Part shown: in pieces, positions 1 through 64,000 of the stretch | Layout: each line of letters opens with the position of its first letter | How positions within the stretch are numbered: position 1 is the stretch's first letter | Assembly (NCBI GenBank): GCA_049653105.1 | Contig: JBASFQ010000012.1 | Span: 50,356 to 114,355 of the forward strand | Length of the DNA: 64,000 nt | Origin: Alphaproteobacteria bacterium | Lineage (GTDB): Bacteria; Pseudomonadota; Alphaproteobacteria; UBA9219; RFNS01 | Reading direction: 5' to 3' | Program-made: the position numbers and the translations under genes | The notes under the pieces: model-generated | Database searches by the model: none | What the model was told of the DNA's origin: nothing | Seen by the model: only the letters and a program-made list of their open reading frames with translations

Positions 1-1
1 T

Positions 2-1090
2 TTGCTCGCCAAACCAAAATCTGCCGAAAGTGTCGCCACCGGCGGCGGCGGCGGCGCAGATAATCAGGGCGACATGCGGATCAATTATGAGCAGGCTCAG
101 TCGCGCAAGATCGAAGAGTTGTTGGCGCAAAGCGTCGGGTACGGAAAAGTACGCGCCAAAGTGTCCGTCGACATGGATTTTGATCGCATCACCACCCAGT
201 CAGAAATTTATGACCCCGAGAGTCAGGTCGTGCGTTCACAACAGACTGTTTCCGAAGAGTCAAAGAATGCGGAAGGCGGTAATAACGCGGCGGTCTCGGT
301 GCAGAACAACTTGCCCACCGGAATCGAGCAAGGTGGCGGCGCCGACGGCGGCAGCAATAATTCTAACAACCGCACCGAAGAAACGTTTAATTACGAAATC
401 AACAAGACCATCCGCAGCCAGGTACGCGAGGCCGGTCAGGTTCGCCGCCAATCCATCGCCGTCGCCGTTGACGGAAAATATGAACCGGAAAAAGACAAAG
501 AAGGCAAGGAAGTCAAAGACGGAAAGCCCACCTATGTGCCACGTACGTCCGAAGAGATGGAGCAGATTAAATCTTTGGTGCGCTCGGCCGTCAATTTTGA
601 CGCCACACGCGGCGATACGATTGAAGTCGTCAATATGCCATTCCAGCAAGCCGAGGCTGCGCCTGATCAACCTCTGATGGACATGATGTTCGGCGTTCCC
701 AAAGAAGACTTGTTTCACTTGATAGAAATTCTGGTGATGGCAGGCATCGGCGTTCTGGTTTTGCTTCTGGTTGTACGGCCTTTGCTCAACCGGATTCTCG
801 AATCCGCCAGCGCTTCCGGAGCCTCTGGTGGTGGTTCGGATGGAGCCCAGGCTTTAACCGGAGGAAATATGGCGCAACTGGCCGGCCCCTCGGGCTCGGG
901 GGGGGCGATGAGTCAGGGGCTGCTGGAATCTTCGGGCGAAGATAATGCGCTGGAGCAAATGATTGATATCGGCAAGGTTGAAGGTCGCGTCAAGGCGTCA
1001 TCATTGCGTAAAATCGGCGAAATTGTCGAGAAGCATCCGGAAGAGTCTGTAAGCATCCTGCGCAACTGGATTTATCAGGAAACGCGTTAG
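2..1090 (+). CDS. fliF: Flagellar M-ring protein FliF, C-terminal part; 5' end lies outside the window
   Basis: The ORF runs from the window edge. Its C-terminal region has a TM segment (ILVMAGIGVLVLLLVV) and a Gly/Ser-rich tail typical of FliF. It sits immediately upstream of fliG. Confidence 0.8.
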   Translation: MLAKPKSAESVATGGGGGADNQGDMRINYEQAQSRKIEELLAQSVGYGKVRAKVSVDMDFDRITTQSEIYDPESQVVRSQQTVSEESKNAEGGNNAAVSVQNNLPTGIEQGGGADGGSNNSNNRTEETFNYEINKTIRSQVREAGQVRRQSIAVAVDGKYEPEKDKEGKEVKDGKPTYVPRTSEEMEQIKSLVRSAVNFDATRGDTIEVVNMPFQQAEAAPDQPLMDMMFGVPKEDLFHLIEILVMAGIGVLVLLLVVRPLLNRILESASASGASGGGSDGAQALTGGNMAQLAGPSGSGGAMSQGLLESSGEDNALEQMIDIGKVEGRVKASSLRKIGEIVEKHPEESVSILRNWIYQETR

Positions 1091-1110
1091 CCGTTCAGGA
1101 ATGAGCAATC

Positions 1111-2133
1111 ATGGCAGTACGAGTTCGTGACGATATACGCGGCCTCTCCGGCGCCGAGAAAGCAGCGATCCTGATTCTCTCGCTTGGCGAAGAGCATGCG
1201 TCGCGTATTTTTTCGCACATGAATGACGATGAGATTAAAGAGCTTTCTCAGGTCATGGCCAATGTAGGAAATGTCAGCTCGAATCTGGTGGAGCGCCTGT
1301 TCGTCGAGTTTGCGGAGCAGATGTCCTCGACCGGATCATTAACCGGAACAATGGAATCGACCGAACGCCTGCTCACCAAGGTTTTAGATAAAAGTCGCGT
1401 GCAAAGCATCATGGAGGATATACGCGGTCCGGCTGGGCGCACGATGTGGGACAAACTTGCCAACGTGAATGAAGGTGTTTTGGCAAACTATCTTAAGAAC
1501 GAATATCCGCAAACCGTTGCGGTTGTCGTCTCGAAAATCAAGCCAGACCACGCCGCGCGCGTTCTCGCGCAGCTTCCCGAGAGTTTTGCGATGGAAGTCG
1601 TGACGCGGATGCTACGCATGGAATCGGTACAGAAAGACGTTCTCGATGATATAGAGCGCACACTACGCAACGAATTTATGAGCAACCTTGCGCGCACCAA
1701 TCGTCGTGATCCTCACGAAGTGATGGCGGAAATCTTCAACAACCTTGACCGCGCCAATGAAAGTAAGTTCCTGACTTCCCTCGAAGAACACAACCGCGAG
1801 GCATCGGAGAAGATCAAGGCATTGATGTTCACCTTCGACGATCTGGGCAAGTTGGCCGGACCAGCGATTCAGGCAATGATGCGTGTTCTTGACAAGGCAA
1901 AATTGCCTCTGGCGCTCAAGGGAACGACAGATACGATGCGCGACCTGTTTTTTAGCAACATGTCGGAACGTGCCGCAAAATTGCTGCGCGAAGATATACA
2001 GTCGTTAGGCCCTGTGCGGATGCGCGATATCGAAGAAGCGCAACAGCACCTTATTGCCGTCGCCAAGGATTTGGCGGCTAAAGGTGAAATTGTCATCAAT
2101 CAGGGCGGCGAAGAAGAAGAGATGGTGTATTAA
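1111..2133 (+). CDS. fliG: Flagellar motor switch protein FliG
   Basis: 340 aa with a typical FliG N-terminus ([21 protein letters not shown]) and a C-terminal torque-helix region. Gene order is fliF-fliG. Confidence 0.9.
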
Positions 2134-2858
2134 TGATGACAACAACAACCGTACAACCACCGACGCAAAAATTTATGTTCGACCGCACGTTCGACCCGCT
2201 CGCGCCGGTCGAAACCGGGCCGGAAAAGGTGCCTACATACACGCAGGCCGATCTGGACGCTGCCCGGCAATCATCTTTCAACGAAGGATTCGCACAAGGT
2301 GAACAGGCCGCCAACAAAGAACAAACGGCGCGCATTGCCGTCGTCGTGGAAAAAATCGACGGCATGATCGAAAAGCTTCTCCATGACGCCGCGCAACAAC
2401 AGCAGGAGCAACAGTCTGATATTCAAGAGCTGACTCTCGCAATTACTCACAAATTGCTCCCTGATTACATCGCCCGTCATGGCCTTAGCGAGATTGAAAT
2501 GATTTTGATGCAAGTGCTTAAAGAAATGGCGCGGGAACCGCGTCTTGTCGTGCGCGTGCATGACCAGATGCTGGATCCCTTGCAACAGGTTATGCAGGAT
2601 TTAACCGCGCGCGCCGCATATGCCGGCAAAGTTGTTTTGCTTGCCGACGACAAATTAGGCCCCAATGACTGCAAAGTTGAGTGGGCTGACGGCGGCACGG
2701 AACGTGATATCAACGTGATCTGGCATGCCATTGACCAAGCTGTAGGTCGCGGCAAGCTACCAACGCCCGGCGTATCACCTGCTGCGCCGCCATCGCCCGC
2801 GCCTGAATCCCCCCCTAATCCCAATCCACCATCTGCTGCTGAGGAGCGCTCCCCATGA
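2133..2858 (+). CDS. fliH: FliH-like flagellar assembly protein
   Basis: 241 aa between fliG and fliN. The start overlaps the fliG stop (ATGA). The central region is Gln/Glu-rich and coiled-coil-like, and the C-terminus is Pro-rich. Called by position and weak similarity to the FliH family. Confidence 0.5.
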   Translation: MMTTTTVQPPTQKFMFDRTFDPLAPVETGPEKVPTYTQADLDAARQSSFNEGFAQGEQAANKEQTARIAVVVEKIDGMIEKLLHDAAQQQQEQQSDIQELTLAITHKLLPDYIARHGLSEIEMILMQVLKEMAREPRLVVRVHDQMLDPLQQVMQDLTARAAYAGKVVLLADDKLGPNDCKVEWADGGTERDINVIWHAIDQAVGRGKLPTPGVSPAAPPSPAPESPPNPNPPSAAEERSP

Positions 2859-3187
2859 CCAACAACGAAACCCTGGAACTGAGCGAACTTGAAGGGCAGA
2901 CACCGCCTGCTGCGCCCCCGACCGCCGCCACACAAAACGTCTCTGTTGAAGAACTGGGCGCGGTTTATGGCATCCCGGTGCAGGTCTCGGCGGTGCTCGG
3001 CAAGGCCGAAATGCCGGTCAGCCACCTGCTCAAACTTGGCCGTGGCGCCGTCATTGAGCTGGATCGCAAGGTTGGTGAAGCCATTGATATTTACGTCAAC
3101 AATCGTCTGGTCGCACGTGGCGAAGTCGTGGTCGTCGAGGATCGACTGGGCATCACCATGACGGAAATAATCAAGGCAGAATCGTAA
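2855..3187 (+). CDS. fliN: Flagellar motor switch protein FliN (SpoA domain)
   Basis: 110 aa. The C-terminal SpoA/FliN domain is present (IPVQVSAVLGKAEMPVSHLLKLGRGAVIELDR...IYVNNRLVARGEVVVVEDRLGITMTEII). Confidence 0.85.
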   Translation: MTNNETLELSELEGQTPPAAPPTAATQNVSVEELGAVYGIPVQVSAVLGKAEMPVSHLLKLGRGAVIELDRKVGEAIDIYVNNRLVARGEVVVVEDRLGITMTEIIKAES

Positions 3188-3222
3188 TTCCCTCCTCATT
3201 TTTCTAACCAAAGGATACCACG

Positions 3223-4599
3223 ATGCGGTTATTGATCGTCGGCCAACTTGAAGGCTATATCACCGAAGCAGGCCGTATGGCCGTCGCGCGTGGCGCCAAG
3301 GTAGCGCATATCGACGATGTTGATGGTGCTCTGGGCGCATTGCGCGGCGGTCAAGGTGCCGATCTCGTGATGTGTGATATCAAGCGCGACATTGCCCGCC
3401 TGATCGAAAGCCTTAAGAGTGAGCGCATCATTGTTCCCGTGGTCGCCTGTGGTATCGGCACCGACGCCAATGCCGCTGTGCGTGCCATTCGCGCGGGCGC
3501 GAAAGAGTATGTTCCCCTACCCCCGGATGCCGACCTGATCGCTGCCGTTCTGGAAGCTGTCGCCGAGGAAAGCAATGCCATGATCGCGCGCGATCCTGTG
3601 ATGCGTCCGATCATCGAATTGGCAGAAAAAATTGCCCCCAGCGACGCCTCGGTGCTTATCACCGGTGAAAGCGGCACGGGCAAAGAGGTCATGGCGCGTT
3701 TTATCCACCGCAAGAGCAAACGCGCCGCGCAGAGTTTTGTTTCCCTGAACTGCGCCGCCATTCCGGAAAATCTGCTTGAATCCGAGCTATTCGGCCACGA
3801 AAAAGGGGCTTTTACCGGTGCGGTGGCGCGACGGATCGGCAAGTTCGAAGAAGCCAACGGCGGCACACTCTTGCTCGATGAAATCAGCGAAATGGATTTA
3901 CGGCTGCAAGCCAAGTTGTTGCGCGCCATTCAGGAACGTGAAATCGACCGCGTCGGCGGCACACAACCGGTCAAGGTTGATATCCGGCTTCTCGCCACAT
4001 CAAACCGCGATCTCGAAGCCGAAGTCAAAGCCAAGCGCTTTCGTGAGGATCTGTATTTCCGGCTCAATGTCGTCAGCCTTCCCTTACCTTCCTTGCGTAG
4101 CCGCCCGGCTGATATCTCGGCCTTGGCCGATCATTTTTCTCAGAAATACGCGCAAGCCAATGGATTGCCGCCGCGTCCTCTGGCGCCCGCCACGCTCCAG
4201 ATGCTCACGACGCATTATTGGCGTGGCAATGTCCGCGAGTTGGAAAACACCATGCATCGGGCCGTGCTACTGGCGCACGGCTCGGACATTGGCCCCGAAT
4301 CCATTGTCCTCACGGGACAAAGTTTTGCACCTGATTCCGGTGCGCCGACAGCCATAGCCGCGCAGATCTCGGGGCGCGCCCATGATCCGGCCCCCCCCAG
4401 TCAGCTGGTCGGTCGTACAGTGGCCGATGTTGAACGCGACCTTATCATCGATACGCTGGAACATACCTTGGGCAACCGCACACACGCGGCAAATATTCTT
4501 GGCATCTCGATCCGCACATTGCGGAACAAGCTCAAGCAGTATAACGAAGCCGGCGTAAATGTTCCTGCCGCCAGCGGTGAGGAGCGGATCGCCCAATGA
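3223..4599 (+). CDS. flbD: Sigma-54-dependent flagellar transcriptional activator FlbD
   Basis: 458 aa with an atypical N-terminal receiver domain, an AAA+ sigma-54 activator core (GESGTGKEV, GAFTGA) and a C-terminal HTH. The N-terminus closely resembles Caulobacter FlbD (MRLL.VG.L.G...). The stop overlaps the flhA start. Confidence 0.85.
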   Translation: MRLLIVGQLEGYITEAGRMAVARGAKVAHIDDVDGALGALRGGQGADLVMCDIKRDIARLIESLKSERIIVPVVACGIGTDANAAVRAIRAGAKEYVPLPPDADLIAAVLEAVAEESNAMIARDPVMRPIIELAEKIAPSDASVLITGESGTGKEVMARFIHRKSKRAAQSFVSLNCAAIPENLLESELFGHEKGAFTGAVARRIGKFEEANGGTLLLDEISEMDLRLQAKLLRAIQEREIDRVGGTQPVKVDIRLLATSNRDLEAEVKAKRFREDLYFRLNVVSLPLPSLRSRPADISALADHFSQKYAQANGLPPRPLAPATLQMLTTHYWRGNVRELENTMHRAVLLAHGSDIGPESIVLTGQSFAPDSGAPTAIAAQISGRAHDPAPPSQLVGRTVADVERDLIIDTLEHTLGNRTHAANILGISIRTLRNKLKQYNEAGVNVPAASGEERIAQ

Positions 4600-6734
4600 A
4601 CGCGCCAGTCGGCAACAATACCAACCTGACAGTCAGCAACAACGCTCCTGCGCTCTCCACATCGGGAACACCAACCGGGTCCGGAAGCGTGTGGCAGCGC
4701 GGCGAGGTTTGGCTTGCCATTGGGCTGATGGTCATTCTTTCCCTGCTGATTTTTCCAATTCCGGCAATGCTGGTCGATTTAGGTCTGGCGATTTCGATTA
4801 CATTTTCCGTCATTATTCTCATGACTGTACTCTTCATCAATAAACCTTTAGATTTTAGTTCATTTCCTACTGTCCTGCTTATCGCGACGCTGCTGCGCCT
4901 GTCGCTCAATCTGGGAACAACGCGCCTGGTGCTGACACACGGCAACGAAGGCGAAGATGCCGCAGGTCAGGTGGTCAAGGCCTTCGCCGGTTTCGTCATG
5001 GGTGGTGATTTCATCATCGGAGTTATTGTTTTTGCTATTATTACCATTGTTAATTTTGTGGTCATCACCAAGGGGTCGGGCCGTATCGCCGAAGTCGCGG
5101 CGCGCTTTACCCTTGACGCCATGCCTGGCAAACAAATGGCCATTGACGCCGACTTATCATCCGGCCTGATTGACGAATCCGAAGCGCGCAAGCGACGTAA
5201 GGAGCTGGAAGACGAAAGCAGTTTCTTCGGTTCCATGGATGGTGCGGCAAAATTTGTGCGCGGCGACGCAGTTGCCGGTTTGATTATCACCTTTATCAAC
5301 GGCATCGGCGGCATCGCTATTGGCGTTGTGCGTCATGAAATGAAGGTTCTCGACGCTGCCGACGTCTATGTTAAACTTACTGTCGGCGACGGCCTTGTAA
5401 CGCAAATTCCTTCCCTTCTGGTCTCGGTTGCCGCTGGTATGCTGGTTTCCAAAGCCGGACAAACCGGGTCAACGGACAAAGCCCTGTTCAATCAGCTGGG
5501 TGGTTATCCTGCCGCACTGGGACTGACTTCGGCGATGCTGATGATAATGGCGATCATGCCCGGCATGCCGATGATCCCTTTTGTGCTCCTGGGAAGTATC
5601 GCAGGTTTTGCCGCCTATGGCAGCAGCCAGAAGATAAGCAAGCTCGCGGTGGAAAAAGCCAAAGCTGAGTCAGATCTTGCCAAAGCGGCTCCGGTTGCCG
5701 AAGAGCCGATTAATAAATCTCTGACCATCGACATTGTACGTCTTGAACTGGGTTATGCGTTGTTGGCGCTGATCAATAGTGACCAAGGGCAGAAGCTGAC
5801 CGACCAGATCAAGGCGCTCCGGCGGCAGTTGGCGGGCGACCTCGGCTTTATCATGCCTGCCGTCCGCATTCAGGATAACCTGCAGTTGCCGCCTAACAGT
5901 TATGTCATTCGTTTCAAGGAAATCGAGGCCGGGCGCGGTGAATTGCGTCCTGGGATGTTGATGGTCATGGATCCGCGCGGCGAGCCTCTGGCTCTGCCTG
6001 GTGAGATGACCACCGAACCTGCATTTGGTCTACCGGCCATGTGGGTCGATCAGACTTATCGTGAAGAAGCTTTGTTCAAGGGCTATTCTGTTGTCGATCC
6101 CCCGACCATCATCACCACGCACCTGACGGAATTGATCAAGGATAATATGGCAGAAATGCTTTCCTATTCTGAAACCCAGAAGCTCCTTGATGAACTGGGG
6201 AAAGAGCAACAGAAGCTGATCACCGATGTTATCCCCACACAGATTACAGTCACGGGATTGCAGCGCGTGTTACAACACCTGCTTTCCGAACGCATTTCCA
6301 TCCGCGATTTGGCGACAATTCTGGAAGGAGTATCAGAAGCATCAAACGCAACACGCAACCTGACCCTGATCGCCGAGCATGTACGCATGCGGCTGGCGCG
6401 GCAGATTTCTGACATGCATACCAATGACATAGGGTATATCCCTCTGCTGGCGCTTTCTCCAGATTGGGAACGCGATTTCAATGAGGCCTTGATCGGACAG
6501 GGCGACGAGCGTCAGTTGGCGCTTGCCCCCAGCAAGCTCCAGGCGTTTATTCGCAGCGTACGTGAAACCTATGACCGCCACGGAGCGATGGGCGAACAGC
6601 CTATTCTTCTGACCAGCCCTGGCGTTCGTCCCTATGTCCGGTCTATTATCGAGCGTTTCCGGCCAGCAACGGCCGTGATGTCACAGAATGAAATTCATCC
6701 CAAAGCCAAAATCAAAACACTGGGTCAAATCTGA
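4596..6734 (+). CDS. flhA: Flagellar biosynthesis protein FlhA (type III export gate)
   Basis: 712 aa with a polytopic N-terminal membrane domain, the FHIPEP signature and a large cytoplasmic C-terminal domain. Confidence 0.92.
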   Translation: MNAPVGNNTNLTVSNNAPALSTSGTPTGSGSVWQRGEVWLAIGLMVILSLLIFPIPAMLVDLGLAISITFSVIILMTVLFINKPLDFSSFPTVLLIATLLRLSLNLGTTRLVLTHGNEGEDAAGQVVKAFAGFVMGGDFIIGVIVFAIITIVNFVVITKGSGRIAEVAARFTLDAMPGKQMAIDADLSSGLIDESEARKRRKELEDESSFFGSMDGAAKFVRGDAVAGLIITFINGIGGIAIGVVRHEMKVLDAADVYVKLTVGDGLVTQIPSLLVSVAAGMLVSKAGQTGSTDKALFNQLGGYPAALGLTSAMLMIMAIMPGMPMIPFVLLGSIAGFAAYGSSQKISKLAVEKAKAESDLAKAAPVAEEPINKSLTIDIVRLELGYALLALINSDQGQKLTDQIKALRRQLAGDLGFIMPAVRIQDNLQLPPNSYVIRFKEIEAGRGELRPGMLMVMDPRGEPLALPGEMTTEPAFGLPAMWVDQTYREEALFKGYSVVDPPTIITTHLTELIKDNMAEMLSYSETQKLLDELGKEQQKLITDVIPTQITVTGLQRVLQHLLSERISIRDLATILEGVSEASNATRNLTLIAEHVRMRLARQISDMHTNDIGYIPLLALSPDWERDFNEALIGQGDERQLALAPSKLQAFIRSVRETYDRHGAMGEQPILLTSPGVRPYVRSIIERFRPATAVMSQNEIHPKAKIKTLGQI

Positions 6735-7708
6735 TGCGGCTTAAATCTTTCCACGGCGCTACGATTTCCGATGCCATGCGGCAGGTGCGCGACGCCTTTG
6801 GCGACGATGCCATCATCGTGGCCACACGGGACGACGATCAGGGTGGCGTGCGCGTTACCGCCGCCGTTGATGAAGCGCCGGGACAGGCCGTGGCATTGCC
6901 AGATATTGAAAGCGGCGAAGACATTATCGAACGAGTCTCCGACGCGCTTTTCCGTCATGGTGTTCACGCAGGGTTGGCCGAAAAATTGTTGGCCACGGCC
7001 ACGAATTTTGCCGAAGACGACCCTGTTATCGCCTTGGCCGCCGGATTCGACGCGCATATTCCTTTTCGCACGCCATCGGATGCCCCACGCCCAATTGTGC
7101 TTATTGGCCCGCCGGGAAGCGGCAAGACCTTGGCCGTGGCGAAACTCGCGACTGCGGCGCGGATTAAGGACAAGCCCCTGGCCGTTATTACGACCGATCT
7201 TGTACGCGCGGGCGGTGTTGACCAGCTTGCAGCCTATACGAATGTCATGAAAATCAAACTTTTGGAAATCGAGGAAGCGCAGGCTGCCGCCGATGCTGTC
7301 GCGGAAATGACGGCCAAGAACATCGTTCTGGTCGATACGGCCGGATGCAATCCCTTCGATCCCGCAGCGCGCGATGAGTTGCAAGCGCTGATACGCAAAA
7401 TCAACGGGGACATCGTCATGGCTCTTCCTTGCGGTCTGGACAGCGAAGACGGCATTGATCTGGCACAGACATTCAAAAAACTAGGCGCGACGCAACTGCT
7501 CTTTACCCGTGCCGATGTCACGCGCCGTTTTGGCAGCACCCTGAACATCGCCGGAGCCTCGGGTCTTGAACTGGCCTATTTGAGCCAGTCGGCCAATGTG
7601 ACTACACCACTTTTGACCATGAATCCGATCACGCTCGCGCGTTTTATTTTGGAACCACCCGCCGTGCAACAACGGAATGACCTGCCGCAAACCGGTACGC
7701 ACGCATAA
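6734..7708 (+). CDS. flhF: Flagellar biosynthesis SRP-type GTPase FlhF
   Basis: 324 aa with an SRP-GTPase-like P-loop (LIGPPGSGKT), DTAG and TRAD motifs. Located directly after flhA. Confidence 0.8.
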   Translation: MRLKSFHGATISDAMRQVRDAFGDDAIIVATRDDDQGGVRVTAAVDEAPGQAVALPDIESGEDIIERVSDALFRHGVHAGLAEKLLATATNFAEDDPVIALAAGFDAHIPFRTPSDAPRPIVLIGPPGSGKTLAVAKLATAARIKDKPLAVITTDLVRAGGVDQLAAYTNVMKIKLLEIEEAQAAADAVAEMTAKNIVLVDTAGCNPFDPAARDELQALIRKINGDIVMALPCGLDSEDGIDLAQTFKKLGATQLLFTRADVTRRFGSTLNIAGASGLELAYLSQSANVTTPLLTMNPITLARFILEPPAVQQRNDLPQTGTHA

Positions 7709-7719
7709 AGGAGCCTCTT

Positions 7720-8514
7720 ATGACCGAACCCATTCCCCTTAGCGGCACTGCGTCGCCTGCGGCGCAGCTTCGTGTTCCCAACCTTTACGCCGTCGCCAGC
7801 GGCAAAGGCGGCGTCGGCAAGACATGGTTTTCTATCACGCTCTGCCACGCTTTGGCAGCACAGGGTAAACGGGTTCTGCTTTTCGACGGCGATCTTGGTC
7901 TTGCCAATATTGATATCCAGCTTGGCCTTACACCCAAGAACGATCTTGGCGCTGTGGTTGAAAACAAAGTGACACTAGCCGGGGCCGTGACGCATTACGA
8001 GACAGGGAAATTCGATGTTCTGGCCGGACGTTCTGGCTCCGGCAATCTCGCAACAATGCCGACGCAGAAACTGAACGACCTGCGCACGGAACTAATTAAT
8101 CTGGCCAAGAGTTACGACCATGTCGTTATTGATCTTGGCGCGGGTGTTGATCGCGCCGTGCGCCATATGGCCGGACCGGCAGCAATTTGCTTCATCGTGG
8201 TAACGGACGAACCAACGTCACTCACTGATGCCTATGCCTTCGTAAAGTTAACGCGCGCCGCCAACCCGCGTGCCGATTTGCGGATTGTTGCTAATATGGC
8301 CGCCAACCAGACCGAAGGGTTACGCACCTATGATACTATTAAAAAAGCCTGCGCCAATTTTCTGCACTTTGAGCCGCCGTTGGCAGGTATTATCCGCCGT
8401 GACAATAAAGTGCGCGACGCAATCCGAGCCCAAACATCAATCATGGTGCGTTCGCCAGAAGCCGATGCGGCAAAAGACGTTGTTCATCTGGTCAACGAAA
8501 ATTTCGGTAAATAG
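7720..8514 (+). CDS. fleN: MinD/ParA-family ATPase FleN/FlhG (flagellar number regulator)
   Basis: 264 aa with a deviant Walker A (ASGKGGVGKTW). Located directly downstream of flhF, the canonical partner position. Confidence 0.75.
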   Translation: MTEPIPLSGTASPAAQLRVPNLYAVASGKGGVGKTWFSITLCHALAAQGKRVLLFDGDLGLANIDIQLGLTPKNDLGAVVENKVTLAGAVTHYETGKFDVLAGRSGSGNLATMPTQKLNDLRTELINLAKSYDHVVIDLGAGVDRAVRHMAGPAAICFIVVTDEPTSLTDAYAFVKLTRAANPRADLRIVANMAANQTEGLRTYDTIKKACANFLHFEPPLAGIIRRDNKVRDAIRAQTSIMVRSPEADAAKDVVHLVNENFGK

Positions 8515-8528
8515 CGGGGACAGGCGCG

Positions 8529-10046
8529 ATGGCCGATATTACGCCAACGCCACCCGTTATTCCGCCGCTGGCGCAGACGACAGCACCACCCGCCGTTTTT
8601 CCCACAAGCTTGCTGCCGGTGCAAATACTTGACCTGCCCGACGCTTTGCTTCATGTGCAGCAACAGATCAGCCTGACCGGTGCATTACAAGTTGCCGCCG
8701 AAAACCATCTTGCGCTCAGCACCACGCTCGGCAAGATTTTATTCGATCTGCCGCTGCTGCGTAACAACCCACTCTTGCTGCAGCAACTCCTGCCCTTTAT
8801 CGAGAGCGGGAAAACGGTGCAATTGCATTTGGCGGCCTCTCCCGATGGCGTTCTGCACGGTAATCTTATTCTCTCCGCCACCACGCCACTGTCCACGACG
8901 CCTCAACAACCAAGCGGTTCAAGCATACCCAATCTTTTGGGAAAAGAGGTCGCTGTTCTTATTTTATCGCAAGATCCAGAGACACCTGCGTCCACAGCAT
9001 TTCCAGCCTATTCTTTACAAAATGCGCCGCCAGCACCGGCGCTTTCAAGGCTTGCACAACAATTCCTGCATCTTCTTACCGGCGCTTCTCAGAGCCAGAA
9101 TGCAGGAGCATCGTCAGACCTTGTGCCGTCACCTCCCCAACTTAATCAGGGCATGAACCTTAAAATCCAGAACTTCGTTGCGCCCGGTCAGACACCACCC
9201 GAGCTCGCTGCGGATGAATTTGTCGCGACCGTGACAGGATACAGCACTCCATTGCAAAACCCCGTGCTTCAGGCCGGCAACACCTCTATCATGTTGAAAA
9301 CCAGCATGCCCCTCCAGATCGGCGGCATGGTGGTATTGAAACTCCCTCAGCCGCAGGCGGCAGAGATTCCCGATGCTTCCGATCTGAACAAAAGCACCTG
9401 GCCGATTTTGGAACAGCTTGTAGCTCGACCACAAGTGACAGACCCGGTACCCTTGCAGCAGTTTGTGCAAAACCGCATGCCACAAATGAATCAGGCCATG
9501 GGTGGTGCGATGCTATTTATGCTGGCCGCATTCAATCGCGGCGATGCGCGTCAATGGCTGGGACGCGATATGGTTGAATCCCTGGAACAGGCCGGCAAAA
9601 AAAATCTCGTGACCGCGTTGCAAGAAGAAATGCGGGAAAGTATGTCCACGACGACTGATCCCGTCGTCGGCCAGTGGCGCGTTTATCATTTGCCCTACCT
9701 GACGCAGGGTCAGCTTGCGCCGCTACATATATATGTCCACCATGATGGCGAGAACGGTGAAAAAGGGGAGCCCGGAAAAAAACCGGGGCACAAAACACGC
9801 TTTGTCATTGACGTTACCTTCACGCGCCTTGGCGCAATGCAGTTTGACGGCTTTGTCCAGAAGACAAAATTTGATCTTCTGCTCCGCAGTGAACGAATAC
9901 TGGATCCAGGCCTGCGCCACGAATTGCGTTTTGCCTTCACCGAAGCCGTCGGCGCTGTCGGCTATACCGGGCAACTCATGTTCCAGCAGGGCTCACAAGG
10001 CTGGATGCGTTTTCCACAAAACAAACACGAAGTGTTACAAGCTTAA
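8529..10046 (+). CDS. Pro/Gln-rich protein, possibly flagellar hook-length control protein (FliK-like)
   Basis: 505 aa with a low-complexity Pro/Ala/Gln-rich N-terminal two thirds. The C-terminal ~90 aa (LGAMQFDGFVQKTKFDLLLRSERILDPGLRHELRFAFTEAVGAVGYTGQLMF) resembles the Flg_hook domain layout. Lies downstream of flhF-fleN. Confidence 0.35.
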   Translation: MADITPTPPVIPPLAQTTAPPAVFPTSLLPVQILDLPDALLHVQQQISLTGALQVAAENHLALSTTLGKILFDLPLLRNNPLLLQQLLPFIESGKTVQLHLAASPDGVLHGNLILSATTPLSTTPQQPSGSSIPNLLGKEVAVLILSQDPETPASTAFPAYSLQNAPPAPALSRLAQQFLHLLTGASQSQNAGASSDLVPSPPQLNQGMNLKIQNFVAPGQTPPELAADEFVATVTGYSTPLQNPVLQAGNTSIMLKTSMPLQIGGMVVLKLPQPQAAEIPDASDLNKSTWPILEQLVARPQVTDPVPLQQFVQNRMPQMNQAMGGAMLFMLAAFNRGDARQWLGRDMVESLEQAGKKNLVTALQEEMRESMSTTTDPVVGQWRVYHLPYLTQGQLAPLHIYVHHDGENGEKGEPGKKPGHKTRFVIDVTFTRLGAMQFDGFVQKTKFDLLLRSERILDPGLRHELRFAFTEAVGAVGYTGQLMFQQGSQGWMRFPQNKHEVLQA

Positions 10047-10510
10047 GATTCTGTTCCGTACAGATCATGCGCGCGCGTTTCGAAGGCATGTGCCATACGC
10101 TTCATGGCGTTTTCAAAGAAAGCTCCAAAAAGGTTGGCAAACAGCGGCGTCCTGAAGGCAAAAGCCAAATCAAACCCCAGTTCACAGCCTCCCTTGGCTG
10201 ACGCAAACTGCCAGGAATTTTGTAAGTGCGACAATGGGCCGCTGACATAGCTGACCTCTATATTGCGATGGGGATGCAACGCAACAACCGACGTAAATTT
10301 TTCACGAAACATCTTATAGCCAACAATCAAATCGGCTTTCATCTCTTCATCATTGCGTGCCGTTACCCGCGCATCGAGGCACCAGGGTAAGAATTCTGGG
10401 TAGCTATCGACATCCGCCACCAATGTGAACAGTTGCTCTGGCGTATAAGGCAGGAAACGCTTCTCGGAATGCTTCAACATAACGCTGGCTGGCCCCGCAT
10501 CCACAAACAA
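10043..10510 (-). CDS. SRPBCC-family protein (RatA/COQ10-like; polyketide cyclase/dehydrase fold)
   Basis: 155 aa (LFTLVADVDSYPEFLPWC...). This is the conserved alphaproteobacterial neighbour downstream of lipA. Its 3' end overlaps the convergent FliK-like ORF by 4 nt. Confidence 0.6.
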   Translation of the reverse strand: MFVDAGPASVMLKHSEKRFLPYTPEQLFTLVADVDSYPEFLPWCLDARVTARNDEEMKADLIVGYKMFREKFTSVVALHPHRNIEVSYVSGPLSHLQNSWQFASAKGGCELGFDLAFAFRTPLFANLFGAFFENAMKRMAHAFETRAHDLYGTES

Positions 10511-10521
10511 TGAAGCACAAT

Positions 10522-11460
10522 TTACCGTCCTTGCCGCGCCGCTTGCAGTTTTTTGAAGTCATCACCGGCATGATAGGATGAGCGCGTCAGCGGCGAACTG
10601 GCAACCAGCAAGAATCCCTTGCCACGTCCCAGAGTCCCGTAATCAGCAAATTCATCCGGCGTCACGAATTTTGCGACAGCCGCATGTTTCGGCGTCGGTT
10701 GAAGATATTGCCCTATCGTCAGGAAGTCGACATCAGCCGCACGCAGGTCATCCATAACCTGCATCACCTCTTCCCGCTCTTCACCCAGACCTGCCATAAG
10801 GCCTGATTTGGTGAAGATGCTCGGGTCGATTTGTTTGGCCTGCTGCAACAGCCGGAGCGACGTGAAATAGCGCGCACCAGGTCGAATTCCTGGATACAAG
10901 CGCGGCACGGTCTCCAGATTGTGATTGAAAACATCCGGACGCGCCGCGATCACTGTTTCCAGCGCGCCATCCTTACGCATGAAATCCGGCGTCAGAACTT
11001 CGATGGTCGTTCCCGGCGCAGATTGACGAATGGCGGAAATAACGCGGGCAAAATGCTCAGCTCCACCGTCGTCCAGATCGTCACGGTCAACCGAGGTAAT
11101 AACTACATGATGCAGTCCCATTTTGGCCACAGCATCGGCCACGCGCTCCGGCTCATGCGGGTCGAGCAAATCCGGTTTGCCCGTCGCCACATTGCAGAAC
11201 GCGCAAGCGCGCGTGCAAACCGTGCCCAAAATCATAAAGGTCGCGTGCTTATGTTTCCAACACTCGCCGATATTCGGACATGCCGCCTCTTCGCACACAG
11301 TATGCAGCTTGTGCTCACGCACCAAAGCCTGCGTCGCAAAATATTCCGGGCTGTTCGGCGCCTTGACGCGAATCCATTCCGGTTTGCGCGGAACAGGATT
11401 ATCGGGGCGGTGCGCCTTTTCCGGATGGCGTATTTTCTGCGGGTCTGTTTGTCCGTCCAT
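10522..11460 (-). CDS. lipA: Lipoyl synthase
   Basis: 312 aa. The radical-SAM CxxxCxxC cluster (CTRACAFC) and the auxiliary Cys cluster ([12 protein letters not shown]) are present. Confidence 0.92.
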
Positions 11461-11524
11461 GTATCACAGTTTAATCCGCGTGCGCTCTTTCGACGAGTAA
11501 ATATAAAATAATGAATTCAATCAA

Positions 11525-12922
11525 TTACATATGAATAACCTTCCCATAGGCATCCAGAACGGCTTCATGCATCGTTTCAGAAATCGTCGGATGTGGGAAG
11601 ACCGTATGCATCAACTCCTGCTCTGTGGTTTCGAGCGTCCGGCCGATGACATAGCCTTGAATCATTTCCGTCACTTCGGGGCCAATCATATGCGCGCCCA
11701 AAAGCTCACCGGTCTTGGCGTCAAACACAGTCTTGACCATACCCTCAGGTTCTCCCAAGGCGATGGCCTTGCCGTTGCCAAGAAAGTTGAAGCGCCCGAC
11801 TTTGACTTCGCGCCCGGATGCCTTCGCTTTCGCCTCAGTCATGCCGACACTTGCGACTTGCGGCGTGCAATAGGTACACCCAGGAATATTGCCGGCATTG
11901 AGTGGATGGACGCCTTTAATGCCCGCGATCTTTTCCACGCAGATAATGCCTTCATGACTTGCCTTGTGCGCCAGCCATGGCGGCCCGGCGACATCGCCGA
12001 TGGCATAAACACCCGGTTCCCCCGTTGCGCTCCATTGGTCGATAACAATATGTCCGCGGTCTGTTTTAATTTTGGTATTTTCCAGACCGATATTTTCGAT
12101 GTTTCCGGTTATACCGACGGCCATGATGACGCGATCAACCGTAAGCGGCGTGACAACGCCTTTTTGCTCGATGTTGGCCGTGACTGAATTACCCTTACTC
12201 TTATCCAGGGACTTGACTGTGGCGCCGGTGATTATCTTGATACCCTGCTTTTCGAACGCCTTGCGCGCGAAAGCGGATATTTCCTCATCCTCGACCGGAA
12301 GAACACGATCCATGACTTCGACGACCGCGACTTCAACGCCCAGGGCGCGATAAAAGCTGGCAAATTCTATGCCAATAGCGCCGGAACCAACGACCAGAAG
12401 CGATTTTGGTAATTCCTCAGGAACCATTGCCTCGCGATATGTCCAAACCCGTTTTCCGTCCGGTTCCATACCCGGTAAAGCGCGCGCCCGCGCTCCGGTG
12501 GCAATAATGATGTGCTGGGCAGTAAGTGTTGCGACCTTCTGATTATCCTTGCTGACTTCCACCTGTCCCTTGCCCAGCAATTTGGCGTGGCCGTCAATGA
12601 CCTCGACCTTGTTTTTCTTGAGCAGATGCTTCACGCCACCCGAAAGCTGTCCCGCGACCTTGCGCGAACGCGCGACGATTTTTCCCAGGTCAAAACTTAC
12701 GCCTTGCACCGTAAAACCGTAATCTTCAGCATGCCTGATAATATTTCCGACTTCCGCAGAGCGCAGCAAAGCCTTGGTTGGAATACATCCCCAATTGAGA
12801 CAGATCCCACCAAGATGCGCCTTCTCCACCAAACTCACTTTCATGCCCAGTTGTGCCGCACGAATGGCGGTAACATAGCCACCCGGGCCACCACCGATGA
12901 CGATAATATCGAACTGGCTCAT
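11525..12922 (-). CDS. lpdA: Dihydrolipoyl dehydrogenase (E3)
   Basis: 465 aa with an FAD-binding GGGPGGY motif, the redox-active disulfide GGICLNWGCIPTK and a C-terminal dimerisation domain carrying the HP active-site dyad. Confidence 0.92.
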   Translation of the reverse strand: MSQFDIIVIGGGPGGYVTAIRAAQLGMKVSLVEKAHLGGICLNWGCIPTKALLRSAEVGNIIRHAEDYGFTVQGVSFDLGKIVARSRKVAGQLSGGVKHLLKKNKVEVIDGHAKLLGKGQVEVSKDNQKVATLTAQHIIIATGARARALPGMEPDGKRVWTYREAMVPEELPKSLLVVGSGAIGIEFASFYRALGVEVAVVEVMDRVLPVEDEEISAFARKAFEKQGIKIITGATVKSLDKSKGNSVTANIEQKGVVTPLTVDRVIMAVGITGNIENIGLENTKIKTDRGHIVIDQWSATGEPGVYAIGDVAGPPWLAHKASHEGIICVEKIAGIKGVHPLNAGNIPGCTYCTPQVASVGMTEAKAKASGREVKVGRFNFLGNGKAIALGEPEGMVKTVFDAKTGELLGAHMIGPEVTEMIQGYVIGRTLETTEQELMHTVFPHPTISETMHEAVLDAYGKVIHM

Positions 12923-13185
12923 CTTTGATCCTTCACAAATTTATCCAGCCACCACACACGAATGTGCGGCATGGCAAGCGTCACCAACAAGTATCCCAGC
13001 ACCGGAACCAAGGACGGCACAAGCACGTCATGATGATCGACCAGACGCAAAACCAGCGCTGTACAGAAATACGTGACAATGGCAATCCAGCCGCGTTTAA
13101 CCCAGCTTACTTCCCACGCCACTTCGGCCGCGACTCGTGCATCGCGTTCCTCAATCGCGTCAATTCTTAATTGTAATTCCTGCAT
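12919..13185 (-). CDS. Small hypothetical membrane protein between pdhC and lpdA
   Basis: 88 aa with one predicted TM helix. It overlaps the start and stop of its neighbours (ATGA coupling), which suggests it is translated. Confidence 0.3.
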   Translation of the reverse strand: MQELQLRIDAIEERDARVAAEVAWEVSWVKRGWIAIVTYFCTALVLRLVDHHDVLVPSLVPVLGYLLVTLAMPHIRVWWLDKFVKDQR

Positions 13186-14477
13186 CAGATGACCAAGCTG
13201 TAGGGTTGCTCAATCAGGGTTTTAAAGGCTTGCAAAAATTCTGCGCCGACCGCGCCATCCACAGCGCGATGATCAACAGAAAGTGTACATGACATAACCG
13301 TACCGACAGCCAATTGTCCATCGCGTACAATTGGTCTTTGTTCCCCTGCTCCGACCGCAAGAATGCATGCCTGGGGCGGATTGATGATCGCCGCAAAATC
13401 CTTGACCCCGTACATGCCGAGGTTAGAAACCGTAAAACCACCCCCGAGGAATTCTTCAGGGCGCAGCTTTCCTTCGCGCGCGCGCGTGGCCAGATCTTTC
13501 ATCTGCTTAGAAATTTCGGCAATGGTTTTGGTGTCCGTGTTCTTGATAATCGGTGTAATCAACCCGTTCGGCGTCGCCACCGCGATGGAAACATCAACAC
13601 TTTTGTAAATCAAGATTGCATCATCCGTCCATGATGCATTCGCCGCAGGAACCTTTTTCATGCCCAGAGCTACGGCGCGGATGACAAAATCATTGACCGA
13701 AATCTTGACGCCGTCGAGCATGTTCATCTGCTTGCGTAAATCAAGCAGCTGATCAATCTGACAATCGATGGTCAGATAGAAATGCGGTACGGTCTGTTTG
13801 GATTCCGTCAAACGCTTGGCAATAACCTTGCGAACGGCACTGTTGGGGACGGCCTCATAAGCCATGCCGAGTTTGTCGGCAAGATCACGCGCATCAATCC
13901 CCGCAGGCATAGAACCACCGCGCTTTGATGCAGGCGATGTCCCGGCGCCTCCGCTTTCCTGAGCCGACGTAATATCGGCCTTGACGATACGTCCGCCGGG
14001 ACCGCTGCCCTGCACGCGCGACAGATCCACGCCGACCTGCTCCGCGACCCGACGCGCCAGCGGACTGGCCAAAATGCGTCCTCCTGCTGAAGCCCGCCCC
14101 GGAACCGCCGCCGCAAGCGGCGCAGCCAGCATTGGTGCAGGGATAGCCTTGGTTTCCTTGGGAGCTGTGGCCGCAGGGGCAACCTGTTTTGCCGTATCTT
14201 TTGCCGTGGGAACCGTAATGGCGGCAATATCCTCGCCGTCCTCAGCCAGAATGGCGATCAGGGCATTGACGGCCACCCCTTGTGTTCCGGCAGGAACCAA
14301 TATCTTTGCAATCTTCCCCTCGTCAACCGCTTCAACTTCCATCGTTGCCTTATCAGTCTCGATTTCGGCAATGACTTGACCGGATTTGACACTATCACCC
14401 TCCTTCTTTAACCAGCGGGCCAGATTGCCTTCGGTCATTGTCGGAGAAAGCGCGGGCATAAGAATGTTGATGGGCAT
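13185..14477 (-). CDS. pdhC: Pyruvate dehydrogenase complex dihydrolipoamide acetyltransferase (E2)
   Basis: 430 aa with an N-terminal lipoyl domain ([10 protein letters not shown]), an Ala/Pro-rich linker, a subunit-binding domain and a catalytic domain with the DHRxxDG motif (SVDHRAVDGA). Confidence 0.9.
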   Translation of the reverse strand: MPINILMPALSPTMTEGNLARWLKKEGDSVKSGQVIAEIETDKATMEVEAVDEGKIAKILVPAGTQGVAVNALIAILAEDGEDIAAITVPTAKDTAKQVAPAATAPKETKAIPAPMLAAPLAAAVPGRASAGGRILASPLARRVAEQVGVDLSRVQGSGPGGRIVKADITSAQESGGAGTSPASKRGGSMPAGIDARDLADKLGMAYEAVPNSAVRKVIAKRLTESKQTVPHFYLTIDCQIDQLLDLRKQMNMLDGVKISVNDFVIRAVALGMKKVPAANASWTDDAILIYKSVDVSIAVATPNGLITPIIKNTDTKTIAEISKQMKDLATRAREGKLRPEEFLGGGFTVSNLGMYGVKDFAAIINPPQACILAVGAGEQRPIVRDGQLAVGTVMSCTLSVDHRAVDGAVGAEFLQAFKTLIEQPYSLVI

Positions 14478-14565
14478 GATACGACCTTGAACCTATTTCC
14501 TTTTCCGCAGACGGGAGAAGGAGATTGTTTCCTCGTGAATGTGGACTTGAAAACCAGTCAGAATA

Positions 14566-15933
14566 CTAGGCAGCCCGTTTATAGCACACCTGCCGGGCGG
14601 CGGCGACAATGTTATCAACCTGCGGAACGGCCATCTTTTCCAAATTTGCTGCATAGGGCAACGGCACATCGGCGCCGTGCACCCGCACCACCGGCGCATC
14701 CAGATAATCAAACGCCTGCTCCATCATCAGGGCGGCGATTTCTGAACCGATCCCCGCAACCGGCCACCCTTCTTCAACGGAAACCAGGCGATTGGTTTTC
14801 TTGACGCTGGCCACCACCGTGTCAGCGTCAAAAGGGCGCAGCGAGCGCAAATTGATCACTTCGGCCTGTAGGCCCTCGGCAGCCAGTTGTTCTGCTGCCT
14901 GCAGCGCCTGTCCCACTTGCCGCGAGAAAGCCGTGATGGTGACATCATTGCCTTCGCGCATGACCAGCGCCTTGCCAATGGGGATGATAAAGTCCGGATC
15001 ATCCGGCACATCAAAACTTTGCCCGTACATCAATTCGTTTTCAAGGAAGATGACGGGATTATTATCGCGGATCGCGGATTTGATCAGACCCTTGGCATCG
15101 GCAGCGCTATAAGGTGCGACGACCTTAAGCCCCGGCACATGGGCGTACCAGCTGGCATAACACTGCGAATGCTGGGCACCAACGCGCGACGCAATCCCGT
15201 TGGGTCCACGAAAGACAATCGGGCATCCCATCTGTCCACCCGACATATAAAGTGTCTTGGCGGCAGAATTGATGATCTGATCCATCGCTTGCATGGAAAA
15301 ATTCATGGTCATGAATTCAATAATCGGCCGCAGTCCGCCAAACGCGGCGCCAACACCGAGACCAGCAAAGCCCATTTCCGTGATCGGACTGTCAACCACG
15401 CGATCTGCCCCGAACTCCTGCAACAATCCCTGGCTGACCTTATACGCCCCTTGATACTCGGCGACTTCTTCGCCCAGAAGGAAAATGGTCGAATCGCGGC
15501 GCATTTCCTCTGCGATACCATCGCGCAGCGCTTCGCGCACAGTTTGACGAACAAATTTTGTATAGGTCTTTTCCGTGAAAATCTGTGGCACGGCGGGAGC
15601 CTGTGACGCGGTCGGCAGGTGCACGACATTCGCGGCGGCCAGCTTCGGCGGTGGAGCCACTGCCTCAATTTTTGCCGGAGGCCGTGCTGTTTCCTCGCCC
15701 TGCATTAAGGCAATTGGCGTGTTCACGGCAACGCCTTCGGTTCCCGCAGGAATCAGGATCTTTTCCAGAATGCCTTCATCGACAGCTTCAACTTCCATCG
15801 TTGCCTTGTCAGTCTCAATCTCGGCAATTGTCTGACCAGGGCGCACCATGTCGCCCTCCTTCTTCAGCCAACGCGCCAATTTTCCTTCGGTCATCGTCGG
15901 CGATAAGGCTGGCATAAGGATTTGTATCGACAT
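14566..15933 (-). CDS. pdhB: Pyruvate dehydrogenase E1 beta subunit with an N-terminal lipoyl domain
   Basis: The ORF extends to 15978, but the likely start is the [14 protein letters not shown] methionine at 15933. A lipoyl domain, then an Ala/Pro linker, then the transketolase-like E1 beta core. Confidence 0.9.
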
Positions 15934-15956
15934 TTTCTTTTCCGCTGCAAGTAAGT

Positions 15957-16967
15957 TTAAAGCAGGACATCCGTCCACAGTTCCGCAGGATCAGGCTCTG
16001 GGCTTTGCTGCGCGAATTCAGCCGCAGCATTGACGGTCTCGCGTATTTCTTTTTCTATTACCTTCAACTCATCCTCGCTGGCCAAGCGGTCGGTCAGCAA
16101 AATTTTCCGCAAAGCTTCGATAGGATCATGCTGATCACGCATGGAGTCCACTTCTTCCTTGGCGCGATATTTTGCAGGATCCGACATCGAATGGCCGCGA
16201 TAGCGATATGTCACCATTTCAAGCAACATGGGGCCGCGTCCTGAACGGACATATTCCAATGCCTCTTCAGCCGCCGCGCGTACTTTCACGACGTCCATGC
16301 CATCAACCTTACGCCCGGGAATGCCGTATCCCTCGCCACGACGCCACAACTCACCGGCAGCGTGTCGCGCCTGGCTTGTGCCCATGCTGTACTTATTGTT
16401 TTCAATAATGAACAGGACAGGCAGCTTCCATAACGCCGCCATGTTGAAGCTCTCGTAAACCTGCCCCTGATTGGCCGCGCCGTCGCCCATATAGGTCAGG
16501 CAGACGCCATTATCCTTCTTGTAGTGATGTGCGAAAGCCAATCCCGTACCGATGGGAACCTGTGCTCCGACGATGCCGTGGCCACCAAAGAAATTCTTTT
16601 CGCGGCTGAACATGTGCATCGAACCACCCTTGCCGCGCGAATACCCCCCGCTGCGCCCGGTCAGTTCCGCCATCACCCCCTTGGGATCCATGGCCGCCGC
16701 CAGCATATGGCCGTGATCGCGATAGGATGTGATCATCGTATCCTGCGGTAACTGCGCCGCCTGCATGCCGACGACAACGGCCTCCTGCCCGATATAGAGG
16801 TGGCAGAAACCGCCGATCAATCCCATGCCATAAAGCTGCCCCGCTTTTTCTTCAAAGCGGCGGATCAGCAGCATATCGCGGAAATGCCTTTTCAGTTCCA
16901 CAGCAAGCGCCTGAGGCTGTGTGTCCACAACCCTGAAGTTGCCGCTCTGAGGCTTGCCAACATGCAT
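15957..16967 (-). CDS. pdhA: Pyruvate dehydrogenase E1 alpha subunit
   Basis: 336 aa with a ThDP-binding motif (GDGAANQGQ) and the phosphorylation-loop-like region [11 protein letters not shown]. Confidence 0.92.
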
Positions 16968-17134
16968 CGCAATGACTCCATGAATTCGACACGCAGAGCG
17001 CGGTGCATTTGCGCCCGGTGATATTCCGTTGCCGGAGACCTATAACGGCACGAAGAATTTTTCAAGCACCACCCGAGAAAGCATATAATAATCTGCATCA
17101 ATATAACCCGGCATGATTGCGAATGCATTAAACA

Positions 17135-17494
17135 TTACGGCTTTGTGCGCTGCAGCATTTGCTGCTTTGCGCCATCATTTTGTTGCGGCGCAACGATAAT
17201 AACCATTTCATTGGGTCTGGCGACATCAAGCTGCTTGCGTGCCTGCTCATCCAGCAAATCCGGGTCAATACCGTCAGGGCGCATGCGCTTCACGCGCGCT
17301 TCAAGTGTCATGCGTTCATTTCGCACCTGCGCCAAGCGATGCTCAGAATGATGCACTTCATTTTGCATCCGCAGCATGGCGATGATGCCACGGTCACCCT
17401 GAATGGTCAGGTACAAAAAATAAATAAAAACGAGCACCATGATCAGAGAAATCGCGAGACTGCGTGCGTTTTTATCAAGCCATGCGCGAATCAT
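17135..17494 (-). CDS. ftsB: Septum formation initiator family protein (FtsB/DivIC-like)
   Basis: 119 aa with an N-terminal TM helix followed by a coiled coil. This is the conserved position between eno and pdhA in alphaproteobacteria. Confidence 0.65.
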   Translation of the reverse strand: MIRAWLDKNARSLAISLIMVLVFIYFLYLTIQGDRGIIAMLRMQNEVHHSEHRLAQVRNERMTLEARVKRMRPDGIDPDLLDEQARKQLDVARPNEMVIIVAPQQNDGAKQQMLQRTKP

Positions 17495-17719
17495 GCTTGG
17501 ACTCCCGGCATGCTCGATCTACACGCCCATGCTATTCCCGGCGACGTCTGCAGCATGATTCGATCCGTGTGGTCATCCAGATGTGTGTCCGAGACACCAC
17601 CATAACAACTTTCTGCTGCCGTCACATGCGTCCGGTAATCAGCCGTTCCGGATGAAGCCGTGAAGCGCGGCTTGAGTTTATGGACGGCTTCCACCACCAC
17701 CACCCCCTCCTCTATGGAG

Positions 17720-20057
<2,338 letters not shown>

Positions 20058-20062
20058 ACACC

Positions 20063-20644
20063 ATGGCACTCAATCTGATCTCCAGCGCGCAGCTCCCCAA
20101 CCAGTATGGGGACTTTACGATTCATATTTTTACCGACGACGCAGGTGTTGAGTATCCGGTATTGACCGCAGGCAAACTTGTCGATCCGGTTTTAACCCGT
20201 ATTCATTCGGCCTGTACCACCGGTGACATTTTCGGATCCATGCGTTGCGATTGTCAGGCGCAACTCAATCTGGCGATGGCTAAAATCGGCGCGGAAAGCT
20301 GTGGCATCGTTATCTATGCCGCCGACCATGAAGGCCGCGGCATCGGGTTAAGCAATAAAATCCGCGCTTATGCGCTGCAAGACCAGGGGCACGATACGGT
20401 TACTGCCAATGAGCATCTGGGTTTTAAGGCCGACCAACGCGAGTACAAGGTCGTGGCGGAAATCCTGCGCCATTTTGGCATTCGTGCGGTTCGGCTGTTG
20501 ACCAACAATCCACAAAAAATGGCCGCCTTAACGGCGCAGGGCATTAAAGTTGCGACGCGCCTGCCCCTCTGGATCGCAGATAACCCGCACAACACGGCCT
20601 ATCTGCAAACCAAGCGCAGAAAAATGGGGCACATCAGTTCATAA
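20063..20644 (+). CDS. ribA: GTP cyclohydrolase II
   Basis: 193 aa with the zinc-binding motif CxxGxxxxSxRCDC (HSACTTGDIFGSMRCDC). Confidence 0.8.
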   Translation: MALNLISSAQLPNQYGDFTIHIFTDDAGVEYPVLTAGKLVDPVLTRIHSACTTGDIFGSMRCDCQAQLNLAMAKIGAESCGIVIYAADHEGRGIGLSNKIRAYALQDQGHDTVTANEHLGFKADQREYKVVAEILRHFGIRAVRLLTNNPQKMAALTAQGIKVATRLPLWIADNPHNTAYLQTKRRKMGHISS

Positions 20645-20659
20645 CCTGATGAATTGCCC

Positions 20660-22300
<1,641 letters not shown>

Positions 22301-22333
22301 CTATGCAAAGCCAAAACCAATATCGTGCAGGCT

Positions 22334-22720
22334 TTATTGCGCCATCGGCACAGCAGGAGCCACCGGCGCGGTCGGCTTAACGTCTTTTGCGGTTAAAGGG
22401 GTCGGCGCGGCGGGCGCTTCCGGAGATGCCGGAGCCTGAGTTGCTGGCTTTCCGGCAATTGTCTCAATATTCAGGTTGCGTTGGGCGCCGCTGTTATTAC
22501 CGGCCAGTACGGTCAGCGCCAGACTGGTGACGATGAATATGGTGGCCAATATCGCCGTCGTCCGTGACAGCACATTAGCGCTGCCCCGTGCCGTGAATAC
22601 GCCCCCCATCGTGCCGCCGCCAGTCAGGCCGCCACCGTCCTGCGCCGTGCGCTGGATAAGGATCAGCAGGATCATCGCCAGTGCAACCAGCAAATGTATG
22701 ACAAGGATAACGTTTTCCAT
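22334..22720 (-). CDS. secG: Preprotein translocase subunit SecG
   Basis: 128 aa with two TM helices and a Gly-rich loop (LIQRTAQDGGGLTGGG). Gene order is tpiA-secG-pyrG. Confidence 0.8.
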   Translation of the reverse strand: MENVILVIHLLVALAMILLILIQRTAQDGGGLTGGGTMGGVFTARGSANVLSRTTAILATIFIVTSLALTVLAGNNSGAQRNLNIETIAGKPATQAPASPEAPAAPTPLTAKDVKPTAPVAPAVPMAQ

Positions 22721-22886
22721 TTTATACTCCCAGGACGCGGCACAGCAGGCCGCCCAGAAACTCCCCGCAAAGAAGGAGATCGCCGTACCAAACCGCTATG
22801 GGAATTTCTCGTAGCACGAAGCCAGGGCAGGCGCAAACAGGAAAGATACCACGGCAGGCGTCACATCTTACCTACAATACCCTGGA

Positions 22887-23633
22887 TTAATTGGCCTTTT
22901 CGCAAATGGCCCAGAAGCCGTCGGCGTTCAAGCTCACCGATCCAACGAGAAAGCCGTCAATTTCTGGGCTGGCCAAGTAATTTTCTGCCAGTTGTGGCGT
23001 CACCGAGCCCCCATAAATCACCTGCACCGCCTCGCCAACAGGGCCCAGGACTTTCCGGATATGCCGGTGCATCTTTTCCACTTCGACCACTTCTGGAGTG
23101 ACCCCCGTCCCTATCGCCCAAACCGGCTCATAGGCCACGACAAGATTGGCCGCCGTGAATTTCTGGGGCAGAGATTGGCGCAGTTGCGCTTCAACTGCCT
23201 CGGATTTCTTGCCGGCGTCGTATTCTTCCCGGGTTTCACCGACACACAGGACTGCGGTCAGCCCGGCATGCTGCACGGCGGTGAACTTATGCGCCACCAA
23301 TGCTGAATTTTCACAGTGCGCCGTGCGCCGCTCTGAATGGCCGATAATCACATATCGGCATCCCATATCGACCAACATGGCCGCACTGACATCCCCGGTA
23401 TAGGCGCCGTGATTCTCATGGTGACAATCCTGCGCGCCCAACTTGATCGGCGACTCGCTCAAGACCTCCATCACCGGCCACAACAGTGTAAAAGGTGGAC
23501 AAATGACAACTTCAGCTGCCAGATTCCGGCGCGCCTTGACACGCTGAACCAGTTCGTTGGCCAAAGACAGGCCGGATGTTAACCGGCCATGCATTTTCCA
23601 GTTTCCGACGATGAGTTTACGACGACGTGACAT
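22887..23633 (-). CDS. tpiA: Triosephosphate isomerase
   Basis: 248 aa with the motifs IVGNWKMHG and VIIGHSERR and the active-site region AYEPVWAIGTG. Confidence 0.92.
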   Translation of the reverse strand: MSRRRKLIVGNWKMHGRLTSGLSLANELVQRVKARRNLAAEVVICPPFTLLWPVMEVLSESPIKLGAQDCHHENHGAYTGDVSAAMLVDMGCRYVIIGHSERRTAHCENSALVAHKFTAVQHAGLTAVLCVGETREEYDAGKKSEAVEAQLRQSLPQKFTAANLVVAYEPVWAIGTGVTPEVVEVEKMHRHIRKVLGPVGEAVQVIYGGSVTPQLAENYLASPEIDGFLVGSVSLNADGFWAICEKAN

Positions 23634-23753
23634 GAGCGATAATATCCGGTAAGGCTTTTTGAAAGCGGTTGTCGAAAAGGCATGTTGCTTTTAACATGCT
23701 AGTTAACGACATTGAATGGAAATCTTTAACGAAATCTAAACAAGGAACTTTCG

Positions 23754-25700
23754 ATGTTACGAGCCATGCGCGGCGCTGCCCAGACGTGGGTAATCAAGCT
23801 GTTGTTAATATTTCTGATCATCTCGTTTGCGGTCTGGGGCGTTGGCGACATGTTCCGCGGCAATCCGCAACAGCGGGTCGTAGCGTGCATCGGCGGGTTC
23901 TACATACCTTTCAAGATTTTCTTCGGCTCGACCGGTTCAATCTGCACGGGGAAATCGATTACCGTGCAGAATCTTCTGGACGGATTTCAGCGCAATGTCG
24001 AGTTAGCCCGCAAAACCATGGGGCCAGATTTTACACCACAGGTCGCCCGGCAGATGGGCTATCTGGACAACACTCTGAGCGAACTCATCGCCTACATTTT
24101 ATATGAGCGCCCAGTTCAGGAGAGCGGGTTAAAATTCGACGATACGTTCATTCTACAAGAACTCACCAACGCACCATCATTGCGAACCAAAGACGGCAAG
24201 TTTGACGCCGAAGCGTTCCGCAATGCCGCCAGCAAGATGCGTATGACGGAACAAGAATTCCTTGATTATGCCCGTAAATCCTATGAGCGCGATCTGATCC
24301 TCGCGACAATGGCTGGTGCTGTCGAATTACCCAAGATCGTTACCGACGAAATTGTCGTCGCGCATGGCCAGGAACGTCATATTCAGGTTTTACGTCTCGC
24401 CCACGATACTTTAGACGTTCCAGCCAAACCAAACGATGAAGAACGCCGCAAATATCATGCCGATCACGGCGCACAATTTACCGCTCCCGAATATCGTAGC
24501 GTCAGCGTTCTTGAAATCCTATTCAACGATATCATGAAGAACACCGTTATTTCAGACGAAGAAATTGCTGCCGCGTTTGATAAGAGGCAGGAAGAATTTG
24601 CCCTTCCTGAACGACGCAGTCTGCTCCAGGTTATCCTGCACGACGAAGCCAAGGCCAACGCTGTTGCCGCCGAAGCCAAAAGTGGCAAAGACCTTAAAAA
24701 AATTGCCGCAGCACAGCGTTTAAACCCCATCAATCTGGAAGACCAAACAGAGCAGAACATCCTGCCATCCCTCTATACGAACGTTTTTACCGCCAGCACC
24801 GGCGCAATTATCGGACCGATTCATACCGATTATGGCTGGCACGTCATGCAACTCACGCAAATTAAACCGGCGACACAGCCGACTCTCGCCGATGTTAAAG
24901 ATGCCTTGCGCGCCAAGTTGCAACAGGAACGCGCCGCGGAAGACCTTCAGAATGTCGCAAACAAGGTCGACGATGACCTTGCCGGGGGGAAGAGTCTTGA
25001 GGAAATCGCCGAGGCCTACAAATTCAAGCTGACAAAACATCCGGCACTTGATGCTGCAGGTCTTACACAGGACGGCAAGAGTTCAGGTATCGCTCTACCT
25101 GACATAACACTCAAGAATGCTTTTGGCCTCAATGAAGGTGAGAGCAGCAGTTTGCTGGACGATCGCAGGGGCAATTATCTGGTTCTTCATGTTGACAAGA
25201 TTATAGCATCGCATGTGCGTGATCTGTCATCGGTGCAAGACCAGGTTGACGCTGCGTGGCGTGCGGATCAACAGACTCAGGCCGCCGCAGCCGAAGCAGC
25301 GAAGCTGGCTGATCTTTGGCGTCATGAACCTCATACCTATAATGACCTGCTTAAAAAGCGTGGGGTTAGTGCTGTCGCGACACATCCGGTCTCATTACTA
25401 TCCGGGTTTGACAAGGCATTGCCGCACACCATGCAAAAAGAGGTTTTTGCTCTCAAACTGGGCGAGGTTACCATCGGCGCTGATGCCGGCGCACACTACC
25501 TGGTTCGACTTTCTGAGTACAAGGCGTTGAAGACTGCCGAGAATGCTGAGGCACAAGATGCTTTGAAAAAACGAATGGCAAATGATTGGCGCACCGCCCT
25601 CATGGAGCAGTACGAAGCCTTGCTCCAGAAAGAAACGCCCCCCTATGTCAATAGAGCCATTATCGATGAGTTACGCCACACAGCATCACTCAACGATTAG
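23754..25700 (+). CDS. ppiD: Periplasmic folding chaperone/peptidyl-prolyl isomerase PpiD (SurA-N plus parvulin domains)
   Basis: 648 aa with an N-terminal signal-anchor TM and an internal parvulin-like segment (GPIHTDYGWHVMQL). Its position divergent from tpiA is typical. Confidence 0.7.
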   Translation: MLRAMRGAAQTWVIKLLLIFLIISFAVWGVGDMFRGNPQQRVVACIGGFYIPFKIFFGSTGSICTGKSITVQNLLDGFQRNVELARKTMGPDFTPQVARQMGYLDNTLSELIAYILYERPVQESGLKFDDTFILQELTNAPSLRTKDGKFDAEAFRNAASKMRMTEQEFLDYARKSYERDLILATMAGAVELPKIVTDEIVVAHGQERHIQVLRLAHDTLDVPAKPNDEERRKYHADHGAQFTAPEYRSVSVLEILFNDIMKNTVISDEEIAAAFDKRQEEFALPERRSLLQVILHDEAKANAVAAEAKSGKDLKKIAAAQRLNPINLEDQTEQNILPSLYTNVFTASTGAIIGPIHTDYGWHVMQLTQIKPATQPTLADVKDALRAKLQQERAAEDLQNVANKVDDDLAGGKSLEEIAEAYKFKLTKHPALDAAGLTQDGKSSGIALPDITLKNAFGLNEGESSSLLDDRRGNYLVLHVDKIIASHVRDLSSVQDQVDAAWRADQQTQAAAAEAAKLADLWRHEPHTYNDLLKKRGVSAVATHPVSLLSGFDKALPHTMQKEVFALKLGEVTIGADAGAHYLVRLSEYKALKTAENAEAQDALKKRMANDWRTALMEQYEALLQKETPPYVNRAIIDELRHTASLND

Positions 25701-26687
25701 GGACAACCCACGTTCCGGCAACAAGGATGTCAGCGGTACCAGCTTAAATCCGCGCGACTCCAGTTGCGCCAGCCATGAGCGCAACACCTCCAGAGTTACC
25801 GGATGCGGATGGCCGATAGCAATGGCCGAATTCCGTTCGACCGCGACGGCCTCAAGCCGTGCCAGTTCGCGCCGCACATCAGCCTCCGTGACCACATCGT
25901 CCAGAAATATGTCGCGTCCCAAAACGGGAATACCCTGCGTATGCGCCATGGCGAGAGCTTGTGACTGCGACGTTGTTTTTGAATCAAGAAAAAACACTTC
26001 ATGCTTCTTAATCTCCTGCATAACAGGAAGAAGTCGGTTTTCATCCGCCGTAAACTTGCTTCCCATGTGATTATTGACGCCAACAGCACCGGGCACAGCG
26101 ATGAAGGCGCGCTGCACCCGCATCACCAATTCATCATCCGACAAGTCCGTCGTCAGCGCCTCTGGCCCCGGATGTTCCCGTCCGACGGGTTGCATCGGGA
26201 GGTGGAGCAAAATCTCATGCCCACGCTCTTTGGCAGCCTGTGCTTGCGCCGCAACGCCTTTCCCATAAGGCAGAAATGACAGGGCGACTTCTGGCGGCAG
26301 AGCAATCGCTGCACGTGTCGCCGCCGCATTCAACCCCAGATCGTCGATCACGACCGCGATGCGCGGATGTTCTCCGGGATGAATTGCGCTGCGCTGTTCC
26401 ATTTCCTGCGGTGACGGTACGACCGGCATCGACGACAGAACTTCGGGCACGAGGGTTGATTCTATCGGAACTGATTGTGGCAGAGCTTCGTCACGGCGCG
26501 TGATCTCTAGCGTCACCTCAGGTTGAACAGCTGTTTCAACCGCCCGAGATACTTCCACCGGTTCGCGTTGTGGCAATGAAGGCGAACGTTGCGCCAGATT
26601 GGAAGGAAAGAACCAGTAAAATAAAAAAGCGATAAATAACAAAACAGCATATGGCCCGACATTGAAACCATTCGGCAGTTTAAACAT
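25686..26687 (-). CDS. Divergent polysaccharide deacetylase family protein (YibQ-like)
   Basis: 333 aa with an N-terminal TM. The C-terminal domain carries the motifs VVIDDLG, VNNHMGS and FLDSKTT characteristic of YibQ/divergent 4-helix polysaccharide deacetylases. Confidence 0.7.
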   Translation of the reverse strand: MFKLPNGFNVGPYAVLLFIAFLFYWFFPSNLAQRSPSLPQREPVEVSRAVETAVQPEVTLEITRRDEALPQSVPIESTLVPEVLSSMPVVPSPQEMEQRSAIHPGEHPRIAVVIDDLGLNAAATRAAIALPPEVALSFLPYGKGVAAQAQAAKERGHEILLHLPMQPVGREHPGPEALTTDLSDDELVMRVQRAFIAVPGAVGVNNHMGSKFTADENRLLPVMQEIKKHEVFFLDSKTTSQSQALAMAHTQGIPVLGRDIFLDDVVTEADVRRELARLEAVAVERNSAIAIGHPHPVTLEVLRSWLAQLESRGFKLVPLTSLLPERGLSLIVE

Positions 26688-28872
26688 GCGGCCGCCACCA
26701 TTTAAGAGTCATGGCCATGCAGATGACCGCCAAACTGCTGAGTCCCATGCCCAACGCCGCCATATGCGGCGGCACACGCCCGATAATCGCCAGAGGCAAG
26801 GCAATGGCGTTAAAAACAATTGCCCAGCAGATATTCACAAACATAAGGCCGTGCGCCATCTTCGCAAGGCTGAGTAATGCAGGCACGAGCCGCAAATCAT
26901 CGCGCAACAGACGTACCGGAGAAGCGGCATCAGCCGCAGCGACACCATTGCACATGGCAATCCCCAGATCAGCCGCCGCTAAAGCCGGAGCATCATTCAT
27001 GCCATCGCCAACCATGGCAATGACCTCGCCCCATTTCTGGCGTTTCTGAATTTCCTGAATCTTGTCCTGCGGCAACGCCTCGCCGTTCGATTGCCCGATA
27101 CCCAGCCGTTTGGCAACGGAGAGCGTATTATGTTTGTTATCTCCGCTCAGCACCGCCAGCATATAATGGCCTTGTTGCAAGCGCCCTATAGCATCCTGCG
27201 CCTCAGGACGCACAGAGTCGCGGAATGCCATAACCCCCAGCAATGCAGGCAAGGGCGTCAACTCCGCCAGCCATACCAACGCCCGGCCTCTTTCTTCCCA
27301 GGCAGCCGCCGTCACGGCGGCGTCATCCAAAGGCACCTTGTGCTGATCCATAAATTGGAGATTGCCGCATATCAGCTTGCGTCCGTCCTGCATCGTCCCC
27401 AGAACCCCGCGGCCATGTACGATCTCCGCAGGGCTTTGCAAAACCGGCATCGACGTCGGCGCAATCTTACCGGACGCGATCGTACGCAACGCCTCCGCCA
27501 GAGGGTGGTTGACATGCTGGTTAAGCGCGGCGGCCTCGGCCAGAACCTGATCACCCGAAAAAGAACCGAGCGCCAAGGTTTCTGCCAATTCCGGCCTGCC
27601 CAGTGACAATGTCCCGGTTTTGTCAAAGATGACCGTCGTGATCGACGCCGCACGCTCCAAAGTTGCCGCATCGCGGATCAGAATACCATAACGCGCCGCC
27701 TGGCCTATCGCCACCGTGATGACGATCGGCACGGCCAACCCCAAAGCACAGGGACACGCCATCAGCAAGACCGACAAGGCCGTTTGCAGCCCCATATCGA
27801 TATCGTCGCGGAGAAAGCTCCATAATCCCAACGCGCCAATGGCACAGATGATCACGGCAAAAATGAAGTATCCGGCAATCGTATCCGTCATGCGTTGAAT
27901 CGGCGCACGCGAGGCTTGTGCCACAGCCACCATATCCGCCAGGCGGTCGAGCATTGTCTGCCCGACCAGAGTCGTGACATTCATGGCGACATTGCCGCCA
28001 AGGCACAAGGCTCCGGCAATCACGGAGTCTCCGGCCCCCAGCACACGCGGCGCCGCCTCGCCGGTAATCAGGGAAAAATCAAAAGACCCTTGTCCACCAA
28101 CCAGTTCCCCATCAAGCGGCACGCGTTCCCCCGTCCATACCGCCAGCGTATCCCCCACCTTGACCTCGGCCAGGGCAACCATATTTTCGCGCCCGCCGGT
28201 TTCGATGCGCCGCACCTGTTGGGGCTGTAATGTAATAAGGTGATGAACCGCCGCGATGGACTGACGCCGCACACGTCCCTCCAGCCACTGGCCGAACATC
28301 AAGAACAGAATCACCAGCGCCGAAGCCTCAAACAGCAGCTCGCCCTGCCCATGAACAACGCGCCATGCGCTGACGCCATAAGCAACACTGGAACCGAATG
28401 CCGCCAGAACATCCATATTCAGATTCTGGTTTTTTAAGGCGTGTGCCGCGCCATAATAAAATTTCCAACCGCCCCAAAATTGTACAATAGAGGCCAGCGC
28501 CAACAAGAGCCAGGGCGCGACGATTGCGTCCAGAACCTCCTTGCCCATGAACATTGGCAGCAGCAAGGGGAGCGACAAAAACCCGCATATAAAAATCTTT
28601 AGCAACCCAGAATCGCTCTCCGAAGCCCCAGCACCGCCCCACATACCGGCCCTATACCCGGCCTGAGCAACGGCGGCGATGAGATCCCGCTGCGCGACCA
28701 TCCCCTCGGTAAAATCTATATCAACACGCCCGGTTACCAGATTGACCGCCGTTTTACTGACACCAGGAACCTGCATGAGCGTTTGCTCGATGCGGGTAAC
28801 ACAGGCCGCACAATGCATACCGGTGACCGCCAGAACCAGATGTCGTACCGGTGCCGATTTAATATTTGTCAT
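26680..28872 (-). CDS. copA: Copper-translocating P1B-type ATPase
   Basis: 730 aa with an N-terminal HMA domain (GMHCAACV), a CPC ion-transduction motif (ACPCALGLA), the phosphorylation site DKTGTLS, and GDGMNDAPAL. Confidence 0.88.
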   Translation of the reverse strand: MTNIKSAPVRHLVLAVTGMHCAACVTRIEQTLMQVPGVSKTAVNLVTGRVDIDFTEGMVAQRDLIAAVAQAGYRAGMWGGAGASESDSGLLKIFICGFLSLPLLLPMFMGKEVLDAIVAPWLLLALASIVQFWGGWKFYYGAAHALKNQNLNMDVLAAFGSSVAYGVSAWRVVHGQGELLFEASALVILFLMFGQWLEGRVRRQSIAAVHHLITLQPQQVRRIETGGRENMVALAEVKVGDTLAVWTGERVPLDGELVGGQGSFDFSLITGEAAPRVLGAGDSVIAGALCLGGNVAMNVTTLVGQTMLDRLADMVAVAQASRAPIQRMTDTIAGYFIFAVIICAIGALGLWSFLRDDIDMGLQTALSVLLMACPCALGLAVPIVITVAIGQAARYGILIRDAATLERAASITTVIFDKTGTLSLGRPELAETLALGSFSGDQVLAEAAALNQHVNHPLAEALRTIASGKIAPTSMPVLQSPAEIVHGRGVLGTMQDGRKLICGNLQFMDQHKVPLDDAAVTAAAWEERGRALVWLAELTPLPALLGVMAFRDSVRPEAQDAIGRLQQGHYMLAVLSGDNKHNTLSVAKRLGIGQSNGEALPQDKIQEIQKRQKWGEVIAMVGDGMNDAPALAAADLGIAMCNGVAAADAASPVRLLRDDLRLVPALLSLAKMAHGLMFVNICWAIVFNAIALPLAIIGRVPPHMAALGMGLSSLAVICMAMTLKWWRPHV

Positions 28873-28949
28873 GCCCCAAGGATACGCGCTAAATATTGAT
28901 TATTCAACGCGGAAACACCCCAAGTTAACCATAGAACCCGACCAGGATC

Positions 28950-29969
28950 ATGAATTTCCAAAAATATATGGCGGCAGCACAACAGCCCGCAGGTCTAGGC
29001 CAGGAAGCTATGCAGGCAGCCTGCGACATCATTTTTCGCGGTGATGTGACGACAGCGGAAATCGCAGAATTCCTGAAAACACTTGTCGACCGCGGCGAAG
29101 CAGGGAGCGAACTCACAGGACTGGTTCAATCTCTGCGTACCCACGCCGCCCCATTTCCAGCACAACCTCAGGCAGTTGATGTCTGTGGTACAGGAGGAGA
29201 CGGACAAAATACGGTTAATATCTCGACCGCCGTTGCCTTGACCGTCGCCGCGTGCGGAGTTCCTGTCGTCAAGCATGGAAATCGCGCCGCTTCCAGCAAA
29301 TCGGGATCGGCTGACGTTCTGGAAGCTTTGGGCGTGAAAATTGACGCCGCGCCAGCATTATCGTTGCAAGCGCTTGAGCAAGCCGGGATATGTTTCCTGT
29401 TTGCCCCACTGTATCATCCGGCAATGCGCCATGTGGCCGAAGCGCGACGCATGGTTGGACAACGTACCATCTTTAATCTCGCGGGGCCTTTGGCCAATCC
29501 CGCCCGGCCGCAACGCCAACTGGTCGGCGTTTTCCACCCCCGTTGGATTATGCCGATGGCCGAAACACTGCAAACGCTCGGCGGCACAGAATCCTGGGTT
29601 GTCCATAGCCGCGACGGCATGGACGAATTAAGCATCAACGCAACCTCAGACACCGCGCAGTTGCACGACGGAGCCATCCGTCTCATCCCACTTGATCCGA
29701 GAAATTATGGCCTCTCCCCTGCGCCACAAGATGCCTTGCGCGGTGGCGATGCCGCGGCCAATGCCGCCATGATCTATCACTTGTTGAGCGGCAGCATGGG
29801 AGCCTTGCAGGATATTGTCGCGCTTAACACCGCCGCAGCACTGGTTATTGCCGGCCATACCCCTGATATCACCCATGGTCTCGCTACAGCACGCGCCACT
29901 TTAAATAGTGGCATCGCGCTGACAACATTAAAACGTCTGGTCGCCATAACCAACGGGAAAACCCCATGA
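28950..29969 (+). CDS. trpD: Anthranilate phosphoribosyltransferase
   Basis: 339 aa with the motifs GTGGDG and KHGNRAASSKSGSADVLEALG. Confidence 0.92.
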   Translation: MNFQKYMAAAQQPAGLGQEAMQAACDIIFRGDVTTAEIAEFLKTLVDRGEAGSELTGLVQSLRTHAAPFPAQPQAVDVCGTGGDGQNTVNISTAVALTVAACGVPVVKHGNRAASSKSGSADVLEALGVKIDAAPALSLQALEQAGICFLFAPLYHPAMRHVAEARRMVGQRTIFNLAGPLANPARPQRQLVGVFHPRWIMPMAETLQTLGGTESWVVHSRDGMDELSINATSDTAQLHDGAIRLIPLDPRNYGLSPAPQDALRGGDAAANAAMIYHLLSGSMGALQDIVALNTAAALVIAGHTPDITHGLATARATLNSGIALTTLKRLVAITNGKTP

Positions 29970-30757
29970 CCGATCTGCTCCAGGAAATTTGTGCCCGGAA
30001 ACTGGAACATATTGCATCCAGCCAGCACGCCATGCCATTGCATGTTCTGGAATCACGTATCGCCGCATTACCGCCACCGCGTGATTTTATCGGCGCGTTG
30101 CAGGCCAAATGCACGGCGGGACATTTTGGGCTAATCGCGGAAATGAAGCGCGCCTCACCTTCTGCTGGCTCCATCCGTCATGATTTTGACCCGGTCGCTA
30201 TTGCTGCGGCCTATAAATCCGGCGGCGCAGCTTGCCTGTCCGTTCTAACCGACCAGCCTTATTTCAAAGGGCGTGATGATGACATCGCGGCAGCGTCCTC
30301 GGCTGGCTTGCCGATCCTTCGCAAGGATTTTGTGCTTGCGCCCTATCAAATTGCGGAAACGCGCGCCCTGGGCGGCGATTGTGTTCTGTTGATCATGGCA
30401 GCTCTGGAGGATGCGCAAGCTGCAGAACTGCATGCAGCGGCCACGCATTACAACCTGCATATTCTGATCGAAGTCCATGACGCCAAAGAGCTGACGCGCG
30501 CCTTGCGCCTTCCCGGCGGCATGATAGGTATCAACAATCGGAATTTAAAAAATTTACAGATCAACCTCGATACCACGCGCACTTTGGCCGAGCGTGTGCC
30601 GAAGGATCGACTGATCATCAGCGAGAGTGGCCTTCGCAGTCATTCCGACTTGGAGAACCTGCGTCTCTCCGGCGTGAATTGCTTCCTGATCGGCGAGCAT
30701 CTCTTGATCCAACCCGATCTGACCGCCGCGACGCGCAGGATGCTGGGCCTTAGATAA
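29966..30757 (+). CDS. trpC: Indole-3-glycerol phosphate synthase
   Basis: 263 aa with the motifs IAEMKRASPS, ILRKDFV and IGINNRNL. Confidence 0.92.
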   Translation: MTDLLQEICARKLEHIASSQHAMPLHVLESRIAALPPPRDFIGALQAKCTAGHFGLIAEMKRASPSAGSIRHDFDPVAIAAAYKSGGAACLSVLTDQPYFKGRDDDIAAASSAGLPILRKDFVLAPYQIAETRALGGDCVLLIMAALEDAQAAELHAAATHYNLHILIEVHDAKELTRALRLPGGMIGINNRNLKNLQINLDTTRTLAERVPKDRLIISESGLRSHSDLENLRLSGVNCFLIGEHLLIQPDLTAATRRMLGLR

Positions 30758-30796
30758 AACTTGACAGTGAGAATGATTTACTTGAATTAGGATGCC

Positions 30797-31213
30797 ATGA
30801 AATCAGTGTATGCTGTTTCTTGGCGTTGTTTGCGCCCTCGACACAAGCTGCAATTACACGCTTGCATGTCCTGGCTTCTTATAGCGGCAATGCTTGTGCG
30901 CGGTCTGGTCCCTGTTGGCTTTATGCCTGACATGGACGGAATTGGCGTGATGGCAATCCGGATTTGCAGCAGCGCCGGACTGCAGACCATTTACATTAAA
31001 ACATCTCCCGAAGAACGCCCTGTCACCGCTGCACAACATAACCAATGTGCGCTTTGCGCTGCGCCTGTGTTGTCTGGAGCGGTGACACAAGAAGCCCTGG
31101 CCACTTTTATTGGTTTCCTTATTCTCGCGACGATTGCGGCGGGATGGATACTCCTGACGCACCGACGTTTCTATGTGATCGCATCGCCGCGCGCGCCCCC
31201 TTCTGTCTCATGA
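30797..31213 (+). CDS. DUF2946-like small membrane protein (putative Cu-associated; HxxCxxC motif)
   Basis: 138 aa with an N-terminal TM (WLLIAAMLVRGLV), GFMPDMDG, IRICS and HNQCALCAA motifs, and a C-terminal TM. It is the first gene of the AT-richer islet. Confidence 0.35.
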   Translation: MKSVYAVSWRCLRPRHKLQLHACMSWLLIAAMLVRGLVPVGFMPDMDGIGVMAIRICSSAGLQTIYIKTSPEERPVTAAQHNQCALCAAPVLSGAVTQEALATFIGFLILATIAAGWILLTHRRFYVIASPRAPPSVS

Positions 31214-31307
31214 ATGAATCTCAATAAACTCGCGCATACTGAGCTGATGTAGCGGCCTTTTGTTGGCTGTGTTCAGTGTGCGTCATCATCATTCAATGGA
31301 GACAGCT

Positions 31308-31523
31308 ATGAAAAACAACACGTCGTTTAAGATTGTCGGTGCGGCTCTTACAACTGCCGGAATCCTTGCATTAACCGACCCTGCTCCCGCTTTAGCTTGG
31401 GGGCATTCTGCAGCCGATACAACACGGAATATCGGCTTCCTTGCAGGTGGTGTACTCGCCGCCCGCGCACTCCAGCGTAAAGTCTGCGCTAAATATGCAG
31501 CTCCGAAAAATAAGCTGGGCTAA
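31308..31523 (+). CDS. Small secreted hypothetical protein
   Basis: The start was chosen at MKNNTSFKIVGAALTTAGILALTDPAPALA, a signal peptide with an AxA site. The mature part is about 40 aa. The ORF as drawn could start at 31260. Confidence 0.3.
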   Translation: MKNNTSFKIVGAALTTAGILALTDPAPALAWGHSAADTTRNIGFLAGGVLAARALQRKVCAKYAAPKNKLG

Positions 31524-31534
31524 TTAGCTTCAAT

Positions 31535-32473
31535 GTGTGCAACGCGGCGTTAGCAACGCTTCGTTGCACCGTTTGGCTTTTTTTCACCATGCTTATCCAT
31601 GCCAACGACTTGCGCTCCAAGTTCCGAACTGCGGGGACATGGCTTCCCAGCCATCCCAGTCCGGAATCGGCAGCTCGTATCATCACCTGTGGCTTTTCTC
31701 AGCTCCAAAGGATAGGCGGCGGGGCGCAAATTAATATGTGGCATCCCAAACACGTTGGAACCGACGCAACAAAACCTATTCCCTTGCAATGGGTTGCTAT
31801 CAGGCAAGTCGAGATTCTTTTTGAAGGCAGCCACATCGAATTATTCAATATGGAAATGGAAAACTTCAAGCGCAGCCTGAGATCATTTTGCGCTTGCCGT
31901 GCAGGTGGCCAGCGCCTGGCAATTGTAGTCGGTGGAATTTACCAAGGCACGAAAGCATCACAAGATCGCCTTGCCTTCTTCGATGCAACCTTACGAGATC
32001 GCCTGCATGATATCGTCAACATACTTTGGTTGGATGAATTCTCTGAAACTTTCACGGGGCGTGCCGCCGGCAACACTGGATCCGATATTACAAAGCTTTT
32101 GCCTTATGTCGGCACAGCACTCGGCGCCAGACAGTTGTTCCAAAAAAAGACATCAGCACCGTCTTCCTTCACGAATACGCACGACATGGCATTGAATTTT
32201 ATTTCCGCCGTCGATGCCATGCCGCGATCATGCGCCAAAGAATACAGCGTGCTTGTCGGTTTAAAGATTCCAACCCATCGTCCTGACAACGATATTGATT
32301 GGGTCACACCTCATGAATTTCAACGCCTGCCATTCATGCAAGCACTTCATTCAGTCTTCAACACTTTTGGAATGGACACACCGACAACGCATCACCCGCG
32401 TGGACACGGCGATCATATGAATTATCAAAAACGCGCCGATCCAGCTCACTTTCTTAGGATCGCGCCATGCTAG
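31535..32473 (+). CDS. Hypothetical protein, His/Cys-containing, no recognisable family
   Basis: 312 aa; an alternative start at 31589 (MLIHAN) is possible. It is AT-rich relative to flanking genes. The C-terminus has a His cluster (TTHHPRGHGDHMNY) and there is an internal CAC pair. No TM, P-loop or known catalytic motif was seen. Confidence 0.4.
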   Translation: MCNAALATLRCTVWLFFTMLIHANDLRSKFRTAGTWLPSHPSPESAARIITCGFSQLQRIGGGAQINMWHPKHVGTDATKPIPLQWVAIRQVEILFEGSHIELFNMEMENFKRSLRSFCACRAGGQRLAIVVGGIYQGTKASQDRLAFFDATLRDRLHDIVNILWLDEFSETFTGRAAGNTGSDITKLLPYVGTALGARQLFQKKTSAPSSFTNTHDMALNFISAVDAMPRSCAKEYSVLVGLKIPTHRPDNDIDWVTPHEFQRLPFMQALHSVFNTFGMDTPTTHHPRGHGDHMNYQKRADPAHFLRIAPC

Positions 32474-32850
32474 ATCGCAAACCTCCGCCATTTTATCAAA
32501 TACATATTTTTATCTGTACGCATGAAGTTTCCGATCACCGCTGCTGCGGTCGCCGCAACAGCCACACGCTGTTCAAATATGCACGAAGCCGCGTGTGTGA
32601 ACTCAAACTTACCGGTGCATGCGTCACCCAAACGGGGTGCCTCGGAAGATGTATGAGCGGTCCGTCTCTGGTCATCTATCCCGACAATATTTGGTATAGC
32701 CCGCACTCCCAGGCCGATATCGATGCGATACTCATCAACCATGTGGGCACGAAAACGCTCGTTGAGAACCTTTTAATGCCAAACACAGACCTTCCTGTAC
32801 CCGGCTATGACGTGGCTGCGGCAGAAGAGAATGAGGTTGGCGATGTATAA
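32467..32850 (+). CDS. Thioredoxin-like [2Fe-2S] ferredoxin family protein
   Basis: 127 aa. The four-Cys pattern of the thioredoxin-fold 2Fe-2S ferredoxins is present (HIFICTH...C...GCLGRCMSGPSLVIYPDNIWY). The start overlaps the stop of the upstream ORF. Confidence 0.55.
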   Translation: MLDRKPPPFYQIHIFICTHEVSDHRCCGRRNSHTLFKYARSRVCELKLTGACVTQTGCLGRCMSGPSLVIYPDNIWYSPHSQADIDAILINHVGTKTLVENLLMPNTDLPVPGYDVAAAEENEVGDV

Positions 32851-33313
32851 AAAATGGCGCTTTGCAGCACGGGAAATCATGCTTAGTGCTGTAGCAGCAA
32901 CCGCCATCTATGGCGTCTCCAGCCCTGTCGTGCATTGGTACGCAGAGCAGCCGAAACACGACGGGCAGGTTGGAACGATTGAACAGAATCATATTGAACT
33001 GGTTGCGCGACCGGATCAGATCGTTGTTTATGTCACTGACCATGAAGGAACGCCTTCGGAATCGAGGGGTTACGCCATCCGCGCCACCATCGATGCTGAT
33101 GCCCCGCGCCGTATGTTTCCTACAGAAAATATTAACGGAAGATTTGAGTTGAGGGAAAGTTTCCCTCTCCAGCCGAATACGCGCATTGTGATAGACGTCG
33201 AACGCGATTGCGTTCCCGCAGGGGCAGTAGTCTTCAGACCATCCCCTTCGAACGTAATCACGCCAAAAACTGTGGCTTACACCCCAGCGCCTCAACCATG
33301 CTCAGCGCACTAA
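32843..33313 (+). CDS. Hypothetical periplasmic protein
   Basis: Start chosen at MYKKWRF..., giving an N-terminal hydrophobic signal/anchor (AVAATAIYGVSSP). The rest is a beta-rich soluble domain. Overlaps the upstream ORF by 8 nt. No family recognised. Confidence 0.35.
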   Translation: MYKKWRFAAREIMLSAVAATAIYGVSSPVVHWYAEQPKHDGQVGTIEQNHIELVARPDQIVVYVTDHEGTPSESRGYAIRATIDADAPRRMFPTENINGRFELRESFPLQPNTRIVIDVERDCVPAGAVVFRPSPSNVITPKTVAYTPAPQPCSAH

Positions 33314-33346
33314 CCTTGCTCTCATGGCGTGGCGCGCAAGCAATAT

Positions 33347-34255
33347 TCAGTCTTTATTATCGAGTTCTGCAAACTGCCACTGAACTTCGGGGTAGAGCGT
33401 TTTTACTTTTTCTTCAAAGTCATTCACTCGGCGGATCATCGTCTGTGTATCCGGATTATGAGCGCCCGGATTGATTTTGTAAGCCAGCATGACCGCATCC
33501 ACGCCCTGTTGCAAAGCAACGAATCTGATGAAACGTCCGCCGGGTATAGCTTCCTGCAAAACCCGCTCCAATTCGGGGCGGTAATCATGCGACGGCATTT
33601 CACCAATCAGAAGTGATTTGACTTCACGTGCCAGGATAAAGGCTACCGCAACCAACAACACACCGATCAGAAGAGAGCCAAACCCGTCCCAGAACGTGTC
33701 CCCGGTGATCCATGTCAAAAGCAATGCCATGAACGCCAGTATCAACCCCAGCAAGGCCGCAAGATCTTCAAGGAAAATCACCAATAAATCCGAACTCGTC
33801 GTTTTACGTACCCACTGCCACAGCGAGCCAAAACGATTTTGCACCTTAACCTCGACATAACATTTCCAGAAAGAAAATGTTTCCAGGCCTATGGCGATCA
33901 ATAAAATCACGATCCCAACCCATGGGCTACTCACGGAGCCGGGGTGGGATATTTTATGCCAGCCTTCATAAATGCTGAACATTCCTCCCATTGAGAAGAG
34001 GAGAAGAGCGACCACGAACGACCAAAAGAAGGCTTCTTTTCCAAGTCCAAGGGGATGCAACGGTGTCGGAGGCTTTTTTGCCGCACTTTGTCCATAAAGC
34101 AGGAGAGCCTGATTGCCGCAGTCAGAGAGACTGTGTACCGCCTCTGCCATCAACGAGGCGCTGCCTGTCAAAATCGCACCCCCGAATTTAGACGCCGCAA
34201 TGCCCATGTTTGCCATAAGCGATATAATAATAACTTTCCTTGAACCACCAGACAT
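33347..34255 (-). CDS. Cation diffusion facilitator (CDF) family metal efflux transporter
   Basis: Six TM helices with the motif HSLSDCGNQALLLYG and a C-terminal cytoplasmic domain. The ORF as drawn starts at a TTG (34264); the first ATG (MSGGSRK) is at 34255, 5 nt after the pntB stop. Confidence 0.85.
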   Translation of the reverse strand: MSGGSRKVIIISLMANMGIAASKFGGAILTGSASLMAEAVHSLSDCGNQALLLYGQSAAKKPPTPLHPLGLGKEAFFWSFVVALLLFSMGGMFSIYEGWHKISHPGSVSSPWVGIVILLIAIGLETFSFWKCYVEVKVQNRFGSLWQWVRKTTSSDLLVIFLEDLAALLGLILAFMALLLTWITGDTFWDGFGSLLIGVLLVAVAFILAREVKSLLIGEMPSHDYRPELERVLQEAIPGGRFIRFVALQQGVDAVMLAYKINPGAHNPDTQTMIRRVNDFEEKVKTLYPEVQWQFAELDNKD

Positions 34256-34260
34256 AACGC

Positions 34261-35664
34261 TCAATGCTCCATTGTCTTGACAATTTCCTCACACACCTTT
34301 TTCGCGTCACCAAAAAGCATCATGGTATTATCACGATAGAATAATTCATTCTCCACACCGGCATAGCCAGATGCCATCGACCGCTTGATGAACAGGACTG
34401 TCTTGGCTTTCTCGACATCCAGCACGGGCATGCCGTAAATCGGTGACTTCGGATCGGTCTTTGCCGCCGGGTTGGTCACGTCATTCGCGCCAATAACAAA
34501 AGCCACATCGGCGCGCGCAAAATCACGATTGATTTCTTCAAGTTCCAGAACCTCGTCATAAGGCACATTGGCTTCTGCCAACAGCACATTCATGTGCCCC
34601 GGCATGCGCCCGGCGACCGGATGAATAGCATAACGCACCTCGACGCCGGCCTTCTTGAGTTGATCGGCCATTTCGCGCAAAGCGTGCTGCGCCTGCGCCA
34701 CAGCCATTCCGTAACCTGGGACGATAATAACACTGGATGCGTTCTTGAGAATAAAAGAGGCATCTTCTGCCGACCCTGTTTTAACCGTGCGATCGCCGGC
34801 CACGCTCGCGCCGGACGCTGCGGCACTGTCGCCACCAAAGCCGCCCAAAATCACATTCAGGATCGACCGGTTCATACCTTTACACATGATATAGCTGAGG
34901 ATTGCTCCCGACGAACCGACCAAGGCTCCCGTGATGATGAGCAAGCTGTTCTGCAAAGTGAAACCGATGCCTGCTGCTGCCCAACCGGAATAACTGTTCA
35001 GCATCGAGATCACGACCGGCATATCCGCGCCACCAATCGGCAGTATCAAGAGAAAGCCGAGTGCCAGCGTCACCAGAATAATCAGGAAGAACACAAATCC
35101 CGACTGGCTCATGCATAATATGGCGATCAGGAGCAGGGCGAATAATCCCAAAGCCAGGTTCAATTGATGCTGCAGGGGAAAGGCCAACGGCTTACCGGAA
35201 ACCAGGCCTTGCAGTTTGGCAAATGCCACTACCGACCCGGTGAAGGTTATCGCCCCAATGGCCGCCCCCAGTCCCATTTCGATCAGACTGCCGACAAAAA
35301 TCTGCCCGCCTCCAGCACCAATGCCAAAATCATCAGGCGCAAGAAATGCGGCCGAGGCAACGAGAACCGCCGCCAGCCCCACCAGAGAATGGAACCCAGC
35401 AACCAATTGCGGCAACGCCGTCATTTTAATCTTTTGCGCGATATACGCGCCGATGCCACCACCAAACGCAATGCCGACAATAATGACGAACCATGACTGG
35501 AACGCGACCGCAGGCGACAGCATGGTCGTGACAATCGCCAACGCCATACCGGCAGCGCCAAACATATTGCCCTGACGTGCCGTGACAGGGGACGCCAGGC
35601 CACGCAGAGCCATAATGAAGCAGATGGCCGAAACAAGGTAAGCAAAGGCGGCAATGCCGGACAT
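34261..35664 (-). CDS. pntB: NAD(P) transhydrogenase subunit beta
   Basis: 467 aa with a polytopic N-terminal membrane domain and a C-terminal NADP(H)-binding dIII domain ([22 protein letters not shown]). Confidence 0.93.
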
Positions 35665-35678
35665 GGACTAAGCTCCCG

Positions 35679-36098
35679 CTATTTGGATTTTTTTCTGTAC
35701 ATATGTAACATCCGCTGCGTCACAATGAACCCACCGAAGATATTGATTGAGGCCAGAATAACGGCAATTAACCCCAGCCAGCTTGAGGCCGTGATTTCCT
35801 CTGCCCCCGTCGCCAGCAAGGCTCCGACGATAATCACCGAAGAGACGGCATTCGTGACCGCCATCAAGGGCGAGTGCAGAGCCGGCGTCACCCGCCAGAC
35901 AACATAATAGCCGACGAAGCAGGCCAGGACAAAAACCGTCAGACCAAAAATAAAAAAATCCTGATGCCCGCCTGCATGACTGGCCGCCTGTGCTACCAGC
36001 TCGTGCGATTGCCCGGCCAGCACCTTCGCGAATTTAGCCAGCTGTTCCTGCTCTTCGGCCAGTTTCTGGATATTACCCGCAAAATTTTCTACGCTCAT
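35679..36098 (-). CDS. pntAB: NAD(P) transhydrogenase alpha subunit part 2 (membrane dII segment)
   Basis: 139 aa with four TM helices. This is the typical split alpha-2 subunit of alphaproteobacteria. Confidence 0.85.
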
Positions 36099-36126
36099 GG
36101 GGTTTTCCTTGTTGCAATCAAGTCTT

Positions 36127-36561
36127 TCACGGTTTCACCGGAGCCACGATAGGTGTTGCGTTGTGTATTCCAATCGGTTCGTCCGGGTTGAATTCGTGGG
36201 GCATATTCGATGGCGCAGAAGGAGCTGCCGCGGGTTCGTTGCCAACCATTGGCACGGCCACTAACGGAACCGATTCAGCCCCTGGCGCTTGCATTTGCAC
36301 CTGCACCGGCGCTGGTGGCGTTGGTGCGGCGTGAAGACCGCCGGCCTTCTGCCGCCGGTGTTCCCACATGATGTGGCTCTCCAGATGGTTCAGGCGCGCT
36401 TCCAACATGCCGGATTCTACCCGTGCCACAGTAACTTCTTTGTGCAAGTCCAAAAAGTTTCCGGAAAAAACCAGAAAAAAGCCCGCACAACAGACAATCG
36501 TAATCGCCAGGCTTGTGATCCACTGGTGCAGGCGCTCTTTGTTGTTGGCATTGGATAACAT
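36127..36561 (-). CDS. Hypothetical membrane-anchored protein inserted between pntAA and pntAB
   Basis: 144 aa with an N-terminal TM ([18 protein letters not shown]), a short coiled coil and a Pro/Ala-rich C-terminus. Intergenic gaps are 20 and 28 nt. Confidence 0.4.
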
Positions 36562-36581
36562 AACCCGCTCCAGTCAAAAGC

Positions 36582-37721
36582 TCAGATGAATTGCGGATGC
36601 ACGACAGCGCCCGCATGGGTCAGCAACATGGCCTTGATGATCTCATCCTCGGGATTCAGTTTGAAGTCTCCGCTCTCCTTATCGTGATAGAAAGCGATGA
36701 GATTATAGATATTACGCGCATACAATGCCGAAGCATCGACGGCAATTCGGCTGGGTATATTGCGGTAACCAACAATCTTGACCCCACCAATATCAACAAT
36801 CTCCCCGGGTTTGCTGCACGCGCAGTTGCCGCCCTGTTCAACCGCCATATCGACAATCACAGATCCCGGTTTCATGCTGCGTACCATGGTCTCGGAGAGC
36901 AATTGTGGCGCAGGACGCCCCGGAATAAGCGCTGTGCAGATGACAATGTCCTGTTTTTTGACTGTCTCAGCGATCAACACGGCCTGTCTCTGCTTAAAGT
37001 CATCACTCATTTCCTTGGCATAGCCACCTGATGTTTCAGCATTTATTGTCTCGTCACTTTCCACCATAACGAAAGTCGCGCCCAGACTTTGGACCTGCTC
37101 TTTCGCCGCCATACGCACATCCGTAGCAGAAACCACCGCGCCAAGCCGCCGCGCCGTCGCGATGGCCTGTAATCCCGCTACCCCTGCTCCCATCACCATG
37201 ACTCGTGTCGGAGGTATTGTCCCCGCCGCCGTCATCATCATTGGAAATGCGCGCCCGAATTCCGTCGCTGCATCGAGAACGGCTCGATACCCGGCCAGAT
37301 TGGCTTGCGACGACAAGACATCCATGCTTTGTGCCCGCGTGATGCGCGGAACCAGTTCCATGGCCAGTGCACTCACCTGACGCGAGGCAAAAAGCGGTAA
37401 TTCCGCGCGCGCACTATGCGGACTAAACATCGCAATCACCGTCGCGCCGGGTTTAAGCATGGCGACTTCGTCCGTCCCCTCAGCCGCCGTCATCGGCCGC
37501 TGCACCTTCAGAACCAGATCGGCATCTCCGGCAGCCGTGGCGGCATCACGGAGATGTGCCCCCGCGTCACGATAGGCCTGATCGACATAGGAGGATTCCA
37601 CTCCGGCGCCGGATTCCACGGCGACCTGATGCCCAAGAGCAATCAGCTTCTTCACCGTCTCCGGCGTTGCCGCAACGCGGCGTTCAAACGGCCGACGTTC
37701 CTTGAGTACTGCAATTTTCAT
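36582..37721 (-). CDS. pntAA: NAD(P) transhydrogenase alpha subunit part 1 (dI, NAD(H)-binding)
   Basis: 379 aa with alanine-dehydrogenase/PNT N- and C-domains and a Rossmann motif (VMVMGAGVAGLQA). Confidence 0.9.
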   Translation of the reverse strand: MKIAVLKERRPFERRVAATPETVKKLIALGHQVAVESGAGVESSYVDQAYRDAGAHLRDAATAAGDADLVLKVQRPMTAAEGTDEVAMLKPGATVIAMFSPHSARAELPLFASRQVSALAMELVPRITRAQSMDVLSSQANLAGYRAVLDAATEFGRAFPMMMTAAGTIPPTRVMVMGAGVAGLQAIATARRLGAVVSATDVRMAAKEQVQSLGATFVMVESDETINAETSGGYAKEMSDDFKQRQAVLIAETVKKQDIVICTALIPGRPAPQLLSETMVRSMKPGSVIVDMAVEQGGNCACSKPGEIVDIGGVKIVGYRNIPSRIAVDASALYARNIYNLIAFYHDKESGDFKLNPEDEIIKAMLLTHAGAVVHPQFI

Positions 37722-37786
37722 GACGGAATACTCTGAGAATCATTGAACCGGGATTTTGCGTTAGTTTGCCCTCCTTGTGAAGTGGT

Positions 37787-39133
37787 TTAGGCAGCCGGCA
37801 ACGCCAAATCGACGGCCTTAAGGGCTTTGGCCTGCATCTGCGTCAGCTTTTTGACGTCAAATCCGTCTATCAAGCCATGAAAAATCCGATACCAGTTGAT
37901 TTCGGCACGAAGCTTAAGAAAAACCGACCCCAGCCCCACGGCAGCACGATCCATAAAGACAAATTCCCTGGGCACTTCAATTTTGCCGAGTTTCCGTAAT
38001 TCTTCATGCACTTTGCGTGCTGTGGCACGGCCATAGACGCCGGAATTGGTTTCTTCAATCAAGCGCGCACGATCTTCCAGAATAGGGGCATAGATGAAGC
38101 GCGCCCAGACATTAAGAATATCAATCAGCGCCTTGCTGGGCTTAACAAAGCCCAAGGATTCATAAGCTGCCACCGCTGCATCGCTGTCGTTATCTGTCAA
38201 CGCATGGTAGAGCCGGATCACGCCCCCGACCACGCCGGGCGAAAATATCCGCACACAACCGAAATCCAGAAGATTAATGCCGTTATCGGCGCGCACAGTA
38301 TAATTGCCCATATGCGGATCGCCGTGGATAACGCCGTAATTATAGAATGGCACATACCAGGCATGGAACATATGCGTTGCGATGGCATTACGCTCACGCT
38401 GCCCGCGATTGACCGCTTCGACAAAACGCGTCCCTTCCAACCGGCTCATGCACAACAGCCGCTTGGTCGAAAGCCGGTCGATGACCTCCGGCACATCAAC
38501 GTCAGACACATCATGCAGCATCTTTCGATATAGCTTGATATGTTTTGCTTCCAGTTGGTAATCCAGTTCTTCATTAAGCCGCGCGCCGATTTCCTGCTGG
38601 ACCTTTCCGGTTGATACCGCGCGATCATAGCGTTCAAAGACAGCCATCAGGATTTTCAGTTGTTGCAAATCCGCCGCAACCGCCGACTGCATGTCCGGAT
38701 ACTGGAGCTTGCAGACGATTTGCCGTCCGTCCAGCGTTACCGCTCCATGCACCTGACCCAGTGAGGCGGCGGCAAAGGCGTCCCGGTCAAAGGACTTAAA
38801 TTTCTTTTCCCAGTCCAGCCCGAGTTCCGCCGCCATCCGCCGCTTCACGAACGGCCATCCCATGGCAGGTGCATCAGCCTGCAACTGCGCCAACTCGGCG
38901 GCATATTCGGGCGGCACAAGGTCGGGTATGGTGGACAGCAACTGCGCCACCTTCATCAACGGCCCTTTAAGACCGCCCAGCGCCACACGCAATTCGATTG
39001 CGGATTGTTGCCGGTTGGATTTGACTCCAAGATATTTTTCTCCAGCCAACCGCGCGCCGACGCCCGCCATGCGCGTTGTCACTTTGGCGTAGCGTTTGAC
39101 ACGCCCCGACAGGCTGTTGCGATCCTGGGTCAT
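37787..39133 (-). CDS. ubiB: ABC1/UbiB-family atypical protein kinase
   Basis: 448 aa containing an ADCK/ABC1 domain (ASLGQVHGAVT..., IHGDPHMGN, DFG). Confidence 0.78.
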   Translation of the reverse strand: MTQDRNSLSGRVKRYAKVTTRMAGVGARLAGEKYLGVKSNRQQSAIELRVALGGLKGPLMKVAQLLSTIPDLVPPEYAAELAQLQADAPAMGWPFVKRRMAAELGLDWEKKFKSFDRDAFAAASLGQVHGAVTLDGRQIVCKLQYPDMQSAVAADLQQLKILMAVFERYDRAVSTGKVQQEIGARLNEELDYQLEAKHIKLYRKMLHDVSDVDVPEVIDRLSTKRLLCMSRLEGTRFVEAVNRGQRERNAIATHMFHAWYVPFYNYGVIHGDPHMGNYTVRADNGINLLDFGCVRIFSPGVVGGVIRLYHALTDNDSDAAVAAYESLGFVKPSKALIDILNVWARFIYAPILEDRARLIEETNSGVYGRATARKVHEELRKLGKIEVPREFVFMDRAAVGLGSVFLKLRAEINWYRIFHGLIDGFDVKKLTQMQAKALKAVDLALPAA

Positions 39134-39208
39134 AGTGACAAATTAGCGGAATGTCGGCGCTTTGACGACCCACGTGATTCCAAAGCTGAAATACGCAAGA
39201 AAAAACCC

Positions 39209-41866
39209 TTATGCTGCCCGACCAGCCAACGCTTTCTCAATTGCCGCAATCGCCTGCGGCATGGCGGCAACATCGGTTCCCCCCGCCTGCGCCATATCAG
39301 GACGCCCGCCGCCACCTTTGCCACCGATGGCTTCCGCGCCGACGCGAACCAGATCGACCGCGCTGATATTTTGAGTCAGATCGGCAGAAACACTGACGAC
39401 CAAAGACACCTTGCCCTCGAACCCCGAGGCCAGAACAATGATGCCGGATGGAAGCTGCTGTTTCAATTGATCCGCCATCGGCTTTAAATCCTTGGCCGGC
39501 AGGTCATGCAGCAGACGTGCAAGGAAATTCACACCACCAACCTGTTTTGGCGCATCCGCGGCTGATGCCGTTCCGCCGCCGCCGCCAAGGGCTGATTGCC
39601 GACGCAATTCTTCAAACTCGCGCCGCAGTTTCTTATTTTCCTCTACCAGCACGGTCACGCGTTCCGTCGCCTCGGCAGGTGAAACCTTTAACGTCGCAGC
39701 GACCTGCTGCAAGCGATGTTCCTGCTCTGACAAATAAGCAATTGCTAAAGGCCCGGTCAACGCCTCGATCCGGCGCACGCCCGCCGCGACCGCACTTTCG
39801 GCAATAATCTTGAAGGCGCCGATGTCACCGGTGCGCCGCACATGCGTCCCGCCACAAAGCTCGACAGAGAACCCTTCGGCTCCCTGCCCACCCATCGAGA
39901 CGACGCGCACTTCGTCGCCGTATTTTTCGCCGAAAAGCGCCATCGCGCCTTCTTTGACCGCTTCGTCCGGAGTCATAAGGCGCGTAACAACGTCGCTGTT
40001 CAGAACGATGCGACGGTTAACCTCGGATTGAACCTCGGCTAAATCGGCGGCAGTGACAGGCGTCGGCTGACTAATATCAAAACGCAATTTCTCATGCGTG
40101 ACCAGAGAACCTTTTTGTGCAACATGCGTTCCCAGCTTGCGCCGCAACGCCTCGTGCAGCAAATGTGTCGCCGAGTGGTTGGCGCGGACGATGTTGCGTC
40201 GCGCATGATCTACGGTCATATCGACACTGTCGTCGACTTGCAACACTCCTTGCGTCAGTGTGGCCTCGTGCACCCACAATGCACCAAGTTGTTTTTGCGT
40301 GTCCGTTACCTGCGCCGCACCTTTCGTCGCAACCATTGTACCGGTATCGCCAACCTGACCGCCGGACTCCCCATAGAATGGGGTCTGATTGACGATGATC
40401 TGCACCTTGTCGCCGGCCTTGGCTTCCTTGACGCGCGCGCCGTTCCTGATCAGTGCGGTCACGACGCCCTGCGCCGCCTCGGTGCTATAGCCAAGAAATT
40501 CAGTTGCGCCCAATTCCTCTTTCAAATCAAACCAGAGTTTTGACGTTCCGGTCTCGCCCGATCCTGCCCATGCTTCGCGCGCAGCCGCCCGCTGCTTGGC
40601 CATCGCCACTTCGAACCCCGCCACATCAACGGCCAGATTGCGCCCGCGCAGGACATCCTGTGTCAAATCCAGCGGGAAGCCATAGGTGTCGTATAATTTG
40701 AACGCGACATCCCCCGACAAGGCCTTGCCGGGCAACAAGTGCCGTGTCTCGTCATCCAGCAATCGTAGCCCACGATCCAGCAGTTGCTTGAAGCGCGTTT
40801 CTTCCAGTTTCAATGTTTCACTGATCAAAGCCTGTGCCCGCCCCAGTTCTGGATAAGCGACCCCCATCAGCTTCACCAGTTCGGGAACCAGCCGATATAG
40901 CATCGGCTCCTTGGCGCCAAGAATATGGGCATGACGCATGCCGCGCCGCATGATCCGGCGCAGCACATAACCGCGTCCTTCGTTGCTGGGCAAAACACCA
41001 TCGGCGATCAAAAAGGAACAGGCGCGCAAATGGTCGGCAATCACGCGATAGGACGGCCTATGCTCTCCCTTCGGATCTACCTTGAGTATATCCGTCGTCG
41101 CTCCGATAATCGTGCGGAACAGCTCAATGTCGTAATTAGACAATTCGCCTTGCATGATCGCGACCATGCGTTCCAGCCCCATGCCGGTATCGACCGAAGG
41201 CCGGGGCAGCGGCACGCGCTTGCCGCCAGGCTGTTCTTCATATTGCATAAAGACCAGGTTCCAGAATTCCAGGAACCGGTCACCATCTTCATCTGGACTC
41301 CCCGGGGGACCACCTTGCAATTTTGGCCCCTGATCGATGAAAATTTCCGAACAAGGCCCGCACGGACCGACATCGCCCATGCGCCAGAAATTGGCATCCG
41401 TCTTGATGCGGATGATCTTGTCATCGCCAAGACCGGCGACTTTTTTCCATATACCAGCAGCCTGATCATCTTCGTGATAAACGGTCACCAGCAAACGATC
41501 CTTGTTCAGACCGAAATCCTTCGTCACCAGTTCCCAGGCAAAACTGATCGCCTCTTCCTTGAAATAGTCGCCGAAAGAAAAATTACCCAGCATCTCGAAA
41601 AAAGTATGATGCCGTGCCGTATAACCAACATTCTCCAGATCATTATGCTTGCCGCCAGCGCGCACGCTTTTTTGTGCCGACGTTGCACGCTTGTAAGGAC
41701 GTTTTTCAACTCCGGTAAAGACATTCTTGAACTGCACCATCCCGGAGTTCGTGAACATTAGGGTGGGATCGTTACGCGGAACCAGTGGGCTGGACTCAAC
41801 CAGCGTATGGCCTTGACGCTCGAAATAGCACAAAAATGTCGAACGGATGTCCGCAAGCGTCTTCAT
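39209..41866 (-). CDS. alaS: Alanine--tRNA ligase
   Basis: 885 aa. It has a class II aaRS core, an editing domain with the HxxxH...CGGTH zinc motif ([14 protein letters not shown]) and a C-terminal DHHA1 domain. Confidence 0.95.
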
Positions 41867-41946
41867 GATTCCACCTGTGTAAACTTTATAACAAAATAAT
41901 TTAGGCCAGCGAGGGCGGTCTTGTCCAGCAACCTACGGCCTTGTTT

Positions 41947-42180
41947 TCAGCGCCGGAATGAAAACGCATCCAGCTGGATTAAAATATAAATGATGATCCA
42001 GACCACCACACTGGCAAGCGTTGTCCAGATTACCTTGCGTTTAAGATCCGGGTTTTCCGGTGCGCCGGGCATTTCCCCGGCCACGCGCTGCTCCGGTTGC
42101 CGCATACCGATGGGCAGCATACAGAAAAATACCACCCACCAGACGATAGTAAAGACGACGATGCCAGATAAAATATTCAT
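41947..42180 (-). CDS. DUF1467-family small membrane protein
   Basis: 77 aa with two TM helices flanking a short loop (IVWWVVFFCMLP...). This family is widespread in alphaproteobacteria. Confidence 0.5.
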   Translation of the reverse strand: MNILSGIVVFTIVWWVVFFCMLPIGMRQPEQRVAGEMPGAPENPDLKRKVIWTTLASVVVWIIIYILIQLDAFSFRR

Positions 42181-42253
42181 GTCGTCCCCCTGTCATAAGG
42201 GTGAATCGTTGATTTTATCATCATTGCACACCACATCCTTATCGGCAGCTGCC

Positions 42254-43939
42254 TTAGACCCGCACGATGTGGATTTCCGTCATTGGCTTTTTACCGTGCA
42301 GTTCGTTCATATACTTTCTTAATGTCTGACTGGCGACTTTGGTAACTTCAAAATCATTAATGCGCGCTGATTTGGGCATATTTTCGATGGCATCGGCGAT
42401 CGACACACCGGCCTCTTGAATCAACGCCTCCACTTCATGAGCGTCCACGACGCCCAGCAAAGTCATCTGCGGTTCTTTAAGCAGGCGTCCCCCTTTATCC
42501 AGAACAATCGTCACCACAGCCGCGCCGGTAAAACCGATCTTACGACGATCCTTGACCGCCCCCTGCCCCATTGGTCGCAATGTCCGGCCATCCAGCCCCA
42601 ACTGCCCAAAGGGAACTTCGCCGACGACCTCGGCCTTGCCGGGAGCAAGCTGGATGATCTGACCATTCGTTGGAATAATAGCGTCAGGAACCTGACAGGA
42701 TTTTGCCAATTCGGCATGCGCCGTCTGATGCCGCAATTCACCATGCACAGGCACAGAAAGCTGCGGGCGCAACCAGTGATATAGCTGCGCCAATTCATCG
42801 CGCGCCGCATGACCCGATGCATGGATGACATCCGACGTTTGATCAGCGGTGATGAGCTCTATTCCTGCTTCGATCAACAAGTTCTGAACCTTGGCAATCG
42901 CCTTTTCATTGCCAGGAATATTACGCGAAGAGAAAACAACCGTATCGCCCTTTTCCAATGCCAGATCGGGATGGTCGCCTGACGCCAGCCGCGCCAGAGC
43001 TGAACGCACCTCGCCCTGACTTCCGGTGCAAATATAGACGACTTTATGACGCGGAATCAGCCCTGCATCCTCTTGCGACAAGATGTGCTTATACTCCGGC
43101 AAATAATTACAATCATCGGCAATTCCGGCGTTACGCCACAGTGAGCGCCCAACCAGCGCTACCTCACGCCGATGGTGTTTGGCCGCAGCCACCACGGATT
43201 TTATGCGCGCTATGTTGCTGGAAAAACATGTGACAACAATGCGTTGCCGAATTTTCCCAAACAAGTCTGTGAAACCTTTTTGTACATCGGCTTCCGAAGC
43301 GGTATGCCCATCAACCAGCGCATTGGTCGAATCACCGATGACGGCCAAAACTCCCGCCTTGCCTATGGCTTTCAGCCGAGCCTCGTCGGTGACATCGCCA
43401 ACCAAAGGATGCGGATCGAGTTTCCAATCACCCGTATTCACGATCGTGCCCTGTTTGGTCGTAATCGCAAGCATATTGGATTCAGGAATCGAATGCGTGA
43501 CATTGACAAATTCGACCGCAAACGGCCCCAAGGAAAAACTGCCGCGCATAGGCAATTCTATGATCCGCACCTTGCTCAGACCGCGTTTGTCGGCCATTTT
43601 GGCGCGGATCAGTCGCGCCGTGAACGGTGTGGCATAAATGGGAACCTTCAACTGATCCCACAAATATTCCAGCGCGCCAATATGATCTTCGTGCCCGTGA
43701 GTAATGACGATGGCGACCAGATCGTTCTTGCGCTCGGCGATGAAACTTATATCGGGCATGATGATTTCAATACCCGGCGTCGTATCGTCGCCGAAGGTCA
43801 CACCGCAATCGACCATCAACCATTTGCCATGCGTGCCGTAGAGATTCAGGTTCATGCCGATCTCGCCCGAACCACCAAGGGGCAGGAACCACAAGGCGTC
43901 ATCGGGTGGACGATGCAGGTCTTTTTTACCTTTACTCAT
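42254..43939 (-). CDS. rnj: Ribonuclease J (metallo-beta-lactamase/beta-CASP RNase)
   Basis: 561 aa with the motif HGHEDHIGAL, a beta-CASP region and a C-terminal domain. Confidence 0.88.
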   Translation of the reverse strand: MSKGKKDLHRPPDDALWFLPLGGSGEIGMNLNLYGTHGKWLMVDCGVTFGDDTTPGIEIIMPDISFIAERKNDLVAIVITHGHEDHIGALEYLWDQLKVPIYATPFTARLIRAKMADKRGLSKVRIIELPMRGSFSLGPFAVEFVNVTHSIPESNMLAITTKQGTIVNTGDWKLDPHPLVGDVTDEARLKAIGKAGVLAVIGDSTNALVDGHTASEADVQKGFTDLFGKIRQRIVVTCFSSNIARIKSVVAAAKHHRREVALVGRSLWRNAGIADDCNYLPEYKHILSQEDAGLIPRHKVVYICTGSQGEVRSALARLASGDHPDLALEKGDTVVFSSRNIPGNEKAIAKVQNLLIEAGIELITADQTSDVIHASGHAARDELAQLYHWLRPQLSVPVHGELRHQTAHAELAKSCQVPDAIIPTNGQIIQLAPGKAEVVGEVPFGQLGLDGRTLRPMGQGAVKDRRKIGFTGAAVVTIVLDKGGRLLKEPQMTLLGVVDAHEVEALIQEAGVSIADAIENMPKSARINDFEVTKVASQTLRKYMNELHGKKPMTEIHIVRV

Positions 43940-44721
43940 AGCGCGATAACTTTCCCACTGTTGCGTTCATAAACGATTTGCAGCCCCCGCAACGTCAGAT
44001 CAACGTCACGATGCGTAAACAAGTCGGTCGCCGTAGCAAACAACCCCGACAATCCGCCGGTGGCAATGACCGGAGTCTTCTGTCCGATTTCTTCCTGCAT
44101 CCGCGCCACCAGCCCTTCCAGCATGCCGATATAACCCCAGAATATGCCGGACTGCATCGCCCCCACCGTATTGGTGCCGATCAGGCTCGGTGGCTTTGCC
44201 ATCGCCACACGCGGCAGTTTCGCAGCGGCCATATGCAGTGCTTGTAACGATAAATTCGCGCCCGGCGCGATCACACCGCCGCAATAATCTCCGGCAGCAT
44301 CAATATAATCAATCGTCGTCGCCGTGCCGAAATCAACGATCAAAAATGGCGGCTTGTGCTGCGCCAATGCGGCAACAGTGTTGACAAGACGATCGGCGCC
44401 GATTTCTTCGGGGCGGTCAATCCTGACCTTGACTCCGATATCCAACCGCGGGTCACCAATGAACAACGGCTGCAGCTTTAGATAAACCGTACACAAGCGC
44501 GCCAGGTGGAAATTGGCATCGGGAACCACGCTGCTGATAATTGCAGCCTCAAGCCCCCCTGGATCAAGCTTAGACTCTTTCAGCCATGCGCGCAGAAACA
44601 CCGCATGCTCATCCGCCGTCCGGTCGGCTTTGGTCTGGGCGCGCCAGCTTCCCAGCAACTCCTTGCCGGAGAAAACCGCAAAAACAATATTGGTATTGCC
44701 GGCATCAATGGCCAGAAGCAT
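43936..44721 (-). CDS. coaX: Type III pantothenate kinase
   Basis: 261 aa with the motifs MLLAIDAGNTN, DFGTATT and GGLS. The stop overlaps the rnj start. Confidence 0.9.
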   Translation of the reverse strand: MLLAIDAGNTNIVFAVFSGKELLGSWRAQTKADRTADEHAVFLRAWLKESKLDPGGLEAAIISSVVPDANFHLARLCTVYLKLQPLFIGDPRLDIGVKVRIDRPEEIGADRLVNTVAALAQHKPPFLIVDFGTATTIDYIDAAGDYCGGVIAPGANLSLQALHMAAAKLPRVAMAKPPSLIGTNTVGAMQSGIFWGYIGMLEGLVARMQEEIGQKTPVIATGGLSGLFATATDLFTHRDVDLTLRGLQIVYERNSGKVIAL

Positions 44722-44733
44722 TTATTCTAACTT

Positions 44734-45480
44734 TCAACGGCGTTGAAAAAACACGTCGCCTACCGCGATACTGGACAGCTTACCGCTTTGCTGTTCAAGG
44801 AGCAAACAGCCATCATCGCCAATGGAGTTAAAACGCCCTTCCAGCTCGGAATCCGGCAGGCGCACGGTAATGGCCTCCCCTACCCCGGCCGCCCGCACCA
44901 GCCAATGTTCGCGGATTGCCGGGAAACCTTGGTCACACAGCATCAGGTGATAACGGTTAATGGCGGTAAGAACCAGCTGCAAAAAAGGCAGGATTTGCAA
45001 TCTATGGGCTGCAAATCCCAGCGCTTGCAGGGAGGTTGCCGGATAACGGACGTCCTCAGGGTACGGCCCAAGGTTAACCCCTATTCCAGCGACCACGGCG
45101 ACCCCTGTCTCGGTAGCCGCCGTTTCCAGAAGAATTCCTGCGATCTTCGCCCCGTCAATCAGGACGTCATTTGGCCATTTTAGCTTTACCCGCTCTGATC
45201 CTACATAGCTCCCCAAAGCATCGGCCAGAGCCAAAGCCACGACGAAGCAGTATAGTCCGGCACGCGCATGATCCTCGGCCTGCAACAGCACGCTGGCATA
45301 AAGATTTCCGTCAGGCGAAACCCAGCTGCGCCCCCGCCGCCCACGTCCTGCTGTCTGCCGGTCGGCATAAATGACCAAACCCGACGTTTCGCCTGCCGCA
45401 GCAGCCGCCAGCGCATCGTCATTCGTGCTTCCGGTTACCAGGCAATGCCGCAAGCGAAAATTGAGCGGCGCAGCGGTCAT
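44734..45480 (-). CDS. birA: Biotin--[acetyl-CoA-carboxylase] ligase (group I; no N-terminal HTH domain)
   Basis: 248 aa containing the BPL catalytic motifs GRGRRGRSW and KWPNDVL. Confidence 0.8.
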   Translation of the reverse strand: MTAAPLNFRLRHCLVTGSTNDDALAAAAAGETSGLVIYADRQTAGRGRRGRSWVSPDGNLYASVLLQAEDHARAGLYCFVVALALADALGSYVGSERVKLKWPNDVLIDGAKIAGILLETAATETGVAVVAGIGVNLGPYPEDVRYPATSLQALGFAAHRLQILPFLQLVLTAINRYHLMLCDQGFPAIREHWLVRAAGVGEAITVRLPDSELEGRFNSIGDDGCLLLEQQSGKLSSIAVGDVFFQRR

Positions 45481-46934
45481 AAATTAAATGTTACGAACAG
45501 GCCGATTGTTGCCGCTTGCGCCTGAGCCATGATCGGTGCCGGCCAGAGGCCGAACAAAACGACATAAAGCGCCGCAACAGCCAGAACTGCGCGCAAGGGC
45601 CACTCGGAAACCGGGTCAACCGTCGTGTGCATATCATCAAAATACATAAGTTTGATGATCCGCAGATAATAGAAGCACGCCACGGCACTGGTCAGAACGC
45701 CGATGATCGCCAGAGTATAAAGCTTCGCATCAATAGCCGCCATAAAGACGTAGAATTTTCCATAAAACCCGGCCAATGGCGGCACCCCGGCCAGAGAAAA
45801 CATGAAGATGGTCATGGCCAGCGCCAGAAGTGGTCGCGATTGCGACAAGCCGGCCAGATCTTCTATCGTTTCGAGCATAGCACCCTTACGGCGCAAAGCG
45901 AGGATCACGCCGAAGACGCCCAGTGTATTCAGGAAATAAATCGCCAGATAGACCAGCATCCCTTGTACGCCGTTCTGGCTCCCCGCCGCCAAACCGACCA
46001 AAGCATAGCCAACATGGGCAATCGAACTGTAAGCCATCAGCCGCTTGAGATTACTTTGCATAATGGCCGCAAAACCGCCGATCAGCATCGAACCAAGCGC
46101 AACAACCATGATTAATTGCTGCCAATCCGCCTGCATGCCCTGTAACGGCCCAAAAAGAACCCGCGTCAACAACGCCAGCGCAGCCACCTTGGGCGCGGCC
46201 GCAAAGAAAGCGGTCACCGGTGTCGGCGCACCTTCATACACATCCGGCGTCCACATATGGAACGGAGCCGCTGAGACCTTAAACGCCAGCGCCGCCAACA
46301 CAAAGACCAGCGCCGTCATTGCCTCAAGAGGCGGCTTTCCAGACGCAAAGAATTTTTGCAACCCGTCAAAATCCAAGGTTCCCGACATCCCATAAAGCAG
46401 CGATGATCCAAACAGCAGCAAGCCGGACGACAACGCGCCCAGAACGAAATATTTCATACCCGCTTCGGCGGATTTGTTATCGTCGCGGTTAAATGTGGCC
46501 AGCACATAGAGCGCCAGACTTTGCAGTTCCAGCCCCATATAGAGTGCCAGAAGGTTATGCGCCGAGATCATCAGCATCATCCCCAGCGCGGCAAACAACA
46601 CCAGAACCGGGTACTCGAACAAGGCACGCTTCTTCGCCTTTAAATAAGGCCATGATAACATCAAGGTGATCAAGCTGGATGCCAGGACGATATATTTTGC
46701 GAAGCGCGAAAATCCGTCGTCAATAAACATTCCATTCAGGACAATGTGCCGCGACGGATCGATATTCCCTATGAACCCTCCGGCGACGGCCAATATCACG
46801 ACCGCAGCAACCATAACCATTAGGCCACCGTGTCTGCCACCGAACAGACCCGCGAGAATGGTAACAAGTATCCCCGCTACCAGATAAAGCTCTGGCCCCA
46901 GAGCGATCAACTGCTGCATCGCCGCATCTGTCAT
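45477..46934 (-). CDS. nuoN: NADH-quinone oxidoreductase subunit N
   Basis: 485 aa antiporter-like polytopic membrane protein. It is the last gene of the nuo operon, and birA follows with a 4-nt overlap. Confidence 0.92.
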   Translation of the reverse strand: MTDAAMQQLIALGPELYLVAGILVTILAGLFGGRHGGLMVMVAAVVILAVAGGFIGNIDPSRHIVLNGMFIDDGFSRFAKYIVLASSLITLMLSWPYLKAKKRALFEYPVLVLFAALGMMLMISAHNLLALYMGLELQSLALYVLATFNRDDNKSAEAGMKYFVLGALSSGLLLFGSSLLYGMSGTLDFDGLQKFFASGKPPLEAMTALVFVLAALAFKVSAAPFHMWTPDVYEGAPTPVTAFFAAAPKVAALALLTRVLFGPLQGMQADWQQLIMVVALGSMLIGGFAAIMQSNLKRLMAYSSIAHVGYALVGLAAGSQNGVQGMLVYLAIYFLNTLGVFGVILALRRKGAMLETIEDLAGLSQSRPLLALAMTIFMFSLAGVPPLAGFYGKFYVFMAAIDAKLYTLAIIGVLTSAVACFYYLRIIKLMYFDDMHTTVDPVSEWPLRAVLAVAALYVVLFGLWPAPIMAQAQAATIGLFVTFNL

Positions 46935-48433
46935 GGCCGCACCTCTTGCACGCTTGGAGCCGCCTGATACTCTCTAACCGCCTTGGCGATAGTCGGCCCC
47001 ATGATGTGCTTAATCTGCGCCGGGTAAATTCCCATCCACAGGATCAGAGCAATAAGAGGTATGAAGATAATATATTCACGGCATGTCAAATCGGACATTG
47101 CAGCCGCATCTTCATTGACGGATGGGCCATAAAACACCCGGCGGTAAAGCCACAGCATATAGGCAGCCCCCAGAACCGTTCCGACCGCCGCTAAAGCCGC
47201 CACATAGCCGTTGAACAAAAACGCGCCCTGCATACTTAGAAACTCTCCGATAAATCCGCTTGTTCCCGGCATCCCGATGCTGGCCAGCATAAAGATCATG
47301 AACACCATGGCATAGCGCGGCATATTGTTCGCCAATCCACCATAACGCCCGATTTCGCGCGTATGCAACCGGTCATAAACCACGCCAACGCACAGGAACA
47401 GCGCCCCAGACACAAGTGTATGCGACAGCATCACATACATTGCCCCTTCCAGACCCTGCACATTGCCGAGGAAAATTCCCAGTGTCACAAAGCCCATATG
47501 CGCGACCGAAGAATAGGCGATCAGCTTCTTCATATCGCTCTGCACCAAGGCCACCAGCGACGTATAAATGATGGCAACAACGCTCATGACCAGCACGAGC
47601 GGCATAAAGTAATGACTGGCGTCGGGCAACATTTGCATATTAACGCGGATCAGACCGTAACCGCCCATTTTCAGCAGCACGCCGGCCAGAATAACCGAGC
47701 CCGCCGTCGGAGCTTCGACGTGGGCATAGGGCAGCCAGGTATGAAAGGGCCACATCGGTGTCTTGACTGCAAAAGCGACAAAAAAGGCCAACCACAACCA
47801 TTGCGCCATTTCGACCGGATAGCCCTGTTTCATCAGCATGGTCATGTCTGCCGTTCCGGCATGCACGACCATGACGATCAGCGCCACCAGCATCAGCACC
47901 GATCCCACGAAGGTGTAGAGAAAGAATTTAAACGCGGCGTAAACCCGCCCCGCGCCACCCCATACGCCAACGATCAGGAACATGGGGATCAAAACGCCTT
48001 CAAAGAACACATAGAACAAAACAAAATCGAGCGCCGTAAACATCCCGATCATCATGGTCTCGAGAACGAGCATGGCGATCATAAATTCTCGGGTTCGTTT
48101 GGTGATGCCGCTGACGGCCGACAGGATGCAAATCGGCGTGAGGAACGTAGAAATCAGCACAAACCAGATCGAAATCCCATCCACGCCACGGAAATAGGAG
48201 ATCCCGAACTGCGGCATCCACTCAAAACGCTCAATTAACTGAAAACCCGTATTTTGTGGATCAAACCCTTCAAACATCGTCAAGGACAACAAGAAGGTTG
48301 TCAGTGACGTAATCATCGCGATCACTTGCGCGGGAACCGCCGTTTTCTTCTCTGTTCCATGCAGCAGAAAGAAAATCGCCAGCGCGCCGACCAGCGGCAT
48401 GAACGTTACGGTGCTGAGAATGGGCCAATTCAT
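46931..48433 (-). CDS. nuoM: NADH-quinone oxidoreductase subunit M
   Basis: 500 aa antiporter-like subunit. Confidence 0.93.
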   Translation of the reverse strand: MNWPILSTVTFMPLVGALAIFFLLHGTEKKTAVPAQVIAMITSLTTFLLSLTMFEGFDPQNTGFQLIERFEWMPQFGISYFRGVDGISIWFVLISTFLTPICILSAVSGITKRTREFMIAMLVLETMMIGMFTALDFVLFYVFFEGVLIPMFLIVGVWGGAGRVYAAFKFFLYTFVGSVLMLVALIVMVVHAGTADMTMLMKQGYPVEMAQWLWLAFFVAFAVKTPMWPFHTWLPYAHVEAPTAGSVILAGVLLKMGGYGLIRVNMQMLPDASHYFMPLVLVMSVVAIIYTSLVALVQSDMKKLIAYSSVAHMGFVTLGIFLGNVQGLEGAMYVMLSHTLVSGALFLCVGVVYDRLHTREIGRYGGLANNMPRYAMVFMIFMLASIGMPGTSGFIGEFLSMQGAFLFNGYVAALAAVGTVLGAAYMLWLYRRVFYGPSVNEDAAAMSDLTCREYIIFIPLIALILWMGIYPAQIKHIMGPTIAKAVREYQAAPSVQEVRP

Positions 48434-48436
48434 TGC

Positions 48437-50401
48437 TTATCCCTTAAACCAGAACCAGGTCATGAATACGGCCACCCCGATGACCATCGCGAAGGCGTAA
48501 TGATAAATCATCCCGGTCTGCAGTGTTGTGGCGCGCCCCGCAATTTTTTGAGCCAGCGCAGCAACGCCATCTGGCCCGACTCCATCGATGACCTTGTCGT
48601 CGCCCCAGCGCCAGAAAAGCCCACCAGCGCGACGCGCGGTACGTACAAAGAGGAAATCATAGATTTCGTCGATGTAATATTTGTTGAACATCAGCCGGTA
48701 GACAAAGCCTCCTGCCCGCGCGCAGGCTCCCGGCAATGCCGGGAACAGCGTATAGGCAAGATAGGCCAGAAGAATGCCAGAGACTGCCGCCACCAAGGGT
48801 GCCAGTTTCACCCAAGTCTCCACATGATGCGCCAAGGCGACGGTATCATGTTCCGGAAGTACCATGAGGGCAGCCCCCCAGAAATGTGCCTTCTCCTCAC
48901 CAACAAACCAGTCGTACGCGAAATAACCCGCCACAACTGCGCCGATCGCAAGCGGCAACAACGGAAGCAGCATCACCCACGGCGATTCATGAACATGCTC
49001 CTGCGTATGATGATCCGCCCGGCTTTCGCCATGGAAAGTCAGGATCAGCAGACGCCATGAATAAAATGCGGTCAAGAACGCCGTGGCGATGCCCAACCAA
49101 TAGGCCATGTATCCATGCCCACTGGCGCTGGCCCAGGCAGATTCGAGGATGACATCCTTGGAATAATAACCGGCGAACCCGAAAACACCGTAGATACCGA
49201 TCCCCGCCAGCGCGAGTGAACCAATCCACATCAAGGCATAGGTTTTTGGAATCTTGCGCCAGAGGCCGCCCATCTTTCGCATATCTTGCTCACCAGACAT
49301 GGCGTGAATGACCGATCCGGCCCCCAAAAACAGCAGTGCTTTAAAAAAGGCATGCGTCATTAAATGGAACATGGCGGCGGAGTAAGCCGAAACGCCCAAC
49401 GCAAAAAACATATAACCGAGCTGACTCATCGTCGAATAGGCGATGACGCGCTTGATATCAAACTGCGTCAAACCGATGGTCGCCGCGATAAAGGCCGTCA
49501 AGGCACCGAGGATGCAAACCACTTCGCGCGCCAGCGGCGCATATTCAAACAAAGGCGACAAACGTGCCACCATGAACACGCCCGCCGTGACCATTGTCGC
49601 CGCATGAATCAAGGCAGAAACAGGGGTCGGTCCTTCCATGGCATCGGGCAGCCACGTATGCAGCCCCAGTTGCGCCGATTTTCCCATCGCGCCGACAAAG
49701 AGCAATAAACAGACGGCATCCAAAACGCCAATTGCCCCGAAAGGAGTCATCAGATGATTGACCGGGTCGGCCAACGGTGGTGCAGCAGCAAAGATCGCGT
49801 CAAACTGCACTGAACCAAGATAGAGAAAACTGGCCATAATCCCCAAGGCGAAGCCGAAATCCCCGACCCGGTTGACGATAAAGGCCTTGATAGCGGCACG
49901 GTTGGCGCTGTCTTTCTCATACCAGAAATTGATCAATAGATAGGAGGCCAGTCCCACGCCTTCCCAGCCGAAGAACATCTGCAGCAGGTTGTCCGCCGTC
50001 ACCAGCATCAACATAAAGAAAGTGAACAGGCTCAGATAAGCCATGAATCGCGACACGCTTTTGTCATGGTGCATATAGCCAATAGAATAGACATGCACCA
50101 TCGCCGATACGCCATTAACAACCACCAGCATGACCGCCGTTAAACTATCGACCCGCAACGCCCAATTGACCTTGAAATCACCGGAGTTGATCCATTCCAG
50201 CAGATGGATGGTCTGTGCGTGTCCTTCCAGCGCAACATCATTGAAAATGAATACTGAATATCCCGCCGCGACCAGCACAAACAGGCTGGTCAGCCATGCC
50301 GATACGGTATCACCAAGGCTGCGCCCAAAAAACCCTGCAACGATCGCGCCCGCAAGCGGCAGGAAAACAGCGGCAAAAATACTGCACGCGCCCAAATCCA
50401 T
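48437..50401 (-). CDS. nuoL: NADH-quinone oxidoreductase subunit L
   Basis: 654 aa antiporter-like subunit with a C-terminal long-helix extension. Confidence 0.93.
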   Translation of the reverse strand: MDLGACSIFAAVFLPLAGAIVAGFFGRSLGDTVSAWLTSLFVLVAAGYSVFIFNDVALEGHAQTIHLLEWINSGDFKVNWALRVDSLTAVMLVVVNGVSAMVHVYSIGYMHHDKSVSRFMAYLSLFTFFMLMLVTADNLLQMFFGWEGVGLASYLLINFWYEKDSANRAAIKAFIVNRVGDFGFALGIMASFLYLGSVQFDAIFAAAPPLADPVNHLMTPFGAIGVLDAVCLLLFVGAMGKSAQLGLHTWLPDAMEGPTPVSALIHAATMVTAGVFMVARLSPLFEYAPLAREVVCILGALTAFIAATIGLTQFDIKRVIAYSTMSQLGYMFFALGVSAYSAAMFHLMTHAFFKALLFLGAGSVIHAMSGEQDMRKMGGLWRKIPKTYALMWIGSLALAGIGIYGVFGFAGYYSKDVILESAWASASGHGYMAYWLGIATAFLTAFYSWRLLILTFHGESRADHHTQEHVHESPWVMLLPLLPLAIGAVVAGYFAYDWFVGEEKAHFWGAALMVLPEHDTVALAHHVETWVKLAPLVAAVSGILLAYLAYTLFPALPGACARAGGFVYRLMFNKYYIDEIYDFLFVRTARRAGGLFWRWGDDKVIDGVGPDGVAALAQKIAGRATTLQTGMIYHYAFAMVIGVAVFMTWFWFKG

Positions 50402-50405
50402 GCGC

Positions 50406-50732
50406 CTACCCTTTCATCTGATTCATGTCGTCAACGGCGATGGTACTGCGATTGCGGAAATAGACCACCAGAATGGCCAGGCCGATAGCCGCCTCTGCAG
50501 CCGCGACGGTCAGGACGAACATGGTGAACACTTGTCCCGCGATGTCGTGCAGATATGATGAGAACGCCACAAAGTTGATGTTGACCGCCAACAGGATCAA
50601 TTCGATGCACATCAAAAGCACAATGACATTTTTTCGGTTCACGAAAATACCGAACACACCGATGGTAAACACCAGGGAAGCAACAATCAGGTAATGGTTG
50701 ACCGTCAAGGGGCCTAATATCTCAGCCATCAT
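50406..50732 (-). CDS. nuoK: NADH-quinone oxidoreductase subunit K
   Basis: About 102-108 aa with three TM helices ([19 protein letters not shown]). Confidence 0.9.
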
Positions 50733-51322
50733 TCTACTCCTTGCCCGGACGGGATTTTTACAACCCGCACCACGTCCTGGCGACGGCGGCCAAGCTGCTT
50801 GGCATAATCCTGGCGTTTTGCATCTGGCTTGTGCCGCAGGGTCAGGACAATCGCCCCGATCATCGCCAGCAGCAAGATCATGCCTGAGATCTGGAACGGA
50901 TAGATATAATCCGTGTACAGCACCATGCCGATGGCACGCGTATTATCGCCTTGTGGAACCATCGATGGCGCCGCAGAGCCAAAAGCGCCGCTCACTTGAA
51001 AAAAGGCTAATTCAGCAAAAAATACCAGCGCTACGGCGATGCCCAGCGGAAGATGCTGCGTCAATCCGCGCTTCAGATTGCTGAAACCGATATCCAGCAT
51101 CATGACGACGAACAGGAACAACACCGCCACTGCGCCGACATAAACGATAACCAGGATCATCGCCAGGAACTCAGCCCCCAGCAGTATGAACAACCCCGCC
51201 GCGTTAAAAAAACACAAAATCAGAAACAGCACCGCATGCACAGGATTGCGCGCCAAAACGACCATCAGCGCGCTAACGATCAGCACACCGGAGAACATGA
51301 AGAAGGTCAAAGTTTCAAGCAT
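50729..51322 (-). CDS. nuoJ: NADH-quinone oxidoreductase subunit J
   Basis: 197 aa membrane subunit. Confidence 0.88.
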
Positions 51323-51351
51323 CGCATTGAACCTGGTGAGGTGGCGTTTTA

Positions 51352-51837
51352 CTACCGGTAAGGCGCGTCGGACGCAAGGTTGGCCGCAATTGCAGCCTCC
51401 CAGCGGTCACCGTTAGCCAGCAGTTTTTCTTTATTGTAAAGCAGTTCTTCATGGGTCTCTGTGGCGAATTCAAAATTCGGCCCCTCGACAATAGCATCGA
51501 CAGGACAGGCTTCCTGACACAAACCGCAGTAAATGCACTTTGTCATGTCGATGTCATAACGGGTCGTGCGACGACTGCCGTCTTGCCGCGGTTCAGCCTC
51601 AATGGTGATGGCCTGCGCGGGACAGATGGCTTCGCACAACTTACAGGCGATGCAGCGTTCTTCGCCCGATGCATAACGGCGCAGGGCATGCTCACCCCGG
51701 AAACGCGGGCTTAACGGCCCCTTTTCATAAGGGTAGTTTACCGTCACGCGCCGTTTAAACATATAGGACATGGTCAGCCATAATCCCTGGATGATTTCAG
51801 CCAGTAACAGTCGCCTTGTGCCTTCAAGCAACGCCAT
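51352..51837 (-). CDS. nuoI: NADH-quinone oxidoreductase subunit I (2x[4Fe-4S] ferredoxin)
   Basis: The ORF extends to 51897, but the canonical start ([19 protein letters not shown]) lies 2 nt after the nuoH stop. Two CxxCxxCxxxCP motifs are present. Confidence 0.92.
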
Positions 51838-51839
51838 CT

Positions 51840-52919
51840 TCAACCTCTGGGTAATTGCCCGGTTAGCATCAGGAAACCGGAAATAACGACGATCCACAGC
51901 AGCGATACCGGCAAGAAGAATTTCCAGCCGATCCGCATCAGTTGGTCATAACGATAGCGCGGCAAGGCGGCACGCACCCATAAGAACACGAACAAGACGC
52001 AACAAATCTTCAGAATGAACCACACGGCGTTGCCATAATCCCCTAGATCCAGGAACTTAAAAAAATTCAAAGATTGCAGGGGGGGCAGCCATCCGCCTAG
52101 AAACAGAATTGTCGTCGTCGCGCTCAACAAAATCATATTGGCGTATTCGCCCAGAAAGAACAGCGCGAAACTCATCGAGGAATATTCGGTATTAAATCCG
52201 CCGACCAGCTCGGATTCGCCTTCCGGAAGGTCAAAAGGATGCCGATTGGTCTCGGCCAGTGCCGAGATAAAAAACACGACGAACATCGGCAGCAGCAAAG
52301 GCAGGCCAACCGGCCAGCCCTCAGGCGTAAATAGTTTGAACGCAAACCAGCCGTCACGTTGCGCCAGCACGATCTGGCTAAGATTCAGTGAGCCAGCACA
52401 CAGCAGCACCGTAATAATCACCAGGCCGATAGAGACTTCATAAGATACCATCTGCGCCGCAGACCGCAGACCGCCGAGGAAGGAATATTTTGAATTCGAC
52501 GCCCAACCGGCGATGATAATGCCGTAAATTCCCAGTGACGAAATCGCCAGCAAGTAAAGAATACCGACATTAAGGTCGGCCAGGACGAGCTTTGCCTCAA
52601 AAGGAATAACAGCCCACGCGCATAGCGCCAGAAAGAATGTCATCATCGGCGCACCGAGAAACAAGATTTTGTTCGCACCGGTCGGAATGATTGTTTCCTT
52701 GGCAAGAAGTTTGATGCCATCGGCTATCGGCTGCAATAGCCCAATCGGCCCGACGACGTTCGGCCCCTTACGCAACTGCATTGCCGCCAGAACCTTTCGT
52801 TCCGCCAGCGTCAGATAGGCCACACCGCCCAGAACTACGGCAATGATGAGGGCGATATTGATAACCGTCCACAAGAGTGGGGGGATCATATCCAGAATAT
52901 ATTGTAGATTCTCCATCAT
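51840..52919 (-). CDS. nuoH: NADH-quinone oxidoreductase subunit H
   Basis: 359 aa polytopic subunit of the ND1 family. Confidence 0.93.
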
Positions 52920-52923
52920 GCCC

Positions 52924-54987
52924 CTACTCCGCCGCCTGCGGTACCGTCAGCGGCAAAATCTGTTCCACGCACTTCTCCATCGTCGGCGAGGCGCGGCAAA
53001 TGGAGTTCGTCATATAGAAATTCGCAATCGGCAAGGTAAAGGGCGCAGGGTTGACCGTGCCATCATTACCGAAGATTCCCCAAGGCGCCGGAGTGATGGT
53101 GTCAATCTTGCGCCAGAACGGAGCCGTCGCCGTCATCTTTGCCTGCAACTCATGCTGGGTATCGTAACTGGGTTTCTTTCCCAGAAACTCTGCCAGCGCC
53201 CGGATGATTTTCCAGTCCTCCCGCGCCTCACCAGGCGGGAAAACGGCCTGTCGCGCCAATTGCGGACGTCCTTCGGTATTGACGTAGATGGCAGTTTTTT
53301 CGGTATAGGCCGCTCCCGGCAAGATCACGTCGGCGCGATGCGCACCGCGGTCGCCATGATGCCCCTGATAAATCACAAAAGCGTTACCCAACTTGGTCAC
53401 ATCGACTTCATCGGCGCCCAGAAGATACAGAACTTCAATCTTGCCGCTCCCGGCTGCGGAAACAATTTGTGCCGTCGGCATACCACCGGCGGATTGCGGC
53501 ACGAAGCCGAGATCAAGCGCACCGACGCGTGACGCCGCGTTTTGCAAAACATTAAATCCGTTCCAGGTCGGCTGGATCATATTAAATTTCTCGGCGACCT
53601 TGCGGGCCAGAGCTTGAATCGCCGCGCCATCGATCCGCGCCAGCGCCCCAGCTCCCAAAATCAGCATCGGTTGCTTCGCCTTGGCCAACAAAGCGGCAAA
53701 CTCGCCCTTTCCTGCCAGAAGATCGTGCAGCGCCGCCGGACCTTCGCCCAGATGCCGGTGCGGATAGCCCAAATCGACCTTGGATCCGATAGATCCGACC
53801 CGCATCCCGCCTTGTAACCAGCGTTTGCGGATGCGCGCATTCACCAGTGTCCCCTCGTGTCGCGGATTTGTGCCGATCAGCAAGATGCAGTCCGACTGTT
53901 CGATTCCCGCGATCCGGCTGTTCATGATATAGCCGGAACGTTGTGAAACATCATAAGTCGCGCCATCCTGACGGCAGTCAAGATGCGGCGACCCCAGCGC
54001 TATCATCAGTTCCTTCAACGCAAAGAGGCTATCACAATCGGCCAGATCGCCTGCCAAAGCGGCGATTTTTTGCCCCGGCACACGATTCAAACGCAGCGCA
54101 ATCGCGGTGAATGCCTCTTCCCATGTCGAAGGCCGTAATTTTCCGTCACCGCGCCGAACATAGGGACGATCCAGCCGCTGTTTCATCAAGCCGTCACAAG
54201 AAAAACGCGTTTTGTCGTTAATCCATGCCTCGTTCACATCTTCGTTTAAACGCGGCAGAATCCGCAGCACCTCGTTGCCGCGCGCGTCAATGCGAATATT
54301 GCAGCCGACAGCATCCATCACATCGATACTCTCGGTCTTTTGTAATTCCCAAGGCCGCGCCACGAAAGCATAAGGCTTGCTGGTCAAGGCACCGACGGGA
54401 CAGACATCAATCAGGTTGCCTGACAACTCCGAACTCAGTGACCGCGTAATATAAGTATCAATCTCCAGATGATCACTGCGGTTCATGCCCCCCAGTTCTG
54501 GCGTTCCGCAAATTTCATCAACAAAACGTATACAGCGCGTGCACTGGATACAGCGCGTCATGACCGTCTTTACCAATGGACCAAGTTCGAGATCCGCCAC
54601 AGCGCGCTTGGATTCTTCATATTTGCCCCGGTCAAAGCCAAAAGCGACGGCTTGATCCTGCAAATCGCACTCACCACCTTGATCGCAGATCGGGCAATCC
54701 AGCGGATGATTAATGAGCAACATTTCCATTACATTCGCGCGCGCCTTCTTGACGACTTCGCTCGCGGTACGCACCACCATTCCTTCGCCGCATGGCAGGG
54801 CACAGCTGGCCTGTGGTTTTGGTGTCTTTTCGACTTCCACCAGACACATGCGACAATTCGCCGGCACGCTCAATTTGTCGTGATAGCAAAAACGCGGCAC
54901 TTCGAGTCCCATCTGCTCGCAAGCCTGCAACACGCTCGTGCCGGGGGCGACTTCGATAGGCGTACCGTTGATGGTCAGTTTAGGCAT
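52924..54987 (-). CDS. nuoG: NADH-quinone oxidoreductase subunit G
   Basis: 687 aa with N-terminal 2Fe-2S and 4Fe-4S cysteine clusters and a molybdopterin-like C-terminal domain. Confidence 0.93.
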
Positions 54988-54994
54988 TCATTCC

Positions 54995-56275
54995 TCACGC
55001 CGCCCGTTTGCGATATTCATTGATCCGCGCTTCCATCATCGGCCGAAAATGTCGGATCAGACCCTGGATCGGCCAGCCGCTCGCATCCCCATGCGCGCAG
55101 ATGGTATGACCTTCGATCTGCCGGGTGACTTCCAGCAACCCATCGATTTCTTCAATTGTCGCGTTGCCTTTGACCATCCGTTGCATCACGCGCCACAACC
55201 AGCCCGTACCTTCGCGGCATGGTGTGCATTGGCCGCAGCTCTCGTGCATGTAAAAATGGCTCAAGCGCGCGATGGCATAGATCAGATCCGTGGATTTATC
55301 CATCACGATCAACCCCGCCGTGCCCAACCCCGTTTTGACAGCCTTCAGACTGTCAAAATCCATCAGCACGGTGTCGCATATCTCGCGCGGCAGTAACGGC
55401 GTGGACGAACCGCCCGGAATAACGGCCAGAAGATTGTTCCAACCGCCACGAACGCCCCCGGCATGTTTCTCAATCAAATCCTTCATCGGGATGCCCATCA
55501 CTTCCTCGACGTTGCAAGGCTGATTGACGTGCCCGGAAATGCAGAAAATCTTTGTGCCGGTATTGTTGGGGCGCCCCAACGCCGCGAACCATGCCGATCC
55601 GCGGCGCAGAATATCCGGGACGACGGCGATTGTTTCAACATTGTTGACGGTCGTGGGGCAGGCATACAGCCCTGCTCCGGCCGGAAACGGGGGCTTATTG
55701 CGCGGCTGTCCCTTTTTGCCTTCAAGGCTTTCCAGCAAAGCGGATTCTTCACCGCAAATATAGGCTCCTGCCCCACGGTGCAGATAGACATCCATATCCC
55801 AGCCCGAACCTGCCGCATTTTTGCCCAGCAAGCCGACGGCATAAGCCTCATCAATGGCGCGTTGAATGTGGGAGGCTTCGTTGTAAAACTCGCCGCGAAT
55901 ATAAATGTATGAAGCATGCGCGCCGATGGCAAACCCGGAGATGAGTATTCCTTCCAGCAGTCGATGCGGATCAAACCGCACAATGTCACGATCCTTGCAT
56001 GTCCCCGGTTCAGACTCATCGGCGTTGACAACAAGATAGTTGGGACGTCCGTCTTTGGATTCTTTGGGCATGAACGACCATTTCATGCCGGTTGAAAATC
56101 CCGCGCCGCCGCGTCCCCGCAAACCGGAATTTTTGACTTCCTCGATAATCTTGTCGCGCCCCAACGCCAGAATCGCGGCAGTATTATCCCAAATGCCACG
56201 CTTCCGAGCCCCGTCCAATTGCCAGGACTCGAAGCCGTAAAGATTGGTGAAGATACGGTCTTTATCGTCAAGCAT
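54995..56275 (-). CDS. nuoF: NADH-quinone oxidoreductase subunit F
   Basis: The ORF extends to 56347; the canonical start [14 protein letters not shown] is at 56275. FMN/NADH motifs ([10 protein letters not shown]) and the 4Fe-4S motif [10 protein letters not shown] are present. Confidence 0.93.
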
Positions 56276-56283
56276 CGCGCATA

Positions 56284-56925
56284 CTACCTGTAAATCCAGA
56301 TCATGCTGGTAAAGCCGCTGCACACACCACCAGTGTGCGTCGCACAATTGACCGAGGAGCAGGTTCCTTTCAACGCCTCTTTCTTACATTCACCTTCCGA
56401 CGTCCAAACCTTGCCACGCAACAATTGCTCCGGATCAGTCGCCGGTCGCGCACGCTCTGGGCGTGATGGGCGGGCAGCATCAGGTGTCTTGGCCTGATTC
56501 TTGCCACCGAAAATTTTCGCGAAGAAACCGCCGCCTTCCTTGGCACTTTCCTGAGAACTTTCCTGTACCGGCACCGGTGGAGGCGCAATCTCGGCTGCCT
56601 TCGGCTGACCTGCTGTCTGGGGCTGTGCCCCTTCCTCAGACGTTTTGGACTGAGTCGGAGCGTCCATTTCCTTGGTGGCTGGAGTTGCAGCAGCCGGCAT
56701 GGCCTTAATCTTTGGCGCCGGTACAGCAGCCTGCGGCTTCACGGTCGGCTTCTTTACGCTCTTCTCTGCAATCGGCATCCAGGTCTTTGCGCTGTCGATA
56801 ACGCATTCGCGGCGTGTCGCGGTTTCGCAGTCATTTTGCGTTTTCCATTTTTGCGGCTCTGCAGCATCAGCGCCCTGGCATACGAGAAGTGCCAAGGCAG
56901 AAAGAAGCGTGATTCTCCGGGTCAT
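56284..56925 (-). CDS. Secreted Pro/Ala/Lys-rich, Cys-containing hypothetical protein inserted between nuoE and nuoF
   Basis: Start chosen at the signal peptide [21 protein letters not shown]; the ORF as drawn extends to 56970. It has Cys pairs at both ends and a low-complexity centre. Confidence 0.45.
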
Positions 56926-56974
56926 TGTCCACCCCCATCCTGGTCTGTCATATGAATATTGATTGCACACATGA

Positions 56975-57580
56975 TTATGCCTTCTTGTTTTTCAGACTTG
57001 TCGAGCCGGCCTGTGCACAGGAACCGCGCCTGCCCGTCAGCGAGCCCGGCGCCGGCTTTTTCCCGGCAGCAAGATCGTTGATCAGTTTTTCCATTGCCGC
57101 AGCGTCCAGGTCTTCATAATAATCGTCATTAATTTGCACCATCGGCGCATTAACGCATGCTCCCAGACACTCAACTTCAATCATTGAGAACTTTCCGTCA
57201 GGCGTCGTCTGTCCATGACCGATCCCCAATTTTTCACGACACACATGCTTGAGCGCATCCGAGCCGCGCAACCAGCACGGCGTGGTCGTGCAGAGTTGAA
57301 TGTAGTTTTCACCAACGGGCTGGCGGTTGAACATGGTGTAAAATGTCGCAACTTCATAAGCGCGAATGCGCGGCGTTTCCAACATATCGGCAACATAGTC
57401 CATTGCCGCACGCGGCAGCCAATTATTGTGTTGCGCCTGCGCCAGTTGCAGCAAAGGGATTAAAGCGCTTTGCGCCCGGCCTTCGGGATATCTGGCAATA
57501 ATCGCCTTGGCCTTGGCCAGATTCCCCGGCGTAAAGGCAAAGGCTTTCGGTTGTTCTATGGCAGCAGCGTTCGCGCTCAT
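56975..57580 (-). CDS. nuoE: NADH-quinone oxidoreductase subunit E (thioredoxin-like 2Fe-2S)
   Basis: 201 aa with the four-Cys pattern (CTTTPC...CLGACVNAP). Confidence 0.92.
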
Positions 57581-58794
57581 CTGTCGATTTCCCCAAACAC
57601 GACATCCATACTGCCGATAATCGCCACCGTATCAGCAAGCATGGAGCCTTTGCACATGAAATCCGTACCCTGCAAATGAGCGAAGCCCGGCGCGCGGATT
57701 TTGCAGCGATATGGTTTGTTCGTGCCATCGGCAACGACATAAACGCCGAACTCACCCTTCGGCGCCTCGACGGCCGTATAGGTTTCCCCTGCGGGAACAT
57801 GATATCCCTCGGTATAAAGTTTGAAATGGTGGATCAAAGCTTCCATCGACTGCTTCATTTCAGCACGCTTCGGCGGAGCGATTTTGTGATCATCAACCTT
57901 GATCGGCCCCGCAGGCAGCTCCTGCAAACATTGCCGCATGATTTTCAGTGCCTGTTTCATCTCCTCGATCCGCACCAAATAGCGCGCATAGCAGTCGCCC
58001 GTCAGCCCCACGGGCACATCAAACTGCATCCGGTCATAGACATCATAGGGCTGTGCCTTCCGTAAATCCCAAGGCACGTTACAGGCGCGCAGCATGGGCC
58101 CGGTAAAGCCCCAATCCAGCGCCTGTGCCTTTGTCACCACACCGATATCGACGGTGCGCTGCTTGAATATGCGGTTGTTGGTCAGCAGGGTTTCTAAATC
58201 AGCGAGAAATTTTGGAAAGCGCTCCGTCCATTCCCACATGTCGTTGGCCAGACCTTGGGGAAAATCCTGATGCACTCCGCCGGGACGGAAATAATTGGCA
58301 TGCATACGCGCGCCGGACACACGCTCATAAAATTCCATCAACTCTTCACGCTGTTCGAAACCCCACAGTGACGGCGTCACCGCACCGATATCGATGGCGA
58401 AAGTCGTGATGTTCAGAATATGATTAAGGATGCGCGTGACTTCAGAAAACAACACCCGGATATATTGCGCACGCAGTGGTGGCTTGACCCCCAGCAGCTT
58501 TTCGACCGCCAGCGCGAAGGCATGTTCCTGACACATCGGCGACACATAATCGAGCCGATCGAAATAGGGGATCGCCTGTAAATAGGTCTTATGCTCGATC
58601 AGCTTTTCCGTACCCCGGTGCAGCAAGCCGATATGCGGGTCGCACCGTTCAACGATCTCGCCATCCATTTCCAGAATCAAGCGCAGCACGCCGTGCGCCG
58701 CCGGATGCTGTGGCCCGAAATTCATCGTAAAGGGTCGCTGCGTCCTGCCATTCGGCAAGATTTTTTCTTCCATATCCGGGGCGATCTCGACCAT
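57577..58794 (-). CDS. nuoD: NADH-quinone oxidoreductase subunit D
   Basis: 405 aa, 49-kDa subunit family ([13 protein letters not shown]). Confidence 0.93.
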
Positions 58795-59447
58795 CAGCCA
58801 CCTGCCTTTGCCGCCTGCGGCGCAGGAGGCGGCACTGCTGCCTTCTCATCGCCGGGCAACTGAACGTCTGTCATGCCCTCCCAGGGGCTGAGATAATCAA
58901 AACTCCGGTAATCCTGTGGTAAGTGCACAGGTTCATAAACCACACGCTTTTGCTCTTCGTCATAGCGAACTTCGGTATATCCGGTCAGTGGGAAATCTTT
59001 CCGCAACGGATGCCCGTCAAATCCATAGTCAGTCAAAATACGCCTCAGGTCGGCATGTCCGGAGAAACTGACTCCGTATAAATCCCAGCATTCGCGCTCA
59101 AACCACCCGGCAGCACTGAAGACACCAGAAACGCTCGGCACCGGCGTATTTTCGTCCGTGGTCACCTTGACCCGCAACCGGGCATTCTGGCTTAAACTCA
59201 ACAGATGATAGACAACGTCAAATCGTTCCGGCCGTTGCGGGTAATCAACGCCGCAAATGTCGACCAGCAGCTTGCACTCAAAATCCAGCGCATCGCGCAA
59301 CCGCGTCAACACCGACACGATCCGGTCACGCACCACGGTGATGGTATATTCTCCCAGGCGTTCATGGTAATCCAGAAGCGCATCGCCCAAAGTCGTGCGG
59401 ATCAAGCGTTCCGGTGAATAGTCCGGCGTGGGGACAAGATCGCTCAT
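58794..59447 (-). CDS. nuoC: NADH-quinone oxidoreductase subunit C
   Basis: 217 aa, 30-kDa subunit family ([10 protein letters not shown]). Confidence 0.9.
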
Positions 59448-60085
59448 TGTTCAGTCATCCCTTCCAGATCTTCCAAGGCGACGGGATGCAACTTGGTCGT
59501 TCCAATCAAGGTTTCCAGCGCCAGTCGAAACGCCACATCCGACGCCAAAACTTCTTTCGTTCCGTTCAGAAACCTGCACAGCACCAGAGTCCCGCCTAAT
59601 ACCGCCTCAATCGGCGTCAGTTTGTTGGCGGCATAAATATCCAGAACCTGTTGTCGCGCAAAAGCTGCCCCGGCTATTGACCAAAACATGGGGCGCTGAT
59701 CCTCGCTCACCGTCAAAACCGGAATTTCCGCGTCTCCGGTATTGACACCGGCCGCAGTCGCCTCAAAAATTTCCTCGATGTCAGGAAACTGCGTCTCATC
59801 CATGCCGACTTCCTGAGCCGTATAGACCAGATAGTCCAGCACATTGCCGTCCTCGGCCTCGCAGATCAGTTCCCGCGCCGGATCGGAAAAGATAATGCCA
59901 CGGTCGCCGTAAAGCTGTGCCTCCGGAACTACCGCACGTAAAACCGCTTCTCCCAAGACAGCCGCCGTCGTGCAGATGAGCGTATTGGCATGAACGCCGC
60001 GTTCATCGCGATGCATGTCGAACATCGCCTGTTCGATGGCCTCGGCAGCGGATTTGATGCGGTCATCCATATCCGGGAGCATCAC
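59444..60085 (-). CDS. Acidic soluble hypothetical protein inserted between nuoB and nuoC
   Basis: 213 aa, Asp/Glu-rich, with no TM and no recognised motif. The start abuts the nuoB stop and the stop overlaps the nuoC start (ATGA), suggesting translational coupling within the operon. Confidence 0.5.
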
Positions 60086-60086
60086 G

Positions 60087-60623
60087 TTAACTCCGCCTGA
60101 TCACGCGATTGCCGCGCCGGATCTTGCGATGCAACTGCATAATGCCATACAGCAGCGCCTCTGCCGATGGCGGGCACCCCGGCACGTAAATATCCACGGG
60201 CACGATCCGGTCACAGCCGCGCACCACCGAATAAGAGTAATGGTAATAGCCGCCGCCGTTGGCGCAACTCCCCATCGAGATGACCCAACGCGGCTCTGGC
60301 ATCTGATCATAGACCTTGCGCAGTGCAGGTGCCATTTTATTGGTCAGCGTGCCGGCAACGATCATCACGTCGGACTGACGCGGTGACGCGCGCGGCATCA
60401 TGCCGAAACGGTCAAGATCATAACGGCTCATATAGACGTGAATCATTTCCACGCCGCAGCACGCCAAACCGAAGGTCATTGGCCACATCGAACCGGTACG
60501 CGCCCAGGCAAGAAGATCATCAACCTTGGTCAGAATAAAACCTTTATCCTGCACCTTTTCAGCCAGTTGCTTGGCAACCTGATTGGGAGTCAGGGGTGGC
60601 GCATGTGTCGTCGTCATTCCCAT
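60087..60623 (-). CDS. nuoB: NADH-quinone oxidoreductase subunit B
   Basis: The ORF extends to 60707; the likely start is at 60617-60623, just after the nuoA stop. The 4Fe-4S (N2) Cys motifs are present ([18 protein letters not shown]). Confidence 0.9.
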
Positions 60624-60994
60624 TCCAACGCGCCCTTCTTCCATTCGTAAATGAAACCTATCGTCAACACGCCCAAAAACGCCATCATGCTGCTGAACCC
60701 GACCCAACCCAGCGCCCCCAAGGTAATCGCCCAGGGAAACAGAAACGCGATCTCAAGATCGAAGATAATGAAGAGAATGCACACCAGATAAAAGCGCACA
60801 TCAAAGCGCCGCCGTGCATCGTCAAAAGCCTCGAACCCACATTCATAGGCAGAATTCTTTTCCGGATCAGGTTTCTGCTGCCCCACAACAAAAGACATCC
60901 CCACAGCTGCACAGGCAACGACAATGGCGATGCCGATGAAGAGGAGTACGGGAAAATATGCTGCGGCTAGATCAGGGGACATAGGTGGTATCAT
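60614..60994 (-). CDS. nuoA: NADH-quinone oxidoreductase subunit A
   Basis: The ORF extends to 61072; the likely start is [15 protein letters not shown] at 60994. Three TM helices; ND3 family (YECGFE). Confidence 0.85.
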
Positions 60995-61234
60995 TTTGAA
61001 GCGGCGTATGATTCTACGCCTGTGCGGGCAAATTACGCCTTTATGACCAGAAATCAAGGCAGAACAAAGCAATACCGGTTTTTTCTGAAAATCTGCGCTT
61101 AGTGTGGCCGAGATGAATCATCGCAGTGTATGAGATTGATTGTCATTCTTGCTCTGTCAGGATCTTACGTCGTAATCAGCTACGCAGCACAGATCATCGA
61201 TTCTAGTTTTTGAGAAATTCCATGGGATGCAACA

Positions 61235-61419
61235 CGCGCGACGGGACTTGAACCCCCAAAGGCCGAAGGCCGGTCACTTGACCTGTCGCGGGTTCAGGCT
61301 TCAGAACGGTAATCGGATTATGGCGCGAGCGACGGGACTTGAACCCCCAAAGGCCGAAGGCCGGTCACTTGACCTGTCGCGGGGTCAAGCTTCAGAATGG
61401 TAATCGGATTATGGCGCGA
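61235..61419 (-). repeat. Two tandem ~91-nt direct repeats, each ending with a copy of the last ~28 nt of tRNA-Asp (T-arm 3' strand, acceptor 3' strand and CCA)
   Basis: gacgggacttgaaccc... recurs at 61240, 61331 and 61422 (period 91), and the third copy is the real tRNA-Asp 3' end. The two full units differ at only a few positions. The 63-nt spacer contains perfect hairpins GGTCAagTGACC and GGCCttcGGCC. Confidence 0.75.
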
Positions 61420-61488
61420 GCGACGGGACTTGAACCCGCGACCTTCGGCGTGACAGGCCGACGCTCTAACCAACTGAGCTACGCCCGC
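61412..61488 (-). tRNA. tRNA-Asp (GTC)
   Basis: The reverse complement reads GCGGGCGTAGCTCAGTTGGTTAGAGCGTCGGCCTGTCACGCCGAAGGTCGCGGGTTCAAGTCCCGTCGCTCGCGCCA. This gives a cloverleaf with anticodon loop CUGUCAC and an encoded CCA. Confidence 0.9.
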
Positions 61489-61609
61489 GCATGATATTAC
61501 CAAGGTCTGGCGTGGTGATAGGGCAAGAACCGGTGTCGTGTCAAATGGTTGCTACATTAACGACGCGGTTATGCCCAAACAGCCGGAAAAGACCGAAAAA
61601 TCAACCCTA

Positions 61610-61684
61610 TGGTGGGCGGTGAGGGTTTCGAACCCCCGACCCTCTCGGTGTAAACGAGATGCTCTACCGCTGAGCTAACCGCCC
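61610..61684 (-). tRNA. tRNA-Val (TAC)
   Basis: The reverse complement reads GGGCGGTTAGCTCAGCGGTAGAGCATCTCGTTTACACCGAGAGGGTCGGGGGTTCGAAACCCTCACCGCCCACCA. Anticodon loop UUUACAC, with an encoded CCA. Confidence 0.88.
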
Positions 61685-61705
61685 TTGACGCGAGTTATAG
61701 CAATT

Positions 61706-62281
61706 TCATCCCTTTTGGACAAAAATATTTCTGAGCACCATTTTAAGAGCCACCACCGCTCCGAACATCATCGGGCGCAGTGCATCAGCCATCCGCGTTG
61801 CCGCCGAAAACCAGGAACTCTCTCTGATCGCGGCAAGAATACCGTCGCGATAGGCTCTGGCCAGCGCCATTTGTTGCCCAACCCAAGCATCGGCGCGCGC
61901 AGTCCAGGGATAAGTGGCAATGACCTTGGGGCGCGCCGCATGCCATGTCGTGTGTGCAAAATAGCCAAGGCTGATCTTGGCCATGACCGTCGCCAGTACT
62001 GCGGCCATCACCCCGTACCGCCCATAAATCAGCAGCACCGCAAACTTTGACACTTCCAGCAACCCCAGCGACAAAATTGAGACGGCCAACCCCAGATGTG
62101 GCGGCAACGCGGCGATTCCGGTTTTATACTTCTGTATAATGCTTTGCCGCATCAGCCATAGGGCCAGCCACTTTACTGGCCCGAACAGCAACGTGCCCAG
62201 AATGTAAAGAGTTCCGAGCACGCGCCCGATCCAGCGCAAACCCGGGTGGCGGTGTTCAGACGGCGTCAACTCTTCTTCCAT
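61706..62281 (-). CDS. Hypothetical polytopic membrane protein
   Basis: About 190 aa if it starts at MEEELTPSEH (62281); the ORF as drawn extends to 62392, overlapping the upstream gene. Four predicted TM helices. Confidence 0.35.
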   Translation of the reverse strand: MEEELTPSEHRHPGLRWIGRVLGTLYILGTLLFGPVKWLALWLMRQSIIQKYKTGIAALPPHLGLAVSILSLGLLEVSKFAVLLIYGRYGVMAAVLATVMAKISLGYFAHTTWHAARPKVIATYPWTARADAWVGQQMALARAYRDGILAAIRESSWFSAATRMADALRPMMFGAVVALKMVLRNIFVQKG

Positions 62282-62312
62282 GCAGCACAGTACCCGGAAT
62301 GTCACACCAAGA

Positions 62313-63038
62313 TCAACGGACTGCCAGGTGAATCTGCTGCCGCATGGAAGCACCAGAACGAACCACGCGTGTGGGCGCTTGCGGGGCCGCAAGAGCAGGC
62401 ACGGCGGTGTTTTGTGTGAGGCGCTCTGCCAGCATCCTCATGGACTGCCCCTGTAATTTCATTTTGATGGCAGGAGGAAGCAAAAGAGTCTGGGTTTCAT
62501 AAATATCAATTTTCGGCGCAGAAAATTTCTCGACAACCGGCGCTTGGATCGTGCCTGCTTCTTGCCATTCTTCGGCACGCAACCAGGACAATTTCGGCAT
62601 CAACACATGGCCGGATATCTGCAAGCGCGGCGCATGAAATCGCCGCAACTGTAATGCAACAATATTACCTGAAAACTGCAGAGAAGGTATCGACAGCTGG
62701 GCTGCCTCATTCACATTCAAGTCGCCAGCCCTGATTTGGCGTGGTGCCACATATTTTGTTAGGCTCTGGAAATTTGTTGCGCCTGCAACATCCTCTAGTG
62801 TCGAGAGGTCGATTTTCATCGCATGGGGCGCAATGATGTCCCCCTCGGCGCGTTTCAGGGCCGGTTCCAAAAAGTGTTCCGCACGTGACCAGATATGAGC
62901 TTTGACCACAGCGGGCAAACGTCCGGGCTCAAGCGCCGTGATTTCAATCGTCAACCCAGGATCAGCAGCTAAGTTACGCAATTTTCTGGTGGAAATGCCT
63001 TCATCAAGAATTACACACGTCGAGGCCATCATTGACAT
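62313..63038 (-). CDS. Hypothetical protein (no recognised family)
   Basis: 241 aa, soluble. It lies between hupB and the tRNA pair and is probably in an operon with the downstream membrane protein. Confidence 0.4.
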   Translation of the reverse strand: MSMMASTCVILDEGISTRKLRNLAADPGLTIEITALEPGRLPAVVKAHIWSRAEHFLEPALKRAEGDIIAPHAMKIDLSTLEDVAGATNFQSLTKYVAPRQIRAGDLNVNEAAQLSIPSLQFSGNIVALQLRRFHAPRLQISGHVLMPKLSWLRAEEWQEAGTIQAPVVEKFSAPKIDIYETQTLLLPPAIKMKLQGQSMRMLAERLTQNTAVPALAAPQAPTRVVRSGASMRQQIHLAVR

Positions 63039-63113
63039 CCAATAAAAATTTCTAGTTCAAAATTTCGGTTTGCACGGTTGGCCTTATGTTGCCCCGTCTG
63101 CGGCACAATGAAC

Positions 63114-63143
63114 AAAACCCGCTTGCAAAAGCAAGCGGGTTTT
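63114..63143. terminator. Rho-independent, bidirectional terminator hairpin downstream of hupB
   Basis: AAAACCCGCTTGC-aaaa-GCAAGCGGGTTTT: a perfect 13-bp GC-rich stem with A/T runs on both sides, 60 nt after the hupB stop. Confidence 0.7.
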
Positions 63144-63203
63144 ACGTCTGATCTACTTTCACGTTACATTTCGCCCCAAGACAAGGCGGAATGGTTAACA
63201 GCC

Positions 63204-63506
63204 TTACTTCTTTTTAGGGCCGTTGACGCTTTCCTTCAGCTGCTTCCCAGCGCGGAATTTTGGTTGCCGCGAAGCCTTGATCTTGATGGCTTCCCCGGTC
63301 TGCGGATTGCGCCCCGTACCTGCGGCACGCTGCGAGACATAGAAATTTCCAAATCCGACTAGTCGGACTTCGTCACCCTTTTTCAAGGCGCCTTCAATGG
63401 TCTCAAAAATTGTTTCAATAACCGTCGTCACGGAAGCTTTCGACATATCCAACTTCGCCAAAGCCTTGTTTTCGGCGACAGCGGCGACAAATTCATTCTT
63501 GTTCAC
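63204..63506 (-). CDS. hupB: DNA-binding protein HU
   Basis: 100 aa matching the HU/IHF family (MNKNEFVAAVAENK...GFGNF...RNPQTGE) with a short Lys-rich tail. Confidence 0.85.
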   Translation of the reverse strand: MNKNEFVAAVAENKALAKLDMSKASVTTVIETIFETIEGALKKGDEVRLVGFGNFYVSQRAAGTGRNPQTGEAIKIKASRQPKFRAGKQLKESVNGPKKK

Positions 63507-63671
63507 TGGAGATCTCCCCTTTTAAGTGGCACCAAACCTGCCGCGTCCAACCGCGCTCCGGCGCGAATCCGCAGGCGGGGTCGACTCTAGGCATCCTGGC
63601 TTTTAGCTGTCAACGGTGAAGCCGGAAGAACCCACAGGAAAGACCCCACCTTCCACAACCAAACGAACGAA

Positions 63672-64000
63672 CTAGTGCCGCATCACATCGTCGCCATCTT
63701 TGGCACGTTCCCGGGCTTTGGCGGCCGCCTTGGCTTCTTCTTCCTCTTCATTCCACGTAATGGGAACAATGGGCTTGGTCAGTGCCAGCTTCAGAACCTC
63801 ATCAACAGTCGCCAACGGCATAATCTTGAGTCCGCGCTTAACATTATCGGGTATCTCCGCGAGATCCTTCTCATTTTCCTTCGGGATCAACACCGTGGTA
63901 ATGCCGCTCCGCAACGCCGCCAAGAGTTTCTCTTTTAACCCGCCGATGGGCAATACCCTGCCGCGCAGGGTGATTTCCCCCGTCATTGCCAGATCGCGCC
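63672..64000 (-). CDS. lon: ATP-dependent protease Lon, C-terminal end (5' part lies beyond the window)
   Basis: The Lon protease-domain C-terminus ([39 protein letters not shown]) is followed by an acidic tail. The lon-hupB-tRNA-nuo synteny is typical of alphaproteobacteria. Confidence 0.85.

Follow-up and report, generated by a model that had tools for sequence, protein, structure and literature searches.

A conserved five-gene operon with a putative copper-sensing leader between trpC and the pnt genes of an alphaproteobacterium

Gene content and composition of the trpC-pntB interval

The window (the whole stretch of DNA analysed, 64 kb) carries six genes between trpC and pntB. This gene count was given in the original prediction and agrees with the NCBI protein numbering (MGB4101224-229). 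The genes are as follows:

30797..31213, plus strand: cruR-like gene, 138 aa, DUF2946 (PF11162), with CxxC and RAPP motifs; putative copper-sensing leader/arrest peptide
31308..31523, plus strand: 71-aa precursor of a small exported membrane peptide, with a predicted signal peptide and X-X-His; no Pfam family
31589..32473, plus strand: 294-aa cytoplasmic protein of an undescribed family, with conserved motifs
32467..32850, plus strand: thioredoxin-like [2Fe-2S] ferredoxin (fdx), 127 aa; overlaps the 294-aa gene by 7 nt
32843..33313, plus strand: p5, 156 aa, periplasmic domain behind a single N-terminal membrane anchor; overlaps fdx by 8 nt
33347..34264, minus strand: CDF-family cation exporter (PF01545, TIGR01297); outside the plus-strand operon

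There are five plus-strand genes, not four as first reported. The protein described as 312 aa long has 294 aa (start at 31589), and the supposed 40-aa peptide is a 71-aa precursor, of which 41 aa are left after the predicted signal-peptidase cut. The plus-strand genes had been called tightly packed or overlapping; this applies only to the two overlaps listed, and gaps of 39, 94 and 65 nt are found at the remaining junctions. The proposal that they form a single operon holds across loci. The five genes at 30797-33313 are one conserved operon; their order is kept as cruR-peptide-294aa-fdx(-p5) in at least four different genomic contexts, and cruR is the first of the five co-oriented genes in every locus. 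Profile searches bore out the DUF2946 (26.2 bits) and CDF (133 bits) assignments; the peptide, the 294-aa protein and p5 gave no Pfam match. No Rfam families were found in the islet.

The CDF gene starts at the pntB stop codon (34261-34263) and is the final member of the pnt unit on the minus strand. It scores 133 bits against 26.6 for PF01545 and 118 against 82 for TIGR01297; scores with all CDF equivalog models are far below cut-off, so a metal specificity is not assignable. The gene is missing from most loci that bear the module: it is confined to the window and the closest relative (L002-L004), and other genes replace it in L005, L006 and L010. The copper ATPase gene copA is divergent and separated from the module by trpD-trpC. 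The view of the six genes and copA as one system finds no support in this arrangement.

The islet is AT-richer, as first noted. The GC minimum of the whole 64 kb lies at 31-34 kb (0.503-0.510 against about 0.545, in 2-kb windows). By gene, GC3 is 0.518 for cruR, 0.444 for the peptide, 0.502 for the 294-aa protein, 0.531 for fdx, 0.503 for p5 and 0.542 for CDF; the mean of the window's crude ORF set is 0.605 +/- 0.039. AT3 of the six genes (0.458-0.556) is in every case above 0.450, the maximum among 34 long background genes in the window. The suggested difference in codon flavour stands for AAA (0.71 of Lys codons in the islet, 0.49 in the background) and TTA (0.11 against 0.06 of Leu codons), but not for ATT, which is used alike for Ile (0.45 against 0.42).

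Distribution among relatives and origin

A dip in composition of this kind can be read as the mark of a recently acquired six-gene islet which, with copA, would make up one metal-resistance module. This view, taken in the original prediction, is quite improbable. Among the genomic-island features looked for, atypical composition was present; mobility genes, flanking repeats or tRNA genes, and patchy presence in close relatives were not. The window has no mobility genes and no flanking repeats beyond chance matches, as had been stated. At TrpC identities of 63-79%, each of the seven distinct relatives has the five genes immediately downstream of trpC. The trpC-pnt slot thus holds the same set wherever TrpC identity is at least 63%, an outcome that the original prediction had itself named as refuting and that speaks against a recent horizontal acquisition. 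The module also diverges together with its flanks (identity of the 294-aa protein is 67% where TrpC identity is 79%, and 52-54% where it is 63-67%), and its GC3 tracks each host genome. The other two components of the proposed module are a CDF gene on the opposite strand, abutting pntB and lacking at most loci, and a copA gene beyond trpDC.

None of 80 more distant loci (TrpC identity 49-59%) has the module, which makes it clade-specific. Judged by these comparisons, it is vertically inherited in the lineage of the window and was not recently acquired. The AT-richer codons would mark the operon as accessory, fast-evolving and probably weakly expressed, and not as a recent import. Besides the composition, the view of an acquired islet is favoured by the several genomic contexts in which the module occurs, and by a locus in another lineage (L102) that has a NikA-like gene and a large serine recombinase close to the module. 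An ancient transfer of the cassette is possible.

The leader gene and the hairpin at its end

The product of cruR matches Pfam PF11162 over profile positions 2-117 of 117 with 26.2 bits (cut-off 23.7), and its NCBI name is 'DUF2946 family protein'. On inspection of the sequence, a basic N-terminus is followed by a hydrophobic stretch, W26-LLIAAMLVRGLVPVGF, a candidate export signal or Nin-Cout transmembrane segment; a second hydrophobic segment is located between the CxxC and RAPP motifs. The protein contains H-x-x-C-x-x-C, and its CxxC is C84-A-L-C87 (nt 31046-31057). RAPP is R132-P135 (nt 31190-31201) and is followed by S-V-S and the stop codon. C-x-L-C-A-A-P and PR(A/G)PP are invariant in the six cruR homologues aligned; a distant member (L018) has H-x-x-C in place of CxxC. 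Exactly three residues follow R(A/G)PP in nine of nine cruR sequences, and also in the L102 homologue (PRGPPLSS). The CxxC and R(A/G)PP are separated by 44 residues in each of the eight homologues possessing CxxC.

The criteria for CruR membership were taken from PMC9426467, and include a CxxC-RAPP spacing of about 45 residues, within 1-2. By its sequence, gene 1 belongs with the CruR/DUF2946 copper-sensing nascent arrest peptides so defined. No arrest core is stronger than RAPP or RGPP, and ribosomes arrested on CruR have Pro-Pro in their P and A sites (PMC12992588, PMC10951233); the family members at these loci use one or the other. Copper binding and ribosome arrest by the cruR product are predicted from these motifs.

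The junction between cruR and the peptide gene is 94 nt long here and 50-98 nt elsewhere. It is spanned by one further feature:

31203..31305, plus strand: mRNA hairpin, 5' arm 31203-31217, 3' arm 31289-31305

The 5' arm consists of the last cruR codons, the UGA stop and 4 further nucleotides; the 3' arm contains the Shine-Dalgarno (SD) sequence of the peptide gene, GGAG, at 31298-31301. The minimum free energy of the 161-nt stretch 31170-31330 is -49.2 kcal/mol (z = -2.5). Pairing of the cruR 3' end with the peptide SD is predicted at all ten distinct loci (the nine examined first and L102). The probability that the SD is paired is about 1 in eight of the first nine, and the anti-SD/SD duplex energy is better than that of 968-1000 of 1000 shuffles at each locus. 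At the end of cruR, the nucleotide sequence CTC(C/A)TGAA is invariant, even at synonymous sites. Compensatory changes occur at -5 and +4; support from covariation is limited to 2-3 positions because most pairs, including the stop UGA and SD GGAG, are invariant. Since the cruR end pairs with the SD of gene 2, stalling at RAPP would free the ribosome-binding site of that gene.

The operon at 30797-33313 is, on balance, probably controlled post-transcriptionally by its first gene, a CruR-type leader, with cargo that serves copper supply or buffering. In this model the nascent CruR-type (DUF2946) peptide would be exported during synthesis, and during arrest of the ribosome at the C-terminal RAPP its CxxC would sense copper. 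The arrested ribosome would enclose the final three sense codons and the stop of cruR, the same nucleotides as the 5' arm of the hairpin. Arrest would expose the ribosome-binding site of the next gene and turn the cargo on; it would probably also block Rho. On release, the hairpin would reform and the cargo would be turned off. As the CxxC, the position of RAPP three residues from the end and the 44-residue spacing are all CruR-like, copper is expected to relieve the arrest. By analogy with CruR, the operon would thus be expressed when copper is scarce.

Among the closest known systems is CruR (Bp2923)-bfrG-bp2921 of Bordetella pertussis (Roy et al., mBio 2022, PMC9426467). Both begin with a DUF2946 gene that has a CxxC and, three residues ahead of its stop, RAPP; the hydrophobic N-terminal stretch seen here would correspond to the export signal. 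The motif spacing is 45 in Bp2923 and 44 here. A long intergenic region before the cargo and a C>G-rich cruR 3' end are also shared; at seven of the present loci, C>G richness extends over the final ~80 nt of cruR and recalls the B. pertussis rut region. The two operons differ in three respects. The cargo here is neither a TonB-dependent transporter nor a PepSY protein, its four families being outside the published CruR-linked Pfam list; the intergenic region is 162 nt there and 50-98 nt here; and the B. pertussis model invokes Rho termination only, whereas here an anti-SD is found within the last cruR codons.

Precedent for the hairpin comes from CutF-cutO-cutG of Rhodobacter capsulatus, which also begins with a DUF2946-family nascent peptide (Ozturk et al., mBio 2023, PMC9973294; bioRxiv 10.1101/2025.02.05.636593). 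There, an SD-masking stem-loop is opened by a ribosome stalled near the end of the leader ORF; an SD-masking hairpin is predicted here. The anti-SD is in an intergenic stem-loop in CutF and in the final sense codons and stop here. CutF carries C41xxxC45 and PEPEGPPPRL (a PPP motif), is EF-P-dependent and is switched on by copper, whereas the present leaders have CxxC and RAPP/RGPP. The CutF cargo is a multicopper oxidase (PMC9973294); the proteins here are unknown. SecM-secA and ApdA/ApdP are similar in that an R-A-P-P or R-A-G-P core stalls the ribosome, the downstream mRNA is remodelled and the next cistron is translated (PMC10951233, PMC7897499). These systems monitor export and are released by translocon pulling; the window leader has a metal-binding-type CxxC and heads a metal-type operon.

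Cargo proteins and proposed function

The predicted signal sequence of the 71-aa peptide (31308-31397) ends in A-L-A, and the predicted mature N-terminus is W-G-H. The histidine, H33 (31404-31406), forms an X-X-His site of the ATCUN type. Downstream of this site the peptide has a Gly-rich hydrophobic helix, then a basic tail, and it ends in ..LG. An ATCUN site requires a free N-terminus, His as the third residue and a residue other than Pro as the second. A-x-A and then (W/F/A)(G/S)H are found in 16 of 16 homologues, cleavage being predicted by A-x-A (the -3/-1 rule) only. A28, A30, H33 and N41 are invariant in the alignments; beyond the signal sequence, conservation is limited to H33, N41 and a few Gly and Arg residues, and the family has no conserved Cys. 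The peptide family comprises 16 clusters in 5.8e9 proteins, and a Pfam search with the peptide gave no match. Once cut by signal peptidase, the membrane-anchored peptide would display its X-X-His and capture periplasmic Cu(II). ATCUN sites that stand alone act as tight, redox-inert sinks for Cu(II), which is hard to reduce once bound. Buffering fits such a lone site better than delivery.

The same property suits copper-induced detoxification, with the polarity of CutF: the copper-bound leader would arrest, the hairpin would open, and the peptide and p5 would sequester excess periplasmic Cu(II). In keeping with this, genes for a Cu-ATPase and a CDF exporter lie close by in the window. This reading is rather unlikely. 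The motifs are of the CruR type (CxxC, RAPP, 44 residues), not the CutF type (CxxxC, PPP, longer spacing), and the CruR-headed operons described so far (bfrG, oprC, pcuABCDE) are copper-repressed acquisition systems. The neighbours at other loci are oxidase-biogenesis and not resistance genes: ccoN/ccoO and an fnr-like gene adjoin the module in L007/L008, ctaA and a redoxin are near it in L001, and a PCu(A)C-family gene (PF04314) adjoins it in L102. Copper acquisition or buffering is the function that we infer for the operon; its likely purpose would be the supply or buffering of copper for envelope cuproenzymes, for example haem-copper oxidases.

The p5 protein is a likely partner for copper hand-off, being membrane-anchored and having four invariant His. 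Its invariant residues are H43, H51, H62, H79, E64, D78 and C135 (numbering of the 168-aa ORF from 32807; the NCBI start gives 156 aa). The family consists of 13 proteins in 5.8e9, and p5 has no Pfam match and no PDB sequence match. For three of the cargo families, 5.8 billion proteins yield only 10-16 clusters each. Such rare cargo of unknown function under a CruR/DUF2946 leader is probably a new copper-handling system. The description of the locus as a metal-related module of uncharacterised composition is thus upheld, and that metal can be specified as copper.

Bufferin (BufA/MNIO) and the Bradyrhizobium copper-starvation operon pcuABCDE would resemble the window operon in having Sec-exported periplasmic copper-binding products and in being copper-linked; pcuABCDE is likewise headed by a cruR homologue. 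The window operon differs by lacking an MNIO/DUF692, DUF2063, PCu(A)C, Sco or TonB-dependent component, and its peptide is without conserved Cys.

PSPESA, TCG, EGxHxELF, DNDIDW and a C-terminal THHPRGHGDHM are invariant in the 294-aa protein. Pfam searches with this protein and 30 relatives gave no match; the protein itself corresponds to none of the RiPP enzyme families, and no fold neighbour was found in the PDB. Across the wider family, neither His nor Cys is universally conserved at any position, and members are found in unrelated contexts, so any link to copper may be specific to this subfamily. The 294-aa protein and the ferredoxin would form a translationally coupled cytoplasmic pair; our guess is that they provide electrons or a metal-dependent enzyme step.

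A small peptide with a signal sequence, directly upstream of an enzyme-sized protein which is itself coupled translationally to a redox partner, also recalls RiPP biosynthesis. The 294-aa protein would then use ferredoxin electrons to modify the precursor in the cytoplasm, ahead of Sec export, yielding a modified copper-binding peptide analogous to bufferin. Copper-type control of the operon and the conserved, cytoplasm-facing C-terminal ..(T/K)LG of the peptide agree with this scheme. It is judged to have little likelihood: the peptide has neither conserved Cys nor another obvious modifiable core, the 294-aa protein belongs to no RiPP enzyme family, and relatives of it exist without any 71-aa-type peptide.

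A role in copper sparing is the least probable of the readings considered, and very improbable. The ferredoxin and the 294-aa protein would replace a copper enzyme under starvation, with the two envelope proteins as accessories. CruR-type control does predict induction at low copper, and the 294-aa family has been paired with a [2Fe-2S] protein twice independently, a paralogue being found with a Bfd-like [2Fe-2S] protein. However, no catalytic family is assigned, and the ATCUN-type and His-rich envelope proteins are conserved as strictly as the cytoplasmic pair.

The identification of gene 4 as a thioredoxin-like [2Fe-2S] ferredoxin was confirmed by a profile match to Aquifex aeolicus Fd4 (PDB 1F37; also 1M2A) over residues 11-109 (E = 5e-22) and by all four Cys ligands. 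In the alignment, the cluster-ligand Cys correspond to the invariant C17, C26/27, C58 and C62. Scores are below curated cut-offs (PF01257, 13 against 24.8 bits; NF041613 and NF041612, 50 against 195 and 46 against 150); by these scores, the protein is a divergent subfamily and not an equivalog. Homology to Fd4 and to the Azotobacter and Clostridium 2Fe-2S ferredoxins is full-length, with the same four Cys ligands. It differs from the Fd4 type by an extra Cys (a CC pair), a C-terminal LMPxxEPPLPGY extension and a partner from an undescribed family.

Gene content and origin of the trpC-pntB interval

The interval from the trpC stop (30757) to the pntB stop (34261) contains six genes. It is on a contig of the MAG of an uncultured 'Alphaproteobacteria bacterium', and the NCBI annotation also has six proteins here (MGB4101224-229). 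The genes form two units, not one: a plus-strand operon of five genes, and a CDF gene.

30797-31213, plus strand: cruR-like gene (DUF2946)
31308-31523, plus strand: 71-aa peptide gene
31589-32473, plus strand: gene for a 294-aa protein
32467-32850, plus strand: ferredoxin gene (fdx)
32843-33313, plus strand: p5
33347-34264, minus strand: CDF gene, beginning at the pntB stop
26680-28872, minus strand: copA, divergent and beyond trpD-trpC

The operon junctions are, in order, a 94-nt gap, a 65-nt gap, a 7-nt overlap and an 8-nt overlap. Because the CDF gene is on the opposite strand and starts at the stop of pntB, it forms the tail of the pnt unit. Only the window and the closest relative (loci L002-L004) have it; in three other related loci (L005, L006 and L010) its slot is taken by other, unrelated genes. 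The original prediction of a single six-gene metal islet acting together with copA is not borne out: the CDF gene is set apart by its strand and distribution, and copA by its divergent orientation and by the intervening trpD-trpC. A spurious origin of the small ORFs was rejected, as all five keep their order, length and motifs across at least eight lineages. An antisense ORF from crude ORF calling (32735-33295) was also ruled out; the conserved frames are those of plus-strand fdx and p5.

The slot between p5 and pntB (33314-34264 in the window) is variable. It holds the CDF exporter in the window and in L002-L004, and unrelated genes with no Pfam match in L005 (7020-8003), L006 (9419-10801) and L010 (2772-5909). 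Two of the genes in the L010 slot have a GC content of 0.44-0.47 against a background of 0.54, and look more like a recent insertion than the operon itself does.

The compositional dip of the interval is real, though modest. As had been predicted, GC content is lower here; the 2-kb GC minimum of the whole window (0.503-0.510, versus an average of ~0.545) falls at 31-34 kb. GC3 is 0.44-0.54 in the six genes, compared to 0.605 +/- 0.039 in the crude ORF set of the window, and the share of A/T-ending codons is 0.458-0.556 in each of the six, compared to a maximum of 0.450 among 34 long background genes. AAA, TTA and ATT had been named as frequent codons; the first two are enriched but ATT is not. 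Mobility genes and flanking repeats are absent, as was claimed, and the repeat search of the window returned short chance matches only. No Rfam families were found in the window, and scans for promoters and terminators gave sites at chance level only.

Lower GC could mark a recent island, and an acquired origin had been proposed. However, the same genes directly follow trpC in seven distinct relatives; where the contig is long enough, the operon faces the pnt operon and copA is upstream. Identities to the window in these relatives are 63-79% for TrpC and 80-91% for PntB. The operon proteins are less conserved (294-aa protein 52-67%, ferredoxin 48-57%, p5 33-46%, CruR 31-58%), and the closest TrpC pairs with the closest operon proteins. 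Operon GC3 follows the host genome; it is ~0.66-0.80 in L005 and L006, which are from 60%-GC genomes, and 0.63-0.71 in L002/L004, from a 56-58%-GC relative. Neither the operon nor pnt occurs within 6 kb in any of 80 metagenomic loci in which TrpC is 49-59% identical. A set of 5.8 billion clustered proteins has only 10 that are related to the 294-aa protein, and the gene order in their contigs is cruR, a 71-81-aa peptide, a 282-301-aa protein, ferredoxin and usually p5. Every carrier found belongs to one small clade and is a metagenome contig or a MAG. The pattern is that of an accessory operon which is specific to its clade, is inherited vertically and evolves fast. The same gene set recurring at this site in the close relatives had been named in advance as a finding that would refute acquisition, and it is what the comparison shows; a clear compositional dip here does not equate to recent horizontal transfer.

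The cassette also has other settings. In L001 it follows a hexapeptide-transferase gene and is 3 kb from ctaA; in L007/L008 it adjoins an fnr-like gene, a hemN-like gene and ccoNO; and in L102 it abuts a PCu(A)C-family gene, with a NikA-like gene and one for a large serine recombinase close by. Ancient mobility of the cassette is therefore plausible.

These three neighbourhoods have further features. In L102 (9642-14146, GCA_021733565.1), the five-gene module is convergent with the PCu(A)C gene (PF04314, with an H-x-M motif), adjoins mnmA, and is 2-3 kb from the NikA-like and recombinase genes; this locus may be an integrative element carrying the cassette. In L007/L008 (1550-9175), the module lies beside a crp/fnr-like regulator, ompW, the hemN-like radical-SAM gene and ccoN/ccoO, and in L001 (3379-4389 and 13077-13625) it is near ctaA and a redoxin. 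The neighbours in L007/L008 and L001 hint at haem-copper oxidase biogenesis.

A CruR-type leader and a predicted hairpin switch

CruR and CutF leaders are a recently found bacterial means of sensing copper outside the cytoplasm. B. pertussis CruR is an upstream ORF, the nascent product of which arrests the ribosome at a C-terminal RAPP; copper sensing by a CxxC motif relieves arrest, and Rho-dependent termination then silences the downstream copper-uptake genes (PMC9426467). In Rhodobacter capsulatus CutF, which belongs to the same DUF2946 family, copper binding leads to stalling, and the stalled ribosome melts a stem-loop which hides the cutO ribosome-binding site (PMC9973294; bioRxiv 10.1101/2025.02.05.636593). 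RAPP and RGPP are the two strongest arrest cores; in vitro, the ribosome arrested on CruR has the two Pro codons at its P and A sites (PMC12992588; PMC10951233).

The cruR product of the window scores above the Pfam threshold for DUF2946. It has the motifs C84-x-x-C87 and R132-A-P-P135, the latter exactly three residues ahead of the stop. The arrest motif is RAPP or RGPP in the homologues, and lies 44 residues from the CxxC in all eight which bear one; the spacing in Bp2923 is 45, with a variation of only 1-2 in the family (PMC9426467). The gene is first in its operon and is followed by a long intergenic region. The window CruR thus appears to fit the published family hallmarks that are readable from sequence, and the regulator is an additional member of an already known family.

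The end of cruR is predicted to pair with the Shine-Dalgarno (SD) of the peptide gene:

31203-31217, 5' arm: last sense codons of cruR, UGA stop and four further bases
31289-31305, 3' arm: holds the GGAG Shine-Dalgarno of the peptide gene

The 161-nt stretch around the arms (31170-31330) has a minimum free energy of -49.2 kcal/mol (z = -2.5). Pairing is predicted in 9/9 distinct loci first examined and also in L102; eight of those first nine have a computed probability of ~1 for pairing of the SD with the end of cruR. The duplex formed by the two arms has, at each locus, a better energy than 968-1000 of 1000 shuffles. The bases CTC(C/A)TGAA are invariant despite a variable penultimate residue (V, Y, F or I) and the existence of six Ser codons, and compensatory changes occur at positions -5 and +4 relative to the stop. 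When the first Pro codon (31196-31198) is in the P site, bases 31203-31210 are at +8 to +15, which, going by published toeprint positions, would put them within the mRNA channel while the ribosome is arrested. With the anti-SD bases held there, arrest should free the ribosome-binding site and release should close it. In seven loci, cruR ends in a stretch of ~80 nt that is rich in C and poor in G, as is the rut region of B. pertussis cruR.

The sequence features strongly support an operon gated by an arrest peptide of the CruR type, which would act through a hairpin over the ribosome-binding site. The predicted switch would join features of both published models and, in having the SD masked by the final codons of the leader itself, be a new variation on the known switches. 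The anti-SD falls in the three codons that separate RAPP from the stop, within the footprint of the arrested ribosome; this suggests a physical link between the CruR and CutF models, and may account for RAPP being exactly three residues from the end in the family.

One rival reading is that the operon serves copper-induced detoxification. By analogy, we lean towards a CruR-like polarity, on at low copper, because every protein-level hallmark is CruR-like and because the CruR-headed operons bfrG, oprC and pcuABCDE are copper-repressed.

The cruR start is only 33-57 nt after the upstream gene in the window (gap 30758-30796), L001, L004-L006, L012 and L013; the upstream gene is trpC, except in L001, where it is the hexapeptide-transferase gene. 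No promoter-like or terminator-like site was found in this gap. The operon may be transcribed by read-through, with control wholly post-transcriptional.

Cargo proteins and a tentative function

The operons under CruR/CutF-type leaders that have been catalogued to date contain recognisable copper genes, namely those for TonB-dependent transporters, PepSY, PCu(A)C, Sco, CopC/YcnI and MbnPH. Here, there is strong support for a conserved four-part cargo of two envelope and two cytoplasmic proteins. It is undescribed. Of the families, 3/4 are without any Pfam model; the same switch would also drive cargo that domain-based surveys miss.

In all 16 members of the 71-aa peptide family, the n-h-c signal peptide ends in A-x-A and the next residues are (W/F/A)(G/S)H, with the His invariant. 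Cleavage after A-x-A would give H2N-X-X-His, a predicted ATCUN Cu(II)/Ni(II) site, and the peptide would be a rare bacterial example of such a site generated by signal peptidase. In the mature form, a short hydrophobic helix rich in Gly is followed by a basic tail, and the C-terminal ..LG is conserved; we read this as a probable single-pass membrane peptide with ~11 periplasmic residues. The second envelope protein, p5 (13 relatives in total), is tethered to the membrane by a single anchor; its periplasmic domain has four invariant His residues, and Glu, Asp and Cys residues that are likewise invariant. Pfam scans of all p5 family members gave only noise, and a profile search of PDB sequences gave no match. 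PCu(A)C, Sco, CopC, CusF and Cox11 were considered for p5 and rejected; their signature motifs are absent and there are no profile matches.

The 294-aa protein has no signal sequence. Scans of all family members against Pfam gave only noise, and a profile search of PDB sequences gave 0 matches for the family; a profile search of 1.84 billion representatives found only 42 members. Nine close homologues alone gave an AlphaFold2 model with a pLDDT of 32.5, and the addition of 22 distant representatives gave one with a pLDDT of 75.8 and a pTM of 0.76, for which no credible fold neighbour was found in the PDB. The operon-linked subfamily has invariant PSPESA, TCG, EGxHxELF, DNDIDW and C-terminal THHPRGHGDHM motifs, which suggest metal binding. 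The ferredoxin is a clear homologue of Aquifex Fd4 with all four Cys ligands, and scores below every curated cut-off. In the genome of one operon carrier, a paralogue of the 294-aa protein precedes a Bfd-like [2Fe-2S] protein; pairing of the family with a 2Fe-2S protein is thus seen twice, independently. It is an undescribed family with no PDB fold neighbour and a recurrent [2Fe-2S] partner.

The paralogue (L019, 6001-7109, GCA_039808825.1, the MAG of L005) is 35% identical; the start codon of the 86-aa Bfd-like protein overlaps its stop, and there is no cruR or peptide gene nearby. The contexts of distant relatives in L017, L020 and L021 are unrelated and uninformative. In L017 (1-4240), the relative (30% identical) has on one side a 570-aa ORF that is truncated by the contig end and on the other a tadA-like deaminase gene; a SecD/SecF-family gene comes next, and neither ferredoxin nor cruR is present.

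Links to copper chaperones and haem-copper oxidase genes are strongly supported by gene context. In the mechanism we propose, the ATCUN-type peptide would catch periplasmic Cu(II) at the inner membrane, p5 would be its hand-off or storage partner, and the 294-aa/ferredoxin pair would contribute a redox or enzymatic step; the system would supply or buffer copper for envelope cuproenzymes. The operon could also be read as encoding a copper-sparing back-up enzyme, or as a RiPP-like peptide maturation system. We tentatively put forward, as possible though somewhat unlikely, that the cargo is a new copper machine: an ATCUN membrane peptide capturing Cu(II) alongside a His-rich partner anchored in the membrane, with transmembrane coupling to a cytoplasmic protein of an undescribed family and a dedicated [2Fe-2S] ferredoxin, which might supply electrons or modify the peptide before export, all under a CruR-type switch with its last codons as anti-Shine-Dalgarno. 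If the peptide is modified before export, it would represent a new class of ribosomally made copper-binding peptides.

Two nearby loci also hold conserved genes. A 144-aa membrane-anchored Pro-rich ORF without a family (36127-36561, minus strand) lies between pntAA (36582-37721) and pntAB (35679-36098). The same slot holds ORFs of 157, 162 and 183 aa with no Pfam match in L002, L005 and L010; the transhydrogenase operon has here a conserved, uncharacterised gene. The copA product has GMHCAAC and CPC motifs, and the gene has an 8-nt overlap with a downstream gene for a 333-aa protein (25686-26687, minus strand). The pairing is kept in L006, where the copA neighbour at the equivalent position matches Pfam PF04748 (divergent polysaccharide deacetylase).

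Follow-up and report, generated by a model that had tools for sequence, protein, structure and literature searches.

DUF2946 leader proteins, typified by CruR of Bordetella pertussis (Bp2923) and CutF of Rhodobacter capsulatus, embody a recently discovered form of nascent-peptide copper sensing, and the operons described for them carry known copper proteins. CruR is recognized by the layout of a CxxC and a RAPP motif in the DUF2946 leader; the CxxC of the nascent chain senses copper and relieves arrest at RAPP, whereupon the operon is turned off (PMC9426467). In the case of CutF, copper enhances arrest at the Pro-rich C-terminus, melting a stem-loop that hides the Shine-Dalgarno (SD) sequence (PMC9973294; bioRxiv 10.1101/2025.02.05.636593). 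Here, we describe a cassette in which a DUF2946 leader heads four products without a described family or role. It lies in a 64,000-nt stretch of DNA from an Alphaproteobacteria bacterium (contig JBASFQ010000012.1, positions 50,356 to 114,355), referred to below as the window.

A DUF2946 leader heading new cargo

The cassette is about 2.5 kb long and runs in the order DUF2946 gene, a gene of ~72 aa, a gene that we call X, a ferredoxin gene of ~125 aa, and, in most cases, a fifth gene of ~160 aa. X is found in this same gene order at eight distinct loci (the window, L002, L003, L004, which is the same as L006, L005, L007, L008, and L013, which is the same as L021; L001 carries the same X protein as L002), and the DUF2946 gene stands first at all eight. 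At L003, the flanks are unrelated to those of the other loci and only the fifth cassette gene is missing, and at L013, X is down to 43% identity and still resides in the cassette; the conserved unit is therefore the cassette and not the neighborhood. The window cassette and several of its relatives lie downstream of trpD-trpC. Genes for an HMA/CPC P-type ATPase (26680-28872, − strand) and a CDF transporter (33347-34264, − strand) are found near the window cassette, both outside the conserved unit. An HMA/CPC P-type ATPase gene likewise adjoins the cassette at L004, and L007 has a DUF1775/YcnI-like gene close by. A literature search found no published link between DUF2946 and a ferredoxin cassette.

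The first gene (30797..31213, + strand) encodes a 138-aa protein of the CruR/CutF type that meets the Pfam threshold for DUF2946 (PF11162; 26.2 bits, cut-off 23.7). It shares with CruR and CutF the hydrophobic export segments, the CxxC, and an R-A-P-P placed 3 residues from the stop at a spacing of ~45: its N-terminal hydrophobic export segment precedes C84-A-L-C87, and another hydrophobic segment lies between this motif and R132-A-P-P135. The layout of CxxC, 44 residues, R(A/G)PP, 3 residues, and stop was found in five of the six loci measured; the leader of L013 has lost the second Cys. PF11162 matched the orthologue of L002, matched that of L003 weakly, and gave 22.9 bits, just under the cut-off, for that of L013. 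The genes behind the leader differ from those of both described systems. The cassette lacks the TonB-dependent transporter or PepSY protein of the CruR operon as well as the multicopper oxidase or CopG of the CutF operon, and none of the syntenic families of PMC9426467 is present; its cargo comprises, besides the protein X, an X-X-His peptide (in which X stands for any residue), a 2Fe-2S ferredoxin of the cytoplasm, and a His-rich protein with a membrane anchor. The cassette is thus a DUF2946-led copper operon, a type already known, with new cargo.

As in cutF-cutO, a stem-loop over the SD sequence of the next gene is predicted; the corresponding intergenic element of CruR is a Rho site. In the window, this RNA element (31203..31305, + strand; ΔG, −42.6 kcal/mol) reaches from the last codons and stop of the leader through the SD sequence of the small gene. 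The window stem-loop (94-nt spacer) has a z-score of −3.9, and 0 of 200 shuffles fold equally well. The small-gene SD sequence, GGAGA at 31298-31302, is predicted to be occluded by the outer helix CUGUCUC/GAGACAG, and in the predicted fold the last leader codons together with the UGA (CUGUCUCAUGA) pair with the SD-containing GGAGACAG. In seven of seven loci examined, the minimum-energy fold is closed by pairing between CUCCUGAA and UUCAxGGAG, L004 being counted after its start was moved to an internal AUG behind GGAGA. Taken one by one, most loci did not reach significance in a contiguous-helix shuffle test of this pairing, so the argument rests on the consistent fold in 7/7 loci and on the z-score of the window. 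That the helices are short and the loci related counts against the explanation that we favor below. Rfam gave no match within 28000-35000.

We infer from this arrangement that arrest of the leader at RAPP should open the ribosome-binding site (RBS) of the small gene and that the cassette is probably responsive to copper. In the proposed chain of events, the DUF2946 leader would be translated and its nascent chain would sense copper via the CxxC; a ribosome arrested at R-A-P-P, three codons before the stop, would cover the 5′ arm of the hairpin and thereby free the RBS of the small gene, allowing translation of the X-X-His peptide. With motifs of the CruR kind and a hairpin of the CutF kind, the locus does not reveal the sign of its response to copper.

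The small gene (31308..31523, + strand), with GGAGA 5 nt ahead of its ATG and orthologues in seven loci, encodes a 71-aa protein. It starts with a Sec-type signal peptide whose last residues are A-L-A. The predicted mature form opens with W-G-H and continues through a short Gly/Ala-rich transmembrane helix and a basic tail to a conserved N-x-L-G at the C-terminus. With cleavage placed by the (−3,−1) rule, W/F/A-G/S-H follows A-x-A in 7/7 loci, and position 2 is never Pro. If cleaved as predicted, the peptide would present an ATCUN-type X-X-His on the outer side of the membrane. The likeness to ATCUN sites (NH2-X-X-His, binding Cu or Ni) lies in this predicted mature start; the difference is that the small peptide is a membrane-anchored bacterial peptide of 41 to 48 residues, and its copper binding is a prediction.

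A GC-rich hairpin followed by a U7 run separates the small gene from X in the window (31526..31584, + strand; ΔG, −31.2 kcal/mol; z, −3.6), with its core stem at 31532-31573 and the U-run at 31578-31584, 4 nt before the ATG of X. A scan for consensus promoters and terminators found nothing above chance and missed this hairpin. The same spacer harbors a hairpin of differing sequence in 7/7 loci (z, −4 to −6.7), which at L003 has the form of a canonical terminator (stem plus U6). In our reading, the element terminates transcription in part or stabilizes the transcript, so that more of the small peptide would be made than of X, the ferredoxin, or the fifth protein. Because so strong a hairpin stands between X and the unit of leader and small gene, the leader need not control X, which counts against the explanation that we favor below. 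X might even be unrelated to copper, it and the ferredoxin merely lying downstream of a leader-peptide unit that ends at the hairpin. The recurrence of the hairpin, its terminator form at L003, and the distant family members found in contexts without copper genes (see below) all suit this alternative. We nevertheless hold it to be improbable and rank it third among the alternatives, given that the five genes keep together where the flanks differ (L003) and at an identity as low as 43% (L013), and that the gains of His and Asp residues described in the next section are specific to the copper-cassette clade. Moreover, the 4 nt between the U-run and the start of X in the window leave no room for a separate promoter. 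In the reading that we favor, read-through past the intercistronic hairpin would yield the coupled trio of X, the ferredoxin, and the anchored His-rich protein.

X as a gene and as a family

A sequence-only reading of the window had singled out the open reading frame at 31535-32473 as a 312-aa protein of no recognizable family, without transmembrane segments and possibly metal binding, whose stop overlaps the start of a thioredoxin-fold [2Fe-2S] ferredoxin and which could be a new partner in metal delivery or redox chemistry. It had proposed remote-homology and co-occurrence searches, and it had named a clear Pfam match to a non-metal enzyme family, or a lack of homologues indicative of a spurious frame, as findings that would speak against it. 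The frame is indeed uninterrupted on the + strand and gives 312 aa when read from the GTG at 31535, though the conserved start is the ATG at 31589, which is used in every full-length homologue and in the NCBI gene call (P0001, 294 aa), an identical protein named "MAG: Alphaproteobacteria bacterium, hypothetical." The 18 codons between the two candidate starts show no conservation among homologues, and GTG 31535 was dropped in favor of ATG 31589. X is accordingly treated here as a soluble protein of 294 aa (31589..32473, + strand) whose family has not been described before; its highest 19-residue Kyte-Doolittle mean is 1.03, which agrees with the absence of a transmembrane segment.

X is a real gene, with homologues and constrained amino acid change. 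That it could be a frame left open by chance might be argued from the lack of an SD sequence ahead of either GTG 31535 or ATG 31589 and from the lack of a match to any curated family. Against this stand homologues at 22 to 67% identity, orthologues whose synonymous sites are saturated (pS, 0.73 to 0.84) whereas amino acid change is constrained (pN, 0.19 to 0.43), synteny and stop/start coupling kept across loci, and a fold model that becomes confident given a deep enough alignment. We count the chance-frame explanation as refuted and give it practically no credence.

Nine homologues of X at 50 to 67% identity were returned by a search of 5.8 billion clustered proteins, and a profile search of 1.84 billion representative proteins defined the family as 42 clusters at 50% identity, 17 of which score below an E value of 1e-30. 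All sources are metagenomes or metagenome-assembled genomes (MAGs) of uncultured bacteria, mostly labeled Alphaproteobacteria, and each named member is a "hypothetical protein." The species-representative genome collection, scanned with alignment A1, contributed four X loci and the JGI metagenomes one; plasmids gave zero tblastn matches with X and with P0030, and a search of a word-indexed protein database with the family profile recovered known members only. X itself had no match at an E value of ≤1 in Pfam-A 2025 and NCBIfam 20, and 10 close family members had none at ≤10 in Pfam or NCBIfam. Among the 32 wider members, matches were isolated and scattered, all with E values of >0.008, and PADLOC and PHROGs gave no match below 0.2. 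X thus remains without a recognizable family in all four resources, and no Pfam match to a non-metal enzyme family appeared.

Among PDB sequences, the family profile matched a single chain, of FolD, through a 57-column local V-x-L-P-L-P motif that we judged to be a chance similarity. An AF2 model of X built from a 32-sequence alignment reached a pLDDT of 76.6 and a pTM of 0.75; the prediction from a 10-sequence alignment reached a pLDDT of only 31. The modeled fold is a helix-packed antiparallel sheet with predicted strands at residues 29-41, 46-53, 68-77, 107-119, and 216-226, and with a poorly defined C-terminal tail. Comparison of this predicted structure with the two libraries PDB and BFVD returned no match. 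X may thus be regarded as an orphan family without a fold match in the PDB and, judging from the model, possibly as a new fold. No cofactor or catalytic motif was recognizable in X. Alternatively, X might be a noncatalytic adaptor or sensor, a PAS/GAF/longin-like alpha/beta sandwich that docks on the conserved cytoplasmic N-x-L-G tail of the small membrane peptide and recruits or regulates the ferredoxin; we consider this unlikely, and it comes second among the alternatives.

The suggestion of metal binding in the sequence-only reading had been based on a C-terminal His cluster and an internal CAC pair. Both are present in X, as T-HHPRGHGDHM at 32387-32419 and C-A-C at 31889-31897, and only the former has withstood comparison, in part. 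Most homologues carry F-N-V/A-A-R-A at the position of the CAC pair, which is ruled out as a metal site because it is unconserved. HHPRGHGDHM is invariant in eight close-clade members (alignment A2), and in the wider family the cluster is reduced to H-x-R-G-Y-G-D-(R/H), so that its invariance is confined to the close clade. Family-wide conservation extends to R30, W51, W68, R72, Q73, E75, E79, R104, R109, D126, D132, H269, R271, and D275, and the wider alignment contains no conserved set of Cys or His ligands. In the close clade, H82, E84, D233, N234, D235, D237, H268, and H276 are invariant as well, and H273 is kept in all members except one; the DNDIDW motif to which D233 to D237 belong (32285-32302) is specific to this clade. 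The copper-cassette clade has thereby gained the His and Asp residues H82, D233, D235, D237, H268, H273, and H276, together with E84. At position 276, His occupies 11/11 ferredoxin-linked members, and Arg 13 of the 21 others.

The metallochaperones UreE, HypB, SlyD, and CooJ have flexible His/Asp-rich C-terminal segments. X resembles them in possessing such a segment, its tail packing 4 His and 1 Asp into 9 residues. There is no homology between these proteins and X, and the tail of X differs from theirs in being a fixed motif, not a variable His run, that degenerates outside the clade. In the model of X, the His-rich tail and the DNDIDW loop are placed with low confidence (pLDDT, 50 to 60), too low to examine a three-dimensional site, which counts against the explanation that we favor below.

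Two kinds of 2Fe-2S neighbors

The gene that follows X (32467..32850, + strand) encodes a 127-aa thioredoxin-like [2Fe-2S] ferredoxin, a family that includes Aquifex aeolicus Fd4 and the Clostridium and Azotobacter types, and it matches Fd4 (PDB 1F37) with an E value of 5.7e-13. Over a 92-residue alignment, its Cys17, Cys27, Cys58, and Cys62, spaced in the pattern C-x(8-12)-C-x(about 30)-C-x3-C, coincide with cysteines of Fd4, which are the cluster ligands in that structure. The NCBIfam model fdxn_Azotob matched at 2.4e-13, under the equivalog cut-off, and Pfam likewise stayed under its cut-off. The cassette ferredoxin differs from the Fd4 type in that its C terminus is prolonged by an acidic stretch of ~20 residues; X itself is unrelated to thioredoxin-like [2Fe-2S] ferredoxins. 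The stop of X and the ATG of the ferredoxin overlap by 7 nt (ATGCTAG, 32467-32473), as the sequence-only reading had noticed. An overlap of 7 to 14 nt was found in six of six loci measured (the window, L002, L003, L004, L005, and L013), and the ferredoxin gene follows X wherever the contig of the locus reaches that far; the coupling of the two genes is thus conserved.

The fifth gene (32843..33313, + strand; NCBI P0056) overlaps the ferredoxin stop by 8 nt and encodes an N-terminally anchored protein of 156 aa with the conserved His-rich stretch H-x-G-Q-V...Q-N-H-I-E-L-V...V-Y-V-T-D-H-x-G-x-P-S. L002, L004, L007, and L013 each carry an orthologue, and L003 has none. Neither Pfam nor the PDB gave a match, and the word-indexed database returned only the protein itself.

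A sister clade (P0014, P0015, and P0019) consists of X paralogues at about 30 to 33% identity. At L011 and at L014/L015, the gene behind X encodes a [2Fe-2S] protein of the Bfd type (C-x-C...C-x-x-C), with Fer2_BFD scores of 30.5 and 28.5 bits (cut-off, 26); its start overlaps the stop of X or sits within 10 nt of it. The presence of two structurally unrelated 2Fe-2S carriers beside two clades of X is the best clue to function, and it is paralleled by the distribution of His and Arg at position 276. At L014/L015 and at L016, the sister-clade X is preceded by a weakly PvcA/DIT1-like gene of the isonitrile-synthase family (26.6 bits at L014, cut-off 26.4; 22.9 bits at L016), whose stop abuts the start of X or overlaps it by ≤1 nt. 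The match covers only part of the profile (positions 2-110 of 273), and against PvcA (3E59) the E value is 0.49. A relationship of X itself to PvcA/DIT1 was rejected, the hhalign probability against the PvcA-like neighbor being 0.06%.

This arrangement recalls PvcA/PvcB isonitrile clusters in that X paralogues directly follow a weakly PvcA/DIT1-like gene, and differs from them in that X is related to neither PvcB nor PvcA and the window cassette has no PvcA-like gene. It also invites the reading of X as a ferredoxin-dependent tailoring enzyme in the biosynthesis of a small molecule, for instance, a copper-binding metabolite, with the leader only timing expression. The sister-clade order of PvcA/DIT1-like gene, X paralogue, and, at L014, Bfd-like gene would fit such a role, and the family-wide Arg, Asp, and Glu residues would suit an active site for an anionic substrate. 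On the other hand, the window cassette holds no PvcA-like or other biosynthetic gene, the PvcA match spans only part of the profile and becomes very weak when PvcA itself is compared, and X offers neither a cofactor or catalytic motif nor a match to an enzyme fold. We regard this explanation as unlikely, albeit the first among the alternatives.

More distant relatives of X are solitary, in tandem (L009), or located beside RecX-like or HNH genes, in all cases with no ferredoxin. For five of them, the surroundings contain neither copper nor ferredoxin genes, which counts against the explanation of X as a metal-binding ferredoxin partner. Together with the lack of a conserved Cys/His set in the wider family, these five non-copper contexts lead us to conclude that metal handling was not the ancestral function of X.

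A candidate ferredoxin partner in copper handling

A cytoplasmic 2Fe-2S center tied to copper handling has a precedent in CopZ of Archaeoglobus fulgidus, for which Sazinsky et al. in 2007 reportedly described a [2Fe-2S]/Zn N-terminal domain and proposed Cu(II) reduction. CopZ has no sequence or fold relation to X, which lacks an HMA/CxxC domain, and in the cassette the cluster sits on a separate protein. With this precedent in mind, the explanation that we place first, tentatively and as a possibility short of a probability, is that X is a soluble cytoplasmic ferredoxin partner that binds metal, likeliest copper, within a copper-responsive cassette. We infer the interaction of X with the ferredoxin, its metal binding, and its chemistry. 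Once the coupled trio is made, X would bind the metal via the clade residues H82, E84, D233, D235, and D237, with its site also using the tail H268-H269-x-x-x-H273-x-D275-H276. X and the ferredoxin would then exchange electrons, e.g., for the conversion of Cu(II) to Cu(I); alternatively, X might protect or replace a copper-sensitive redox step. The link to metal that had been drawn from the sequence finds support in the genomic context, namely, in the DUF2946 leader, the ATCUN-like peptide, and the HMA/CPC ATPase and YcnI-like genes close to some of the cassettes, and in the His/Asp gains of the clade; the redox partnership finds support in the 2Fe-2S genes coupled to X in two clades. A point against our explanation is the lack, within the cassette, of a polytopic membrane protein that could bridge its periplasmic and cytoplasmic parts.

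A more far-reaching version would see in the cassette an undescribed copper pathway that spans the inner membrane, in which the peptide and the His-rich protein capture Cu(II), X, with its new fold, and the ferredoxin carry out the redox step, and the hybrid leader acts as a gate. We consider it doubtful, more so than the three live alternatives weighed above.

The cassette is very rare and restricted to uncultured bacteria, which limits its general importance. If X does bind copper and exchange electrons with the ferredoxin, bacterial copper homeostasis would gain a new redox step located in the cytoplasm, and a function would be assigned to what may be a new fold. Should the pathway reading hold, X would stand for a new class of proteins that process metals with the help of a ferredoxin.

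Overlapping genes and the intercistronic hairpin

The last gene of the cassette, encoding an anchored His-rich protein, starts at position 32807 in the mechanical ORF list, whereas the conserved and NCBI-called start is the ATG at 32843, which overlaps the ferredoxin stop (ATGTATAA). With the start at ATG 32843, the genes for X (the soluble 294-aa orphan-family protein), the 2Fe-2S ferredoxin and this fifth protein thus follow one another in an unbroken series of stop/start overlaps. Between the small signal-peptide gene and X, all seven loci (the window, L002, L003, L004, L005, L007, and L013) carry a strong GC-rich hairpin, located at 31526-31584 in the window, whose structure is conserved while its sequence varies. 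A U7 run lies 3′ of the hairpin in the window, and the L003 counterpart is a canonical terminator. The spacer hairpin probably acts as an attenuator within the operon or as an mRNA-stability element.

Apparent fusion and tandem copies of X

A single ORF joins the small signal-peptide protein to X in P0010, a partial NCBI entry assigned to 'Hyphomicrobium sp.' Because its sequence is nearly identical to that of L002 except around the spacer, this arrangement more likely reflects a frameshift or an assembly artefact than a real fusion. L009 encodes two tandem X-family paralogues (1399-2391 and 2391-3243); the stop codon of the upstream copy directly adjoins the start of the downstream one.

Genes in the vicinity of X relatives

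A gene for a DUF1775/YcnI-like copper-binding protein (5910-6485; Pfam 2.3e-43) lies ∼2 kb downstream of the L007 cassette. In the sister clade, the X paralogues of L014 and L016 are directly preceded on their 5′ side by a gene for a PvcA/DIT1-like protein of 366-379 aa (isonitrile synthase family; L014 3862-5001 and L016 153-1253), assigned by a marginal, partial match. The L014 gene order, PvcA-like, X and Bfd-like 2Fe-2S, has the appearance of a small gene cluster in its own right. RecX-like genes occur upstream of two distant X relatives, P0013 and P0023 (L010 and L017), and in L010 the gene after P0013 (4921-5058) encodes a 45-aa peptide that has one helix and a basic tail. Elsewhere in the window, an N-anchored, Pro/Ala-rich ORF of 144 aa (36127-36561, minus strand), with no match in Pfam, separates the two pntA parts (alpha1, 36582-37721; alpha2, 35679-36098); ORFs of 157 aa in L001 (4971-5444) and 162 aa in L004 (9841-10329) occupy the same position.

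A divergent DUF2946 leader

The most divergent cassette, that of L013, has a DUF2946 leader (66-428) that retains R-G-P-P followed by three residues; the second cysteine of its CxxC motif is lost, the sequence there reading H-T-L-C-T-L-G. This loss suggests that the metal-sensing site of the L013 leader is altered.

Follow-up and report, generated by a model that had tools for sequence, protein, structure and literature searches.

Complex I has 14 core subunits in bacteria and about 45 in mitochondria, and to our knowledge the ways in which bacterial lineages acquire additional subunits and assembly factors have so far been little documented. Lineage-added subunits, some of them operon-encoded, include Cj1575c and Cj1574c, which replace NuoE and NuoF in Campylobacter and Helicobacter, and Nqo15 and Nqo16 of Thermus. 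That alphaproteobacterial nuo operons can contain extra ORFs has been clear since the sequencing of the Paracoccus and Rhodobacter clusters, and we know of no described nuo or nqo operon, these clusters included, with a gene between nuoB and nuoC. Complex I purified from Paracoccus contains the 14 core subunits together with NDUFS4, NDUFS6, NDUFA12 and PIMT, and no product of a nuo URF (PMC11522691). CI-PIMT is a catalytically dead paralogue of a free methyltransferase and a lineage-specific complex I subunit of Paracoccus denitrificans, where it binds NDUFS3 (NuoC), a subunit whose surface is acidic in Paracoccus (PMC11522691). The Rhodovulum urf1 gene, an insert between nuoE and nuoF, encodes protein-3h, which is a component of the photosynthetic LH1-RC and not a complex I subunit (PMC13066640).

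Here we analysed orfX, a gene that lies between nuoB and nuoC in a 64,000-nucleotide stretch of alphaproteobacterial DNA (hereafter the window). A complete nuo operon occupies the minus strand of the window. It begins with nuoA (60614..60994, Pfam PF00507), whose stop overlaps the ATG of nuoB in an ATGA (60087..60617, 176 aa, PF01058 Oxidored_q6, NCBIfam NuoB). After orfX the operon continues with nuoC (58794..59447, 217 aa, PF00329 Complex1_30kDa, NCBIfam NF004733), nuoD (57577..58794, 405 aa, PF00346) and nuoE (56975..57580, Pfam match), all on the same strand. A second unidentified ORF without Pfam or NCBIfam match (56284..56970, −) separates nuoE from nuoF. The genes from nuoF to nuoN, which reach down to about 45477 (−), were assigned by ORF order and size, and the nuoF ORF gave tblastn matches to annotated nuoF in related loci. 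Next come birA, coaX and an RNase J gene; on the 5' side the operon is preceded by lon, hupB, two hypothetical genes, tRNA-Val and tRNA-Asp. That is, orfX is a co-oriented ORF interleaved among the nuo genes and outside the 14 core genes.

According to the ORF list and the sequence, the orfX coding sequence spans 59444..60082 (−) and encodes a protein of 212 aa (pI 4.2, predicted all-alpha) from an unannotated family. An earlier note on this DNA had described a 213-aa ORF at 59444-60085, packed against nuoB with zero gap. The ORF is real, but its length had to be corrected. In family alignment A1, 10 of 10 relatives have an MLP N-terminus at the position of the ATG at 60082, so we placed the start there, which gives 212 aa and a gap of 4 nt after the nuoB TAA (60089..60087). 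The in-frame GTG at 60083..60085 (−), taken as the start in the earlier note, is probably unused, since the relatives start at the next ATG; even from this codon the gap would be 1 nt rather than zero. A Shine-Dalgarno-like GGAG (60091..60094, −) was read from the sequence 8 nt 5' of the ATG, within the final codons of nuoB. At the other end of the gene the ATGA overlap with nuoC (59444..59447, −) is present as claimed: the orfX TGA (59446..59444) shares bases with the nuoC ATG (59447..59445), the overlap being 4 nt. Overlaps of this type and short gaps preceded by a Shine-Dalgarno motif generally behave as sites of translational coupling, and by this analogy initiation at nuoC is probably linked to termination of orfX. 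Within orfX, a search for internal promoters and terminators gave weak consensus matches alone, about as frequent as in shuffled sequence, and no Rfam element was found.

Related proteins place the gene in the same slot. A first protein search yielded 11 clusters with 53-100% identity and lengths of 210-235 aa, all from metagenomes or MAGs labelled Alphaproteobacteria, and two further close clusters, P0012 (54%) and P0013 (49%), came from an exhaustive search of 1.84 billion representatives with HMMER. Wherever the context was readable, the close relatives (49-87% identity) were located between nuoB and nuoC, that is in 11 of 11 distinct genomes (the window, L001-3 with P0011, L004 with P0009, L005-7 with P0008, L015, L016, L017, L018/19 with P0013, L020 with P0004, L021 with P0002 and L022 with P0005). 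The NuoB of the window is 85-94% identical to that of the related loci. Across the 11 loci the gap between the nuoB stop and the orfX ATG is 1-8 nt, and a GGGG, GGAG or AGGGGG occupies the equivalent place in the last nuoB codons in all ten related loci. The ATGA overlap with nuoC is found in 9 of the 11 loci, the remaining two having a gap of a few bases. Upstream of nuo, the surroundings vary from locus to locus (lon-hupB-tRNA, groEL, purM-purN, polysaccharide genes), which indicates that the conserved unit is the operon slot and not a larger island. In the MAG that carries P0011, nuoB and nuoD each appear to be split by a frameshift (L001/L002 5459..6028 and 7259..8462); each gene gave two tblastn segments, and nuoD is called as 278 + 127 aa. 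Either the assembly is wrong at these points or core genes of complex I are decaying into pseudogenes.

The arrangement is rare. Only three of 185,579 GTDB species-representative genomes (L015, L016 and L017) carry orfX, and all carriers are uncultured bacteria. Their source samples include activated sludge and fresh water, in sets such as GCA_037975565.1, GCA_021733565.1, ERZ2855122 and JGI 3300019891. As a control we inspected Skermanella sp. TT6, a cultured member of the Rhodospirillales that has the clpX-lon-hupB-tRNA-nuoA synteny in common with the window and whose NuoC is 68% similar to the window NuoC, on par with several orfX carriers. There, nuoC follows nuoB after 18 nt, and the operon contains no URFs whatever. 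A comparison of the NuoB C-terminus as a possible lineage-specific docking mark gave a difference of two residues from Skermanella, which is uninformative. The earlier note stated that described nuo operons carry no gene between nuoB and nuoC; the Skermanella control and the rarity among species genomes fit that statement, and a literature search for a gene between nuoB and nuoC found no paper.

We then compared substitution rates (Nei-Gojobori) with the three closest loci, which share 79-87% protein identity. The dN/dS ratios, which are approximate because dS is about 1 or more, were 0.05-0.12 for orfX, 0.06-0.09 for nuoC, 0.04-0.07 for nuoE and 0.02-0.05 for nuoB, nuoD and nuoF. The orfX product thus evolves at about the rate of NuoC and NuoE and three to five times faster than NuoB, NuoD and NuoF, and the gene is under strong purifying selection. 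Since it is conserved in 11 genomes and has such low ratios, orfX is a genuine protein-coding gene beyond a chance ORF. Its GC content (0.556) and GC3 (0.620) equal the values of the neighbouring nuo genes; this rules out a recent horizontal transfer and indicates that the insertion is old. A conserved gene in a fixed slot, with coupling signals at both ends, is expected to be transcribed with nuo, and expression of orfX together with complex I is strongly implied by the anatomy of the operon.

The protein itself was examined by profile searches and structure prediction. It is strongly acidic, as claimed (pI 4.21, with 37 D+E versus 14 K+R); this acidity is not kept across the nuo-embedded clade, where P0011 has the highest value among the deeper relatives (pI 5.97). 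In agreement with the reported lack of a recognisable domain, orfX matched no Pfam or NCBIfam family at E<=1, while the flanking genes gave strong matches to Oxidored_q6 and Complex1_30kDa. Since no Nuo family profile of either database matched at this threshold, orfX was rejected as a core Nuo subunit and as a duplicated or decayed piece of NuoB or NuoC. An anti-phage defence or phage protein was likewise rejected: PADLOC profiles gave no match, PHROGs only noise (E>=0.025), and the best Foldseek match in BFVD had an E value of 0.43. The AF2 model, computed from an 11-sequence alignment, is a compact globule of ten helices (mean pLDDT 82.8, pTM 0.85) with one disordered loop at residues 113-119. 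Foldseek comparison of this model with PDB and BFVD returned nothing below E 0.4. On this evidence, the fold predicted for orfX is not represented among solved structures.

Solubility, also claimed earlier, is likely rather than certain. The compact AF2 globule speaks for it, but the highest 19-residue Kyte-Doolittle score is 1.68 for orfX of the window and ranges from 1.07 to 2.44 among family members, mostly 1.2-2.0; these scores are borderline, and the most hydrophobic windows carry conserved charged E/R residues. No signal peptide was detected in orfX, which puts its product in the cytoplasm, where the peripheral arm of complex I also lies. The earlier note had further suggested a comparison with NDUFAF-type assembly factors. 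A profile built from 48 sequences was searched with hmmsearch against all PDB chain sequences, a set in which all complex I subunits and those assembly factors with solved structures are present, and gave three matches (E 0.28-0.68), none of them from complex I. Together with the Foldseek result this shows that orfX resembles neither the NDUFAF-type factors nor any supernumerary or other complex I subunit of known structure, in sequence or in fold. With NDUFAF3, NDUFAF4, NDUFAF2, NDUFS4, NDUFS6 and NDUFA12 it would have only a hypothesised role in common, that of a small soluble protein on the NuoB/C/D (NDUFS7/S3/S2) module. Cj1575c/Cj1574c and Nqo15/Nqo16 are unrelated to orfX in sequence, are encoded at other positions and differ from it in being backed by biochemical or structural proof.

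If orfX is confined to one operon slot among its close relatives, its wider family is not. The exhaustive search returned 60 representatives at E<=1e-3 and 15 at E<=1e-10, most of them aligned over about 190 of the 212 residues. About 45 of the relatives are distant, some 200 aa long and 23-34% identical over nearly their full length, and none of these matched Pfam or NCBIfam. A profile search of a 5.8-billion-protein set gave at least 16 proteins, and the narrower alignment A4 yielded 8 related loci. By sequence similarity, orfX belongs to an unannotated alphaproteobacterial family that comprises no fewer than 60 clusters at the 50% identity level. The motifs GVHAET..A.AAL.GE..LRA, FPPLT[IV]P, R and LALEIM.G...M.PL are common to the family and the embedded group, in a looser form GVHA[EN]T..A.AA..GE..LR, P..L[TS][IV], R.. 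and LALE..G...P. The motif HYPHEWSPNA is present in distant relatives and lost from the nuo-embedded group; the embedded clade has its own invariant features, namely the MLP N-terminus, H24, D26, H31, N33, C169 and R170.

None of the seven readable contexts of distant relatives is near nuo genes. One relative lies between rpmB and a class I lysS in a Holosporales MAG, one adjoins rpsB, one is 3' of an HlyC-like acyltransferase gene, one is 3' of TerD and ankyrin-repeat genes, one is surrounded by a BCCT transporter gene, two unknown genes and a transposase gene, one is near a dienelactone hydrolase gene, and one is a fused double domain. Thus, whether homologues are always embedded in nuo depends on distance: the close ones (49-87% identity) are, in 11 of 11 genomes, but the wider family (23-34%) is elsewhere in 7 of 7 contexts, which argues that the ancestral function of the family is not specific to complex I. 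In a neighbour-joining tree (midpoint-rooted, no support values) the embedded group forms one clade on a long stem. The simplest history suggested by these data is that a free-standing gene entered the nuoB-nuoC spacer once and was then passed on vertically while its sequence specialised. Among distant family members, P0016, P0021, P0031, P0039, P0041 and L023 (283..1734, 483 aa) each consist of two complete orfX-like domains fused in tandem, with lengths of 434-483 aa, which suggests that the proteins with one domain function as dimers. In the Holosporales MAG that carries a free-standing relative there is also a stand-alone NuoE-like gene (L008/L009/L011 1921..2511). It lies about 3.5 kb from the orfX relative, between Hpt and NUDIX genes and outside a nuo operon, and its product is 55% identical to the window NuoE.

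Other inserts occur in the nuo operons of this lineage. We found a 211-aa lipoprotein-like ORF between nuoC and nuoD (L005 7304..7939), a 214-aa ORF at the nuoD/nuoE junction (L001 8459..9103), a GIY-YIG nuclease gene 3' of nuoF (L006 8409..8747) and three ORFs of 96, 140 and 207 aa at nuoE/nuoF (L018 8948..10334); at the latter junction the number of ORFs varies from one to three among related operons. None of these inserts is related to orfX, and they are also mutually unrelated, so that the nuo operon seems unusually permissive to insertions in the orfX lineage. The ORF at 56284..56970 (−) of the window, likewise unrelated to orfX, comprises an N-terminal signal-peptide-like helix, then a long linker rich in Pro, Ala, Lys and Gln, and finally a Cys-rich C-terminal domain. 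Conservation of this last domain extends to L004 and L016 (37-40% identity overall). In position, size and head-linker-domain layout the ORF recalls urf1 of Rhodobacter and Rhodovulum (PMC13066640).

In comparison with the described URFs, orfX is both familiar and distinct. Like Paracoccus URF1-6 and Rhodobacter capsulatus urf1-7, it is an extra, co-oriented and tightly packed non-core ORF to which no function is assigned. Unlike them, as far as we know their positions, which agree with the placement of urf1 at nuoE/nuoF (PMC13066640), it lies at nuoB/nuoC; this junction and the lack of a match to a curated family set it apart from the Paracoccus and Rhodobacter URFs. Furthermore, urf1 has N-terminal membrane helices and its product ends in LH1-RC, whereas orfX is predicted to be cytoplasmic and all-helical. 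What is new here is the nuoB/nuoC junction, an unannotated family without known fold, and embedded copies that are a specialised branch of a free-standing family.

What might the protein do? We tentatively favour, at somewhat less than an even chance, the reading that orfX is a captured paralogue that has specialised as a lineage-specific accessory or assembly protein of complex I. In this scenario the ancestor of one uncultured, Rhodospirillales-like lineage would have gained a copy of a free-standing gene in the short spacer between nuoB and nuoC, and its descendants would have kept this copy as a permanent additional member of the nuo operon. Ribosomes that end nuoB would re-initiate 4 nt further on at orfX, with the Shine-Dalgarno motif in the last nuoB codons, and those that end orfX would re-initiate on nuoC via the ATGA overlap. 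Synthesis of the orfX protein would then accompany that of NuoB, NuoC and NuoD of the quinone module, in roughly matching amounts, and the protein could act on the cytoplasmic side of this module as an assembly chaperone or loosely bound supernumerary subunit. Such a recruitment would parallel that of the diverged PIMT paralogue taken up by Paracoccus as a complex I subunit. CI-PIMT is similar to the proposed route in being a diverged paralogue from a free family that lost family motifs and occurs in one lineage only; it is also soluble and sits on the cytoplasmic side near NuoC (NDUFS3), as we propose for orfX. The two cases differ in that a cryo-EM structure at 2.3 A shows CI-PIMT in its bound state and the protein adopts a methyltransferase fold, whereas orfX is known from genes and a predicted model with no known fold; orfX is embedded in the operon, which PMC11522691 does not report for CI-PIMT. 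In a narrower proposal, orfX would be a genuine fifteenth subunit, or else a chaperone dedicated to assembly, that binds the NuoB/NuoC/NuoD module with a new helical fold recruited from the free-standing family; this we regard as rather doubtful.

The strongest rival, which we consider a serious possibility though short of probable, is that orfX keeps a complex-I-independent job of the free-standing family and uses the strong constitutive nuo operon for its expression; its stable position would then reflect an essential, coupled operon that is hard to edit. The seven unrelated contexts of the wider family, the other unrelated inserts in the nuo operons of the lineage and the lack of similarity between orfX and complex I proteins are all compatible with this explanation, and the Rhodovulum nuoE/nuoF insert encoding an LH1-RC component provides a precedent (PMC13066640). 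However, orfX was kept in all 11 carriers while the other inserts come and go. Moreover, the coupling preserved at both junctions implies synthesis at the level of complex I subunits, which would be costly for an unrelated protein, and the long stem and clade-specific invariant residues arose after the capture, as would fit a paralogue adapting to a new partner. These three points, and a cytoplasmic location where the peripheral arm is assembled, favour a role in complex I.

Several considerations weaken the complex I reading. All embedded copies stem from one insertion and so represent a single evolutionary event, for which operon inertia could suffice. The ancestral family has no link to nuo, and orfX bears no resemblance to known complex I factors. 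None of the best-studied nuo URFs encodes a complex I subunit (PMC11522691, PMC13066640), and the acidic NuoC (NDUFS3) surface in Paracoccus offers no obvious dock for an acidic protein. The assembly factor or accessory subunit suggested in the earlier note is thus backed by the fixed slot and coupling signals in 11 close relatives, but not by the placement of the wider family or by any similarity to complex I proteins. We consider it improbable that orfX is a different kind of regulator or membrane-peripheral factor, such as a quinone- or lipid-binding protein, perhaps a homodimer, that inhibits or stabilises complex I activity. An artefact, be it a chance ORF, a mis-assembled duplication or a decayed nuoB/nuoC fragment, can practically be dismissed, given the same arrangement in independent assemblies (NCBI, ENA, JGI, Logan), the strong purifying selection, the lack of NuoB/NuoC family similarity and the lack of a second orfX copy within the window.

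If orfX is indeed a partner of complex I, it would offer a clean natural example of recruitment: derived from a free-standing family, coupled between two genes of the quinone module, held by purifying selection throughout a deep clade, and with a fold absent from solved structures. As a fifteenth subunit or chaperone it would represent an independent, operon-encoded case of the process that gave complex I its supernumerary subunits on the way to mitochondria. If it merely uses the operon for expression, then together with urf1 and LH1-RC it would mark alphaproteobacterial nuo operons as expression platforms for unrelated proteins, and caution against assigning function from gene neighbourhood alone. 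Under either reading orfX defines an unannotated protein family. Its rarity and its confinement to uncultured bacteria limit the immediate reach of these findings, but not their value as a test case.

Upstream of the nuo operon, we made two minor observations. Between hupB and tRNA-Val the window contains two ORFs without Pfam or NCBIfam match, 61706..62392 and 62313..63038 (−), which encode 228 and 241 aa, the first being hydrophobic. Similar-sized ORFs without match occupy the same slot in L020 (238 + 192 aa) and L005 (197 aa) and are absent in Skermanella. The second observation concerns tRNA-Asp(GTC) at 61412..61488 (−). Behind it lie two 91-nt units in tandem (61326-61416 and 61235-61325, −), 96% identical to each other. 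Each unit ends in a copy of the last ~21-26 nt of tRNA-Asp (GGGTTCAAGTCCCGTCGCTCGCGCCA), so that three copies of the tRNA 3' end, spaced by 91 nt, lie a short distance upstream of nuoA. Additional tRNA 3' ends were also found in L020 (tRNA-Asp, 119 nt downstream) and L005 (tRNA-Val, 86 nt downstream), and none in Skermanella. The tRNA-Asp repeats of the window resemble the tRNA-linked repeats of E. coli tyrT.

Follow-up and report, generated by a model that had tools for sequence, protein, structure and literature searches.

Directly downstream of the tRNA-Asp(GTC) gene in a 64,000-nucleotide stretch of an alphaproteobacterial contig (the whole stretch is hereafter called the window), two tandem 91-nt units are found whose spacer is made of antisense pieces of the neighbouring tRNA-Asp and precedes a sense copy of the tRNA 3' end, a composition that is newly recognised here. 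The array is probably (with a rough probability of 0.55) a lineage-specific trailer repeat similar in kind to the rtT repeats of E. coli, a mosaic of tRNA-Asp pieces that would have originated by local fold-back or template switching, changed in number by unequal crossover and be transcribed together with the tRNA. Its general interest is the antisense-plus-sense layout common to the window units and the E. coli tyrT repeats. If this reading is true, a duplicated tRNA 3' end alone is no proof of past integration, and the search for genomic islands on the basis of such repeats can mislead; moreover, the E. coli tyrT/rtT arrangement, familiar for a long time but little understood, would have unrelated alphaproteobacterial counterparts with an antisense T-arm copy, previously unremarked, and the shared antisense piece would offer a testable handle on whether trailer RNAs act on their own tRNA.

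Locus and anatomy of the array

The gene order on the minus strand is lon, hupB, two ORFs without Pfam match, tRNA-Val(TAC), tRNA-Asp(GTC), the repeat, nuoA and nuoB. The tRNA-Asp gene (61412..61488, minus strand; ARAGORN, and Rfam tRNA at 73.8 bits) is a functional gene with an encoded CCA, and tRNA-Val (61610-61684, minus strand) was likewise recognised by both ARAGORN and Rfam. On the 3' side of the array lies nuoA (60614..60982, minus strand; Pfam PF00507, E = 4e-39), the first gene of the NADH dehydrogenase operon, preceded by a promoter-like block at about 61029-61060 that is conserved even in relatives without an upstream tRNA. The 191-aa protein adjoining tRNA-Val (61706-62281, minus strand) has no Pfam domain, and most of its homologues, at 55-60% identity, carry the label Candidatus Competibacteraceae or Contendobacter (Gammaproteobacteria), an odd distribution for a gene of an alphaproteobacterium. 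In addition, ORFs of about 212 aa without Pfam match sit within the nuo operon, between nuoB and nuoC in the window (59444-60085, minus strand) and between nuoE and nuoF (L001:3354-3995), and their position is conserved across the clade.

Tandem Repeats Finder reported a single array at 61238-61437 with a period of 91, 2.2 copies, 97% matches and zero indels, the first and partial copy being the last 26 nt of tRNA-Asp itself (61412-61437). The tandem 91-nt repeat described in the first-pass annotation is thus real, and a second assembly of the same species carries both units. The recurrence of the tRNA end claimed there also holds, whereas its length, given as about 28 nt, does not: the copy is 26 nt long with CCA in unit 1 and 21 nt long in unit 2. 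The 64-kb window contains the 17-mer GGTTCAAGTCCCGTCGC at three positions only, spaced by 91 nt (0.24 occurrences expected by chance), and nothing more than 65 nt separates successive copies of the tRNA end. This 65-nt spacer has two copies in the window and none elsewhere in it, with 0 expected. No further copy of the unit was detected in the 64 kb, and the pattern of a dispersed REP- or MITE-like element was not seen there. A metagenome scan with an element-specific two-block pattern returned nine chance matches in coding DNA and missed one contig known to bear the element, and it therefore says little about dispersal.

Both units were delimited by Tandem Repeats Finder and repeat search on the minus strand, unit 1 at 61321..61411 and unit 2 at 61230..61320 (91 nt each). 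Unit 1 consists of the 13-nt trailer TAATCCGATTACC, which is the sequence directly after the tRNA-Asp CCA and is repeated in the units too, an antisense tRNA piece, two small hairpins and the exact sense tRNA 3' end with CCA (GGGTTCAAGTCCCGTCGCTCGCGCCA, 26 nt, 61321..61346, minus strand; sequence and repeat search). Unit 2 reads, on the tRNA strand, TAATCCGATTACC - GTTCTGAAGC - CTGAACCCGCGAC - AGGTCAAGTGAC - CGGCCTTCGGCC - TTTGG - GGGTTCAAGTCCCGTCGC..., and its copy of the T-loop and acceptor region (21 nt, 20/21 matching, 61235..61255, minus strand; repeat search) lacks CCA, being truncated or diverged past GTCGC. The two units differ at three spacer positions and are 96-97% identical over the entire spacer, and this near-identity indicates a tandem duplication of one unit, not independent events.

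The third block of the unit (CTGAACCCGCGAC) is the reverse complement of tRNA-Asp GTCGCGGGTTCA(AG), positions 47-61, over 12-14 nt with 93-100% complementarity. According to the repeat search, the fragment in unit 1 (CTTGACCCCGCGAC, 61376..61389, minus strand) is complementary to tRNA-Asp positions 47-60 at 13 of 14 nucleotides (2 of 3000 shuffles as good), and that in unit 2 (TGAACCCGCGAC, 61285..61296, minus strand) is an exact complement of the variable-loop/T-arm region (9 of 3000 shuffles). The same search found a GC hairpin, GGCC-TTC-GGCC, in unit 1 (61352..61363, minus strand, with the stem-loop at 61352-61362), whose 11-nt arm at 61353-61363 is complementary to tRNA-Asp positions 40-50 at 10 of 11 nucleotides; the corresponding element of unit 2 lies at 61261-61272, and the stem is invariant in all five aligned units. 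The antisense pairs of the spacer are altogether 91-100% complementary. In the related locus L105, the weaker of these antisense matches spans positions 36-49 (40-50 in the window), and exact complementarity to the 47-61 stretch extends over 12 nt in the window, compared with 15 nt in L086. When the spacers of the window, L086, L117 and L105 were aligned locally with antisense tRNA-Asp, they scored 23-30, a level equalled in only 0-9 of 3000 shuffles, whereas alignment with sense tRNA-Asp was not significant in the window units. As a control, the 90-nt trailers of 126 other alphaproteobacterial tRNAs scored at most 19, none of them with p <= 0.01. The presence of these antisense tRNA-Asp pieces implies that the spacer is not foreign DNA.

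Distribution in related genomes

Related loci were retrieved via NuoA and the flanking 191-aa protein, and the number of short units in them is 0, 1 or 2. L086, L087, L088 and L117 (NuoA 89% identical) each have a single homologous unit, which is 117 nt long and contains a 25-nt duplication of the hairpin block, and L086 has the start of a second unit in addition; L105 (NuoA 80%) carries one unit of 92 nt. Unit-bearing relatives thus cover 80-89% NuoA identity. No unit follows tRNA-Asp in L089/90 (NuoA 84%), where the tRNA gene runs directly into the conserved nuoA promoter region, or in L099-104 (NuoA 80%). L091, L096 and L097 (NuoA 82-87%) have no tRNA upstream of nuoA and are consequently uninformative on the units. 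The number of independent lineages with such units amounts to only four or five. It should also be considered that the intergenic DNA surrounding the units is alignable between the window and L086, so that the conservation of the unit is not exceptional.

A second tRNA of the clade bears a comparable structure. In L099 (2095-2290) and also in L101, a repeat with a period of 86 nt follows tRNA-Val; 36 nt of the tRNA-Val 3' end recur in it in the sense direction, and the second unit is truncated. The spacer contains CCCGACCTCTCGG, which is antisense to tRNA-Val positions 38-51 (2 of 3000 shuffles as good), as well as a small CGCGC-TTT-GCGCG hairpin.

In L086 (3770-3870) and L117 (1860-1900), the stretch from the unit to the nuoA promoter holds short palindromic repeats of the GGATTCCCGCCTGCGCAGGAATGAC type. 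They look like a REP-like dispersed element, of which only ...AAGAATGACAAT is left in the window, near 61131-61146. Some ENA contigs about 1 kb in length encode NuoA-like ORFs (P0001, P0003, P0006, P0007 and P0011; 176-206 aa) that have most of NuoA tandemly duplicated internally, and these may be assembly chimeras or real duplications.

Known trailer repeats and the origin of the units

The closest parallel is the tyrT-tyrV-rttR-tpr region of E. coli K-12, where a 178-bp repeat is present in 3.14 copies and every unit ends in the exact 18-nt end of tRNA-Tyr. Examination of the tyrV-rttR unit (L116:705-1263) revealed a 22-nt piece antisense to the T arm of tRNA-Tyr (19/22, 86%; 0 of 3000 shuffles as good), directly followed by a decayed sense T-arm copy. 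No description of this antisense piece of the rtT repeats was found in the literature searched, and searches for tRNA-trailer repeats outside E. coli gave nothing specific. Both systems form a tandem array that lies directly 3' of a tRNA gene, is oriented like it and has no associated mobile element. In both, the unit closes with the exact tRNA 3' end, CCA included, and the first part of the trailer, and the T-arm region of the cognate tRNA is present in each unit as an antisense copy. They differ in that no sequence similarity exists between them, the unit measures 91 nt in the window and 178 nt in E. coli, the tRNA is Asp in one and Tyr in the other, and the host is an alphaproteobacterium, not an enterobacterium; the window also lacks a Tpr-like ORF. 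Furthermore, the antisense piece covers the 5' strand of the T stem and the T loop in the window, whereas it covers the 3' strand of the T stem and the acceptor in E. coli.

The window has tandem units 3' of a tRNA gene with ends corresponding to the tRNA 3' end, as RtT does, whereas the Rfam RtT model gave no match (cmscan, run with E <= 10 on 60900-61800 and with the gathering score on the whole window). Over this region and the window, Rfam detected only tRNA plus two weak unrelated matches, and no family covers the units. The relation to RtT is therefore one of architectural resemblance, not of membership. Taken together, three independent repeats, the Tyr repeats of E. coli and the Asp and Val repeats of this clade, share one layout, namely a trailer, an antisense piece of the cognate tRNA, a linker and the exact sense 3' end. 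If the reading preferred here is true, the antisense T-arm copy that E. coli and the clade have in common suggests that such repeats originate by the same kind of mutation at tRNA stem-loops. Trailers of tRNA operons (3' external transcribed spacers) can also act as RNAs themselves, for example 3'ETS-leuZ of E. coli. The window units are similar to it in being a tRNA trailer that could be freed by tRNA processing; on the other hand, 3'ETS-leuZ is not a tRNA-derived repeat, and the window units have no identified target or conserved seed.

With regard to the mutational mechanism, the founding unit was probably produced when replication went wrong locally, most likely through fold-back or template switching at the palindromes of the tRNA-Asp stem-loops and possibly on a second tandem copy of tRNA-Asp, which would leave an inverted piece beside a direct partial copy. 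Template switching is an established source of mutation at inverted repeats, whose arms it lengthens and makes uniform (PMC7202029, PMC13100816). The number of units would then shift by unequal homologous recombination or slippage between the direct repeats of 26-39 nt, giving two units in the window species, one in some relatives and none in others. Such a fold-back origin is suggested only by the final arrangement of the pieces, and the antisense and sense pieces of the unit do not make up a simple perfect palindrome. The array may be a near-neutral by-product.

A rather unlikely origin of the units is the decay of tandem tRNA-Asp genes, in which two or three complete ancestral copies would have been present upstream of nuoA, the distal ones having lost their 5' halves and become pseudogenes whose 3' ends gene conversion keeps close in sequence to the live gene. 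Complete tandem tRNA-Asp genes do exist at this site in other Alphaproteobacteria: among 80 more distant nuoA loci, obtained by a NuoA scan of genome contigs (NuoA identity <= 73%), 13 have two or three of them with periods of about 95-330 nt, and none of the 80 has a partial copy. These arrays resemble the window array in position, orientation and period, and a tRNA of 77 nt and a spacer of 14 nt together add up to the 91-92-nt period. However, their members are complete and can be called by ARAGORN, whereas the window units are not recognised as tRNA by ARAGORN or Rfam, even at E <= 10, and carry the antisense segment. Weak sense similarity to the D-loop and anticodon stem was observed in L086 and L117 (GGTT-GAG-GTCGGCCTG; about 2-5% of shuffles as good), but it is not significant in the window units (p = 0.12-0.35). 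The evidence for a decayed tRNA 5' half inside the unit is marginal, with p = 0.02-0.2 in a first test and up to 0.35 when the test was repeated. A sub-sequence of 62-65 nt of the unit folds as a mini-cloverleaf, with z of only -0.3 to -2. Moreover, the place of the 5' acceptor and D stem is filled by the antisense T-arm copy, which simple decay does not give. This history can be combined with the fold-back origin preferred here, provided that template switching scrambled a second copy of the gene.

The first-pass annotation suggested, as the first of two readings, that the repeated tRNA ends are attL/attR scars of serial integration and excision. In a form of this idea that we find improbable, an element targeting the T loop of tRNA-Asp was integrated and then mostly deleted, leaving a 65-nt remnant and a displaced 3' end that were subsequently duplicated. 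The sense copy begins in the T stem and continues past CCA to the trailer, and in this it is shaped like the T-loop-class att identity block that Williams reportedly described in 2002; the units also share with attL/attR partial duplications a direct repeat of the tRNA 3' segment from the T arm to past the CCA. That tRNA-Asp genes like that of the window serve as att sites is indicated by L115 (IMG/VR UViG 3300031159_000070), a single fragment from a viral scan that bears on plausibility only: a 51-nt tRNA-Asp 3' fragment at 9421-9471 lacks the 5' half, matches the window tRNA-Asp exactly over its last 35 nt with three mismatches further 5', and is flanked by phage-like genes (SSB and dUTPase or dCTP-deaminase-like) on one side and a host sensor kinase on the other, so that it looks like the att end of a prophage in tRNA-Asp.

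Precise excision, for its part, restores a single att site. Partial tRNA genes usually arise by integration, which leaves the whole element, normally kilobases, between the full and the partial copy of the tRNA (PMC9897764). In the window, however, the copies are separated by 65 nt that contain neither an integrase nor any other gene, only spurious ORFs overlapping the repeat, and no integrase lies within 2.5 kb upstream, the neighbours of the site being nuoA on one side and tRNA-Val, the two Pfam-less ORFs, hupB and lon on the other. An occupied site is lacking as well, since no related locus has an island or integrase at tRNA-Asp, and in L089 and L099 a single tRNA-Asp leads straight into the nuoA promoter region, an arrangement that the first-pass annotation had itself named as speaking against scars. 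A scar also does not predict a spacer of antisense tRNA-Asp pieces, the same layout is seen at tRNA-Val and at E. coli tRNA-Tyr with no element involved, and the tandem state would require unequal crossover anyway. Serial integration and excision are thus not supported, and the fallback idea of the same annotation, a tRNA-derived repeat or RNA, proved to be right. Ancient integration may still have been the source of the very first copy.

Transcription, RNA folding and assembly of the locus

No terminator-like site was detected in 60900-61800, and the lack of a terminator between the tRNA and the units, or before nuoA, suggests that the units most likely belong to the tRNA-Asp precursor and would be transcribed as part of it. 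The reading of the units as intrinsic terminators was rejected, as the GC hairpin GGCC-TTC-GGCC has no more than TTT behind it in the window, and in L105 a T run is missing altogether. The transcript covering the units may start at a promoter-like block read from the sequence 5' of tRNA-Asp (TTGACA-N18-TATCAC, 61515..61544, minus strand). This block was not called by a consensus promoter scan, and it is conserved in every relative with this tRNA, having been seen in L086, L087, L089, L099, L105 and L117. Unit 1 itself contains another promoter-like sequence, TTGACC-N18-CAGAAT, which faces away from the tRNA strand (61369-61398, plus strand); it is a consensus match only and, if active, would drive transcription antisense to tRNA-Asp. 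As the units end in the tRNA's own ...GCGCCA/UAAUCC context, RNAs of about 91 nt could be set free by the enzymes that process tRNA 3' ends, in the way described for the rtT RNA of the E. coli tyrT operon.

A unit may fold as a hairpin in which the antisense piece pairs with the T-arm copy, and this is the RNAalifold consensus of five units, where the antisense piece is joined to the sense T-arm copy. None of the 21 predicted pairs in this consensus has compensatory changes, the covariation term is unfavourable (+0.96), and the folding energies of single units are no better than those of shuffles (z from +0.2 to -2). The lack of covariation and the shuffle-like energies leave a selected RNA structure unsupported. 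When the whole region was folded with RNAfold, the antisense piece of unit 1 was predicted to pair with the T arm of the real tRNA-Asp in both the MFE and the centroid structure.

It is doubtful that the units are a selected regulatory RNA, i.e., stable small RNAs that pair with tRNA-Asp or its precursor, or whose CCA end binds factors, and that tune tRNA maturation or the stringent response. Complementarity of up to 15 nt to tRNA-Asp positions 47-61, the predicted pairing of the unit 1 antisense piece with the tRNA T arm and the persistence of the element in lineages at 80-89% NuoA identity would agree with such a role, and a precedent exists in the rtT RNA of E. coli, which has been linked to processing of the tyrT transcript and the stringent response (bioRxiv 10.1101/2024.07.17.603846). 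However, in addition to the missing covariation, stem positions have changed on one side only, which makes the pairing weaker, L089 and L099 lack the element, it has no Rfam family, and its conservation is not exceptional, as the flanking intergenic DNA can be aligned between the window and L086 too. With similarly low confidence, a broader proposal can be made that trailer mosaics of sense and antisense pieces constitute a recurrent, convergent class born by fold-back and retained as cis modulators of their own tRNA. This speculative class would comprise E. coli tRNA-Tyr/rtT together with the units that follow tRNA-Asp and tRNA-Val in the present clade, and their retention might, though we hold this to be a slim chance, be explained by RNAs that pair with their own tRNA or pre-tRNA, or mimic CCA, and thereby affect maturation or the sensing of uncharged tRNA.

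Finally, an assembly artefact (a collapsed, expanded or chimeric repeat), a concern raised in the first-pass annotation, can be practically dismissed, because, although the short-read contigs L001, L002, L095 and L119-121 break at or near the locus, both units are present and colinear without gaps in the independent assembly GCA_021733565.1 of the same species (L083, 99.8% identical over 3.9 kb), the Logan contig L095, which starts within unit 2, reproduces the junction between unit 2 and its flank, and homologous units exist in three to four other lineages. The contigs of the species and its relatives that are interrupted here end in nuoA or nuoB, in the units or in tRNA-Val, L119-L121 stopping inside tRNA-Val. 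These recurrent ends are consistent with a tRNA and repeat region that breaks short-read assemblies and, in practical terms, the repeat disrupts short-read assembly of the locus.
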